A stretch of 64,000 bases of DNA from Mayamaea pseudoterrestris (GCA_027923505.1 BROI01000003.1:744001-808000), one strand, 5' to 3'; shown: positions 1-64,000, counted from the first letter of the stretch. The notes: a model not told the origin generated them from the sequence alone. Program-made: numbers and translations.

Positions 1-862
1 TTGCGGAAGCTAAGAAGCAAGGAACCGGACTATAATGCTCTTCGGCCGTACCTCGGATGGGTCCCGACTGAGCGCGTTCAACAGACTTTACGTCACACGG
101 AAGCATGGTATCATCTCAGCGCACACCCGCGATTACCATTTCGACACCTCACGAAATCACGATTTCCGGCCGCGAACGTTCAGCGGTTGCGCGAACTATT
201 CGCCACGGACACGATACACTCTGACACGCCAGCTTTGGATGATGGAATTCTAGGGCATGGGGGAGCTACTAAGATGCAGCTCTTTGTTGGACGAGAAAGT
301 TTTTACACGCGCGGCTACCCGATGAAGTCGGAGAGCGAAATGTCAAACGCGTTAGAGGATTTTATCCGCGAAGTGGGCGCTCCTAACGGACTGCTCAGCG
401 ACAATGCCAAGTCGGAGACTGGCAAGGCTGTGAGGATCTCTGTCGGATGTACAATATTCCTCAAGTGACCACAGAACCGGGTCATCAGAACAAAATCCAT
501 GCGAACGTCACACGTCGCACATTAAGCCACTGATGGAGAACCTCCAACGAGATTCGGGTTCGCCAGGCCATTGCTGGGTTTTGCTGATTAAATTCGTAAT
601 CATGATACTGAACGTCCTCGCGACGAAATCGCTGGGATGGCGCACGCCAACGGAAGTTGCGTTCGGAAATCTGCCGGATATTTCGCCTTTGTTACATTTC
701 AAGTGGTGGGAACCGGTCACGTTTGAGGCGCAGGGGAGTTTTCCCTCGGCGGTACGATCTGGCAACGGCCGATTCGTGGGCATCGCAGAGAATAGCGGTC
801 CGCACATGACTTTTCTCGTTCTGACGGACGACACGCTTCAGGCGATTCCGCGCTCCAACGTG
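1..862 (+). pseudogene. Copia integrase core, frameshifted
   Basis: ORF 1-468 carries the first two DDE aspartates. The continuation DLCRMYNIPQVTTEPGHQN / QNPCERH needs frameshifts near 434 and 491. ORF 533-928 carries the IN C-terminal part (GRFVGIAENSG...RSNV). Confidence 0.85.
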
Positions 863-1016
863 GTCTCGCGCAGCTACTTGTTACCACGAGAGTTGCCTTC
901 CTTCCCTGAGTCTGGAGGAGATTTCTGAAGAAGCTACACGCGCAAGCGAGCGAAATTTTGAAACTCCAGATCTCGCGACAGGACGCTACCATAGCACGCA
1001 TGTGACAGAAAGTAGT
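862..1016 (-). mobile_element. Inverted LTR-3'-end + PBS + leader fragment inserted in Copia pol
   Basis: The minus strand of 965-1016 reads actactttctgtcacatgcgtgcta-TGGTAGCGTCC-tgtcgcgagatctgga, closely matching the TRIM LTR end/PBS/leader at 5215-5267. The left boundary is approximate. Confidence 0.75.
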
Positions 1017-3340
1017 CACGACAACTACGAAGGAAACGACGACGAAACAATTCCGATGGCGAACCACGCCAACGTACCAGCGAAGTTCTTCAGAAGGGCT
1101 GAGCAAGAATCAGGGAATAAATGCCCTCTGTTCTCTCCAAGCGAACTCATCGGACGCACGTTCGTAAGGGAACACGAAAACGGTCAGAAAATGCGAGCGA
1201 CTGTATGCGAATATATCGAAGTACGCGATAACGAGCTACTCGAAACGACGAAAGGTTTCCTAATCCAAATGGGAGAGGAGCCAGCGAAAGACTTAATAAG
1301 TTACAACGAACTGTCGGATTTAATCGAACGACAGATGGACGAAGATATACGAAACGATCCGGCGACTCAGTGGGTATTCACGAAGGTAATCGGACACGAG
1401 CTTAATTTGAAACCGAACGATCCGACATACAAAGGAAGTTCAAGTAACGTTCTCGTCGAATGGACTGACGGAACGACGACGTGGGAGCCTCTCGCGATCA
1501 TGAAGAAGGACGATCCGATAACGATCGCAGAGTATGGACTCAAGCACGGCTTACTCGACAAGCCAGGATGGAAGCAGCTGGAGCATTACACTCGGAAGCG
1601 AAAGAAGTTTCGACAGATGGTAACAGCGGCGAAACGAAAATCGAAAGCAAACGGCGTACGCTACAAATTCGGCGTAAGGTTGCCGCGCAATTATAAAGAT
1701 GCGAAAGCTCTCGACGAGATCAACGGCAACACGCTGTGGACGGATGCGATTCGAACGGAATTAAATCAGATAAATGATTACGACACGTTCGCAGATCAAG
1801 GAGTCGGTAAGGTTATGCCGGCGCCGTGGAAACGAATAAACGTGCACATGATATTCGATGTCAAGCACGATTTGCGACGGAAAGCACGACTCGTCGCAGG
1901 AGGACATATGACAGAGCCGCCGAAGGATTCAGTTTACTCGGGCGTTGTGTCATTGCGAAGTCTACGAATGGTAGCGATGTTAGCGGAACTCAACGGTCTG
2001 GAACTGTGGGCAGCTGACGTCGGCAACGCATACTTGGAAGCGAAAACGAAAGAGAAGGTTTATATCGTGGCAGGTCCGGAGTTCGGGGAGCTCGAGGGTC
2101 ACACGCTCACGATCGTGAAGGCATTATACGGTCTTCGCACGTCAGGCGCACGCTGGCACGAGCACTTTGCAGACACGCTCCGCGACATTGGCTTCACGCC
2201 GTGTATCGCAGAACCGGACGTGTGGATGCGCGATAAAGGCACGCACTACGAATACGTTTGTGTGTATGTCGACGATTTAGCGATAGCGATGAAGAATCCG
2301 AAGGAACTAACGGATCTTTTAATTGAGAACTACAACTACAAGTTGAAGGGCGTCGGTCCATTGGCATATCATTTGGGCGCAGACGTTTGGCGAGACGACG
2401 ACGGCGTACTCTGCTTCGGAGCGAAGAAGTACGTCACAAGACTACTAGCGAACTACAAAGAAATGTTCGGCGAGGAACCGCGACCGCAGACAAGTCCACT
2501 ACGCGACGGCGATCATCCGGAACTCGACGAAACGAAAGAACTTGACGACGACGGAATTGCGAAGTATCAATCGATAATTGGTGCGTTGCAATGGGCAGTA
2601 AGTTTATGTCGATTCGACATTCACTGTGCTGTCATGACTATGGGGAGATTCCGAGCTGCGCCACGAGCGGGGCACTTGGAACGGTTGAAGCATATTTGCG
2701 GATACTTACGAAGATACCCGGATGGAGCGATTCGATTCAACGTTTCGATTCCAACGGACGAGCGATACGCGACAGTTGACAAGATGGATTGGGATTACAG
2801 TGTGTACGGCAAGATCTGCGAAGAGCTTCCGTGGAACATGCCCACGCCGCGCGGCAAGGCGGTGCGAATGTCAACGTTCGAAGATGCGAACCTGTACCAC
2901 GATTACACGACGGGACGGGCAGCGATGGGCATGCTACACATGTTGAATGGAACAGTCGTTGATTGGTTTTCGAAACGCCAAGCGACGGTCGAGACGGCGA
3001 CGTACGGCTCGGAGTTTGTAGCAGCGAGAGTGAGCACGGAGCAGATCATGGATCTTCGCTTCACGCTACGCATGTTGGGAGTTCCGCTCGACGGACCTTC
3101 ATGGATGTTTGGAGACAACAAGTCGGTAACGCAAAGCAGCAACCTACCGCACTCTAGTCTGACGAAGCGACACAATGCACTGGCATTTCACCGTGTACGC
3201 GAAGCGATTGCGGCGGGAATTATTAATTTCAACCACATCATGGGAACGACAAACCCGGCGGATGTACTTACCAAGTTTCTTCCACGGGCTACGGCAAGCA
3301 AGCGCCAAAGAACCTGCTCTTCAAGGAATCTAACTATTAG
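1017..3340 (+). pseudogene. Copia pol: chromo-like domain, reverse transcriptase, RNase H
   Basis: The frame of ORF 1002-3656 is open across RT and RNase H. The probable native C-terminus PKNLLFKESNY* (TAG 3338-3340, just before the PPT) lies in another frame, implying a frameshift near 3300. Confidence 0.85.
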
Positions 3341-3357
3341 GTATGACTTGAGGGGAG

Positions 3358-3670
3358 TTGCAGGATGCGAACGAAAACAGCGAAAATCGGGCAAGTCACA
3401 CCGAATGTCCGATAGGGTGACACAGCGGCACTCGCGGCTCACCACAGCCTCACGATCGCGTGATGCGTGGCAGCGACGGCTTCGAAGCGATTCAACAAGT
3501 ATATTGCTGAAACTAGTGCGATATAGAGTAGAAACAAGCAGACTTACTAAGCTTGAAGAGTTAAGAAAGCGATTTATTCGTCTCTCGTATTGTAGCAACT
3601 GCAAGCTTGGATTGGCCATCCAAGGACAGCTACAAGCGAAAGGTGCAACGATTTGATTTACAAGTTACAA
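3358..3670 (+). repeat. 3' LTR of the Copia element, probably 3'-truncated at the satellite junction
   Basis: Starts immediately after the PPT with ttgcaggatgcgaacgaaaacagc, similar to the TRIM LTR start tagcaggttgcacacgaaaaacagc. Ends where satellite sequence begins (3671). Confidence 0.7.
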
Positions 3671-4694
3671 TACGTCACGTGTTTCAACCAAATATATAAG
3701 CCTGGAATATGTGTTTGGGATAGCTAGCATGTTTATTATTAGGGGTCTTTGCATGCACCACAACCATGGCATCATGCATGTCCGGATATATCCTACCACA
3801 ACTAGCTACATGGTGCTACAATGTGTGGCCTTCAAAGACTACCCCCAATAGTCTTGTTCCATTTATTCTGTCCTGGCTATGCTTGGGGACACATGTGCAG
3901 TGAGATTGGTGCTTAACCATCATTCACAGCTCACATGTAGCATCAGTTGTTAGGGAGGATAAAGATCCACACAGTAACCAACTACAAACATGGTGCTACA
4001 GTGTGTGGCCTGCAAAACTACCCCCATTAGTCTTGTTCCATGAATTCTGTTCTGTCTATGCTTGAGGACATATATGAAATGAGATTGATGCATAACAATC
4101 ATTCCCAGCTCATATGTAGCATCCATTGTTTGGGAGGGCAGATGGCCACACAATAGCTAGCACCATGGTGCTACAGTGTGTGGCCTTCAAAGACTACATC
4201 CAATAGTCTTGTTCCATGAATTCTGTTCTGGCTATGCTTGGGGATACATATGCAATGAGATTGCTGCATAACAATCATTCCCAGCTCATGCGCAGCATCT
4301 GTCGTTTGGGAGGGCAGACGTCCACACATTAACCAGCTCCATGGTGCGATAACTTGCCCATGTCTACACCCAAATCACACCAGAATGGTGCCAACAACAT
4401 TATTTAGGTTGCGCTACAAGGTGGTATGCCTGGCTGGTGTCTCAGTAGACGGCTATGTGATTGGTGACAACTTTTCACCAGTCTCAGCCCAGAGATGCCT
4501 TGACATTCAATTGCCCCTATAGCATGCCATGTCTACACCCAAATCACTCCAGAATGGTGCCAACATCATTTTTCAGGCTGCGCTAGAAAATGGTATGCCT
4601 GGTTAATGTCTCAGTAGACTGCAATGTGATTGGTGATAACTTGTCACCTAACACGTACGTCACGTGTTTCAACCAAATATATAAGCCTGGAATA
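3671..4694 (+). repeat. Satellite-like block, one 985-bp higher-order unit with ~177-bp A monomers and ~169-bp B monomers
   Basis: catggtgc recurs at 3809, 3989, 4164, 4340; catgtctacacccaaatcac at 4359 and 4528 (related copy near 4906); tacgtcacgtgtttcaacc at 3671 and 4656. Confidence 0.9.
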
Positions 4695-4848
4695 CCCGGG
4701 AATCGCACCCGAGGCATCTCGAAACGTAACTATACTACCCCAGTGACACAAAGGTCCTCGCTCTATATAAAGGCTGAAACATGACTGGGGTGGAGTGTAC
4801 ACTACTTCGCGAGCCTGTCCTTGTCTTTGGACATCCACGAAGTTGTCA
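4649..4848 (+). mobile_element. Solo LTR (200 bp) with 5-bp TSD
   Basis: Flanked by TCACC at 4644-4648 and 4849-4853. Termini TAACA...TGTCA. TATA box TATATAAA at 4764-4771. Interrupts a B satellite monomer. Confidence 0.7.
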
Positions 4849-5033
4849 TCACCAGTCTCAGCCTGGCGATCCCTTGACATTCAATTGCCCATATAACATG
4901 CCTTTTCTACACCCAAATCACTCCAGAATGTAGCCAACACCATTATTCAGGCTGTGCTAGAGAATGGTATGCCTGGTTAATGTCTCGGTAGACCGCAATG
5001 TGACTGGTGACAAGTTGTCACCAGTCTCAGCCT

Positions 5034-5709
5034 TAGCAGGTTGCACACGAAAAACAGCAACCAGAGCGATACCTTTACTTGTCATAGTGCATGGTGCCTT
5101 GTATGCAGCATATAGTACACTAGCAGACGGAAAAGTAGCAGCGTGTTTAGAGGTGATATAGCCGGTTATCCTTGGTTCGATTCCGAGGTGCGCTACTTTT
5201 AACGGCATAGTGATACTACTTTCTGTTGCATACCTGCTATGGTAGCGTCCCTATCGAGAGATCTGGACTGAGGCTGCTGGTTCGAGTTGCGATCGAATCA
5301 AGCGAAGAAAAAGCAAAAATTCACTGGTTGCACGGGTTTGTCACGAACGAACGATGGGGAGTCGCGGACCCTGGGGAGTGCACAAAGATGCGCCGAGCCC
5401 GAAACGCCGCAGGAAAAACTGAAAAGTGACATTCCCCCGCGAGACGAAAATGCCAGCTGAAACGGAAGACGAGTTAGCACTATGACGCGCAAAGCTAGGG
5501 GAGTAGCAGGTTGCACACGAAAAACAGCAACCAGAGCGATACCTTTACTTGTCATAGTGCATGGTGCCTTGTATGCAGCATATAGTACACTAGCAGACGG
5601 AAAAGTAGCAGCGTGTTTAGAGGTGATATAGCCGGTTATCCTTGGTTCGATTCCGAGGTGCGCTACTTTTAACGGCATAGTGATACTACTTTCTGTTGCA
5701 TACCTGCTA
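5034..5709 (+). mobile_element. TRIM-like non-autonomous LTR retrotransposon (676 bp)
   Basis: Identical 206-bp LTRs at 5034-5239 and 5504-5709 with terminal inverted TAGCAGG/CCTGCTA. PBS TGGTAGCG at 5240, PPT aggggag at 5497-5503, 264-bp non-coding interior. Confidence 0.9.
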
Positions 5710-5982
5710 TATCATCATCATCCTCGGCGTCATCTTCGTGCCACATGACTGGCTCAGCAGCCTCCGCAACACGGTGGCGGTCCATGAACACGATGCCCGG
5801 ATTGGCCTTCTGTTGACGAGCGAGACGATGCACGCGCTCAATGACATCATCAGGCATGGGCAAAGGCGTAGCGTGCCCACGATTCAGAACTTTGCCCGAA
5901 GACAAACTGAGGAAATAAAACCCACCCTGCACATTACCAGTCGGGCGCAGAGCCAGCGCACCGATCGTGCGCGCCTGCATGT
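5710..5982 (-). pseudogene. Fragment of a second Copia polyprotein (post-integrase region) forming the palindrome spacer
   Basis: Translates MQARTIGALALRPTGNVQGGFYFLSLSSGKVLNRGHATPLPMPDDVIERVH, which I recognise as typical of diatom Copia pol downstream of the IN core. It does not match the element at 1-3670. Confidence 0.7.
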
Positions 5983-5993
5983 CATACCTGCTA

Positions 5994-6669
5994 TAGCAGG
6001 TATGCAACAGAAAGTAGTATCACTATGCCGTTAAAAGTAGCGCACCTCGGAATCGAACCAAGGATAACCGGCTATATCACCTCTAAACACGCTGCTACTT
6101 TTCCGTCTGCTAGTGTACTATATGCTGCATACAAGGCACCATGCACTATGACAAGTAAAGGTATCGCTCTGGTTGCTGTTTTTCGTGTGCAACCTGCTAC
6201 TCCCCTAGCTTTGCGCGTCATAGTGCTAACTCGTCTTCCGTTTCAGCTGGCATTTTCGTCTCGCGGGGGAATGTCACTTTTCAGTTTTTCCTGCGGCGTT
6301 TCGGGCTCGGCGCATCTTTGTGCACTCCCCAGGGTCCGCGACTCCCCATCGTTCGTTCGTGACAAACCCGTGCAACCAGTGAATTTTTGCTTTTTCTTCG
6401 CTTGATTCGATCGCAACTCGAACCAGCAGCCTCAGTCCAGATCTCTCGATAGGGACGCTACCATAGCAGGTATGCAACAGAAAGTAGTATCACTATGCCG
6501 TTAAAAGTAGCGCACCTCGGAATCGAACCAAGGATAACCGGCTATATCACCTCTAAACACGCTGCTACTTTTCCGTCTGCTAGTGTACTATATGCTGCAT
6601 ACAAGGCACCATGCACTATGACAAGTAAAGGTATCGCTCTGGTTGCTGTTTTTCGTGTGCAACCTGCTA
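5994..6669 (-). mobile_element. Mirror copy of the TRIM-like element
   Basis: Reverse complement of 5034-5709; LTRs at 5994-6199 and 6464-6669. Confidence 0.9.
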
Positions 6670-6854
6670 AGGCTGAGACTGGTGACAACTTGTCACCAGT
6701 CACATTGCGGTCTACCGAGACATTAACCAGGCATACCATTCTCTAGCACAGCCTGAATAATGGTGTTGGCTACATTCTGGAGTGATTTGGGTGTAGAAAA
6801 GGCATGTTATATGGGCAATTGAATGTCAAGGGATCGCCAGGCTGAGACTGGTGA

Positions 6855-7056
6855 TGACAACTTTGTGGATGTCCAAAGACAAGGACAGGCTCAGGCGAAG
6901 TAGTGTACACTCCACCCCAGTCATGTTTCAGCCTTTATATAGAGCGAGGACCTTTGTGTCACTGGGGTAGTATAGTTACGTTTCGAGATGCCTCGGGTGC
7001 GATTCCCGGGTATTCCAGGCTTATATATTTGGTTGAAACACGTGACGTACGTGTTA
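6855..7056 (-). mobile_element. Mirror copy of the solo LTR (202 bp)
   Basis: Flanked by GGTGA on both sides; reverse complement of 4649-4848 plus 2 bp. Confidence 0.7.
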
Positions 7057-8980
7057 GGTGACAAGTTATCACCAATCACATTGCAGTCTACTGAGACATT
7101 AACCAGGCATACCATTTTCTAGCGCAGCCTGAAAAATGATGTTGGCACCATTCTGGAGTGATTTGGGTGTAGACATGGCATGCTATAGGGGCAATTGAAT
7201 GTCAAGGCATCTCTGGGCTGAGACTGGTGAAAAGTTGTCACCAATCACATAGCCGTCTACTGAGACACCAGCCAGGCATACCACCTTGTAGCGCAACCTA
7301 AATAATGTTGTTGGCACCATTCTGGTGTGATTTGGGTGTAGACATGGGCAAGTTATCGCACCATGGAGCTGGTTAATGTGTGGACGTCTGCCCTCCCAAA
7401 CGACAGATGCTGCGCATGAGCTGGGAATGATTGTTATGCAGCAATCTCATTGCATATGTATCCCCAAGCATAGCCAGAACAGAATTCATGGAACAAGACT
7501 ATTGGATGTAGTCTTTGAAGGCCACACACTGTAGCACCATGGTGCTAGCTATTGTGTGGCCATCTGCCCTCCCAAACAATGGATGCTACATATGAGCTGG
7601 GAATGATTGTTATGCATCAATCTCATTTCATATATGTCCTCAAGCATAGACAGAACAGAATTCATGGAACAAGACTAATGGGGGTAGTTTTGCAGGCCAC
7701 ACACTGTAGCACCATGTTTGTAGTTGGTTACTGTGTGGATCTTTATCCTCCCTAACAACTGATGCTACATGTGAGCTGTGAATGATGGTTAAGCACCAAT
7801 CTCACTGCACATGTGTCCCCAAGCATAGCCAGGACAGAATAAATGGAACAAGACTATTGGGGGTAGTCTTTGAAGGCCACACATTGTAGCACCATGTAGC
7901 TAGTTGTGGTAGGATATATCCGGACATGCATGATGCCATGGTTGTGGTGCATGCAAAGACCCCTAATAATAAACATGCTAGCTATCCCAAACACATATTC
8001 CAGGCTTATATATTTGGTTGAAACACGTGACGTACGTGTTAGGTGACAAGTTATCACCAATCACATTGCAGTCTACTGAGACATTAACCAGGCATACCAT
8101 TTTCTAGCGCAGCCTGAAAAATGATGTTGGCACCATTCTGGAGTGATTTGGGTGTAGACATGGCATGCTATAGGGGCAATTGAATGTCAAGGCATCTCTG
8201 GGCTGAGACTGGTGAAAAGTTGTCACCAATCACATAGCCGTCTACTGAGACACCAGCCAGGCATACCACCTTGTAGCGCAACCTAAATAATGTTGTTGGC
8301 ACCATTCTGGTGTGATTTGGGTGTAGACATGGGCAAGTTATAGCACCATGGAGCTGGTTAATGTGTGGACGTCTGCCCTCCCAAACGACAGATGCTGCGC
8401 ATGAGCTGGGAATGATTGTTATGCAGCAATCTCATTGCATATGTATCCCCAAGCATAGCCAGAACAGAATTCATGGAACAAGACTATTGGATGTAGTCTT
8501 TGAAGGCCACACACTGTAGCACCATGGTGCTAGCTATTGTGTGGCCATCTGCCCTCCCAAACAATGGATGCTACATATGAGCTGGGAATGATTGTTATGC
8601 ATCAATCTCATTTCATATATGTCCTCAAGCATAGACAGAACAGAATTCATGGAATAAGACTAATGGGGGTAGTTTTGCAGGCCACACACTGTAGCACCAT
8701 GTTTGTAGTTGGTTACTGTGTGGATCTTTATCCTCCCTAACAACTGATGCTACATGTGAGCTGTGAATGATGGTTAAGCACCAATCTCACTGCACATGTG
8801 TCCCCAAGCATAGCCAGGACAGAATAAATGGAACAAGACTATTGGGGGTAGTCTTTGAAGGCCACACATTGTAGCACCATGTAGCTAGTTGTGGTAGGAT
8901 ATATCCGGACATGCATGATGCCATGGTTGTGGTGCATGCAAAGACCCCTAATAATAAACATGCTAGCTATCCCAAACACA
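7011..8980 (-). repeat. Two tandem copies of the 985-bp satellite unit (7011-7995, 7996-8980)
   Basis: tattccaggcttatata at 7011 and 7996; ORFs 7552 and 8537 are 985 bp apart with one aa difference; at least two SNPs between copies. Confidence 0.95.
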
Positions 8981-9219
8981 TTGCTTTACTATGCTCTCGG
9001 AAAGCCATCAATTACTTCTCAATTACTGCAATCTCTGGCCTCAACTTCTGTTTCATATAGACTAAAATTGTTGGCACCAACCCCTTAAATGGTTGCTTTG
9101 AAGGCCGGTGATGTTGTGACTGTGTCTACTGCTTGACAGTTTTTGTGCATGCGGAGCGCCAAAAGGTCTGCAGGCTTTGTGAAACCATTGATCATACCAC
9201 CACCCTGCCCTTCGGATGT

Positions 9220-9310
9220 GTTTGCTTACTCCGAATCTCCCTCTGAATTCTTAAAGTTCTTTGTAAAACTTGCTCCAAGGAACATGGCAATTGTCTTGAG
9301 TTGTCCACTG
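9220..9310 (-). pseudogene. Degraded fragment of an HA-domain gene paralog
   Basis: Minus strand reads QWTTQDNCHVPWSKFYKEL*EFRGRFG|gtaagc, versus QWTTRDPRHVPWSKRYEELQEFKQRFG|gtaagc in the gene at 12632. The splice donor is at the same position. Confidence 0.8.
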
Positions 9311-10074
9311 AGATCATCTACAAGTGTGCACCATTTTGTATCATGATAACTCCAGCTGCATCTTCACACAAGCTGACGTCATGTTTTTCTTTTGCATGCG
9401 ACCTTTTTCTTTTCACGAAATACCTTCTACCGGTACGACGTCTTTGCAAGCCGTGAATAGCGAGCGTCCCGACGGTTATAATTTTCCCGATGATGACGCC
9501 AGTACTCGTACAGTATTTATATACTTACGTCAGTCTTCCCACCTGGCTAACTATGATTGGTTGACGATCTCATTATGTCCGGAAGAACTTGGTCGATATG
9601 CGAGACTATTCCCACTATGCAGGTTATAGGGGGTTTTAGTATAAGCCAAAATGTACAATTTTCCGTGCGACGGTCTTCCACTGGCCGTTGAATGTTGAAG
9701 TGTATGATCGCTGACACCCATTCGGAGATGGAATTCGTCACTTCGTGATTTGCCGCGCGCGTGCCTCCAGTGCGGATTTTTCAAGCGCCGCATGGTGATT
9801 TTTACAATCGTGCCACCTCTCATTCCATAACAGGCGTTCACAAGCTTACAGGTATTCATCTTGAATCGACGGTACGTCGCCTTTCATGAGGATGAGCATG
9901 AAGTATTTAATACAATGATGAAATACGGCAGTCAACCGTAACATTGCATTGAACGTTTACTATAACAAAAGCTGCGACTTGATTGTCTCTCTCACATTCG
10001 CGGATGTTCTATCTCGTTTTGAAGCATTCAACACAGTCAACTGACTTATCAAACTACTACGCCAAGCCAATAAA

Positions 10075-11970
10075 ATGAGTGAAGCAACTTCCGATGTTGC
10101 AGTCGAAAAGGCTACTATCGAGGCTCCCGTCGACATGACTGCTGTCCAGCAAGAGGAAGCCGAGGCCAAGGATGTAACGGACATGCAGGAGGATGCTGCT
10201 GAGTTGCATGATGACGGAGTGTTCGGCGAGGAGGAAGCGGAGGAGTTGGACGAGAGTGGCGCTCCCAAACGAACCGCCAAGGCTCTCGACGACAATTGGG
10301 AGGAAGGATTCAACAAGCTACAGGTACGTTTGATTATGGGACTTGTTTCTCTTGTGCCCGGCCAACTGCAGATATGCTGCATTGGTTCTTAACATTGCGA
10401 ATACGTACGTCTCAAACACCTCTTTTGTACCCTTAACAGAAGTTTAAAGCGAAACACGGTCACTGCGCGGTCCCTTCCCGATTCCCTGGAGATCCTCACC
10501 TTGGGTAAGTTTAGAGTTTTTGCTTCTTAGTATGTACAAGGTCTCCTCCAACTAACGCGAATATGATCTTGGGGTCGACTTGAACAGGAGTTGGGGTAAG
10601 TCAAAACATTGAATATGCTCACGTTAAGAAAGCGATACCAAAAACTAATCCTGTCTGTGTTTAATAGTTGCCACGCAGCGCCGACAGTATCGCATTATGG
10701 TCAGTGGATCGGGATTGTCGACTCCCATGACGGAGGAACGGGCTCGTCGCTTGGAGGCGATTGGGTTCAAGTGGTCATCCAAGGATCCTCGCCACATTCC
10801 TTGGGAGGCACGCATGGAGGAGCTAACAAACTTTGTAAAACGCTATGGGCATGCGCAGGTTCCCATTGGATGGACGGTAAGAAAATGAATTGGTGACGCA
10901 CCGATCGTTGCTAAGATGCACTTTTTTGGCTAACACCACATGCCCTCTCTGCTTGAAAGGAAAACGTTTCGCTAGCGAATTGGATTTCAACGCAACGACA
11001 AGTGAGTATGGATAGTGACTTTATTACCAGTATAGATTGAATTCGAGACTAACCATGACGTCGACAACAACAGGAATATAAATTAAAGCTGAAAGGACGA
11101 AGCAATCGACTAACTGAAGAGCGCATGCAAATGCTCAACGACGTTGGCTTCATTTGGGAGGCGCAACGCGGCGGGCCTCGCCGCTTGAAGAAAGCCCGCG
11201 TGAGCGTTCCCGCTCGTGCAACTCCAAAGCCTCCTTCGCGCACGCGAGGTGGTCGAGGAGGCGCTGATCCGGCAACTATGCCAAAGTCGGATATGCAAGG
11301 CCTTGCTTCCTCGGATGCGGTCGTCAGTCGGATGCAAGACGCCGCCAACGCACTCAATGGTTCGGTTCCAGGTGCTGGACAACCGACCAACGATGCCACT
11401 CTGCAGCTCCTTATCAACCAGCAGCAGGCCCTCTTGGAGTCGCAGCGCCGCAATGCGGCTCTCTTGACGGCCATGCAGCCGCAACTTGGCATGCAGGGCA
11501 TGAATCCAATGGGTGGCATGGGAGGTGCTCAATTCGGCATGCCTGGTATGCCCGGTTCCTTTTTGATGCCGCAGCAGTTTGCGCAGATGCCGATACTTTA
11601 CACGGCGAACGGCATGCCTTTTCAGCTTCAGCCGTTGGGGTCAAATAATCCGTTTTCGCCGACTGCCGGAGGAATGCCGCAAAATATTTTCTCCAACATG
11701 CCGATGCCAATGCTTGATCCAAGCCAGCAAATGGCAGCACTTCCGCAGCAGGCCACGGCTGCATCGGATCCTCAGAACCAGGCTGCGTTGCTAGGCACAC
11801 AGGGAGCGACCGCTGGCGGTGCTGGTGCGCCTTCTCCACTTGTTGCCGCGCAGCAGGCACCGGCGATTCTTCCCAAGCCTCGACCAACGCCGCCATCCGC
11901 CCCTGCGGAACCGGATGATAAAGAAGATGAGGATGGGTATGGCGACGAGGATGACGAAGGTGATGATTAG
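10075..11970 (+). CDS. Helicase-associated (HA) domain protein, two HA repeats plus Q/M/P-rich tail; putative DNA-binding regulator
   Basis: Exons 10075-10323, 10440-10504, 10588-10595, 10668-10876, 10960-11001, 11074-11970 splice to W...FKAKHGHCAVP...LGSWVATQRRQY...RLEAIGFKW and a second repeat. Confidence 0.88.
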
Positions 11971-12631
11971 TCAAGTGATTGGTTTGGGGAATTATTTGTT
12001 CGATGGTTTTGCGTTTGCATGAGTCAGTCAGTATGTCAGCAGCCTTTAAGAGATTCATTAACAGTAAACGCAAATTATATGTCAGTATTGACATTGATTC
12101 ATATTCTAGTTTCTCGCCGACGAATATGCTGTGCGTGGAGATGGCGCGTTGGCAGTGGTAACGTAGCTACTCGAGTAAGAACTGGTGCGACAATCAATTT
12201 CAGCCGCTCGGTGCAGATCCCATGCGTTCGTTCCGCGAAACGAAACGCAAAGGACTTTTCAGTTTTGCTTGACGAGTTGCAAGAATAAACACACGAGCAA
12301 GCAAGATTGAAGTGCTGCCATCGCCAACTAGTAGTCATCTCTGTTAGTAGTCCTTGTGTTACAAAGTATCCTTTGTGTCCTCAGCCAAGTAACTGCCGAC
12401 ATTCGCGTAAGTTTTATCACGCATACCAGCGCGAGTTCACCCGGTCGCTGCTTCTGTCGCCGCTGTTAATTCCTGGCTGTGTACGGATTACTCAATAAAT
12501 GAACCATTCGTATACTGATTGAATGAACCATAAGTATACTTTGACTGGCAACATACACCATGTAATACTCATCATTGCATAAACGGCTTCTTTACAACTT
12601 CTCCAGACGAGATTTGTTTTCAGCATTCAGC

Positions 12632-14128
12632 ATGACGAATGACGACGAGAACGAGCTGGCATCCGCCAAGGCTGGAGACTCGGTTGCGCTCCTTGATACT
12701 GACGAAGAACCAGCACAAGGAACTGTCGGCGAGATTGACAATGAAGATGACCTGCACCAGAATTTAGACAACAAATGGAACGATGCGTTCGCTCGGTTGC
12801 TACTGTACATTGAGAAGCATGGAGATGCCTTGGTTCCAAATCGATACCAGGGGGATCCGCATCTCGGCAGCTGGGTTTCAACGCAACGCAGGCAGCACCG
12901 TCAATTATTAGAAGGCAAGGGGACTCCAATGACACAGGCACGAGCACGAAAGTTGGAGGAGGTGGGATTTCAGTGGACGACTCGCGATCCTCGCCATGTT
13001 CCTTGGAGCAAGCGCTACGAAGAACTTCAAGAATTCAAACAGAGATTCGGAGTAAGCAAAGGAAATCCAATGACTATTCGGAAAGGATAATCATTTTTGC
13101 TCACGTTAACATTCTCTTCAATACTTGCAGCATGCACAGGTGCCCATTGGTTGGAAGGTAAGCTAAACACAACATCCGACATTACGTCTTCTTGCTCGCC
13201 GTAGATTTTGATTAGCACTCACGACATCATCATCACCCTTTTCACTCTCACTCAGGAAAATGTGCCGCTCAGCAACTGGATTTCTACGCAGCGACAAGTG
13301 AGTATGGGTAGTGACTTTATCATCAGTACATAGTGACAATTGAGACTCAACATGACGCAACCATAACAACAGGAGTATAAATTAAAACTCAAGGGTCGGA
13401 ACTCACGCTTGACCCAGGAACGGATTGAGTTACTTAACAAGGTTGACTTTGTTTGGGAGGCTCAACGCGGCGGGCCACGTCGGCAGGAGCGAGCGACAGT
13501 TAGTGTCCCGGCGCAGGCCCATCCAGCCCAAGCCCGGAACAAGACACCAAAGGTTGATTACGCGCAAATGATGACAGGCGCCCAGCAATTTATGATGCCC
13601 GGAGGCTTCTCCATGATGCCTTTTGCCATGCCACCAGGCATGATGATGCCAGCAATGCCACCTCCTGCGCAAGCCAACGAAGTGAAGAAAGTTATCAAGG
13701 ATGGCGAAGAAATGGCAACAGCTGGAAAGGAAGAAGGAGATACAAAGGTGGACGATGCGAGCGCCAGTGCGAGCAAGTATCCATACTACAACCCACACAT
13801 GATGATGAACCCTCAGATGATGGCTGCGATGGGCTGGCCTATGATGCCGGCCGGGACGTCTTCATCAAGCCAGCCGATGGCAATCGGCTTTTTCCCAATG
13901 GCTGCGCCATACATGATGGGCTGGCCGCAGGCGACGCCAGCGGCTACGACCACTCCGAGTGGAAACGTTGGCACCATCGAGACGAAGCGGAAAGCCGAGG
14001 TGGAGATCGACACAGAAGAAGCCAAAATAGCAAAGACAGAAGACGCTGGAGTCAAAGACAACAAGGAAGAAAACCTTATCGAGGCGCCTGCTGTCAGTGA
14101 CAATTTGGATCAGGGGGCAACTGTTTAG
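12632..14128 (+). CDS. HA domain protein, tandem paralog
   Basis: Exons 12632-13051, 13131-13157, 13256-13297, 13373-14128; two HA repeats and an M/P-rich tail. Confidence 0.88.
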
Positions 14129-14383
14129 TGCGGCTGGCCGCGTTGGAGCTGATGCGGAATGGAGTACAAGCTGTAGCCGCCTACATTCCTTATTCGTTTG
14201 ATATCGCGATGCAGTGTGAATGGACAAAGGTGTGTGTTTGATACATAGTGAATGGGTGAGTGCTTTGCTTCTACTTCTGCGACTTTGTATAATATCGTAT
14301 TGAAGTATGCTGACAACTGTACTTTATAATAGTTGAATGAGGTCAAATTAACATTAAGCTCATCGTAGTTACGTAAAGTAATA

Positions 14384-17300
14384 TTAGTTCTTGCATTCGT
14401 CAACAACTTTGCAGCACTTGTCGCACTGCTTCGTGCCGACAGCCCATGGTTCAGGCGCGCATCCACCCTTGGACTCACCCTCGTAGCATAGGTAGGGCGC
14501 TCCTCCGCCAATTGGGCATAAATTCATCTTTGACTGACAAATATCCTTTTCGCAAATGGGGCAACTGTCACTATCGTCCTCTTCATCAGATTTGGATGAA
14601 TGGCCACTGCTGTCTTTGTCCACCGAAGGCGCAATCGGATGTTCCTTGCAGGCGCTAATTTCGCAACATGACGAACACTGGCCGTGCAAATCCCAAGGCA
14701 CCGACGAGCAGCCTCCTCTGCTTGATCCGCCAGTGCAAACATACGTCTTCAAGTAGCGAGGGCAGCGATTCAAGAGTTCGTTCTGGCATTCCGACTCGGT
14801 ACATGCTCCACATTGAGGAGTTTCTGCCGTCACCGAATCATCGTTAGCCTCAGCCGGATCGCAAGCACCGCATTCGTGCGGGTTCTCAATGCCGGCAACT
14901 TGACCACATGCCTCCGTTTCTGACTTTCCTTCTTGCCAAATGAGCCATTGTATTCTCTGACGGCATGAGTACAGACCAGCAATGGTGTCCAGCACAAAAT
15001 CGGTACAGCTCGCGGGCCTTCCGCAATCTGTCAAGGTAAATTCCGACGGCGGCTTAGGCTCATCTCCCAAATCGTTTCCTCTGTTCCGGTTGAGTTCCAG
15101 AGGCGTAACCGCCGGACGTGTGGCAATGTACCACAGTGTGTTTGTGAGCGAGTGACCATCACCTGCAGGGCCTTTGAAGGCCTCGGCCGGCATCATTTCC
15201 GTCTTGTTCAGAGCCAGCTTCTGATGCCCTGCCGTTGCAAGAATTGCCTGGACACCAACTCCCCAACCAGTCTCGGTACATCCTTCATTGTCATAACAGC
15301 TGTCGGACAACGAATGATACATCATCTTCGCCCATTCAGCGCCGTCACGCGCCTCTGAAATAGCTGTGATAGGCATGAGCTGAATTCCATATGCAAGGTA
15401 TGGAGCGCTTCCAAACCATGTTTGGAACTGTGTCATCGTTTGCCAAAGCATACCGACAGCAAATTCCACGTAGTTCTGGGGATAGATCTTGATATTGTCG
15501 TTTCCTCCTCTAATGATATGCCAATACATTTTTGTCGATCGAAGCTCGGTCGCAGTCGCGACCAAGCCAGCCGCATACACTTCACGCGCTGCGCTCGTCA
15601 GCTTTGTATCATGGGCCTCTTCCCCGACAGCAATCATGACTTTACCATAGAGGGCGACGCCTTCGTACGCAGCAACAGCCTCGCTAGATGACTCTTGATT
15701 CTTGCCGTTCAGGTAGAGCATAGCAATACCACTCGCCCATGAATTGCCTTGATACCAGTCCTTTTGTCGCCAGCTTGGGAAATAATCGTCATCATCCGAC
15801 GGATTGGCAATGTCTCGGATAAGAAGGAGAACATCCTCGAAGTGCTCACGTGCCCAATCATGGTCGAAATGCGAAAGGATCGCGGCAGCGTAAATCATGT
15901 ACCCATAATGAAAATGATGATCGTTGTAGAAGCCTGCGAAGGTGTGCTAAATCGATGAGACAGATCTGTCGCATACAAAATGTATCGCGCAACAATAAAC
16001 TTACCGTTACCAAAATCAAGACCAGGATCCGTAAATGTCGGACAGTCGGGAAAGCGATTTCTACAGTCTCTGGTTGATTCGTCAAAGTCACAGCCGCAAC
16101 TCACGAGGCCACCCCACTCCGAATCATACACAAAGGGTGTGATGGCACTTCCATTGACCCAAATTTCCACTGCGCTACGTAGCTCAGACACAGCATTGTC
16201 CATGTCCTTAGATGACGGCAGCGAAATGCGGTTGCAAACGTCTGAATAGAGAGCATTTTTCCCGTTGCATATCTCGATTGTTTCTTCGGCAATTGCGAGA
16301 ATGCGCCCAAGCTTGGCAAGGCGCTTGCCCGAAAAGTACGTGTCGCCGGCACCCTTTTTGTAGTACTTGGGAAGTGTGAATTGAATGTCATCCTTTAAAC
16401 TGTCCGCCAAGGACTCCATCGCCCAAGGCGCCGGTGGTCGAATGGCTCGCATGCCAATATCAGGTACATCTTCGTCGATTTCCCACTTCGCCCCACGAGT
16501 GAGACAGGCGGGCCCAATCATTGAATGCACGCAATAAATTTGAGAGTCAAATTTTGGCATGGTTTCGAACAAATCATAATGATGGGGCAAGGCGAACGTA
16601 ATCAACTGACTGTTGCTCACATCAGCGTCATCATGATCAGGCGACATGCGCTGCACATCCCAGTCAAATGTCAAGGCAATCTTGTCCTTGCTTTCGTCCA
16701 CGGCGTAGCTAAATTTGGCGTCGGGTCCAGGGTAGTAGTTGGAATGGTTTCGGAGAATGTCGCCATACAAACCTTGGCCGAGCATGAGAGCGCTCGGGTG
16801 CATCAATTCCTGATGACAGTAAATAGGGTTGCCGCCGGTACTGCAGGACTTGAGCCACGCGACACGCACCACAAGTGGCTTTGTCTTGAAATCATCACGT
16901 GCGTCGACCGTTCCCACCACCTGCAAGCTGAACCCAGATTCCTTACTGGAGACGCACCGAACATTGACAGGCTCTGAAAAGAAAGCCAGCCATGAAAAGT
17001 CGCTCTCCGAAATAAGCATTTCGACTTCTCGTTCAACACGAAACGTCTTTGAATCGTCGCACTTGATTTTGTGTTGATCAACAATGGGATCGGCGGCCAG
17101 CGACTTGATCGAGTTGATGGTGGGACGAATGTGCTTGCCGTCCTTAGTCTTGGCTTCAATGGCATCATATACCATGGTAACGTAAGGCATTCCCTTGGCG
17201 ATTGATGCATGCATCGGAAAGTCGTTCTGTACCGGTGAAAGAGTGTAAAGAAATTAGCAAACCAGTATATGCGCCACAGAGACACGCAGCATTCAATAAT

Positions 17301-18137
17301 ACGTACCCATTCCAGTGTCACGCTCAAGCTCGACATGTTTCGAACAAAGTATTGGTTGGAAAGAATCTTTTCAATTTCACTGTCGCTACCGTCACTACTT
17401 CTGTCGCTGTGTGAACTACTTTTATCACGCTTTTCACCATGATGATCAACTCCAGCGCCAAGAACCATGCCGTATTCATCCATGGAATAAATCTGCACAA
17501 TAGATGTTGACGCAGCAATGTGATTTGCAAAAAACTGAAGGCCAGGAATGGCTCCTGCCATGTCAATCAAGTAGGGAATCGAATATACGCGGTTGAGACC
17601 TGATGGTTCGCCGTCGGAGGTCATGAGTAAGTTTTGATACCACGAGTTGGTGGGAAAAACTCGAGATTTGCCGGAATGCTTCTCGTCGTGAAAGAGAAAC
17701 TTGGGCGGGCGAGAATCCTTGGGACGCTTGAAGGCAGCGAGACCAAGATCGTGCACAGGATCCTTATTTGAAAGCGGGATGGCTCCAGTCGAAACATGGT
17801 GAAAGGTTTGCGGAATGAGCGAGTGCTTTGGTGGGACATCCGATCCTTCGTCTTGTTGCTTGTCGCTTCTTGCATATCCAATGGCTCCGATGAGCGTAGC
17901 AAAGATAAGCACTGCCACAACGGCACGTCGGCACTTTTTCGTCGTCTTGCCGCCTTGACTTTCGTCAGCCCACCATGCACCGTTTCCTTGGCTCCCCTGA
18001 GGTCGAGCAGCCGAATTTTGAAAGGAAGTTCCGTTGGAGCCGAGACCAGGCTCAGTGTCGGCGAGCAAACTCTTCGTTGAGACCTCATCGGTGAGATTTG
18101 GCGATGGCAGAAGGAGCCGACTCGTTTCGGACGGCAT
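14384..18137 (-). CDS. GH81 endo-1,3(4)-beta-glucanase, type II membrane-anchored, with C-terminal Cys-rich repeats
   Basis: Exons 18137-17307, 17226-16005, 15933-14384. Motifs FPTNSW, DTYFSGK, FYNDHHFHYGY (across the intron), NQESSSEA. TM segment AVVAVLIFATLIGAIGY. Confidence 0.92.
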
Positions 18138-18827
18138 GACTTGCTGTTGTTGTCGGAGAAGTATACTCACTGATTGACGTCTTCTTGCTCGGAGACCTGC
18201 TTGACGAGAAATTCAAGTTAATTTCTCAAATAATGGCGCAGCAATGCCGATCAATAATATTTGGGTGGTCTTGGTGCAAAGATGCGAATGGAATCGACGA
18301 CGAAATGCGATATCATGGATGATGTCTTTCAAGAAACGGCAGGTGGCCGAGCGCGCCGGCCTGGTTGACTGACGCACTTTGGTTTCCCCGAATTACGTGT
18401 GTGCCACGTGGCAGATTCAGGAGCAACTGCGACGTCTTCCGTCAAGCAGCTTTAGCTATCCATTGCAGATGACAATTAAGAAAGACTGTCGTCAGTTAGT
18501 TGTATCAAGCTACATACACACAAGCCCAAACAATAAGCGAAGCATGTTCCAGCTAATGGCAAGCCTGCTACGTTACCTACCGATAGACCACCAAGGATGA
18601 GTGAATAACAAAGAATCGTTAACTTTGTAGATGTAGCAGACTCCTTCATTGTGTCGATACCAAAAGGGAATATTGATTTATGTCTATGTGTGTTGTAGCG
18701 TATTATCTATGATATGCAATGTTGGACATTACTAGGCGCAAATAAGAACCGAAAAGGTAGCAAATGAACATGCGAACAGCCTGTCGAAGCACGAGGACGA
18801 GGCATCGAAGGGCTCGAAAACACAACA

Positions 18828-19328
18828 TCAATCCGTCGAGACGAAACGCAACATTTCCTCCTCAAGTAACTGGCGGTCCCAGTCTCGATGAGAGTCCATG
18901 AATGCAGCCCTTTCAAGGGCATTCGGCGCAGAAGTTTCATTGACAATCTCTGGTCGAAAGGATGCATTGTAGTAGGACTCATTGCTGTTTGGTATGGTCT
19001 CTTGCATGAAATCTTCCGTAGTTCGATTATTCATGCCAATGGATCCATCTTCGTTAAAGGTGGAGGCCGCATGATGATTCATGGATCCAATCTGTCCCGG
19101 ATATACAAAGCGATATCCATATCGACATGGATCGTCGCGCGGGTCCTCCGGTTCGACGAAATGGTCGGACGGGTACAAGGCTTCCTGAAGACTCGACAAG
19201 GGTCGGTGCAAGGCCGCGTCTCCAACGTGCGAGGAAGACGACCAGTGCATGGAGCTAAAGGTGCGAGCGGTCGCGGAGCTGCACCTAGAAATCTTGGAGA
19301 GGAGCGCGTTGGAAGCGTGGGCAATCAT
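18828..19328 (-). CDS. Hypothetical protein with mitochondrial presequence-like N-terminus
   Basis: Open frame from MIAHASNALLSKISRCSSATARTFSS; no recognisable domain. Confidence 0.5.
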   Translation of the reverse strand: MIAHASNALLSKISRCSSATARTFSSMHWSSSSHVGDAALHRPLSSLQEALYPSDHFVEPEDPRDDPCRYGYRFVYPGQIGSMNHHAASTFNEDGSIGMNNRTTEDFMQETIPNSNESYYNASFRPEIVNETSAPNALERAAFMDSHRDWDRQLLEEEMLRFVSTD

Positions 19329-19727
19329 TCTTTCAAACTTGTTTGGATGGCGGCGAGTTGTATTGGTAGTGCAAGTTGTGATTGTCGTTGTGGGCTTTGT
19401 GTGAGCAAGAGAGACAACGATGATGTCAAAGAGAGATTGCAAATAGGTTGATATCGTATGGCCTTGATCAGTGGTGTCGGGGCTGTCTCGTTGAGAGAAG
19501 TGAGGCTTCACTTGCCTGTCAGCAGCAATGATGATGCAACAGCCTCGGCGCGGTGGGAGCGGTGCTTGATGGCGTGTGGAGTGGAATGGAAGACTAACAA
19601 ATAATATCGGTCCATGCGAGCGCAGTAGAGCACTTGAAAACAATGTGCGAACGTTCGTGCTCAACTTCACAGATGCTTTTGTTTATTTACCAAATGACCC
19701 AATTACGTCAGACTATGGTCGACTCCT

Positions 19728-19799
19728 TTCCTGGTGGCGCAATGGTAGCGCGTGACACTCCTAATGTCAAGGTTGCAAGTTCGAGTCCTGCTCAGGAAA
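19728..19799 (+). tRNA. tRNA-Arg(CCT)
   Basis: Acceptor TTCCTGG/TCAGGAA, D arm GCGC-AATGGTA-GCGC, anticodon arm TGACA-CTCCTAA-TGTCA, T loop TTCGAGT, T6 Pol III terminator at 19802. Confidence 0.92.
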
Positions 19800-20775
19800 C
19801 ATTTTTTACTTTATCTACCGGTAGTATGATTCTAAAAGCATGAAGTCATCCTCGAGTATAAGGAAAAGAGCGTGCATGCCCTGTTGTGCGCAATCTATGT
19901 TGCGCACGTCAAGGTTTACTACATGGCCAACATGTTTAAAATTGTCAAAGCAAGCTGCGCCAAGTGCCTACCGTAGATATTGCCCCTGATTACTTGGATG
20001 CGCACAATGCGCGTGGCAGGTACTTTGGCGCGGCCAAAGCCTTTTATACTGTCATTACAAAGAATACGAAGCGGCTCTTTCCAAATGCGATTACTGGCTT
20101 GCCTCGAGTCCTGGCGTCAAAGGAGGATGCTAATGAAGCTAGGTGGGGCGGAGTTGTTCCTGTCACAAAAATGTTTCTTTCGACGCTCGATTGACAGGCT
20201 AAGGTTTGGATTGCGAACGACCTTGCCGGACTCTTCTGATTCTGAGTCGGGCTCTAATGCGAGTGTTGAGTTGTAGATTGATGGGGCACACTGGTCGCAG
20301 TGTGGCAGCATCAGTAAGTGTATGTCACTACATGCTGTTTGTGCTTGCAGACAGAATGTAAATCCGTACACTAAAATAATGAGATTATTAACTAGCGCTT
20401 TAATACAAAAACAACCAATCCCGTTACGTTCTATACTCGCCACGCTAGCGCCCTTTCCTTTTTCGCGAGAAAAGGATGCATGGCTGCAACGCTCAATCAC
20501 CCGACTGGCTTATCAGTTTTCGTTGATGCATTCATTTAATGCACCATCTAAACGTCATTCAGCCGTGAGTTTCAATTGATTATCAACAAGCACGATCCTT
20601 TCCTTTTATTCCCAATTCGAACACCACAATGCATCTATAAGGCATCATAGTGAAGGACCTGCTGGATCAATCCGGATCACTTCAACGCCAGCAGCGCATC
20701 ATCGGAGGTGCATGATCCAGCAGGCCCAGCCTAGGCCTACTAGAGACCAGAGACTGGGCAATTGGTCTGCCCGGC

Positions 20776-21130
20776 TCATCCAAAGCAGAATCCGCCTGTG
20801 CAAGAAGAGGAGAGAATGGATGAGTATGCGTGCGGTGTGCGTTGTCGATGATCTCGGCGTGCGCGGCTCTGTATTTTGCGCTACTATCTGACAGGGCGAA
20901 ACCACAACCTGTCCATCATTAATAATTCGTGCTGATTTTCACTATTTTTTGCTGGACTTACACTTGCGCGCAGGATTGATGTTGGGGTCTGAAACGACGC
21001 TCGGGTTGTCGAGGCCCGTCATGGTCGCAGACTTGATTTCACTCATACCCATTTGCACAGGACGAGCAGGGTTGAGAAAAGCGACGGCAGCACCGATGAT
21101 AGCGGCAGAGGTAAGGGCAAAGAGCTTCAT
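20776..21130 (-). CDS. 62-aa signal-peptide micro-protein ending ARKCGFCFG (CxxC); possibly extended to 20740 by UGA recoding
   Basis: Exons 21130-20962 and 20795-20776 with gtaagt donor and pyrimidine-rich cacag acceptor. Signal MKLFALTSAAIIGAAVA-F. Confidence 0.7.
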
Positions 21131-21565
21131 GGTGGATTTCTTTCGAGAAGGCACGAAAGTATTATGATGGTGATCGCGCAAGTGGTGGATGGAAGGTCAT
21201 CATCGATTCCAATTCGTCGCTGGTCGCACCGCGACAACACTCCCTTCGCCCAGCTTTAGCTATCCGCTTGCAAGCTGAACAGCGTCAAACGCATCAAATC
21301 AGTACTTGTATAAGAAGTATGAAAATAAGCGCAGTCAAGTCCAATCGCTATAATAACACAATTCTAGCACATAGAACGCAAACAAGACCTACGACTTAAA
21401 TAGGGTATGCTACCCAATCGCCATGATCCATGTTTCCAAAGATAAGGACATGCATCCAGAGGTGTTAATTCATCCAGGTCCTGTATTACGTAGTGGCATC
21501 TTAGAGTCCAGACACTAAAAAATTGTTCCGCCAGAGCTCCTCAACACTGAAGACGTACTTGCTCA

Positions 21566-24241
21566 CTAATCGAGGCCGTACAGTAGCATGTAAGCGAGCT
21601 CCTGCTTGCTTTCCGACGAAACAATTCTATCTAAAGAGGTCATCGCAGTCGATGTGTCGTCAAATCCAACCCAGACGGGAGTTGCAGCTGTTGAAGGGAC
21701 GCCATCAGTTGCAGGGGTTCCCTCGGGGATGACGCGTAGCGCATCGGCTGAATAATGGCCCGACTCTGCACGAGGACCGTGATGGTATACTATGCTTTTG
21801 AGTGAGTACACCTTCGAGGCACTTGCCCAGTCCACATGTGGTGCCCGAAAGAAGTCCAAGTCGAGCTTTTCAGAGAGCGAAACTGGATCTTTTTTCTTCT
21901 TTAGCACATACTCGATTCGCGGTGGCTTCGGACTGTAGTTTTCTGTGTTTTCGTCTGTGACAGGCTCGGTAATCTTGTTCTCCGACCAGATGAAGCGCTT
22001 CAGGTGAAGAATGAGAAATTGCGGTCTGTTTTTCAGAATATGAGTCAGTGATTAGAATGTTTACAACATCTGTCGGCTTGCGCTAGTCAGCAGCAAAACT
22101 TACCTGGAAATGACGCGCATTGTTTGCAAAGCATGCGTACCGTCCGTGCAACGCTCACACTTGATTTCGCGAACTTCCGCCTGAAAAAACTTCAATAAAC
22201 CAGCCGCAACGGATGCTTTTTTGCTGTCAGCATTGTCGGTAGTTTCTTCTGAGCAGACGTCAATTGAGACGTGGCGGTAAAACTCTTCTTTTGACCTGCC
22301 AAACGAAGTGTGCAAGATGAGGATTGAAGTGTTACACAAAACCACCCGTGTATGTGCGTGGACTCACCTAGTATAGTTGCATGAGTTGCACTTTAAACTA
22401 ACCTCAACCGTCATTCGAAACTTATCCGTAGGAAGCAAGATCTCGGCAGAGTCGATGGTAGACGACTTTGGATCATCGGTTGCGGCTATCGGCGCTGCCA
22501 TTCCATCGAACGCAGCAGAGTCCACATGAGATTCCTTTGCCTTTCCCGCCAAGACTTCCTTTTCCAGTTCTTCATGCATGCTCTCGACGAGGTCACTGAT
22601 AAACTCGTGAGCGTCTCGTTGCAAATTGCCGGCAAACTTATCAGTAAGCTTGTCGATTTCAGCTTTGACGCCATCGAGACGGACGGACTTGTTATCAGTT
22701 GTATCAGCTACTCGTTCAGCAAGTTGAACAACTTGTTGAGTGAGCGGGCCACCTCTGTTGCGTAGCTGCGCCACGAGTGCATGTGCGGTGAAAAGCATCT
22801 GCAGCGACGCAGCCATGTAACAAGTGTTACCGAGGTTATACATGCCTCGAAACTTAAAGATTGGCTTTTCCTTGACCAATTCATCATCCTTGATGGTATC
22901 ATTAGTATTTTCAGTATTGGTATTGGATCGAAATTGCAGCCGCGAGCGCTCAAAGCTATCTGATCGTAAGCGCTTGTACTCCTTGCCGCCGTGCGAAAGT
23001 CTTCGACCCCGCTCCGTACTCGGTCCAAATGAACCAAAACTGGCCCGTTTAGAACATGAAAGAAGTGGCTTTGTAGGACTACTCACAATGTCATCCTTTG
23101 CCATGGTCGAAAAAGGTGACTTCGTGCCAAAAAGAGCCATGGCTGCCTTCTCGGATGACGACGTTCGAGTCGGACTAGTGTGGAGCCACTTATCGGATCG
23201 CTGAAGCTCATTCTTTCGCAAAGATTGCTTGATGATCTGAGCCGATCGTGGTGTAGTTGCGTAGCGTGTCGGTGATGGCGACGGTGTGTCAATCTGAGTC
23301 AATGTGCTGTTGCGTTCGTGTAGTGTTCTTGGTGAAGGTATCGTTGGCGTCAAAGAAGCTGGTTTTGCAAGGAAGTATGATGTCAGCGTTCCTTTTTCGT
23401 TCTTGGGTAAAGTTTTAGTTCCAGGAGTGACGCTCCGGTCCGGTCTACTTGGAGTAGTCAAGTGACTATGAAACAAGAAATCCTCATCGTCGGATTCGGC
23501 GTCGCTTTGAATCTTGCTCTTGATTCGGTGCTTGCGTTTCGTGACCACCTTTGTGCGATTCAGCGTCGGAGGACGGGTTACCTCGTCGTCGGAATCTTCC
23601 CCCAGAAGATCATCGAGTTCAAATTCTTGTTGATCGTCAATGGTAGGAGACGTGTGATGCAACGACGACTCCTGCTGCTGCTGAGGCCTACTTTGAAGGC
23701 TTTCGTCATCTGAAAAGTCGAGTTTGAGATCCAACTGTTGTTGCTGTTTTTTCTTTGTGTAAATTGAATTGTCTAATCGATCCGGAAATATGCTTTTTGC
23801 CAGCTCGCTCTTCGCCGTGTTGCTGCTCATTGCACTGGGTCGCGCACCTCTCCCAAACGCTACTCGTGGACGGGCGGGTTGTAGCTTTTTGCGGGCGCCC
23901 AGTGCCTTGCCACTCGACTGCTCGAGAAATGACTCGGCTTGCGGATTCTTCTTCCTGTGCAAGTAGGACAATTTTTCCGCGAAAGCAGCAAACGAAACGG
24001 CATCTGCTGGTCCGCTCATGACGTAAATCTCATCCTTTTTGGAATGCTGGATGCGAATGGATCCCGCATCTTGGTCAATGATCAACTCTGCAATGTCCTT
24101 TGGTTTGACTTCATACTTTCCTCCTCCAAAGTAAAGTCTATTTTCTTCAATTGTTGCTTTTGATGCACCGAAATGCTTGGATTGGAGGCGAACATGTAGC
24201 TCAAAGTTGTCAAAGTCGCAGGCAATGTCTCGCTTCTTCAT
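21566..24241 (-). CDS. Ubiquitin-specific protease (peptidase C19)
   Basis: Exons 24241-22368, 22295-22104, 22025-21566. Cys box GMYNLGNTCY, QRDAHEF, LHLKRF, His box HHGPRAESGHY, FDD. Confidence 0.92.
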
Positions 24242-24668
24242 GCTGTTCGGAATCCGATAGCGCAACAGAAAATGGAGTGGAATAACTAAATACCTTCAGA
24301 GGCTGCCTGACTCTTTATATGTTGATGCAGCCAGTATCTACCGGCTGCTTTGACTTGTAGCTTCTGATCTCGCCCCTCGCCCGCTGTCTTCCTGCATGGT
24401 TGTGTATTTGGCGCGCCATGATTTGAACGGAAAGACGGAACCGATATGACGTCATGATGAGTGTCGCGGTGTGACAGGTTAAAGTCTGGCACATGGCGTC
24501 ATGGGGCATATTTATTGCAGTCACGAGGCACCCGTTGCGCACATGATCATCGCCAAAAGCAGTTTTCGAACCTGTCTGCACCTCTCTCAACGTCCTAAGT
24601 TCATTCGTCTACAGCAGCGGTAGGTTCGTCCATCATAAAGGGAACTCTACATAGCGATAGCAAAAATT

Positions 24669-27127
24669 ATGAGGATTATTTTCGTGGTAGCGAGCTTGGC
24701 TTTGTCCATTGAGGCTAATAACAACGACCTTTTCAACTACGGATTCAGCGACGTGGACATTGAAGGAGGGACGGCCTATGGGCAACAAAATTGGGGAGAT
24801 GTGACCTGCGATAATTTGGAAGAGTGTGTAAGTGCAAAGCGAGTCACTTTTTTGAAACATTTGAGAATATGCTCACACATACATACATTCTGTTTCCATC
24901 AAAGTCTGGATATCCCGACAAATACTTGCAGGGCAAAGGATTTTCCGTCGGTGGTAGCAGCAATTGCTTGTGGTGCCCTGAGAATGGGCCTCAGAACTGT
25001 GGACTGCACCGACAGTCTCCCATCAACTTGGAACGCAATCGTGGCCTTGTCGGCGATCCCATGGAAAAAGAGTGTCCTGATTGGCACTTTATGCATGCGC
25101 AAGAAGGGAGTTGCGTTTGGGAAGACTTGCTAGATCAATTTGAAATTGAACGACACGCTTTAAAGCTGAAGATTCCAGTTCAAGATGATGGGGAGATTGA
25201 CTGCGTTGACACAGACGGCTTGCGTAGGTTTCCTCGAACGGATTACTCGAAAGGATTCCCCGATTGGTGGTGGATGGACCATACCAGCATTCAGGTACCA
25301 TCTCAGCACACTCAAGAGGGCAAGCGCTACGATGCTGAAGTACAGCTCAATCAGTTTTATGAGATTGAACACCCGAAGAACCAGGTACGTTGACCGGCGA
25401 TGAGAGAATGGTGGCAAGACATAGGCTAACATTCGCTGTTCGAAAATCACCAGTTGGGTAGCATCTCAGTCTTTCTCGATGCCTACAATAACACCGCACC
25501 TTGGCCCATGCTGGACAAACTCATTTGTCAATGGCGCAAGGTAGAGGAGGAGGCTCGCAGTGGGTGTGGACTTGAACCATCGCCGCCGTATGGACGTTGC
25601 GCCTTGTTTCGAGACCAGGAGCCCACTGACGCGTGGACTGCGGAATTGAAGGGAGAACTGTTCACTTACACAAGATCGCCGAACGCAAACGTAACCAAAT
25701 CGCCCATTGCCTCAGTAAACGAGACAGAGGCTCCATTTGCATCCCAAGTGACTACGGAACCTACAATGCAGGTGACGTCCACTCCGTCCCAACTGCCTGT
25801 ATCAGCGGCTCCAACACCGATTGGTACATCATTAACCGCATCTCTTGAGAAGACGGTCGCTCCTTCTTCCGAAGCAGCTTCTCCTTCGGATAGCACTCCT
25901 TGGTGGCAAGCTTGGGGTCGACCAGATGGTTTGGTTCCGACACCGACTGCCTTTCCCTCAATGGCACCTGGCGCTGTGCAGAACGTCACGACAGGCTCTG
26001 TACCGGCCGCGATTGAATGCAGCGCATATCCTTCGTCGAGCATTGAACGAATGTGTTCATCGTCGCAGCCATGCTGTGAATCTACTCGATCGGAGACAAC
26101 CTTCTGCTGGGATATCTACGAGAATGTTTTCCCTGGCTCTTTGATTGAGTCAGCTTGCCACCACTGCTGCGCAACTCCCAAAGACATAGGCCCACCGGCT
26201 GATCCATTGCCTGAATTGCCAAAGACGGTACAATGTTCTGCTATAGACAGTCCATACCGAATTTGCAAGCCAAATAGTTGTTGCGTCAGTCCCCGCTCGA
26301 CTAGCACTTATTGCATGGAGATATACGACCAGTTCGGTGAAGACATGGAACAAATTTGTGTAAGTGTAAGAGTTGGCTGTGTTTATTATGCCAATAATCA
26401 CAATGGCGCTTTCTGACCATTATCGTCACCCCACATCCTGCAGCACTATTGCTGCGCCGAGAGTCAGGTAGTGGGACCGGCGCTTCGCCGAAATTTACGC
26501 GGTCACGACGCCAATGAGCTGCTGCGCAAGAGCCGCTCGAGCACTCAGGAAGCTGACGCTTATGGACGACACCTCCTCCTTGGCCCAGAGAATTTTGATG
26601 GATCAATTGATGAGCATGCCTACTATGAGCACGTACAAGATTACCAACGGCAACGAAAACTTCAAGAGGCCATGGTGCACGAGGAAGACTATGCTGATGT
26701 TGACTATGGCACATTTGACTGGCTGATTGAGGCCAACACCGAATACTACTTCAGGTACGAAGGCACGCAAGTCGTTCCTCCGTGTTGGGAGGTGGTACAC
26801 TGGCGGGTGTTGAAGGACCCGATTAAAGTCCATCCTCGCCAGATAGCTGAGCTTAATCGGCTGCTGGCCTGGAGAATTTCCACAAGTGGATCCAACCGCT
26901 GTGAGGTAGACACCGCAGGCCGACTTTCTGAGGATGGTAACTCTATCGAACTAAGTCGGGAGACGCAATATCACCACCTCCTCCACCGAGACGTCTTCTG
27001 CGAGTGCAAGGATTGGCCATCAAAGTTTGAGTCTGACAAGCAGTGGTGCAAAAATTGGATGAATAAGACGGCGGAAGAACGGTTTTACAAAACTCCCTAC
27101 AGCTTTGATAGCAATGGAGAGTGGTAG
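24669..27127 (+). CDS. Secreted alpha-carbonic-anhydrase-like protein, likely acatalytic, with a mucin-like/Cys-rich insertion
   Basis: Exons 24669-24827, 24905-25384, 25454-26359, 26444-27127. Motifs YGQQNW, QSPINL, PSQHTQEGKRYDAE, YFRYEGT..PPC.EVVHW. Confidence 0.85.
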
Positions 27128-27299
27128 CAAACATGCTAAGGGGGAGCTTGTAAACAGTAATTACATATACATGAGATAAAGTCTGCGGTTAGGTGTGAAC
27201 TCATGGAACCGTCTACATGGCGTTTTTGGCTTTGAAACTGCCGTAGCATTTGCAATGCCTCCATTTTCATCTCCTGCTGGCAATTCAATGTCTTCTAGC

Positions 27300-27960
27300 T
27301 TCCTTCTTATCCAGTTGGCACACTCACAATATACTAACTGCAACAGGGGTCACTGTTTTGCATGTTTGCAATGGTCCACTCACTTTATTTGCGCATTTTG
27401 CCTGCGCTTTCCCTCCGACAATAAGGTAGATAATTCTTTTGTCTGAAAGAGCCTCAAGGCGACCCAGCTAGGGAGGCAAAAACTAACCAGGCAAACGCAT
27501 GACGCTCCAGCGAACTTGCTCCAGACATGGAGGCATAGTTGTCGAATCTCATGTTTGAGGGACAAGCTGGAAAGAGACAAAGAAGGCACGGTCAGTGTCG
27601 ACACCTGCGGGGCCCAGGCCATTTAAACCCGATGTTGAGCGCACGTTTTCGCAACTTTGAGAGCTACAGCTTCCCAAACTTGTATAAAAGCTCAAAAAAT
27701 CCGTAAGAGCCATTTTCATCGCTTACTTCGACGAGAGTGGCGACGTTGCCAATGGAGTTTGTCCTTTGCATTGCTTGAAGTCGTGTGGGACAAGATGATC
27801 TCGGCCATGTACCAAGTAGCGTTTGCCATCGATGGTATGCCGACTTGAAATCGCCACGTCTGTAAACTGTTGGGACCATGGGTAGGGAAATCCGAGGGAG
27901 AAGTCAATCGTTGTCGGATATAGATGTACCGCAATGGTCAGGCCGACCTTGCATTTAGGG
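27300..27960 (-). pseudogene. Degraded alpha-CA-like paralog
   Basis: Fragments GFPYPW..FTDV...RHTIDGKRY, AEIILSHT, FFEL and VYCECANW lie in different frames and match the gene at 28418-29952. Confidence 0.75.
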
Positions 27961-28417
27961 CAAAGTCCGTGGAGAAGGAGATGCTGTGACAGAATAATGC
28001 TTGCAAAAGCCGAGACCGCTACGCAAGCGACCGCACAGCGGACACTCATCGTATCTATCAGGTGCTGTTGAGCTGGCCGCTGTTTTGCTCCACGCTTGTA
28101 CGGTTATTGTGAACTGGCAATAATGACAGTGGGGAGCTGGCGAAGTCAATCAATCTCCATCATTGCACGCAGCGTGCAGGGAGGGTAGATAAGCACGATG
28201 CGCCTCGGCTGTCTAACGTCCGCTGCAGCTATCTAAAAAGTATCTGTTATGAACGCCGACTGCACCTATTGGCGACGACTTCTAACATACAAGGCAAAGT
28301 ACGAGCTCGATACTTATGAAGAGGCGAAATGGCGACAGAACAATTATGGATATTGGCACTCCCATTAATTCGCACAAATTATCAATGACTACGAAATCCG
28401 CCAGCGACTACTCTTAC

Positions 28418-29952
28418 TCAAGGTCCACTGTATGGAAAGACGCCCCGGTCAGCCATTGTTTGATTGCAATACGCAACATCGGCGGGTTTGGGGCTACGCC
28501 AGTTGACACACTCGCAATAGACCAGCTTGTGATCCTTCGTCATTGTCTGGAGGGGCCGACTCACGTCGCGTTTGATCGTTCCGCCGCGAACTCGCCCGGC
28601 ACTCTCCTTTTCGCATGTAGTTGGGTTAAGGCGATTGAGAAACAGCGCATTCAAGCGTTTGAATTGCGAAGGGGAAATCTTGACCGGGAGACGCATGACT
28701 CTCCAATGAACGTATTCCAAACATGGTGGCTCGATAACTGATCCAAAGTAGCGGAAGTAATACTCAGTGTTCGAGTCCTTGTAAAACATGTGAGGGTAGT
28801 ACGGACCCTTGTAGTATGGCTTGTCGACGACTTGCGTTCCAGTTCCAAGACGGCGACGCTGGCCTTCGACGGTGTTGTTGCCGCCAGTCTCCACTTCTGG
28901 CTCAACCATCTGAACCACAATATCGTTCGTGATGTTCGTCTCCATGACTTGTAGCTTGCGTTTTCGCGCGCAGTTCGCGGCGATTCTGTGCGCCTTGGCT
29001 TCCCAGCTGCGAAGGTAAAGCTCAAAGAAAGAATAGTAGTCATCCTCTGTGCCAAGGTCCACTAAGATTGCAATATTACCAATGAGCGTATCCAAGTAAT
29101 TTTGCGAGTACGTATGCGAGAGTATAATCTCCGCGCTATAACGCTTCCCGTCAATGGTATGCTGACTCGGGACAGTAACATCCGTGTAACGAAGCAACCA
29201 AGGATTTGGAAAGCCCCAAGAGTAGTCCGCACTTGGCCAAACAGTGCAGTTTGGTTGGTAGGCTCGTAGGACGTGTGGGAGGATTTGACTGGAAGAATTG
29301 AAAAAGGTAATGATCAAATTGAGAGTTTAGCCCGCGAGAAATTGCAGTGTAATTGACGGAGCTTCGCAAACTCACAAATCTACCTGGCCCAGCTTTGTGT
29401 TTCCCGGAATAAAGTTAATGCGATGACGATCAAGGCACAGCCGTGCCGCCGTAATGTTCTTGTACAAGGCAATGGGACTCTGTTTATTCTGCGCGCATGC
29501 TTTCGCGGTGGAACCTTTGGAGCAATCGATGCACATGTTGATCGTTTCGTTGTAGGGAATGAATGGATTGAAGAGCTTCCAGTTCGTAGGATATCCCGGC
29601 TGTTTATATACGAGACAATGGAATCAATGAGTAATTTTCACGACTGCGGGGTGAGCGATGCTTCGACAGTCATCGCGCGAAGAATACATACACAAGTATT
29701 GATATCGTTGCAGTGGACGTTGCTCCAATTGCTCGGGCCATAATTGTCACCAACCAATGGGTCGGCGCTCATGATGGTAGTGTCAAAGTTGAAACGGTCG
29801 TCAGGATTGATCGTTGTCGCCATAATCGTGGCTGCAGCAGCTGCTCTTTGAGCTCGCATGCCATGGCGCGCCTTTGTGATTGAAGGATCGCGAGAGCGAG
29901 ACACCGCCATGGCTGGCAAGGCGAGAAAAAGGAATGCTTTGTAGGCCATCAT
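28418..29952 (-). CDS. Secreted alpha-carbonic-anhydrase-like protein, likely acatalytic
   Basis: Exons 29952-29692, 29599-29376, 29288-28418. Motifs YGPSNW, QSPIAL, PSQHTIDGKRYSAE, YFRYFGS..PPC.EYVHW. Confidence 0.85.
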
Positions 29953-30263
29953 GGCTGAATGTGATGCAAGAATATGAGACTGGACGTTGCTTGCTTGGTA
30001 AATGAGTTGTGAGAGTTTCGTTCGAAACGAATCAATGGTCGAACTATGAATCGTGAGCGGCAGGCGTCAATGGCGCGCCGCGACGAAAACGCCTCCTCGA
30101 TTAGCGTTCTCGCACCCCTACTGCGGGGCACGCGCTGCTACCAACGGTAGCTCATGTTATGATTCCAAGTCGTGAAGAATATATCGCTCTACGTACGATA
30201 CAAACAGTCGCATTACTTTAATAGAGTTATTTTCACAAGAAATTGCAGCAGCCAGAGTACTGA

Positions 30264-31043
30264 CTACTCGCTCCAAACTTTTGCCAGCAGCTCCTGGATC
30301 TTTTCCGCCGTCACGACTCCAGCCTTTCCATTCTGAAGCAACAAATCCACAAACTTGCTCTTATTGCTGCTTATGCCTTCCGCGACAAATGCTTGCTGCG
30401 CCGGTGACAACTTTTTGAATTGGTCCGAGTGCTTCTCCAAGAGCGACGCCATCAAGTTATTCATATAGTCTTCCACTTCGTTGGAAGTGAGTGAAATGAC
30501 GGGTTCTTCGCTGGTCTCTTCACCGAATTTGCGATACAACAATCGCTCATGCGATTCCACGTCAACAATATAGTTTCCCAGGAACACTACACTTTCCTGC
30601 GACTTTTCCGGAAATCCACCTTCTGGATGAGCGTCGTACTCGAGGAATCTAATGGCGACAGGATCTTTAGATGTGTCTGCTTCGTCCAAAGCTATGCCAG
30701 ACTTGCCATCATGTTCCAGCAAGGTTGCAGGCCACCAGCGAGATGTAGTAGTCGTTTCGTCGTTGTCTTGTTCCTCGTGCTGCTCAGTTGCTTCATCGTC
30801 ATCGTCGTCGTCGTCATCATCATTACTTCCAATCTGCCATTGAACCTCAATGCGATCTCCAGGCTTGAGTCCAATTTCAACAGCCCTGTCAATAAAGACT
30901 CGAGGGGAAGTGCAAGCCTTCTTGTTGTTGTTGTCGCTGGAGTTGTTGTCGGATTCCAAGGTCGCCTCATTCGTCTCCTCCGCGCATCGTTTCTTCACAG
31001 TCAAGCTCGTGCTGTCGGTCGTTGTGGCAATGGATTCCGCCAT
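30264..31043 (-). CDS. Hypothetical acidic protein, possible Tudor-like fold
   Basis: Single ORF; GDRIEVQW...RWWPATLL pattern interrupted by a poly-Asp tract. Confidence 0.65.
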   Translation of the reverse strand: MAESIATTTDSTSLTVKKRCAEETNEATLESDNNSSDNNNKKACTSPRVFIDRAVEIGLKPGDRIEVQWQIGSNDDDDDDDDDEATEQHEEQDNDETTTTSRWWPATLLEHDGKSGIALDEADTSKDPVAIRFLEYDAHPEGGFPEKSQESVVFLGNYIVDVESHERLLYRKFGEETSEEPVISLTSNEVEDYMNNLMASLLEKHSDQFKKLSPAQQAFVAEGISSNKSKFVDLLLQNGKAGVVTAEKIQELLAKVWSE

Positions 31044-31533
31044 GACCTTGTTGTCTGAACTCGTCTCGTTTCGCTCAAAAGCTATGTTTACTGTTATGAA
31101 TGCTGGCTTGGAGAGGCGCAACGTGGACTTGCTGCGACGCGATCAATGATAGTTCGTCACGGTTGTTGGCGCGCCAACCTCGAGCCGAAGCGAACGGAAA
31201 ATGGCACAAGTCGGAGCGGTTCTAAGATGTCGGAGCGGTAATGACTGGACGACCACGATCGCGAACAACGCAGAAACCTCAATGGATGATGGCGGTTGCT
31301 ATGGGGCACAAACATTCACCCTTGGCTTGACTACAACATATTCGAGAATAACAAGCAACTCACCGATTGCATGCATTAGTAGGTTGAATAGAAGCACTTT
31401 TGGATCCAGAGCTCAATAGGTTTGGGGTACGAAACTTGACGCTTGGCGAAGCATCCATCACGCATCAATCCACCAAGAAATCTCTCGATTCGTTTCCAAC
31501 TACTTGTACATAAATCAAACATTGTATATCAGC

Positions 31534-34500
31534 ATGTGCCCTGCCAATCCAAAACCATGGAAGCAAGATTCGGCTGCAGCCAATGCTCCAGACTTGTCAC
31601 CGGCGACTCCCACGCGGCCTCCCAATCCCTACGACACTGCCTCTTGGCTTTCCAAACTCTTCTTTGTGTGGCCATATCCATTGCTCAAACTTGGAATGAA
31701 ACGTCCATTAGTCGAAATTGACCTGCCGCAAGTGACTCGCGTCGACGAATCAGAATACAATCGCGACTACTTTTTGAGACTATGGAAGGAGGAAAAGGAA
31801 CGAAACCCTACAGCACCAAACTTGCATAGACTGGTCGCCATGGACTTTTTCCGAAGCACGTGGATTGTGCAGCCGCTCATGGCTATTGCTGCGGCAGCTC
31901 GAGTCGTGCAAGCTGTCGTGTTGGGATACTTGATTGCCTACTTTGAGGGACGTAACGATTCAGGCTGGTTGTGGGCCTCCATGATTGTCCTTTGCGGAAT
32001 CGTGGTGTTATTTGAACATCATCACGTTTTCTTTCTGACATGGCGCAAGGGTATGCGCATTCGCATTGGATGCGTTGCGGCTATTCACGACAAGGCACTG
32101 CGATTATCCTCGACGCATCAAGATACGTCGGCCAGTTATGGACGAATCATGAACTTGGCAAGCAACGATGTTGAACGGTTTCTTCTGGCGGCCTTGTTTG
32201 TCAGTCACTTGATTTGGGCGCCGCTGCAGGCGCTTGCTATATTGATTGTTGGTTGCTTTTTGATCGGACCGTCCTTTGCAGCTGGTTTTGCCTTGCTGCT
32301 GGTGGTGTTTGTGCCGCTGCAATTCTACCTCAGTCGAAAGTTTGGCTACTATCGGTCACGCATTGCACACATTACCGACCAAAGAGTCACTTTTGTGTCA
32401 CAAGCCGTCCGAGGCGTTCGGGTTATGAAAATGAGTGGTTACGAGGATCGCTTCCTTGAGCGCATTATGGACTATCGATCGAAGGAGGTTCATCAAATAT
32501 CAAAGGCCAACACGTTAAAGTCGTGGAACGAAGCCTTGTTCTTTGCGACGAATGTGACTCTTTCGCTAGTCATCTTCCTGGTCAAGGTATTCACCGGAGG
32601 AACCTTGCAGAGCGGAGATGTATTTACAGTCTTTACACTGGTTAATATTTTGCAGCTTGAAATGTCGAAGCATGTTTCGCTTGGTGTTATGGCTGTGAGC
32701 GAGGTTTACGTTTCCATTCAGCGCATTCAGCGATTCTTGGAGTTTCCCGAGCAAGCTAAACAATTGGGAAGCGATATTGTTAAAGATATAGAGGTTATGG
32801 CGGATCCAGTGGCAATCAGCATGTCAGATGTTGTATGCTATTGGGATGACGTCAACGAAATGGAACAATATGTTAAGGAAGAGTCATCGTCGACTGGTGA
32901 GTCTGCGGGATCGTATTTAGCGTTGGAGAAAATTTCGGTTGACTTTCGCAAGGGCGAGCTCACTGCAGTCATTGGGACGGTTGGCGCCGGGAAGAGTGCC
33001 CTCCTTCAAGCTATTGTGGATGAGTTGTCAGTTGCATCAGGGATATTACGTAGACGCTACGAATCACTGTCGTATGCATGTCAAGACCCTTGGATTATGG
33101 ATGGTACGGTGAAGGAAAATATTCTCATGGGCGCAAATTTGGACGTGAATTGGTACGCGCAAGTTGTGGAAGCTTGTGGCCTCACCATTGACTTTCAGCA
33201 GCTACGCAACGGCGATGAGACATTTGTTGGTGACAGAGGTGTTCAATGCAGTGGCGGACAAAGAGCCCGAATTGGTCTGGCACGAGCAATCTACCGCGAT
33301 GCCGATGTATTGGTTGTGGATGATCCTCTTTCCGCTGTGGACGCCAAGGTAGGACGTCAGCTTTACAACGAGGCTATCCTTGGCCTTGCCGTTAGCAGAG
33401 GCAAGTGCGTCATCCTTGCCACGCATCAGCATCAATACCTTAGCGATGTGCGATGTGTACTGATGCAGAAAGGCCGAGTAGGATTTATTGGAAGCTACGA
33501 AGAATGCGTGAAAGCATCGGGAGGAGAGATTCATGCGCACACTGCCGATGACACCGTCGATGATCTCATCGAAGAGGAGACAACGGAGAAGAGCGCTTCT
33601 ATGGCAACTGAAGATGACGAGAAGATTACTTCATTGGTGGATGATGACAATAGAGAGATTGCGCAACAAGGTCTCGTACAATCAGATACATACTTGAAAT
33701 ATATCAAGGCGATGGGAGGTTTGTGGGTTGGCGCTGCATTGTTTGTGTTATTCTGTGTGACGCAAGCGTCGGTTCTTGTTACTATGACGTATGTTGGCAA
33801 ATGGGCGAGACGCCCGAGTAGCGAACAAGATAATTGGGACATTGTTGGTTTTATCATCGGTATGGGTTGCTTGGTGATATTTTTTGCCATTGTTCGAGCC
33901 TACGTGAGTTTTCAGTTGACTATAAAAGCCTCGCAGCGACTGCATGATCGCATGGCAAAGTCAGTTCTTCGAGCAAAGATTGAGTTCTTTGATACCAATC
34001 CGCTCGGTCGCGTGATGAATCGCTTCAGTGCAGACACTGGAAGCAACGACGACCAGTTGCCACCGACGCTTTTCGATTTGTTTGTCATTGCCTTCATTGT
34101 CCTCGGCGCATTAATTCTCGCCGTTATTTCATTGCCATTCACGCTTATTGCTGTCCCTATTCTTGGCTGGTACTTTTGGTCCGTGCGACGAATTTTTGTG
34201 ACGAGTTCACGCGAGTTGAAACGTTTGGAAGGCTTAGCTCGGTCTCCGATTTTTGCAATGCTAAGTGAGAGTATGGGAGGCATTGCGACGATCCGCGCCA
34301 ACGATTCTCTTGAATTTTTCCAAGATAAATTCAAAGTGGCGCATGATGCTCATACTCGAGCTTTCTTCGCTTTTATTGCCGCCAGTCGCTGGGTTGGATT
34401 CCGGATGGATAGCATTGTTTTTCTCTTTGTCGCTATCGTGAGCTTCTTGTCGGTTCTCTTTCATTCGCAAAATTGGTTTCCTTTGGATCCTACCGTGTTG

Positions 34501-35505
34501 GGCTTGGCTTTATCAATGCTACTTCAACTTGCAGGGATGTTTCAGTGGTGCATTCGACAATCTGCTGAAGCTGTCAATCAAATGGTGAGCGTTGAACGAG
34601 TTTTGGCGTTTGGCGACCTCGAACCGGAGGCACCGCTTGTGCTTGACACCGACAAGGATGTGTTGGCGAATGGATGGCCGAAGCTTGGCGCTATGGAGGT
34701 TGAAGAGCTCTCGGTTCGTTATCGAGCCAGTTTACCATTGGCACTGGAAAAGATTAGCTTTTCGATTCCAGCTGGAGCACGAGTCGGTATTTGCGGAAGA
34801 ACAGGCGGAGGCAAATCCACCATTGTACAGACTCTGTTTCGCTTGCTGGAAGCCGAGCATGGAAGCATTGTTATTGACGGGCAAGATATTTCCAAGCTTG
34901 GTCTGCACACGCTGCGAGTGAACCTGGCAGTAATTCCCCAAGTCCCGACCTTATTTAGCGGCTGCACTGTCCGAGAAAATCTGGACCTATTCAATCTACA
35001 AACAGAAGATGCACTTCGACGTGTGCTTGAGGATTGTAATATGGCAGATGTGATTGATGCGTTGCCGTTGGGTTGGAACTCGGTCGTCAGCGAAAATGGA
35101 TCCAACTTCTCAGTAGGTCAGCGGCAGCTATTGTGCCTGGCTCGAGCGATTTTAAACAAAGCGAAGATACTCATACTAGATGAAGCCACAGCAAACATTG
35201 ATACTCGATCAGATCAGCTCTTGCATGAGGCTTTGAGCAAGGCGTTTCATGGCGGAACTATTTTAGCGGTTGCGCATCGACTGGACACTGTCATTGATAA
35301 TGATTTCGTCTTGGTTTTGGGAGGTGGCAAAGTACTGGAATTTGGAAATCCAGCGGATTTACTGCAAAGCAATGGAAGTTTTGCCAGCATGGTAGCTGAT
35401 ACTGGCGATACGAGTGCGAGCGACCTTCGACGACGCGCCTTTAAGAAACAGGCTGCTGCTAGTGCAAAAGTGCATGGCCACGAATTGACGACGATTGATG
35501 AGTGA
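31534..35505 (+). CDS. ABCC/MRP-type full ABC transporter
   Basis: Intronless TMD-NBD-TMD-NBD. Walker A GTVGAGKS and GRTGGGKS; CSGGQ, DDPLSAVD, FFDTNPLGR, FSVGQRQL, DEATAN. Confidence 0.95.
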   Translation: MCPANPKPWKQDSAAANAPDLSPATPTRPPNPYDTASWLSKLFFVWPYPLLKLGMKRPLVEIDLPQVTRVDESEYNRDYFLRLWKEEKERNPTAPNLHRLVAMDFFRSTWIVQPLMAIAAAARVVQAVVLGYLIAYFEGRNDSGWLWASMIVLCGIVVLFEHHHVFFLTWRKGMRIRIGCVAAIHDKALRLSSTHQDTSASYGRIMNLASNDVERFLLAALFVSHLIWAPLQALAILIVGCFLIGPSFAAGFALLLVVFVPLQFYLSRKFGYYRSRIAHITDQRVTFVSQAVRGVRVMKMSGYEDRFLERIMDYRSKEVHQISKANTLKSWNEALFFATNVTLSLVIFLVKVFTGGTLQSGDVFTVFTLVNILQLEMSKHVSLGVMAVSEVYVSIQRIQRFLEFPEQAKQLGSDIVKDIEVMADPVAISMSDVVCYWDDVNEMEQYVKEESSSTGESAGSYLALEKISVDFRKGELTAVIGTVGAGKSALLQAIVDELSVASGILRRRYESLSYACQDPWIMDGTVKENILMGANLDVNWYAQVVEACGLTIDFQQLRNGDETFVGDRGVQCSGGQRARIGLARAIYRDADVLVVDDPLSAVDAKVGRQLYNEAILGLAVSRGKCVILATHQHQYLSDVRCVLMQKGRVGFIGSYEECVKASGGEIHAHTADDTVDDLIEEETTEKSASMATEDDEKITSLVDDDNREIAQQGLVQSDTYLKYIKAMGGLWVGAALFVLFCVTQASVLVTMTYVGKWARRPSSEQDNWDIVGFIIGMGCLVIFFAIVRAYVSFQLTIKASQRLHDRMAKSVLRAKIEFFDTNPLGRVMNRFSADTGSNDDQLPPTLFDLFVIAFIVLGALILAVISLPFTLIAVPILGWYFWSVRRIFVTSSRELKRLEGLARSPIFAMLSESMGGIATIRANDSLEFFQDKFKVAHDAHTRAFFAFIAASRWVGFRMDSIVFLFVAIVSFLSVLFHSQNWFPLDPTVLGLALSMLLQLAGMFQWCIRQSAEAVNQMVSVERVLAFGDLEPEAPLVLDTDKDVLANGWPKLGAMEVEELSVRYRASLPLALEKISFSIPAGARVGICGRTGGGKSTIVQTLFRLLEAEHGSIVIDGQDISKLGLHTLRVNLAVIPQVPTLFSGCTVRENLDLFNLQTEDALRRVLEDCNMADVIDALPLGWNSVVSENGSNFSVGQRQLLCLARAILNKAKILILDEATANIDTRSDQLLHEALSKAFHGGTILAVAHRLDTVIDNDFVLVLGGGKVLEFGNPADLLQSNGSFASMVADTGDTSASDLRRRAFKKQAAASAKVHGHELTTIDE

Positions 35506-35747
35506 TCGACTCAGTCCGGACTAGTAGAAATCCGTGAATATACAAATACATAATGAATGAACGACCTGCACGATTGGTAGAAAGGCTGTAAACTTGGGTC
35601 CAAATGCTAGCCGACGATAGACTGACGACGCATGCAATAAGCTTTACAAAAACTTCCATAAAACAAGGTGCTTGCTGCTTTATTTACGTAAACATCAGTA
35701 GTCAAGATACTTACAATACTAATGCCATTAAAATATTTGTTCTCATC

Positions 35748-36416
35748 TCAAAGAACAATCATTTGCGGCAGAGCCTCCTTGTCCATTCCGAACTCCTCCG
35801 TCAACATGTGCGACAACTCCATGTACGTGCGCGGCGCCAGTTGAATTAGAGCCGAATTACCCTTTCGATTGGAGCTCCAATCGAGCCACTTGGCGTCAAT
35901 GAGTTTGTGAATGATTTGCTCCGCCGCTTGCAGCGTAACCTTGTTTGGATCATTGGCTTGGGAGCGCAAATTCAACAAAAATGCGAGCGGCTGAGGTTCC
36001 TCGACCAAATTCTCGAGTATAATTTTAATATAAGAAAACTCTCCGGGAAAAGTGCCTTGCATAAAACTCTTCTTGCCAATTTCGTCTGGATACGAGTTGA
36101 CCATGGCGTAGTACTTGATTGTACTGGTATTCGCTGTCGAATCCTGCGTCATGGCTGTCTCATCCTGATCAGTCTGACTCATGGACTGGGATGATCGCTT
36201 GTAGTTTTGGTTCTTCATGGCGATGCATCGAATTTCCAATCCAATGGAGCGAAGCTGAACGTTGCATTCCGAAATGGTATCGGCCATCGAGTCCGCTCCC
36301 ATGTCTTCCGTCTCGCGGAGCTGCTTCCACAGACCTAAAAGCTTTTGCTCCGGGAGACAATGCGCAGCCAAGAGACGCTGATTCAGCAGTTGCTGGCCGA
36401 CAGTAAGTGGTTCCAT
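35748..36416 (-). CDS. NSE1: Non-SMC element 1 (SMC5/6 complex)-like
   Basis: Pattern QQLLNQRLLA...INxQL..IGLEIR...YYAMVN...WL...LAPRTYMEL matches the Nse1 winged-helix region. Confidence 0.7.
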   Translation of the reverse strand: MEPLTVGQQLLNQRLLAAHCLPEQKLLGLWKQLRETEDMGADSMADTISECNVQLRSIGLEIRCIAMKNQNYKRSSQSMSQTDQDETAMTQDSTANTSTIKYYAMVNSYPDEIGKKSFMQGTFPGEFSYIKIILENLVEEPQPLAFLLNLRSQANDPNKVTLQAAEQIIHKLIDAKWLDWSSNRKGNSALIQLAPRTYMELSHMLTEEFGMDKEALPQMIVL

Positions 36417-36565
36417 GATGAGAATAAAGTTGAGGTGATGACTTTCCGACGTTCAATTTTTTGTGTTCCTCTCCATGGCGACTTTGGGGGTGCGTCTGTC
36501 GCTGCGGTACACGCATTAACGCTGTGACGTTCGCCAAATGCGACCACGACCCAGCGCACTTCACC

Positions 36566-37997
36566 ATGGAAATAATCGTCTCCCCTACGCCTCAGTCAAA
36601 GCATCGCATTTTTCACAGTAGCACCAGCAACAGCATGGCTCGCCCCTCGTTCTTTTCAAGAGTCATGCAAGCCCTCTTTTCATGTATCCGCTGGTTCTAC
36701 AATCATTTGCAATCATTCATTGAGCGCTGCACTTTAGAAACAATTACACTCGACTCTGGACGGACAGTCCGTCTCGGCCAGAAACTAGCGGAAGGCGGCT
36801 TTAGTATCGTATTTCAGGCGCGGGACGTTCAAACCAATAAGCTATATGCACTCAAACGTATCCAGTGTCACGACAACGAAATGCTCCATAACTGCTTGCG
36901 CGAGGCTGGAGTACATCGATCGCTTGATCATCCAAACTTGATGCCCCTGCTTGGACTGAAAGAGTCATCGAGCAGAAATAATTTACATGATAATTGTTGC
37001 TACATGCTGTTCCCGTTATGTACGCATTCACTTCGTGATGAAGTCAACCGACGAACCCAACTTATGGAGCGATCATCGACGTCTGACAACAACACTAGAT
37101 CACCATGGAAGGAAGTTACAGCGCTCCAAATCTTCTTGAATATCTGCCGAGGCGTCCAAGCCATGCATCAAGCCAATGTTTCGCATCGTGATATCAAATT
37201 AGAAAACAGAAAGTATTGAACGATGTCCGTGTTAAATCAAGTATCGTAATGGTCGCCTCATATTTCTCCTCTCTTTTTGCAGTTCTTTTTCAAGATTTTG
37301 CTGACAAACAACCAATTCTGATGGACTTTGGCTCCTGTGGAAGTTTGCTGCAGTCGATATCGGATCGAAGACAAGTCATGGTGCGTTGCGGCGACTCTTT
37401 TGGGTATTTAATTACCATGCACCGTTTCAAAAAAAGTGCACTCTTGCACTGATAGCCATCAATCGCCCTCACTGTTTTTTTGTTCATGCACAGAATATTG
37501 TTGAGAACGCTGCGGAGCATACGACCATGCCGTATCGACCGCCTGAGCTTTTCGAAGGAGGTGTCCGTGCCGGCGACGCTGATTTGGATTATAGAAAGGT
37601 AGACGTTTGGTCGCTGGGATGCACATTCTTCGCCATGCTTTACGGGGCGTCGCCATCGGAAGCAGAGTTCACCACGAGCGGAAGGAACATGGGCAAGCTG
37701 CGAGTTGTTGAATGCAGTCAGCTGAAAGTAATTGGACCGGTTCCGACCCCGCCTCTTGGATCTCCAGCCGCAAACTGGTACAGTGCAAGCACACAGCAAC
37801 TCATTGACTTCATGTTGACGCAAGACAGACACCAGCGACCAGAATTGAATCAAGTACTGAAGCGGGTGGAGCAATTGATTCGTGAAATGGGAGGAGTTAT
37901 AGAGCCCGAGGTATCGCATCGGAGAGCGAACAACTACCAGGATAATGTTGCGGACGACGACGGCATAGCCTTGCTTAGCACTAACCGACTACTTTAA
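36566..37997 (+). CDS. Ser/Thr protein kinase, NAK family (STK16-like)
   Basis: LAEGGFSIV, YALK, HRDIKLEN, MDFGS, TTMPYRPPEL, DVWSLG. Exons 36566 (or 36635)-37208, 37283-37380, 37494-37997. Confidence 0.9.
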
Positions 37998-38147
37998 CTA
38001 CGAATACAAACTCTTTTGTTCCTTCATTATAGAAAGCTCGCTTACTTGTTATATTAGTAGAAGTCGGCGTATCCTTGCCGTGCACCAGCGATTGATTTAA
38101 GAAATGTGGCTTTCTTCACTGACTTTATATTATATAAGTAGCTTCTG

Positions 38148-40862
38148 TTAGCATGGTTGCACTTCATCTTCGTCCATATGAACGGCGCCAATCTTCGACA
38201 TGTCAATGGATTTTTGCCCAAGACGATTCCGCCTCCTCGCTTCTTTCATCAACTGTAATTCCTCATCTCTTGAAGTCCGACTATTAAGCTCTTGGATTGC
38301 CTGATATCCATCAAAGGTCTTTTCGCTGTATCCGCTTGTGTCTACTGCAGTGGCAGCACCATTCACATGCATGATAGTAGCCGCATCTACATCACCATTT
38401 GCTGTATTTTCTGGCTTTTGACTGGACGAAGACGCCTTGCTGAAGTTATCTTTTCGTCGTTTCAATGAATCTTGAAATTCTCCCGGTGATGTATAGGGGG
38501 GCACTTCGACTTGCTCACCCGTCTCAGGAATTTTGTAATAGATGCGGAATCCCGGATCGGGAAGTTCAACCTTCTCCACGTAAGTAGGCATTTTCATCAC
38601 CTGTTTGGCCTTATTTTCCTTAATTTGCTGGTATAACTCTCGCATAGGCCTGCCGGTGTTATTAGTCGACATAGGCGATGCAGCGGTGGCATTCGCCGTC
38701 ACTCTCTGCGCCGGCGACGGCTGCGACAAAAGACCACTTAACAATGTTTCATCAATGCCTTTCGAACCAACTCGGTTGCGACGCATCGCTTCCCTCATCG
38801 ACTGCAATTCACTGCGTCGGTCATCATTTTTGTTTGATTGCTGAATGTCCTGGTAGCCATCGAACATTTGCTCGTTGTATTGCTTTATTGGAGCTGTCAG
38901 ATCTGGTGACAAAGGAGCCCGTACCGTCATAGGCGCCGAAGCTAACTCACTTTCGTAATTAATTGCAGGAACCGTCCAAGCATCAGCCGAGCCTTCGTAC
39001 GGTTCAAGCTGTGCTATGTGCTCTCTCCGTTCTATACGAGTAGTCTCCTCCTTAGCAATAGGTGTATCTCCGAATGTAAACGCCAGGGAGTCGTCTTGGC
39101 CCATTTGCGCCGCTCGCTCAAAGGAATCGTCTGAATCCGAATTGCTACCAAACAAGGATGCCCGATCACGCCCGCGCTCAGTGGCCGCGGAACGGGCTGT
39201 CGAATAAGATCCAAGCTCCGTTCCCACAGCGGCAGCTACACCAAATCCAGTCGTTCGCGAATGAATTGGATGCATGGAGGCTGCATATCGCGCATTAGCC
39301 GCCAACGCGGCTCCGCCTCCTGTTTCTGTGAAACGATCCCAGGCAAAAGCTTTTAACATTGCTTCATCCTCCATCGACAAGGGCTCACCCGCAATGAGCT
39401 GCGCTATTAATTCTCCCGTCTTGGGTGCAAGCAGAACGCCATTTCTCCAATATCCACCAGCAACAAATAAATTATTCCAAGGCGTTTGGCCAAGAATGGG
39501 TCCTTTGTCAGGAGTCGTAGGTCGCAATCCAGCCCATGTTTCTTCAATCGGCAGATCTTTCAAACCTGGAACGAGTTCGAGTGCGTAGGATAAAATGTGC
39601 AGCAGGCCTGCTGGCGTTACGTTCGAATCAAAGCTTCCAGCTTCTACAGTCGCTCCAATTACGATTCTTCCGTCAGCCTTTGGCACAATGTACGAGTCTT
39701 GCGCAAAAATGACTCGTCGGAGTAAGGGTGGTCGATCTGCTGGCATGCGGAGCGAAAGAGACTGTCCCTTGTGCGGCTGAAGGGGGACTGGCAGCAAGTT
39801 GCGCATCCAAGCGCCGTTCGCTACCAAGACCGTCTTGGCGCCCAGATACATTCCACTCTGCAACCAAACGCCGCGACACTCGCGATCCATCAAATCCAGC
39901 GAAGAAATCTCGTATTCACTTCCAAGCAGTAACTGTACACCCGATGCAATACACGCAGCCCGCAAACTCTTTGTCAATCGTCTAGCATCCACACTGGCGT
40001 CCTGCGGAAACCACCATCCACCGATCACATTTGGATGCAAATTTGGTTCCAGCTCACGAACCTGTGTGGCATCAAGCCAGGTGGCAGTTCCGCTGTCGGA
40101 AGGTGGCGCCCAAGTGGCGACCGAGTCGCCCGCCATGGCTGGCGCAAGGAAGCCACCGGTGTGCATGTAGCCGACGCTCCATGGCGTTGATTCTCCATCA
40201 TTTCCATTGCTTTGCTGTGAATTGCTGTTTCTACTGATATTACTGGGATCCTTTGTCAAATATTGAAAACCTTCACTTCCAGACTCTCTCGCAAGCGACT
40301 CGACCAAGTCACAAAAGTCTGAATACATGCTTCGACTCGCCAAGCACAAATCCAGCAAGGGACCTGGAGGGAGTCGTTCCGACTGCGGCGCCAGCATTCC
40401 CGCGGCAGCCATGCTTCCTACAGCAGTCTTGGACATTGTTTCGGCATCATTGGGGTCTTCGCGATCCAAAATGGTGACATGACGGGATGCATCAATTTGC
40501 GTCAAGTAAAGAGCTGCTGAAAGACCAGCGAGGCCGCCACCAATGATGACAACGTCACGCTGTTGACGCTGATTCTTGCCACGTCTGCGATTGTTATATG
40601 TCTTGCTAGTGTTCTTATTGTCGGTATTCTTGTCAGTACTGGAAAAAAGACGAGTCGACAAAGCAGTATATTCGTCGGTCGGCGAAGATCGCGAGGATTG
40701 GTGTCGAGAATCCGTCAACGAGGAAAATGACTTGCTTTGGAGCGTTTCACCCGCGATAAAGTTACATCTTCTGGCGTCTCTCTGTATTATAAAGCCTCTG
40801 GCACATGATGTAAACGATATGAAGAGGACTATCTGTCGCCAGTGACTAGCACGCAGCGCCAT
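38148..40862 (-). CDS. FAD-dependent glycine oxidase (ThiO-like), plastid-targeted, with long C-terminal extension
   Basis: IIGGGLAG, SMAAAGMLAPQSE, VPKADGRIVIGAT, WAGLRP, GGYWRNGVLLAP; signal peptide ending ARG-F. Confidence 0.85.
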   Translation of the reverse strand: MALRASHWRQIVLFISFTSCARGFIIQRDARRCNFIAGETLQSKSFSSLTDSRHQSSRSSPTDEYTALSTRLFSSTDKNTDNKNTSKTYNNRRRGKNQRQQRDVVIIGGGLAGLSAALYLTQIDASRHVTILDREDPNDAETMSKTAVGSMAAAGMLAPQSERLPPGPLLDLCLASRSMYSDFCDLVESLARESGSEGFQYLTKDPSNISRNSNSQQSNGNDGESTPWSVGYMHTGGFLAPAMAGDSVATWAPPSDSGTATWLDATQVRELEPNLHPNVIGGWWFPQDASVDARRLTKSLRAACIASGVQLLLGSEYEISSLDLMDRECRGVWLQSGMYLGAKTVLVANGAWMRNLLPVPLQPHKGQSLSLRMPADRPPLLRRVIFAQDSYIVPKADGRIVIGATVEAGSFDSNVTPAGLLHILSYALELVPGLKDLPIEETWAGLRPTTPDKGPILGQTPWNNLFVAGGYWRNGVLLAPKTGELIAQLIAGEPLSMEDEAMLKAFAWDRFTETGGGAALAANARYAASMHPIHSRTTGFGVAAAVGTELGSYSTARSAATERGRDRASLFGSNSDSDDSFERAAQMGQDDSLAFTFGDTPIAKEETTRIERREHIAQLEPYEGSADAWTVPAINYESELASAPMTVRAPLSPDLTAPIKQYNEQMFDGYQDIQQSNKNDDRRSELQSMREAMRRNRVGSKGIDETLLSGLLSQPSPAQRVTANATAASPMSTNNTGRPMRELYQQIKENKAKQVMKMPTYVEKVELPDPGFRIYYKIPETGEQVEVPPYTSPGEFQDSLKRRKDNFSKASSSSQKPENTANGDVDAATIMHVNGAATAVDTSGYSEKTFDGYQAIQELNSRTSRDEELQLMKEARRRNRLGQKSIDMSKIGAVHMDEDEVQPC

Positions 40863-41133
40863 GGTGTCGGGAAAGATTCGAACCGATTTTGTGATGGCAA
40901 GAATCGTGCCACAGACGGATGACGTACAGGCTAATCGTAGCGGTATTCAGACGTCGCAACGAGACCGACCGAAAAGAAGACGCGATGGAAATGGAAGACC
41001 ATCATCGAAAGCGCTAATGATTGAAATGACATGACACAATACATGCCTTATCTATTTGTAGATGAGGAGCAAACGATATACAGCCGATAGTATCGAGACA
41101 GATTTTGGACCACTCTTTGTCGCTTGTTGCATT

Positions 41134-43401
41134 ATGAAGCGACGCATCTTTCAATCGTCGCAGCGCAGACACATGGCGCACCTCGTTTCAATGCTAGCCA
41201 TTTTCAGCGGTGCCCAATATTCCGTCACAGCATTCATGCCTTCGCCTATTGTACAAAGGCATCCCGTCAAGTTTGGGACTTACTCGGGTCCGTCGCTGAT
41301 ATCGCTCTTCGACTCGCTTCCAATCAATTCTGATCCTTCCTTCTGGAACGCAACAACGAACCAAACTGTGAATCAAACGGTGAATCTGACAAAAATTGAG
41401 CCTGCAAGCATTACGCCGACTATTCTGCTGGATTCCAATTTACTATTTCAGGATAGCCTTGCAAAGAAAAAGAAGAGATCATTGTGGAAGCCATTAAAGG
41501 CCATTTTTTCATTCCTTCGAAGAAAAAAGAGTCCACAAGCAAGACATTCACAACAGGCTGGGAGCGCACTAGTCAATGCTACATCATCGATGAATGCTTC
41601 CACTTCCTCATTGCCAGCAGCAAGGCTAGTGAACGTAAGCAAGGCCGTTTTCGAGTCTAGGAACAAACGTAAGGTTGTTGCTGCGCCTACGAACGAAAGT
41701 GAGGCTGTCGTTCTGCCACCGGAAGAAAGCAAGGCAACAGCTATGCCTACGGAAGAAAGCAAGGCAACAGCCGTGCCTACGGAAGAAAGCAAGGCAACAG
41801 CTATGCCTACGGAAGTAAGCAAGGCAATAGCCCTGTCTACAGGCGACAGCAAGGCAGTCGTAGATGCACCAACAACAGCAGTCAAGAAGCCTCGCGGTCG
41901 CATTCGACGTCTCTTTCGACGCATTCAGCAATTTGCCTTCCTCGGTTGCGCCTTGTTTATTGTCTCGCCATTTATTCAAGGAGAAGTATCTATTTTTAAC
42001 CAGCCTTCTGCGCCAGCGCATTTGAAGCAAACGATTAGCCAGCATTATAATAGGCGACCACGTAACGATCGGACGCAAGCTACGAAACAGGATCTTCCCA
42101 AACAGGAAGCTGCTGCTGAAGACGGTAATAGCGAGGACGTGCATACCCAGGATGAGCCGACGATAGTTGAAAAGGCAATTGGAACTCCTCGTCCACAATC
42201 ATCCACTGCTATTGCTACTGAAGATAAAGCAAGCACAATGCAAGCTGATCAATTGGCAATGTCATCAAAGAGTGCTGACATATTGCAAGAGCGACGCGCC
42301 ACGGCTCTAGCTTTTATCACTGAAGCCGTGCAAAAGACTGGGCCAAGCGTCGTTCGCATCGACACGGAAACGCACATGCTCGATCAACAGGAAGGTCCGC
42401 TCTTGGCTCATCCACAGTCTCCACTGGTACAGCAAGGGCAGGGATCGGGTCTCATATTCTCGAGCAGTGGGTTGGTGTTGACGAATGCCCACGTAGTGGA
42501 TGGAGCTACTAAAGTGACGGTCACGCTTACAGATGGCCGCGTCTTTCAAGCGCAAGTCAAGGGAGTTGATGAAATCGTAGATATTGCAGTTATTCAGATA
42601 ATGCCGGTTGGTACTGGAGAAAGGAGTGTTGAGAATTTAAATCTTCCAGTGGCAGATCTTGGTGACAGCGACAAGCTCAGTGTGGGCCAGCTTGTGGTGG
42701 CAGTGGGTAGTCCCGGTGGACTTGACAATACCGTGACCATGGGAATAATATCGGGGTTGGAGCGCTCTTCCACTGTTGTCGGCATACCACACAAGAAGGT
42801 TCAGTACATTCAAACTGATGCGGCCATTAATCCTGGAAATTCCGGCGGCCCACTCGTCGACGTGGCAACGGGTCAGGTGATTGGAATTAATGCTGCTATA
42901 CGAGCGCACATGGAAGGGACCAGCTTTGCCATTCCGGTCAATCGAGTCCGCGATATTATGCATGATCTGGCAGAAGGCAGGCAGGTGCAGCATGGTTATT
43001 TAGGGATATCCATGGCGACGTGCACGCCTGACTGGGCACGGCAAAACAATTTACAAGCCGACGGCTCGCTGCATCTTCCAGAAGTGCATGGTGCGCTTGT
43101 CGCCAAGGTGTTTCCTCGAACTCCCGCCGACAGGGGAGGTCTAAGAGAGAATGACGTGGTAATACAAATTGGTACCAAGCGCGTTATGACGTCCGATGAT
43201 GCGCGAAGAATGATTGATGAGGCTCCTGTCGGAGAAATACTGACTGTCGTTGTCATGCGGAACAACAGAGAAATGCGCCTCCAAGTAGAGCCTGTTGACT
43301 TGGCGACGCGGCTAAAGCAAGTGCGAGAGGAACGGCAACGACAATTAAGTCAGGATCGCCTGCAATTTCAAGAGCTTGGGCCCTTTCGCTTGTACAGGTA
43401 G
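41134..43401 (+). CDS. Deg/HtrA serine protease with PDZ domain, probably plastid-targeted
   Basis: GSGLI, LTNAHVV, DIAV, TDAAINPGNSGGPL, C-terminal PDZ; signal VTA-F. Start is 41134 or 41173. Confidence 0.92.
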   Translation: MKRRIFQSSQRRHMAHLVSMLAIFSGAQYSVTAFMPSPIVQRHPVKFGTYSGPSLISLFDSLPINSDPSFWNATTNQTVNQTVNLTKIEPASITPTILLDSNLLFQDSLAKKKKRSLWKPLKAIFSFLRRKKSPQARHSQQAGSALVNATSSMNASTSSLPAARLVNVSKAVFESRNKRKVVAAPTNESEAVVLPPEESKATAMPTEESKATAVPTEESKATAMPTEVSKAIALSTGDSKAVVDAPTTAVKKPRGRIRRLFRRIQQFAFLGCALFIVSPFIQGEVSIFNQPSAPAHLKQTISQHYNRRPRNDRTQATKQDLPKQEAAAEDGNSEDVHTQDEPTIVEKAIGTPRPQSSTAIATEDKASTMQADQLAMSSKSADILQERRATALAFITEAVQKTGPSVVRIDTETHMLDQQEGPLLAHPQSPLVQQGQGSGLIFSSSGLVLTNAHVVDGATKVTVTLTDGRVFQAQVKGVDEIVDIAVIQIMPVGTGERSVENLNLPVADLGDSDKLSVGQLVVAVGSPGGLDNTVTMGIISGLERSSTVVGIPHKKVQYIQTDAAINPGNSGGPLVDVATGQVIGINAAIRAHMEGTSFAIPVNRVRDIMHDLAEGRQVQHGYLGISMATCTPDWARQNNLQADGSLHLPEVHGALVAKVFPRTPADRGGLRENDVVIQIGTKRVMTSDDARRMIDEAPVGEILTVVVMRNNREMRLQVEPVDLATRLKQVREERQRQLSQDRLQFQELGPFRLYR
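41714..41860 (+). repeat. 30-bp coding minisatellite (PTEESKATAM, about 5 copies)
   Basis: ggaagaaagcaaggcaacag repeats at a 30-bp period. Confidence 0.9.
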
Positions 43402-43479
43402 ATGTTTGTCTAAAATTTTAAGTTAAGAGTGATGCGGATTAGCGTTTGTCACAAATTTTAGATGCATTTACGGTACTTG

Positions 43480-45345
43480 CTAATGTTTGCTAATCCAAAA
43501 GCACATTCCCCGTTGGCACATGTCGACGGCTTGCACGCGATATTTTTCCTCATCATCAGTCCATCCCATTGTTGATTTCGGATTCATTCTTACGCGCTTT
43601 AGTTTTACTAGTTTGTCTGCCTGCGCAAAACCAGCTTGGAGAGCAAACATAAGGGTCGCCGACGGAGGCAGCTTGGCGACGATATCTGTAATCATTACTT
43701 TCAAAGCAGCAATATCGGTTGCCGTATCACGAAGCCTCAAATGCGCATAGACAAGCCTGGCGCGTCTTGCTTTGCCAATCATGTATGATGATATAGCTTT
43801 GCAATTCGGACCATGAACATCTTCACTGGCTAATGCATGAATCGCACTGGGTTGTGCCGTGACATACTCCTGAATCCAATCAGATGGACCGACACAAACT
43901 ACCGTTCCTTCCGTCTCACACAAGCGATTGACGGGGCGGTTGTTATAAATTCCAAATGAAGGTCCATCGAGAGCACGTCGAACTGCGAGCTGCAATGCGG
44001 CCAGAGCATCTTCCTCGCTGCAGTGATCCGCTGTTTGAATTTGTCTCTTGAGCAGTGTACCAACCAAATGTCGCAACGAATATTTGAAAGAATGACTCTC
44101 CTCGCGAAACAGTATAGATGTATCAATCACTCTGGAATGCATCCAGCGAGCAGCCTGAAAGTCATTCTCAAGCGAGTGGCCGACAATAATATCTTGAGCG
44201 GAAATTGCAGCAAGCAAAGTTGCTTGCACTTGCTCAATGGAGACGCACGCGTCATCCTTGTCGAGCATCTCTGCCGTAATACCGGAATAAGGCGTCAAGT
44301 AATCAAGAACCGTGTTTTTCGGCTTGACAATCTCATCAAAGACAACTTCAGTCTCAGTTGCATCAGCAGAAAACGCTACAATCTTGACCAGTGTGATGCG
44401 CGCAAGCTCCATGCCTACGGTTGTCCGTACCATCTCACAATCCATGGCAAATATTTGCGGATGTGTTGGTAAAGCAGTATCAGTAGCAGGAAACGCAGCG
44501 ACAAACGGAGACAGTTCATCGTTTTCAAGCGGTGAGTGGGCTGCTCGAGCAACAACAGCGAGAGCCTCCGCTTTTGCAATCGACGACGGTCTACAATCGC
44601 CTGTAAACATGAGCAGCATTTTCTCGCGTTTCGTCGCAGCCAGTGCACAAGGAAGACTTGAAGTCATTGGATACTTTTCTTTACGCAACTCCTCCTCCGT
44701 CAAAACCATGGTCGCCATGGTTTGCGCCAAATCTTGCAGCGTCTGAATGTTCCGGTCAGACGCATCTAGTCGCTTTGGCTTTGGGCGTTGCGCATACAGA
44801 AGCTGACTTGACATATATTTGGGTTGATTGCCGGGAAACCAGCGAGTGGGTACTGTGCAGGTTGCGTGATCTTTGGTGCATGAGTCGATGAGTGTTTCAA
44901 TCTGCAGCAAATGCTCGGGCGATTCCAATTCTAACTCCACAACTACGACTTGATCAGAAGCCACAACATTGTGTATACATGCCCAGCTTGGAACTTTAGG
45001 TGCATCTTTTTCCATGGCATCCCTTGTTCGCTTCTTGCTGACGGAATCATTGCTCGATGATGAGCTGTTGCTGCTGCTGTTGCCAAGGAGCCGAAAGAAA
45101 ATGTCTCGATGATCGGATGCTTCCACGATGCGATCACAAAGTGCTCCATGGCGATACCGTATGACAGCGCTTATAAGTTGCTTCTCTATATCGCCCTTTT
45201 TCGCCAAAAGATCCTTCAACTCCTTCCAATCCGACGCTGTCAAAATACCACTGAGCGGCTTATCATTTTCCACGGCATTGGCGCGCTTGAGGAGTTTCTT
45301 GAGGCGTCCCTTTTCAATCTTGGTCAATAATGTTGTCTCTGACAT
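43480..45345 (-). CDS. DEDDh RNA exonuclease (REX1/REXO family)
   Basis: FAMDCEMV, DYLTPYSGIT, VGHSLENDF, IDTS, HCSEEDA. Confidence 0.9.
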   Translation of the reverse strand: MSETTLLTKIEKGRLKKLLKRANAVENDKPLSGILTASDWKELKDLLAKKGDIEKQLISAVIRYRHGALCDRIVEASDHRDIFFRLLGNSSSNSSSSSNDSVSKKRTRDAMEKDAPKVPSWACIHNVVASDQVVVVELELESPEHLLQIETLIDSCTKDHATCTVPTRWFPGNQPKYMSSQLLYAQRPKPKRLDASDRNIQTLQDLAQTMATMVLTEEELRKEKYPMTSSLPCALAATKREKMLLMFTGDCRPSSIAKAEALAVVARAAHSPLENDELSPFVAAFPATDTALPTHPQIFAMDCEMVRTTVGMELARITLVKIVAFSADATETEVVFDEIVKPKNTVLDYLTPYSGITAEMLDKDDACVSIEQVQATLLAAISAQDIIVGHSLENDFQAARWMHSRVIDTSILFREESHSFKYSLRHLVGTLLKRQIQTADHCSEEDALAALQLAVRRALDGPSFGIYNNRPVNRLCETEGTVVCVGPSDWIQEYVTAQPSAIHALASEDVHGPNCKAISSYMIGKARRARLVYAHLRLRDTATDIAALKVMITDIVAKLPPSATLMFALQAGFAQADKLVKLKRVRMNPKSTMGWTDDEEKYRVQAVDMCQRGMCFWISKH

Positions 45346-45574
45346 GCTTGTGATGGTCCATACACGAGAGCAAGCTGGCTGCAGCTACAGAATAGAGTGT
45401 ATGAAGCGATTGTTGGTACCTATCGCACCAAAGTTTTTGGTGGTGAAGAGCGAAACACAAAGCGGGACTTAAAAGTAGTCCGAACGGTTTTAAAACGCCC
45501 TTACGTGCTTTCGCTTGCCGTGTCGACCATGGCGACACTTGCGCGCCTCACAAGACTCGCTTCCGCAGTTCAAC

Positions 45575-46567
45575 ATGTCATATGCAAGCATCGGAAGAAA
45601 CAGGGACAAGTCGACTAGCCAGTCCATGTCTAATCATCATGACACAGATGACACTGACAGTGACGACATTGTTAGCATTCGATCAGGGCTCTCGCGAAAG
45701 AGTCAGCTCCCAATTGAGCTGTCCGAGCCGTTAACTAACGGCGACAGCCAGAGCCAGAATGATCCCTTTTACGTCTTTCGAAGCGATTTGTATCGAAACT
45801 TGGATTCCGTTGACGAAAGTTTGGCTGAGTATCTTCGAGTCGTCCATCAAACTGTACGTTTTATTCATTGTCGCAGCAAATGAGCTCGTTTTTATTAGCA
45901 CTTATCATTTCTTCTCAAATCACTACAGGACACGGCTGTGAACACACATCAACTCAAAGAATCAAAGAAGCAACTAAAAAGAAACGTTAAAAATGCCGAG
46001 GCTACACTCAAGGACGTTCACATGGCTGTCAATCTGGTAGAAAATGACCGAGACAAGTTTCAACATATTTCAGACCAAGAGTTATACGAACGACGAAGCT
46101 TTGTGCAGACAAGTCGGGATCGCTTGACAAGAGCCAAGCAAGACATTCAGTCAGAAGCAGTCAAAGCCAAACTATTGGCGGACGAACGCGCCAAGGCAAT
46201 CCGACGAGCCGGAGCAGATCGGTTTGGCGCCAGTAATGCGACGCAGCAGGAAACTACAGATGCCATTATTGACTCGCAGGCGCGAACTTCGTTATTGATG
46301 GAGCACCAAGACGAGACATTGGACGTGCTGGATGAAGCTGTAGGTCGAGTGCATCAAATGGCCGGAGTTATACACGAGGAGATTGGTCAACAGAACAAAA
46401 TGTTGACGGAAATGGAGGAAGACTTGACCAACGTCGAGGAAGAACTTGGATTAGTAATGGGAAAGTTGGCAAGGTTCCTCAAGACAAAGGACACGTGGCA
46501 GCTAAAGACGATACTCATTCTGAGTGTCATTATGATTGTGCTGCTCATGCTGGTCTTGTATTCATAG
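45575..46567 (+). CDS. Syntaxin-6/Tlg1-like Qc-SNARE
   Basis: DPFYV N-terminal motif, SNARE coil (QDETLDVLDEAV...EIGQQNKML), C-terminal TM; intron 45854-45928. Start is 45575 or 45626. Confidence 0.88.
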
Positions 46568-46667
46568 CCTGGCGTCTTGAAACGCTCCACTTACTGTAAG
46601 TGCTCCATAGCGCAGCATTTTATAAAAACACAAGTTACGACACGTTGAAAGTTGTTTCTATATATAT

Positions 46668-47792
46668 TTAATCTTTGGCGACGATGGTTGACGCTCGAAG
46701 TGTGTTTCTCTGAACTTTAAACGGTGCCTTGCAATTGGGGCACTTGCATTGCGCAAGATCGGTAAAGCCATCGACACCAAGAATATCTCCGAAATATACT
46801 CTGTTTTCGTAGCTGCAATTTGGGCAAGCTCCATATGCAACCAGCTTGTTGGTAAAGACAAGTTCTTCGGTCACAAACTTGGATCCTGAGTAGATGAATG
46901 GCAGACCGACAAGCGAAAGGAAGACTGGGTTCAGTTTAATCAACGAGCCAACCACTTCGTAGCCAAGACCCAACCATGCGATGAAAAGAAGACTAGCCGC
47001 CGGCAAGTACAGCAAATTATTTCGGAACTTGTCCTCGAGAAAGGTGACCTTGCATATTCCAGTGTCAATGTAACACTTGGGGTCCGTTTGTACCGCAAAT
47101 CGTGAGCCTTCGTCCATGAGTTCTCGCTTCAATTGATCGAACTCCTTGTCCGATATAGTTGGCTTGCCTTTAAGATAGTCCTGCACGGCGCTAAGGTATT
47201 GGGCTTCCTTACGGTTCATAATGACCATTGGCGATCCACTCCACGACAAGTCTTCCTTGAGCAAATCAAACTCTTCGTCACTGAGAAGCTTGCGTCCGCT
47301 GGAGTAGTAGGACTACCGTAGTTATGAAGAGTACGGCAATGTTTGTCAGACCTTGAGCTTTGAAAAGCGACATAGGTTGAAGCGCGACTAAATGATTTCC
47401 TAGGGATACAACGATCACAGTTTCAGCAAGCACAGCTAGTAGACGATACAACTCACCTGCAGTGCATCCATAAAGATGCGTTCCTTCTCCTCCGTTGTCA
47501 GACGAATCAACTTTCCAGTGCCCTTGTCGGTGATACAAAACTCCTCATCAGGAATGCATTCAGTTTCATCAAGGCCAGTTTCAAAGAAGCGACCCGACGC
47601 TTCATCGTAGGCAATCTCCTTGCGTCCACTTTTAATCAGTGGTGTTGAGTCGTCATCGGATGCCGCCATGAATCGACTCGTTGGTGACCGATTTGATATT
47701 CTCACTGTGGATCGACTGCTCGGATGTATCGAAAAGGCCGATGCAATGGATGGAACGAGCAAGGCGACTGGGAGTTGTAATGATATCTTCAT
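46668..47792 (-). CDS. PGRL1: PGR5-like protein 1
   Basis: Exons 47792-47457 and 47312-46668. ASA-F presequence; EKERIFMDALQSYY..LSDEEFDLLKEDL; CPNC and CKCPNC. Confidence 0.9.
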
Positions 47793-48113
47793 GGTGTGTC
47801 GATCAGTTGTTTACTTCGAGTCAATCGGCGTAATTTTTCAGTTCTTTGAGCGATTAGATTGAGGCCTCAATCTTAGGCTCCTCGATGATGCTGATGATGG
47901 TAGACTCGTGTTGAGCTCACTCTCGCACACTCTTCATCCTCGCTTGTTCCTTGGTTGACCTTGCGAGGATCGGAGGTGACGTACGATTATCTCCCGTCAT
48001 AGTGGTACTAGATGACGTCGTGAACACGTTTCATGCCTCCGGGTTGATTTCTGCGAAACCGCCCAAGATCATCGGCGCGCCTCGGAAGAGCTTGGATTAG
48101 ATTCGGCATCAGC

Positions 48114-50440
48114 ATGACCATGGCGTCAATCACTGAAGCGCCGGAGGCCCTCTTGCGCAAGGACTCGATCGTAGATGACTGCACTAAACGATTAGTTGTG
48201 GTAGTGGACCCGGAGAGTCATGTAAGTATTTTTCGACGTGAGAACCGCGACGTAGGGAATGGTGTCATCTCGCTGCGCTGGTTTTAGATTCTGATGGCTT
48301 ATATCGCCGATGGAAACAATGAGTTTCATTTACAGTTAATGTATGCTACTATGGCTCAGAAAAATAGAGGTGAATTTTGGTCTACATATAATTCTCACCG
48401 AGTTTTGATCCTGTTCTTCTATCAATTAAAGAACGGCAATGTTGAATACAAGCGACAAGTTTCGGCATCCAACCCCAGCCGGTTACGGACCTTAACAACG
48501 CAAATGTCATTTCGTATGGACGAGGGCCATGGCAGATGTATTTATCGAATAGGCGTTGAAGACAATGGGTGTCATTCGCTGCTGAGCTACGACCAAGTGG
48601 CGGAATCTGCTCGCATTTTGGAGTACTTGGCACGATCCCTCAATGCCATTGTCGTCGAACGCAAAATGATTCAAAACGAGGTCATGTGGAATGCTGCGAC
48701 TGGTGAACCAGAGCGATGTACTGCCGATGCCATTGCTGTCGATGAGGCACCGATATTAGGTGACGCGATGGGAAATCCAGTCGATATTATTTCGGAAAGT
48801 AAGGAGGACGGCCATGTACTTAATAAAGAAGAAGGTATTTATACTCGGGCAGAGCTGACAATCCACAGGATAGAGACGCATTTATTAGACCCGTCACCAA
48901 TGCAATTAAAGAGTAAGAGCAGTCATTCCGACGCTGCGAAGAGTGACAAGCCGGTGGAACACAAGGAAGAGGAGAAGGTTGCTCCTGCGTCGGAGGAAAA
49001 GTTTAGCGTCTCGGAAACCATGTCAGCTCGTAACATTCGAATTGCAGTTGTTGGAAATGTCGACGCCGGAAAAAGTACGCTGATTGGAACATTGACGACA
49101 AGCTGCTTGGATGATGGCCGCGGCAAGAGTCGCACTGCAATTATGAAGCATCGTCATGAGATTGAAAGTGGACGAACATCAACAGCGACGACGCATTTGA
49201 TGGGCTTTCGGTCGTCGGGACAGCCTATTGCCGGTCGTGACCAGATTCGTGCCAATAAGCGCAAGGGAGAGGACGAGATTGCTCGCGAATCGTATCGTGT
49301 CATTACCTTGATGGACTTGGCGGGGCACGAAAAGTATTTGAAAACCACGTAAGTATAGGTGTACGATTGTTGACGAATACGAATTGCATTTATCTACATT
49401 ATTTACTCAAACCTTTTTGCTTCAGAATTCACGGAGTTTCTTCTGGCTTTTCAGATTATGCACTTATCCTCGTCAATGCACGACAGCCACCTACACACAT
49501 GACGGCGCACCACTTGAATCTTTGTTGTAGCTTTGGAATTCCGGTGCTTGTCATTTTTACCAAGGTGGATGGCTGCCCAGAACATGCGTTTCAGTCTTGC
49601 AAGCAGGACGTGATGAAGATGCTACGATCTCCCGAAGTGGCAAGGAAGCCTTTCATGATTCGTAACGACAATGACATCGAGACAGTCATGGACAAGCTGC
49701 ACACGTTGGCGCCCATGATTGAAACCTCGTGCGTGTCGGGTGCTGGCATTGATTTGTTGCAGAAGATGTTGTTTGCCTTGCCGAAGCGCCGTAAGCATGA
49801 GAACAAGTTGAATCGCGATTTTGAGTTCTTGGTTGAGGACATTTTCAACGTTCCTGGTGTGGGAGCAGTTGTTTCTGGCTTTGTCAACGCCGGAGAGCTT
49901 ACCGTTGGTGGAAGTTGTCATGTGCTGGTTGGCCCGACGGACGACGGGACTTTTGTCAAGACGGTGGCCAAGTCTGCTCACATTGCTAGGATCAACACGT
50001 CTCACGTAACAGCCGGTCAGTCGGCATGCCTCGCACTCTCGATGAACAAGGACATGCGTAAGAAGCTTCGCCGGGGTATGGTCGTCGTCAAGACAAATCC
50101 GACGTCGACTCTTCAGTTTGATGCGGAGATTTGCGTGTTAAAGGGAGACTCGACAACGATTCGACGATCCTACCAAGCATTTGTTCACATTCTCAACGTT
50201 CGTCAGAGTGCGTTTGCCCGTGAAATTGAAATTGTCAACCACTTTGCGACTGGAGCGCCACACGCGTACAAGGATTTAGAGGAGGAAGGCTGCATTGTTT
50301 TGCGCCCTGGCAGTCGTGCTAAGGTACGCTTTGAGTTTGCTAAGCGTCCCGAGTATATTCGAGCGGGAATGCGCATGCTGTTTCGGGATGGCCGAGTGCG
50401 TGGCGTTGGTATCGTTACTGGCATTCCGACGACTGATTAA
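48114..50440 (+). CDS. GTP-binding protein GTPBP1/2 family (translational GTPase)
   Basis: Exons 48114-48221, 48432-49348, 49426-50440. NVEYK, GNVDAGKST, HRHEIESGRTS, DLAGHEKY, TKVD. Confidence 0.9.
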
Positions 50441-51071
50441 GGTGTTGGCGTCTGTTGAGAGGAATGGTGAATTAGATTAGTGATTGTTAGGACACAACTG
50501 TATGCATTGCCGGGTCTATGACTACAGTACTGTATGTACTTGCGATAGCTAAAATCGTCCACAATGCACGATCGACGCGACGCACTTGTACGTCATTCGA
50601 TTCCGCAGGCAATACTACGATTTACGTCATCGGAAACTATTGCACTTGAATGACGCACTATGAAAAAATAAGTACTCGAAAGGTGCGTCTTACTCCTAGC
50701 GTCTTGTTGAACCGCGATCTTGAAGCAGATGTCCGCACCAATCACGAAATCTTGATCTCAACTTTCCATTTTGACGCACGCGGAGGAGTTGCTCGGTCAG
50801 ACGAAAAAAGGCGACGACGATTCTTGCCGACGATGAGCTGTCCGCAAGTTCCACCCATCACCGCGCTGAATAAGCCTTGCCATCCGATTGCTGTTCCAGA
50901 TCATTAGTTGTAAACGGGAACCGGTCACCCTTTTCGTCGTCTCATACGTTGAACTCGCAGCAGCGCTGCCCTCGCACAAGAATCATCTATTCCCTTGACC
51001 AAACCTCCTACAGAATCCAATCGAACTGAATTCTTTTAACGGATCCACTTAAGAAAGCATTCTGAAATAAA

Positions 51072-52004
51072 ATGTGCCGACGATTACAAGCAAGATTTCT
51101 CCTTGGCTTGTTGCTGAGCCAAACATGTACCGCCTTTCAAATACATCGCACTGCTACTTCACATCGCCATCGAATACATCATGCATCAGATACAAGTCTT
51201 CACGCTAGCACAATGTTCCCCGGTGGCGGAATGTTCCCTGGAAGCAACAGAGAAGGTAGCAGTCCCTTTGATGTTTCATCGGGTCTCATTGCCCAGCTTG
51301 CAGTTATGGCGTTGAAGCTTCGACTTGCTCGTCAGACGGATGTTTCCTGCGACGTGATTTCCAATCCATTTGACTTGATGCGCGGCCGCGTGGGCCCCGT
51401 TACGGTCAGCGGTCAAGGTTGGGCGAGCGCCAAGGGCTTGACCTGTAGGTCCCTCGAGGCGCAGGTTGAGTCATGCGAACTCGATGTCCAAAAGGTGTTT
51501 ACTGACCAGAAACTTCGACTCACCGTGCCAGCCGAAGGCAAGGCTGTCATCACATTGAACGCTCAAGACTTTAGCAACTTTATCACTCATCCGCTCATGG
51601 CGCCACCCAAGGCCAAGGGCGATGAACAACAAGACGGTGCCATCACTTTTATCAAGGAAGGCACACGCATAGAACCATCCAACGGTGGATCTGTTCATTT
51701 TCACTCGGACTATAACGGCCAACGATGGAAGTGTATGCTCAAGGGCACTGACAAGAATGGCCAACGTGCAAGCATTGGAGTTGCGCCGCTCGACAAGCCA
51801 CTTGACGACTCTTGGAAGCCAGCGGCCCGGCTGCTCAGTCAATCCTTGTCGGAGTTCTTCAACAAAATGGTTTTTGAGCTGGATGGAACCTACCTTTCCT
51901 TTCGAGACATGTCCGTTGCGACCGACGTTGCATCGGATCCCAGCGTAACCCTCTTTCTCGACATTCGAGTAAAGAAATTTCCCTCCAAGGGACTCGACTT
52001 TTAA
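51072..52004 (+). CDS. Hypothetical plastid-targeted protein (possibly LmeA/DUF2993-like)
   Basis: Signal CTA-F. The pattern LMRGRVGPVTVSG...GLTCRSL...ITLNAQDF resembles DUF2993; the assignment is uncertain. Confidence 0.6.
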   Translation: MCRRLQARFLLGLLLSQTCTAFQIHRTATSHRHRIHHASDTSLHASTMFPGGGMFPGSNREGSSPFDVSSGLIAQLAVMALKLRLARQTDVSCDVISNPFDLMRGRVGPVTVSGQGWASAKGLTCRSLEAQVESCELDVQKVFTDQKLRLTVPAEGKAVITLNAQDFSNFITHPLMAPPKAKGDEQQDGAITFIKEGTRIEPSNGGSVHFHSDYNGQRWKCMLKGTDKNGQRASIGVAPLDKPLDDSWKPAARLLSQSLSEFFNKMVFELDGTYLSFRDMSVATDVASDPSVTLFLDIRVKKFPSKGLDF

Positions 52005-52205
52005 ACCATTCGCTACGTGCACCCGACCCGAGCGGAACTTGCACTTGCATAGACAGCATGGACCATAGACTTTTAACTGTATATATAAAACGCTACAGTA
52101 TGCTTTTACGAACAAGATAGAGTAACAAGTACAATTGTACGAGTGCAGCTTGTGTCTCGTTATACAGGATGGTTTTCAATAACCTCCATCGTACCAAAAT
52201 ACAAA

Positions 52206-53222
52206 CTACCCTCCAAGCTTTCGCCCCTTCATCTTGGCAGCCGCCTTGACAGCCTTTTTGACGGCATCCTGCTTTAACTTTGCGTCCGGATCCATGCGCC
52301 GCTTCAGCCACTCCGGCGCCTGCAACCAGTCTTCACCTCCACTTGTTCTGTGCCAAACGAACTTGTGAAAGTGGTAAAAATGTCCCGACAATATTCCCAA
52401 AACGTGTGGAAGCGCCGCCATTGGATTTCCCTGCGACTGCAAAACATCGGACACCATCAGCCCATACGGAAGGCTCCAGTAAGGAACATCAAAAATGATC
52501 CACTTTACTTTCTGATGCGGCGTCGCCCGACTAAGTACGTGTAGCATGCTTGTAATCATGGATTGTGCAAAGAATGGTTGACCCGTCAGTACGCTCAATG
52601 CACTGAGCATGGCAACTTGCGAAAGTAGAAATACCAACTGCTGCGCCGATCCATAGGCTCGTTCCAAAGTTGATCCATACTGAAACAAGTAGTAGGCATT
52701 CATGAGCCATCCCAATGAAACTGGTCCAAGAAATGTTGCTGCAGTGAATGGGCGCCATAGTTCGAGTCCATATGTGACTCGCATCGGATCGAGTGCCAGG
52801 AAGCCTTGCGCCAATTCGTCTCCAAGAATGACACCGAGTAGACTCACTAATCCAACAAGCGTAATATATAGACGCGTCATGGGTAGAATCTTTTTGTATT
52901 TCTGTAGTCCTCCAGAAATCGCGGATGGTTTCTCCTGCGCTTGCTTGGCAGCTTGCACCTTTGGTTTGCCAGTGGCTGACTTTGCCGTCGAGTGTATGGA
53001 ACCAGTGCGAGACTTTTTGTTGCGCGAGGCTCCTCCTCTTACATTTAATATGATATTCTTCTGCTTTTGTTGTTGTAATGGTATTGAAGCAAACTCATGG
53101 TTCCGTTGCGAATGTATTGCTCGAGCTTCTACCGTACAAGGTGCTGTCGACAATGTGACGAGTGTGATGGCAACGCATGCGCAAATGTTCATTAGCGAGG
53201 AAACTCTTCGTCGTCGATCCAT
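52206..53222 (-). CDS. Derlin, probably symbiont-derived (SELMA, periplastid membrane)
   Basis: ELWRPFTA, YGSTLE, HVLGILSGHFY; N-terminal signal plus basic transit-like region without +1 Phe. Confidence 0.85.
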   Translation of the reverse strand: MDRRRRVSSLMNICACVAITLVTLSTAPCTVEARAIHSQRNHEFASIPLQQQKQKNIILNVRGGASRNKKSRTGSIHSTAKSATGKPKVQAAKQAQEKPSAISGGLQKYKKILPMTRLYITLVGLVSLLGVILGDELAQGFLALDPMRVTYGLELWRPFTAATFLGPVSLGWLMNAYYLFQYGSTLERAYGSAQQLVFLLSQVAMLSALSVLTGQPFFAQSMITSMLHVLSRATPHQKVKWIIFDVPYWSLPYGLMVSDVLQSQGNPMAALPHVLGILSGHFYHFHKFVWHRTSGGEDWLQAPEWLKRRMDPDAKLKQDAVKKAVKAAAKMKGRKLGG

Positions 53223-53566
53223 TATAGTCAATTACAAGCAGCCAGAGTTTCTCTATCGCCTACTGCTGGAACCAAACTTGAGCTGAACTCTTGAACTACA
53301 CTGCTTGTCGGATGACGATGGGGCAGCCATCATCGTGCGTTTCCGTGCATCGAACATCCACCAACCATCCACGTGACAGTTTCTTTCAAGAACCGGTCAG
53401 ACAAGCGTCACATATCCGGGTTCGTTTGATTGACGGTAGGATCTTCATCACGCGTGGAGGATCTTTCGTTGGTTTGCTTTTCGTCATCACTCATCACGCT
53501 GCGCCCTCCTTATTCTCTTACTATTCAACTCCTTTCGCTCGTATAGTACTGTACTCATTGACAATC

Positions 53567-54537
53567 ATGATTCGATCCCTTGACTTGCTTTTTCTACTTG
53601 TCCCGTCGATCTCGGCCTTTACAAGCATTACCAGCAGTTCCGGTTGCCGTCGAGGACTATCCTCCTTGGCCCAGCAGCAGGAGCAACCCCAGCGAAGCTC
53701 TACTAGCTTGGAAGCGACCGTTGCCGTCTTTGGAGCATCTGGACTCACGGCGCAGGAATGCGTCTACCAGGCGTTGCAGGATGGACACGACGTCATTGGC
53801 TTGACTCGTAACCCTTCCAACGTTGTCATTCCGCAAGGGTCAGGAGGATCTCAAGCGGGTCAACCATTGATTAACGACAAGCTCAAAGTAATCGCCGGCG
53901 ATGTCACAAAACAGTCAGACGTTGACAAGGTCTTTAACAGTGGATCCAAAATTGATGGAGTCATTGTTGCTTTGGGCGGAAAGACGAGTGACGTTGGAGA
54001 CACCATGCTGCGAGAAGGAACGGCCAATATCGTCAAGGCCATGAAGGATTCGAATGTCAAGCGACTGGCTGTTGTGACGAGCATTGGGGCTGGAGATAGC
54101 GAGTCGCAGGCGCCGTTCTTCTTCAAGGTTCTCATGTGGACGGCCATGAAGAAGATTTTTGTTGGTAAGTATGTAGGCGTCGAAGAGGATGAATCAAACC
54201 TGCGTCATGACTTCACGTTCTCATACACCTTTACACACCGGTATTCGCTACAGACAAGAACGCTCAAGAAGACGTGGTCCGAAAGAGCGGACTTGAATAC
54301 TGCATTGTTCGACCAGGCGGCCTTACGGTGGAGCCTCCGACGGGCGTTATCAATGTCATTAAAGGAGAGGCCGGAAGCATTGCGCGGGCTGATGTTGCAC
54401 AGTTTTGCCTAGACGCCGTACTTGTACCTTCTGCTGAATTTCCATACATTGGTCAGGCTCCATGCATTAGCTCGGTTGGTGGAACCTCTTGGGTAAAGGA
54501 TCGATCGGCCAAGGCGCGGGGCGGAGTGGAAAATTAA
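53567..54537 (+). CDS. NAD(P)-binding Rossmann protein (flavin/biliverdin reductase-like), plastid-targeted
   Basis: ISA-F presequence, VAVFGASGLT, GDV, IVRPGGL; intron 54165-54253. Confidence 0.85.
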
Positions 54538-54687
54538 GAAGTGATGAATTTTGTCGCAAGCACAAAATGTCCCAAGCTACGAACAACAGGCATTACATGC
54601 TATGAGAAGGTAAAGAGCAGATAAATATAAAGATTGGATAATATAGAAGCTAGCCAAAAGACAATTTAATTCAAAATTCAGTCACGA

Positions 54688-56460
54688 CTAGTCCTCCACC
54701 GCCACCGCTTCCACGTTGAACCGCACCGTCTTGGGACGGATCCAAGCCTTCGAGTTGCTCCATAAAAGGGTGCACGACCTTTGAATAGCAAAGGCATTCT
54801 CCGTCTCACCAGCGGCTCCACCAATGACTAATCGATCCTTGACCAAATAGTCAGCATTCTTCTGCTTTTGCTTTGTCTCGCACTTTGACTTTAAAATGCT
54901 AAAGTCTATCTGCACATCGTCCTGAACCAGATCAAATCTCCATCGTAGAATCACACGCTCCGAAAGCTTGACAGATTTCACATCCTCCGCGGAAAGCTCC
55001 ACGACGGTGCAAGTAGAGTCACCGGCGCCAACCACCAAGGAACCTGGCTTGGAAAACAGAATGCGCTCGACAGAATTCTCCAGTGCTGTACTCTTTGGTT
55101 GATTGCTGCTGCTCTGCAATGTGCGTAGCTGTGTCTCCAACAATCGCACACGCTCCTGCGCTAAGCTCTTGGCTTCATTTGCAGCCAGCGCCCACTCGTT
55201 CAAAGCTGCAACCTGCGCTTCTAATTCCATAACATGTTGACGATCCGACTTGGCATGCTGTATCCGCTCCTGCTCATGTTCGGCGCGCGCCTTGGCGGAT
55301 CGACTCGCCTTAGTCACCAAATCTAGTTCAAGTTGCATCTCCTCCAGACTCGCCGTCTTGTCGTGCAAGGCTCGCATCGCTTGTTCGGCTTCCATGACGG
55401 CCATGCGCTTCTCGAGTTGCAAGTGCTGAACTTGTCGCTGCAACTCCTCTCGCTCTCTCTGAAACTGCTGACCAGCCTGTTCAAGTGCATTGGATCGTTG
55501 CACTAGATTGGAATTCAGTGACTCAAGCTTGTCTATGCGTGCCTTGGCATCCTGGACTTCCTGCATTAAGAGGGCGTCCATGAAATTGTGGTTCGCATCC
55601 TTGCTGCTATCGGCATACTGAGGCGGAGCCGTGTCCTGTCCTCCCGATTGATGCGTCGAGGAAACATTGGACTGATTAACACTGAGCAGCGCTCGATCAA
55701 AGTTTGTCTCAAAATCGGCCAGCAACTCCATGTGAGTCGGACGATTGGCAAGCTTGTCAATCTTTGTTTGGAGTCGTTGGACTTCACGTAAAGCATGATC
55801 GAGACGTTTTTGTGTCACGTCTAATTCCACTTTAGCTTCCCTTTGCGCCTTGGCGGAGCGACCCAAAAGTGATTTGATCTTGCCTACCTTGTCCTTGAGA
55901 CCGTCGTAATCCTTAATGAGAAGCGAGAGTCGCTTAGCATCCATCTTGTCTAGCTTGTTAGACTGAGAGAGTGCAAGAAGCTGGTCTCGAATAAGATCCA
56001 GCTGCGTGTTTCCTGAAGCTGGCGATGCCATCGCCTGTGGTGTTGGAGGTGCCTTGATGGTGATGGGTGTCATCGATGGAGTTGGAGCTAAAGCTGATGG
56101 CACAGGAACAGACTCCTCATCAGCCGAGAGTTTTGAATCGTCACCTATAGCATTCTTATCAGGCGACTGCACTGTATCTGACGACTGATATAACGGCGGA
56201 ACGTCTGCGGTCTCACTGATTGCCTCTTTATCTTCTGCTGGTGTCATCGTCTCTTCCTCCTCTGTCGCTTCTTCTGCGTCTTCGACATCGTCGTCTCGGT
56301 AGGCAGGTGCTGGTAGAGGTGATGACACTACTGCTTCTTCTGCGTCGTCGACGCGACTAGCCGCTTCCTTTATACTTTCTTGTTCGATAGGCAAGTCCTC
56401 TGCTACATCCACTGGCGCATCAGAAACCTCATTGACCGTATCGTCTTCCTCCAAAGTCAT
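54688..56460 (-). CDS. Coiled-coil protein with C-terminal GOLD-like domain
   Basis: Acidic N-terminus, long heptad region, LRWRF...IDFSI...LLWSNSKAWIRPKTVRF. Confidence 0.8.
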   Translation of the reverse strand: MTLEEDDTVNEVSDAPVDVAEDLPIEQESIKEAASRVDDAEEAVVSSPLPAPAYRDDDVEDAEEATEEEETMTPAEDKEAISETADVPPLYQSSDTVQSPDKNAIGDDSKLSADEESVPVPSALAPTPSMTPITIKAPPTPQAMASPASGNTQLDLIRDQLLALSQSNKLDKMDAKRLSLLIKDYDGLKDKVGKIKSLLGRSAKAQREAKVELDVTQKRLDHALREVQRLQTKIDKLANRPTHMELLADFETNFDRALLSVNQSNVSSTHQSGGQDTAPPQYADSSKDANHNFMDALLMQEVQDAKARIDKLESLNSNLVQRSNALEQAGQQFQREREELQRQVQHLQLEKRMAVMEAEQAMRALHDKTASLEEMQLELDLVTKASRSAKARAEHEQERIQHAKSDRQHVMELEAQVAALNEWALAANEAKSLAQERVRLLETQLRTLQSSSNQPKSTALENSVERILFSKPGSLVVGAGDSTCTVVELSAEDVKSVKLSERVILRWRFDLVQDDVQIDFSILKSKCETKQKQKNADYLVKDRLVIGGAAGETENAFAIQRSCTLLWSNSKAWIRPKTVRFNVEAVAVED

Positions 56461-56596
56461 GGCTGTTTTGTGTGTGACGGGTGGAAAATGTCTTCATGGT
56501 GGCGCGACGGCGCGGCAAAACGACAGCTAAGGCTGTAACCGATGCGACAACGACACAAAATCTTGCGACGACGCGTTCATAATCCATCCGTCGACC

Positions 56597-57252
56597 ATGG
56601 CAGTTCCAAGCAACAGCTTCCTCCTTCCCAAAACATTGCAAACATGTATTGAGGAAATCATTGATACTGCCAATCTATCGCAAGCAGGTATTCGCGCCGT
56701 ACTGCTATCAACTACCGAGGGAGTTCCTCTCGGACGCGTCGTTTCGGAACCCGATGTTGCAACCTTGCATCCCGAGCTACTACAAATGATGGAAAGCGTA
56801 TTAGCACCAGCGGCAAAGCAAGTTCCAGTTTTAGGAATGAACAAGTTAAATCAGGTGACTGCATTCTATGACCATGGCATTGTCGTTCATCAATATCAAG
56901 GGCCTGTGGTAAGTGAGCTCAATGGACCGGAGACCGGGCGATGACCGAACTGCTAATTCTTTGGAAGCCGCATGTGCCGATCATTGTAGAAGGGTACTTT
57001 TATGTTTATCTCGAGATTCCTTCCGTTTCTAAAGTGTGTCAATGTTCTCCTCTTTATCTCTCTGCTCATTTATTTCTTACTTGCTGTTAAATTTGGCATA
57101 CGCACTCGGCACTCGGCATCATCCAGGTTGTCACACTTCTATGCAAACCAGGATCCAATCTCGGAGCTGTTCGGTCTACGGCAGCTCCACTATTGCGAAA
57201 AGTTTTGGAGCCTCTTCGTTCGACGCTGGAGAAGAGCTTGAAACCTGAATGA
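56597..57252 (+). CDS. LAMTOR3: Ragulator subunit LAMTOR3/MP1-like roadblock protein
   Basis: Exons 56597-56908 and 57127-57252; LLSTTEGVPL...LGM....VTAFYD...VVTLL....NLG. Confidence 0.7.
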
Positions 57253-57736
57253 TTCAATTGCAAGGGCAGCCATGATACGAAAGGATGAGGCACATAACAA
57301 CATATCCAAAGAATTTTACATAGTATGTCTCTGTTCTTTATCTGGTATTCACTCGTAAAATACACCGTGGCTATGTTGGATAACTAAAAAATGGAAGTCC
57401 ATGCACGAGCAAGAGCAAAAGTAAAGCCATAAACCTTAACTCCGTCGAGTTCAGTGACGTGGTTTCTGTGCGACTCGATGCGCGACGATGGGCACGACCA
57501 CCTTCACAAAGCGAGTGATTCAGAGGCACCTGATCGCAGATTGCAATCTTCTGTGTCATCCATAGTCTCCAGGTAAGGACTGCAAGCGAATAGGAAGGCT
57601 GCTATTGCTGCTGCCGTGTTTGACCAGCAAGTCAGTCAGCGTCTGTAGTGAGTCAATCAACGCCCGGCTCGATCAATTTTTCGTTGTCTCACTTATTCAC
57701 ACGCTTGCTGCCAACAGATACTTACAAATACACACG

Positions 57737-59973
57737 ATGAAGTTCGCAGCTAGCTTTATCACGACCCTTCTAGTGGCCGACAAGGCCTTGGCCTTTGTTC
57801 CCAAGTCCTTTTCAAAGACTTCCAATTACAATACACGTTTGCACATGGCCCTCGACATGCCACCTGCACCCCAAGCAGACGCTCCAGTCGTTCAGCAGAA
57901 TGCCTACGGTCAACCTTCGGATGTTCGCTACAGTGACTTTTTAAAGCTTGTCAATTCTGACCGTGTCGAGAAGGTCACCTTTAGCGCCGATGGCACGCAG
58001 CTGCTTGGAGTTGATGTCGACGGTGTACGTCTCAAGATCGAAGCGCTTCCGAACGACCCAGATTTGTTGACGCAACTTACGAACCACAAGGTATGTTTGT
58101 GCAGGCAAGCGCAGTTGTCGAATACTATCTCAATATCTCACATGTTATCATGCTTGTTTGCGACAGGTTGATGTGACGGTCCTTCCAGCGCAGGAGGCCA
58201 GCGGCCTCGGTGAACTCGCCCAGAGCTTGATCTTCCCTGCTGCTCTCTTTGCAGGTTTATTTTTTCTGAGCCGACGTGGAGGCGGTGTTGGCATGGGACC
58301 AGGAAACCCCATGGGGTTTGGCAAGAGCAAGGCTGAAATCCAAATGGTGCCTGACACTGGAGTAACGTTTGACGACGTTGCTGGATGCGACGGCGCCAAA
58401 CTCGAGTTGGCCGAGGTAGTGGACTTTTTGAAGCGACCGGAAGCCTACACTACCATGGGCTGCAAGATTCCCAAGGGTGTCATCTTGGATGGACCTCCAG
58501 GAACGGGAAAGACTCTTTTGGCAAAGGCAGTGGCCGGCGAGGCAGGTGTCCCATTCATTTCCATCTCGGGTTCTGAGTTTGTTGAGATGTTTGTCGGTGT
58601 TGGAGCTTCGCGCGTCCGCGACATCTTTGGCCAGGTAAGACTGACAGCGTGGCGACTCTCTTGCGTTTCGGAGATACTCATTGACTAACGCGTCATTTTT
58701 TTTACTACCAGGCCCGCAAAAATGCCCCTTGTATCATTTTCATTGGTAAGTGCTGTAACTGATGAACAAATGAACATATACGATGCGCAAATATCAACAT
58801 TCTAACCACTGATTCCACCGTACTTCCGTAGATGAGATTGACGCTGTCGGTAGACAACGAGGAGCTGGTTACGCAGGCGGAAACGACGAAAGAGAGCAGA
58901 CTGTCAACCAGATTCTAGTTGAGATGGATGGTTTCGACGGTCAGACTGGAGTGATTACAATTGCTGCCACTAACCGTGTCGATATCTTGGACAAGGCTTT
59001 GCTTCGTCCGGGCCGCTTCGACAGAAAAGTTACGGTAGACCTTCCAGACTTCATTGGACGCACTCGCATTCTGGGTGTTCACTCGCGCGGCAAGCCTCTT
59101 GAGCCGGATGTTGACCTTGAAGCCGTTTCTCGTCGTACACCTGGTTTCTCTGGTGCGCAGCTGGAGAACCTAATGAACGAAGCTGCCATTACCGCCGCCC
59201 GACGAAGCAAGACAACCATTGGATGGGAAGAGATTGACGGCGCTGTCGACCGTATAATGGTTGGGCTCGAGAAGAAGGGCGGAAACCCACAGCTCAAGCA
59301 AAAGAAGCTTGTTGCCTACCACGAAGCTGGACACGCCATTGTCGGAGCCCTTGTGCCCGACTACGATCAAGTGCAAAAAATTTCCATCATTCCCCGCTCC
59401 AACGGTGCTGGCGGTTTGACTTTCTTTGCACCCCAAGAAGCCCGCCTCGAATATGGTTTGTACAGTAAGCAATATTTGGAGTCACAACTCGCTGTCGCTT
59501 TGGGAGGACGCGTAGCGGAGGAACTCATCTACGGTGAAGATTTTGTCACTACTGGTGCATCCAACGATATTCAACAAGTTGCCAACATTGCCAAGCGCAT
59601 GGTCAAGGAGTGGGGAATGAGTGACACGATTGGTCGCGTTGCTGTTTCAGAGCCAAGTGGCGGAGGTCCCTTCATGGGCGCGCGCATGATGCGCCGTCCG
59701 ACTATGTGGGGCAATGAAATTTTGGGCAAGGTGGAAGGCGAAGTCGAGCGTCTCGTGAATAACAGTTACCTCACTGCCAAGAAGGTCTTGTCAGAGAACC
59801 GCGACTTACTTGAGCATCTGACTAAGGTCCTTATGGAACAGGAAGTTGTTTCTGCGGAAGAGTTTCAAATGATGCTTGTCGAGTTCAAAGCGCGAACCAT
59901 TGACTACGGCATCATTGGTGACGAGAAGAACCGCGAGAAACTTCCTTTCCAAGGCTTGCCTATGGCGCTCTAA
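57737..59973 (+). CDS. ftsH: Plastid FtsH ATP-dependent zinc metalloprotease
   Basis: Exons 57737-58090, 58167-58634, 58712-58745, 58832-59973. ALA-F presequence, [28 protein letters not shown]. Confidence 0.95.
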
Positions 59974-60108
59974 GCCTGTTAGCTTTGATACCGATATATT
60001 CCTCGCATTACTATTTTAACACGTAGACATTGCATTACTATTACTCTTCATCTCTCGTTATTACAACAGTCTAGAGTAGACATGGGAAGTGTCCAGCTAT
60101 AATAGCAT

Positions 60109-60723
60109 CTATCCGTTGAGATGCTTGTTAATATCACTGAAGCATTCTCTCCACTTCAACGAAATGTATGTGTGCGTCAACTCCTCATCTGCTGCGATGT
60201 CGCCTTGAGAATACAAAAGCACAAGAGATGAGGACACCGAATTAAGCAGACGCAGCAATAGCAATTGACACCACAGGACACTTACGGGTGGCAAAGATTT
60301 CAAACTTGTCCTCGTTAAAGTAACGAACCATCTTGGTGTTGGCTTCTCCTTCCTTGTCCGTGTTGTAGTAAGCTGAGCAGCCCGACCCCATAGCCCATGT
60401 CTTGCAGGGTCGCTCCTCGCCCCACGTGAAAATGTACGGACATGTGTTTCCGTCGAAACCATCTGGAAGACGTCGCATCAATCCTTTTTCGACCAAATCG
60501 CCTGTGCAAAAGTGAATGAATCAAGATGTTTGAGCTACATGACGCGTTTAGCAAGGTGGAACAGCCGATGGCCGACGAGGCGCCGTGCGTGCGACGTGTG
60601 CATACCTTTCTTGAATGCTACGGCGGCATACGCTCCATCGAATTGGTTATCAGGCGAAGAGAACGTTGACGCCTTAATGTAGACCTTGGAGCAATCAACT
60701 TTGGTATCAGGATGGGAAGCCAT
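60109..60723 (-). CDS. Minimal SET-domain protein
   Basis: Exons 60723-60606, 60501-60286, 60203-60109; GAYAAVAFKKGDLVE...AYYNT....N....FATRDIAADEELTHTY. Confidence 0.8.
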
Positions 60724-61635
60724 GGTCAACAAGAAAGGGAGGGACAAGCGATGATCGGGATTTTGTGGCTCGGACGATCATCGATTTGCGTCACGTGCGC
60801 GGCAGCGCGTCGGCCGTCATTGGATTAAGAGCACACGCGACAATTGTTGGAACATTAGGTTGCTACTTGGCAATGCGGATGACGAGGTGCGGTAGCTACA
60901 GGTTGGAGGCCCAATTCACGCCCTCAGCAAAGTGAACGGCAATTGAAATGCTTGACAGTGAATGCAGCAGTCGAATTAGCATTGCGAGCGAGGCAGAAGC
61001 ACCGCAAGGAGACTCATATTTGGCGGGCAGCAAATAAAGCGTCATACAGCAGACGACTTCCTACGTACCGCAACGCAGGCACACATGCTATTCAGTGGCT
61101 ACAAGGCGTGAGAGCCATTACAAGTGTATACTTTTGGTTGCGCCTACTACATGTGTGCGTATTGACAAAATGCTCACTGGCTCTGGTCGCCATTACTTTG
61201 ACGGATCACTTTGCTCACTTGCTTTAAAGCATCGCCAATGATAATCCTCCCGCGGCCGGAAGCAAAACACCAAGCGCCCAAAGAGCTGGGCGGCGCGTAT
61301 CAAACGTTCGCACACAACTATTGCGCCAATCACCACCAGCTCAAGCTTTAGAGTGCCGACTAAAGTGCCGACTTCGTGTAGTAAAGATTCGCAATCTTGA
61401 ACCATTGCATCGCATCGATACATTCGGAGTTTAGTCTTACATGGGCTGACATCCCGCAAACGTCAGCTAACCCACGAAACTGACGGCACGACTGGACGAG
61501 GTCTAGAGCGACATTACCATGGCGGCGCACCTCTTAATTTACGTTTTCGTCGATGCTCGAGCTCACTCTCTCGAGACTTTCTTCGAAAATCAACATTTGT
61601 TGCCAATAGAGAAGCCCGTAAGCAAATAAAAGGTA

Positions 61636-64000
61636 ATGCCGACATTGAGCTTTGAAGATATGCCGATGCCGTCCCTAACCATGGTGCAGAGCTCGAGTAC
61701 GAGGACGTCGTGGGTGTTCGCGTAGCGAGGTCGCATTGGACGATGCACGCTCGTGGAGCTCACCGGTGCGACGAACTCTACTCCCCTGCGTCGTTAGCTA
61801 ACACGAGTCAACGTGGGCGGATACAAAACTCCGACCGATCAATTTAGGTTCCGACGGCCGCGGCTCTTCACATTTTGCAAAACCAGCTGTCAAGGTAGGA
61901 CCGTCGACTGTCGGTCGAGCAGCTGCATTGCCCACCATGAGCTCCTCTCAAGCCTTCCATGCACTCGCCAAGGCTTCTGCTGTTATTCCTCGGGTTGTCG
62001 CCAAGGAGACTCGGTCGTGGAGCCGGGCGCTTCCCTCGCTGGAGGTGAGTTTGATGCGTTTTCGGTGCGAATGACCGGAGAGTTCCGATTCGTCCAAGTG
62101 ACAGCAAGAACTCGTCGCGATCCGGGATGGGAGGCAGCGTTCAAGCTTTTGCTTTGCTTGTGCGTTTGGTTTTAACTCTTGGTTGCTCAAAGGCTATGAT
62201 TGTAGTGGTTTCAAAGCCACGATTCGGTCCTGGTTTTGCTGCATTGGAGGAAATTCCGAGGCTCGCAATGCTGGCGGATAACCCAACGAGGCACAAGTTG
62301 TTGCAACGTGCACCTCGCAGGACTCGTGCATATATGAAACGTCGCAGTTGCAAATGTCGAAAGACCAGGACGCTTTGTTGTCTTACACTGCTATAAATTT
62401 GTCTTTTACGTCAGGCAAAGAATAATGTGAGCAGCAGTCGACCCGTCGTCGACCCAGCTCATTTCGAACCTCTCGGTTCATGGACGTCGGACAAGCAGAA
62501 TGCATCTCGACGCGACAATCCATTCATGATGACTTGGGTACCTGGAAAATCTCGAGAGTCTGTGCCGAACATGACTCATGGTACGAATGAAGATGTAGCT
62601 TTCGTTTTGGCCGATCGCCTCTAGTCGTACCTCATGCTCATTCGTCATTCTCATTCGACCTTGCTAGGCGACGGCGTTTATCTGTACGACGATCGAGGCA
62701 AGCAATACCTTGACTGGACATCGCAAGCAGTCTGCTCGAACCTTGGACACTCGCTGCCGGATGCAGTCATTGATGCAGCTGCTTATCAAATGAAGCTGTT
62801 GCCTTACACGTACGTTGAAAGCGCTTCTACTAGTTGACTCGAATTTTAGTAATGAAGTGCTCACAAGTTAAACACCTTCTCTTTCAGCTACGGAGGCATT
62901 GGCATAACGGAAGTGCGCACTCGAATGAATCAACTTATGGCGGAGATTCTTCCTGGAAACATTCGACCAGCTGTCTTTCCGTCCTCGGGCGCGGAAGCAA
63001 ATGAAGCTGGCATTATGATGGCGCGTCGGTTCACTGGTCGACGAAAGATCATTAGCTGGTACCGATCATATCACGGAGCAACTGCGAATGCTGGAGCAGC
63101 CACTGGAGACTATCGACGCTGGTTTGGATCGGACGATGTTCCCAACTTTGTCAAGGCATTTAATCCATTTCCGCTCTTCTTCCATCACGGTGGCAGCGAT
63201 GCAACTGAGGAGGAGCGCGTTCAATCTGCATTAAACATGTTGGAGGAACAGATTTTGAATGAAGGCCCCGACAATGTGGCGTCAATCATGATGGAGAGTA
63301 TTGTTGGTGCAGGTGGGTGTCTGATCATGCCTCCTGGTTACATGCAAGGCATTAGAGCAATCTGCGACAAGTATGGCATCCTCATGCACATGGACGAGGT
63401 CATGGTGGGTTTTGGACGCACCGGAAAGCTTTTTGGATTTCAGAACTACGACGGGGTTATGCCTGACATTATCACTTGCGCCAAGGGCATTTCCGGAGCC
63501 AGTCTGCCACTGTCGATGACGGCTTGCTCACAGCAGATTCTCGAATACTTTGACGACAAGCCGCTTGGATGGGGTTCGACGTATCAAGCTCATCCGGTGG
63601 CCATGGCGGCTGCTTACGAAAGCGTTAAGCATATTTTGAAGGAAGACATTGTTGGTCGCGTTCAAAACATTGCGCCATTGTTCGCTGAAGGTATGCAGGA
63701 CCTTGCGAACCGACACCCATGCATAAAGCAATTTCGAGCAATCGGCCTATTTGGTTGTTTTGACGTTATGGACATTAGCGGATCGAATCCAAAGCTTCAG
63801 CACGAGGTTTCGCATGACGCCTTTCACAAGTACCGAGAGGCATTTACCGAGAATGGTTTGGTTGGGCTTCATCGATACCCTCATATCCATTGCGCTCCTC
63901 CACTCATAATCAAGGAGCATGAACTCCTGGATGGCTTTAATCGCCTTGATAGAGCGTTGTCAGTTTTAGACGACGCCTTGGGCTTTTACAACGCGAGCAA
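61636..64000 (+). CDS. Class III PLP aminotransferase (taurine/beta-alanine-pyruvate-like), runs off window end
   Basis: YLDWTSQ, NLGH, SGAEANE, SYHG, DEVMVGFGRTG, PDIITCAKG. Exons 61636-61696 (tentative), 61848-62044, 62415-62580, 62668-62809, 62888-end. Alternative start at 61937. Confidence 0.9.

Follow-up and report, generated by a model that had tools for sequence, protein, structure and literature searches.

A near-perfect 4.4-kb palindrome in a repeat nest of the diatom Mayamaea pseudoterrestris, with scars at its centre that point to DNA repair

Within the 64-kb window (the whole stretch of Mayamaea pseudoterrestris DNA that was analysed), a long inverted repeat abuts a truncated Copia-type retrotransposon. 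Its two halves, 3671-5714 and 5989-8034, gave a 2046-nt alignment with 99.8% identity. Cut back to the ends of the elements, they define the arms listed in Table 1, which are ~99.9% identical and differ by a SNP (4839 vs 6864) and by two added bases at 6893-6894; both differences sit within one 200-bp segment, the insert at 4649-4848. An earlier note on this DNA had described a palindrome with arms of ~2.04 kb that differ by a SNP and a 2-bp indel; alignment recovered the same arms, and the differences matched exactly. All 16 inverted pairs of at least 150 nt in the window belong to this locus, the sole long inverted repeat there, and a chance origin is excluded. The sequence is confirmed to contain a repeat nest duplicated in near-perfect inverted form over ~4.4 kb. 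Within each arm, a 176-bp satellite and a ~170-bp repeat are accompanied by an insert of 200 bp and an entire, inward-facing TRIM of 676 bp, and none of the arm components recurs elsewhere in the window.

Table 1. Features of the palindrome and its surroundings, in window coordinates.
Feature	Position	Strand	Remarks
Copia-type pol ORF (RVT_2), left flank	825-3670	+	Pfam RVT_2, E=1.1e-25
Left arm	3671-5709	+	reverse complement of 5994-8034 except for one SNP and one 2-bp indel
39-bp piece	3671-3709	+	identical to 4656-4694, part of the insert's opening 46 bp
176-bp satellite, about 3 units	3795-4347	+	mirror copies at 7358-7905 and 8341-8890
~170-bp repeat, 1.8 units	4306-4648	+	strongly CpG-poor
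200-bp insert in the 170-bp repeat, candidate solo LTR	4649-4848	+	TATATAAA near 4764
Further unit of the 170-bp repeat	4849-5033	+	cut by TRIM insertion
TRIM, 676 bp	5034-5709	+	LTRs 5034-5239 and 5504-5709, identical, 206 bp each
13-bp direct repeat CATACCTGCTATA, left copy	5699-5711	+	LTR end plus TA
Filler, Copia pol fragment between integrase and RT	5712-5982	-	271 bp; protein match
Perfect 22-bp palindrome	5983-6004		axis between 5993 and 5994, exactly at the TRIM LTR terminus
Right arm	5994-8034	-	TRIM at 5994-6669 (-), then arm repeats in mirror order
Outer 985-bp unit, additional tandem copy	7996-8981	-	differs at 8342 and 8655 from the two other copies

The satellite is present in 3.0-3.1 copies per block. 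Logan contigs, all DNA-type, from four of nine sequencing runs (X1, X2, X4 and X6) were compared with the window, and the ~170-bp repeat family appeared as very many variant contigs in X1 and X2. Alignment to the 170-bp repeat showed that the 200-bp insert is bracketed by direct repeats of TCACC (4644-4648 and 4849-4853). Its boundary is ambiguous, as the nine bases ahead of the right TCACC resemble the 170-bp unit's own end, and no LTR homologous to it was found elsewhere in the 64-kb window. Of the arm contents proposed previously, the satellite and the whole TRIM stand; the solo LTR, flanked by TCACC and with no second copy seen, is a candidate.

The TRIM has the termini TAGCAGGT...ACCTGCTA, with 8-bp inverted ends, and a core of 264 bp. 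A PBS-like TGGTAGCGTCCC lies directly after its 5' LTR (5240-5251), and a purine tract, ...AAAGCTAGGGGAG, directly ahead of its 3' LTR (5504). The element lies on the plus strand in the left arm and on the minus strand in the right arm, so that, by the positions of PBS-like motif and purine tract, both TRIMs point inward, in agreement with the earlier claim of one whole, inward-pointing TRIM per arm. In size it conforms to the TRIM class (LTRs of about 100-250 bp, a short non-coding core and a whole element under about 1.5 kb), as it does in its identical LTRs, its TGG... PBS-like motif, its purine tract and its lack of coding capacity; in contrast, its termini are TA...TA rather than TG...CA. 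No ORF of at least 100 aa lies wholly within one TRIM. Two ORFs overlap the element only partly: one at 5298-5711 (-), which passes the left TRIM by 2 nt, and one at 5911-6405 (+), which begins in the filler. A full-text literature search for the TRIM term together with "diatom" returned no title or abstract containing either term.

No cognate tRNA for the PBS was found in the window, whose sole tRNA is a tRNA-Arg at 19728-19800. An apparent resemblance of part of the TRIM LTR to a tRNA was unsupported, as ARAGORN placed no tRNA in 3000-9500. A search of 3300-9300 against Rfam at E<=1 yielded two matches, both to one Pseudomonas sRNA model below its gathering score, on the repeat-unit hairpin, and both spurious; that search gave no tRNA-like family and no hammerhead, and for want of the latter we rejected a retrozyme. 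No target-site duplication is visible around the TRIM: its 5' flank reads ...CAGCCT, and on its 3' side the palindrome axis and the filler follow directly, the expected 3' target-site copy and the remainder of the 170-bp unit being absent. Since this flank was lost through rearrangement, the missing duplication is uninformative about the TRIM family.

At the outer left end, the flanking Copia breaks off at 3670, 14 bp past its stop codon. Contigs from three of the four runs (X2, X4 and X6) follow the window to 3670 and then diverge for 255 letters with one common consensus, a continuation that matches nothing in the window. The 39-bp piece that begins the arm is the leftover of a preceding tandem unit. 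The arm opens 7 nt into an incomplete copy of the 200-bp insert, in a blunt junction with truncated Copia, and the proposal that the arms end at LTR termini holds for the inner ends and fails at 3671. On the right, the outer 985-bp unit is repeated in tandem, and this second copy, overlooked in the earlier note, carries the repeat past 8034 to 8981. The left outer and right-inner units are identical (986/986), and the right-outer unit differs from both at 8342 and 8655. The tandem duplication therefore predates the inversion. The flanks on both sides are unique and single-path. Anatomy, junction sequences, filler origin and the relative ages of the copies are shown by the data.

The inner ends of the arms coincide with the TRIM LTR terminus. 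Between them, a 13-bp direct repeat brackets the filler, its right copy (5983-5995) forming the first 13 bp of the perfect 22-bp palindrome. Dividing about 900 position pairs by 4^13, we estimate a probability of ~1e-5 that a 13-bp direct repeat would arise here by chance. Both the 22-bp palindrome and the direct repeat had previously gone unnoticed. Read on the minus strand, the filler matches residues 690-779 of a 1477-aa RVT_2 polyprotein (P0121) at 87 of 90 aa (97%), which bears out the Copia-derived spacer claimed before. Its length is 271 bp between the direct repeats and 284 bp, the earlier figure, between the LTR termini. The stretch 5712-5985 lies within 2-5-kb contigs of X2, X4 and X6 that diverge from the window on both sides. 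These matches identify the filler as a fragment from inside a multi-copy Copia, bounded on each side by a breakpoint. A derivation from the flanking Copia was rejected, the two sequences being unrelated. A metagenome scan with the 22-bp palindrome found one locus (L001), which shares those 22 bases only and was dismissed as an unrelated chance hairpin.

The scars at the centre point to an origin in DNA repair. We consider it somewhat probable (roughly 55%) that the locus is real and, in evolutionary terms, a very young local fold-back duplication in a repeat nest of this pennate diatom, once a perfect palindrome, which broke at its centre and was patched with captured DNA. We infer the order and mechanism of the breaks as follows. 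The ancestral locus, in right-arm orientation, would have comprised unique flank, 176-bp satellite, 170-bp repeat with its 200-bp insert, and a young TRIM. A tandem duplication of 985 bp would have come next. A break precisely at the terminus of the TRIM 3' LTR, followed by fold-back copying of ~2.04 kb, would then have produced a perfect palindrome, whose new arm was joined bluntly at its far end to truncated Copia. Finally, the centre would have broken, through a staggered cut or because hairpin tips were opened off centre, and 271 bp from another Copia would have been captured in its repair. In the process, 10-13 bp of the LTR end would have been duplicated, and the 22-bp palindrome would have remained next to the filler. 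A spacer of this kind should make the palindrome more stable.

Known systems offer parallels. Fold-back inverted duplications arise through replication template switching or from hairpin-capped breaks (MMBIR/FoSTeS-type events; breakage-fusion-bridge). The locus resembles these in being a local inverted duplication with a spacer, in having blunt or microhomology junctions and in containing an insertion templated elsewhere; it differs in that its arms measure just 2 kb and there is no sign of larger amplification. Its near-identical inverted arms, short asymmetric centre, mini-palindrome at the old axis, duplicated bases that fit off-centre hairpin opening or a staggered cut, and filler captured from elsewhere in the genome are also those of centre-modified palindromes, such as the human PATRR sites. 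Whereas the latter have been studied in mammalian cells and transgenes, this would be a natural diatom locus, represented by one sequence, with its axis at an LTR terminus. Centre-break revision of palindromes and cruciform resolution, which gives hairpin-capped ends that are afterwards nicked open, are both described in PMC3300023; at human PATRR sites, end joining follows the formation of such ends. A single multi-step template-switching event could also have yielded the same sequence.

A different concern is that only one arm is true, with or without the tandem unit, and that its inverted copy came from a chimeric or fold-back long read or from assembly merging, which we regard as unlikely, if far from negligible. 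Template-complement read artefacts are adapter-centred, spacer-free palindromes that extend to the end of the read, whereas here a blunt junction with unrelated Copia DNA closes the arms after 2 kb. The right side is also asymmetric, and the spacer is genomic Copia rather than adapter-like. The 13-bp duplication beside a perfect 22-bp palindrome is a repair-type footprint, three independent false junctions within 2.3 kb would be needed, and unique, single-path flanks on both sides are unexpected for a simple read fold-back. In favour of an artefact, PMC9724779 describes, for a published M. pseudoterrestris assembly, Nanopore ligation reads, two assemblers and a merging of their outputs; if the window comes from such an assembly, merging or chimeric reads could have created duplications. 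Near-identical arms are the expected result of polishing a false duplicate, and the confinement of both arm differences to one 200-bp segment is odd for random divergence. Window letters differ from X1 and X2 contigs at several covered sites (e.g. 4940, 7414 and 9337), so that the window consensus is not simply reproduced by these runs. Among the 32 contig pieces listed (there are 6453 more), none spans the structure or bridges 5710/5712 or 5985/5994, which carries no weight either way. The bin 8441-8707 has zero cover in all four runs, probably an effect of assigning repeated contigs to the other copy. X1 word depth was 825 at 3834-4109, 486 at 4665-4848 and 165-415 for right-flank contigs; the ratio of 1.7 falls between the 1.5 expected with an inverted copy and the 2.0 without, although depth is not copy number. 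A Foldback-type transposon, in which tandem subrepeats make up the long terminal inverted repeats of a mobile element, would account for the subrepeats in arms around a central loop. We rejected it as extremely improbable: symmetric outer termini and a target-site duplication are both lacking (the left abuts truncated Copia and the right continues as tandem copy to 8981), the arms hold a nested TRIM and another insert, and the window offers no further copies of their components.

The earlier note had proposed a hairpin-RNA silencing locus. On this reading, a transcript runs through both arms, the dsRNA is cut by Dicer, and the siRNAs so made act in trans to silence related LTR elements as well as the TRIM family, which seems to us distinctly unlikely. 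The long near-perfect inverted repeat should be able to fold as dsRNA: RNA across the centre is predicted to form one uninterrupted stem (-947.8 kcal/mol, 1106 nt), and both TRIMs face inward by the positions of PBS and purine tract. TRIM pieces form separate contigs in all four runs, and the X2 LTR contig, with a word depth of 3938 vs 55-65 for flank contigs (depth not being copy number), hints at many possible targets. The diatom background given for this proposal is backed for Phaeodactylum tricornutum by PMC4247016, which reports genes of the Dicer-like, Argonaute and RdRP kinds, the presence of 25-30-nt small RNAs on LTR elements that are methylated, and silencing when inverted repeats are introduced as transgenes; a paper on Dicer dependence is among the references of PMC11910954. 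The PBS and LTR signals said to be common to the TRIM and the neighbouring Copia come down to a single PBS-like match (980-991) that is antisense inside the Copia ORF and does not bear the claim out. LTR transcripts normally terminate in the 3' LTR, and a full hairpin would therefore require read-through, which counts against this reading. Observed/expected CpG (TRIM 1.06, filler 1.07, flanking Copia 1.57) reveals no CpG loss, which weighs little as the palindrome is too young. Repair explains the palindrome structure fully, so no selected function is needed. Any transcription is likewise our inference; a read-through transcript from an inward TRIM or the insert could incidentally feed siRNA production via long dsRNA. 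Natural hairpin-RNA siRNA loci include maize Mu killer, which reportedly silences MuDR, Arabidopsis IR71 and the Drosophila hpRNA genes. With these the locus shares a long near-perfect inverted transposon duplication, a short loop and candidate homologous multi-copy targets, whereas they are defined by transcription, Dicer products and trans-silencing and the locus is known from sequence alone. We hold it very unlikely that this is a Mu killer-type diatom locus, that is, a TRIM-terminated fold-back, stabilised by its Copia spacer and transcribed from inward LTRs, with Dicer-dependent siRNAs that shut down the TRIM family in trans; in this scenario the LTR's 8-bp inverted termini would have nucleated the palindrome, and the element would be the builder of its own silencer.

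Present evidence supports regarding the locus as a structural curiosity rather than a demonstrated silencing locus. Should it prove an artefact, it would be a useful warning for long-read diatom assemblies. If real, it is a clean natural case, outside animals, plants and yeast, of a perfect palindrome born at a retrotransposon end, and the same locus exemplifies a palindrome tamed by centre breakage and filler capture; since so little time has passed, all its junctions can still be read. To our knowledge, silencing RNAs from long inverted repeats in diatoms have so far been shown with transgenes only, and a real locus would provide a ready means of testing whether long inverted repeats that are endogenous to a diatom also give rise to silencing RNAs.

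The 4.4-kb palindrome described in the earlier note is present, and the observation stands as a whole with the corrections made below. A repeat search of the window returned two pairs of inverted arms (3671–4810 with 6895–8034, and 4811–5714 with 5989–6892), which merged in blastn into a single 2046-nt alignment of 99.8% identity. Cut back to the ends of the elements they contain, the arms span 3671–5709 (plus strand) and 5994–8034 (minus strand). Their alignment reproduced the two differences previously claimed, one SNP (4839 versus 6864) and one 2-bp indel (two extra bases, 6893–6894). Both lie inside the 200-bp insert, no more than 30 bp apart (4810–4839 / 6864–6894), and this clustering may reflect chance, faulty polishing or a short conversion tract. 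All inverted pairs of at least 150 nt in the 64-kb window (16/16) fall in the palindrome locus. No component of the arms was found elsewhere in the window, the sole outside match (9221–9315 versus 12966–13060) being beyond the arms.

The innermost element of each arm is a terminal-repeat retrotransposon in miniature (TRIM). It carries two identical 206-bp LTRs with the termini TAGCAGGT...ACCTGCTA, a PBS-like TGGTAGCGTCCC at 5240–5251 and a purine tract immediately 5′ of the 3′ LTR. The positions of the PBS and purine tract place both TRIMs facing the palindrome centre, in agreement with the inward orientation proposed from the sequence. No ORF of at least 100 aa lies wholly within the TRIM; the minus-strand frame at 5298–5711 overshoots its end by 2 nt. 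The 200-bp insert, previously called a solo LTR, has sequence features compatible with that candidate assignment and an ambiguous right boundary, and no homologous LTR was found within the window.

Components of the left arm, in window coordinates
Feature	Position	Remarks
39-bp piece	3671–3709	Identical to 4656–4694
85-bp stretch	3710–3794	
176-bp satellite, ~3 units	3795–4347	
~170-bp repeat, 1.8 units	4306–4648	
200-bp insert	4649–4848	Interrupts the ~170-bp repeat; TCACC on either side; TATATAAA near 4764
Further 170-bp unit	4849–5033	
TRIM	5034–5709	

PBS and LTR signals had also been thought common to the TRIM and the neighbouring Copia, a truncated element with a pol ORF to the left of the palindrome. 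This was not borne out. The minus strand at 960–1020 does resemble the TRIM LTR end, the PBS and ~25 nt further, with TGGTAGCGTCCT at 980–991. This stretch is antisense in the coding region, between the integrase and RT parts, where the plus strand is read as protein. Because the match at 980–1016 is antisense within the Copia reading frame, it is not the flanking Copia’s primer site. Contigs from two public sequencing runs (X4 and X6) have the same arrangement, and the TRIM-like stretch thus belongs to that Copia lineage.

The right side of the locus is asymmetric. The outer 985-bp unit (3710–4694 on the left) occurs on the right as two tandem copies, at 7011–7996 and 7996–8981. The left and right-inner copies match at every position (986/986), and the right-outer copy has 2 sites at which it differs from them both; thus, the tandem duplication predates the inversion, and it is the left arm that arose as the copy. 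The claim that the arms end exactly at LTR termini holds for the inner ends, which lie at the TRIM LTR terminus, but not for the outer end. Position 3671 is 7 nt inside a partial copy of the 200-bp insert, and a blunt junction between 3670 and 3671 joins it to the Copia-type element (RVT_2). In three of the four runs compared (X2, X4 and X6), the flanking Copia continues past 3670 with a different, common sequence, and that continuation is absent from the window. The X4 and X6 contigs with this continuation may represent the locus before it was rearranged.

At the centre lies a perfect 22-bp palindrome (5983–6004) whose axis, between 5993 and 5994, falls exactly on the LTR terminus. A 13-bp direct repeat, CATACCTGCTATA (5699–5711 and 5983–5995), borders a 271-bp filler at 5712–5982. 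Because contigs of the filler’s parent match through 5985, the CAT of the repeat may also come from that parent, so that the duplication is 10–13 bp long. On the minus strand, the spacer encodes 90 aa, of which 87 are identical to residues 690–779 of an RVT_2 polyprotein of 1477 aa, annotated as a hypothetical protein from Mayamaea pseudoterrestris; the match places the window in that pennate diatom species or a near relative of it. In X2, X4 and X6, 5712–5985 is embedded in 2–5-kb contigs whose sequence departs from the window on both sides; the spacer is therefore a piece from inside a dispersed element, broken at both ends and captured as filler. Protein match and contigs alike uphold its earlier description as a Copia fragment. 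The left-flank Copia was rejected as its source, the two sequences being unrelated.

The expected 3′ target-site copy of the TRIM is missing, as is the remainder of the 170-bp unit. These two absences, together with an axis exactly on the LTR end, lead to the simplest history, whose four steps we infer from the junctions. A break at the LTR terminus would have been followed by fold-back copying over 2.04 kb to yield a perfect palindrome; more speculatively, the 8-bp inverted termini of the LTR may have aided the fold-back. The far end would then have been joined bluntly to the broken Copia, and finally the palindrome centre would have broken and been repaired with the captured Copia fragment. 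A 10-bp staggered cut across the axis would give exactly the duplication seen; alternatively, two hairpin tips opened 2 and 8 nt off centre would give an identical one. Such a history of the centre matches a known behaviour of long palindromes, centre-break revision, in which cruciform resolution yields ends capped by hairpins, which are opened by nicking and then joined (PMC3300023).

We consider the palindrome probably real in the genome. Template-complement read artefacts are centred on the adapter and extend to the read end. Here, the arms run for 2 kb and then meet unrelated DNA at a blunt junction, the right side lacks symmetry with the left, both flanks hold ordinary sequence, and the spacer is genomic Copia with a repair-type duplication adjoining a leftover perfect palindrome, all of which make an assembly artefact unlikely. 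An artefact would be conceivable if the window stems from an assembly of the kind described for this species, in which Nanopore ligation reads were assembled by two programs and the results merged (PMC9724779). Nine runs, none of them catalogued as RNA, match part of the window. When contigs of four of these (X1, X2, X4 and X6) were compared with the window, none among the matches listed spanned the structure or bridged its diagnostic junctions, which carries no weight for or against. At a few of the sites they cover, X1 and X2 contigs disagree with the window. In the unique right flank (9047–9604) these contigs fall into two alleles, for example with five linked differences at 9506–9574, where each allele has about half the depth, and an alternative stretch of 40 letters occurs between 9079 and 9172. 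The region is thus heterozygous, and the palindrome may be on one haplotype only.

A single multi-step template-switching event could also have produced the same sequence. A foldback transposon seems to us very improbable. The locus had further been proposed as a source of silencing hairpin RNA. RNA from 5300–6405 is predicted to fold into a single unbroken stem whose loop is the filler (−947.8 kcal/mol), so that any transcript spanning the centre would be a substrate of the Dicer type. P. tricornutum small RNAs are described as mostly 25–30 nt and derived from both strands of methylated LTR elements, and its genes are silenced by inverted-repeat transgenes (PMC4247016); a study of Dicer dependence is among the works cited by PMC11910954. 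The silencing reading is neither supported nor refuted by our analysis, and we regard a working hairpin-RNA locus as quite doubtful.

CpG observed/expected is 0.18 at 3710–4655, which comprises the 85-bp stretch, the 176-bp satellite and units of the 170-bp repeat, and 0.30 in the further 170-bp unit (4849–5033), with normal GpC in both; it is 1.06 in the TRIM, 1.07 in the filler, 1.57 in the flanking Copia and 1.06 in the rest of the window. The low CpG hints at long-term cytosine methylation of the repeat family rather than of the palindrome itself. The 170–176-bp unit lengths are near the 180-nt small-RNA periodicity described for methylated regions of P. tricornutum (PMC4247016), which may be coincidence.

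Unit ends of the ~170-bp repeat (4169–4702, 4849–5033 and mirror copies) form a hairpin, GGTGACAA.TTGTCACC. Thousands of variant contigs match this repeat, 4870 being placed in X1, of which 4417 fit two places. In X1 and X2 its summed word depths are hundreds of times the flank values; those in X4 and X6 are far smaller. No copy was found in the remaining 58 kb of the window. These observations suggest that the repeat belongs to a satellite or MITE-like family that is very abundant, probably clustered, and strain- or species-specific in its abundance.

The remaining window is rich in ordinary genes, encoding GH81, a UCH-domain protein, an ABC transporter, an FAD oxidoreductase, a trypsin-PDZ protease and an RNase T-type exonuclease. 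Domains of glycoside hydrolase family 81 extend across overlapping reading frames at 14384–18212 (minus strand), where the domain scan covered ORFs 14384–15946 and 15895–17253, and 16803–18212 is from the ORF list; this points to short introns or frameshifts. A 30-nt tandem repeat of 4.6 copies (41713–41856) lies within the ORF with trypsin-like and PDZ domains.

Our best reading, to which we give a probability of about 0.55, is that the palindrome arose very recently by fold-back duplication, that its centre was later revised, and that it is a by-product with no selected function. It would belong among kinds of structure already known, as palindromes arising from fold-back repair and as possible hairpin-RNA loci.
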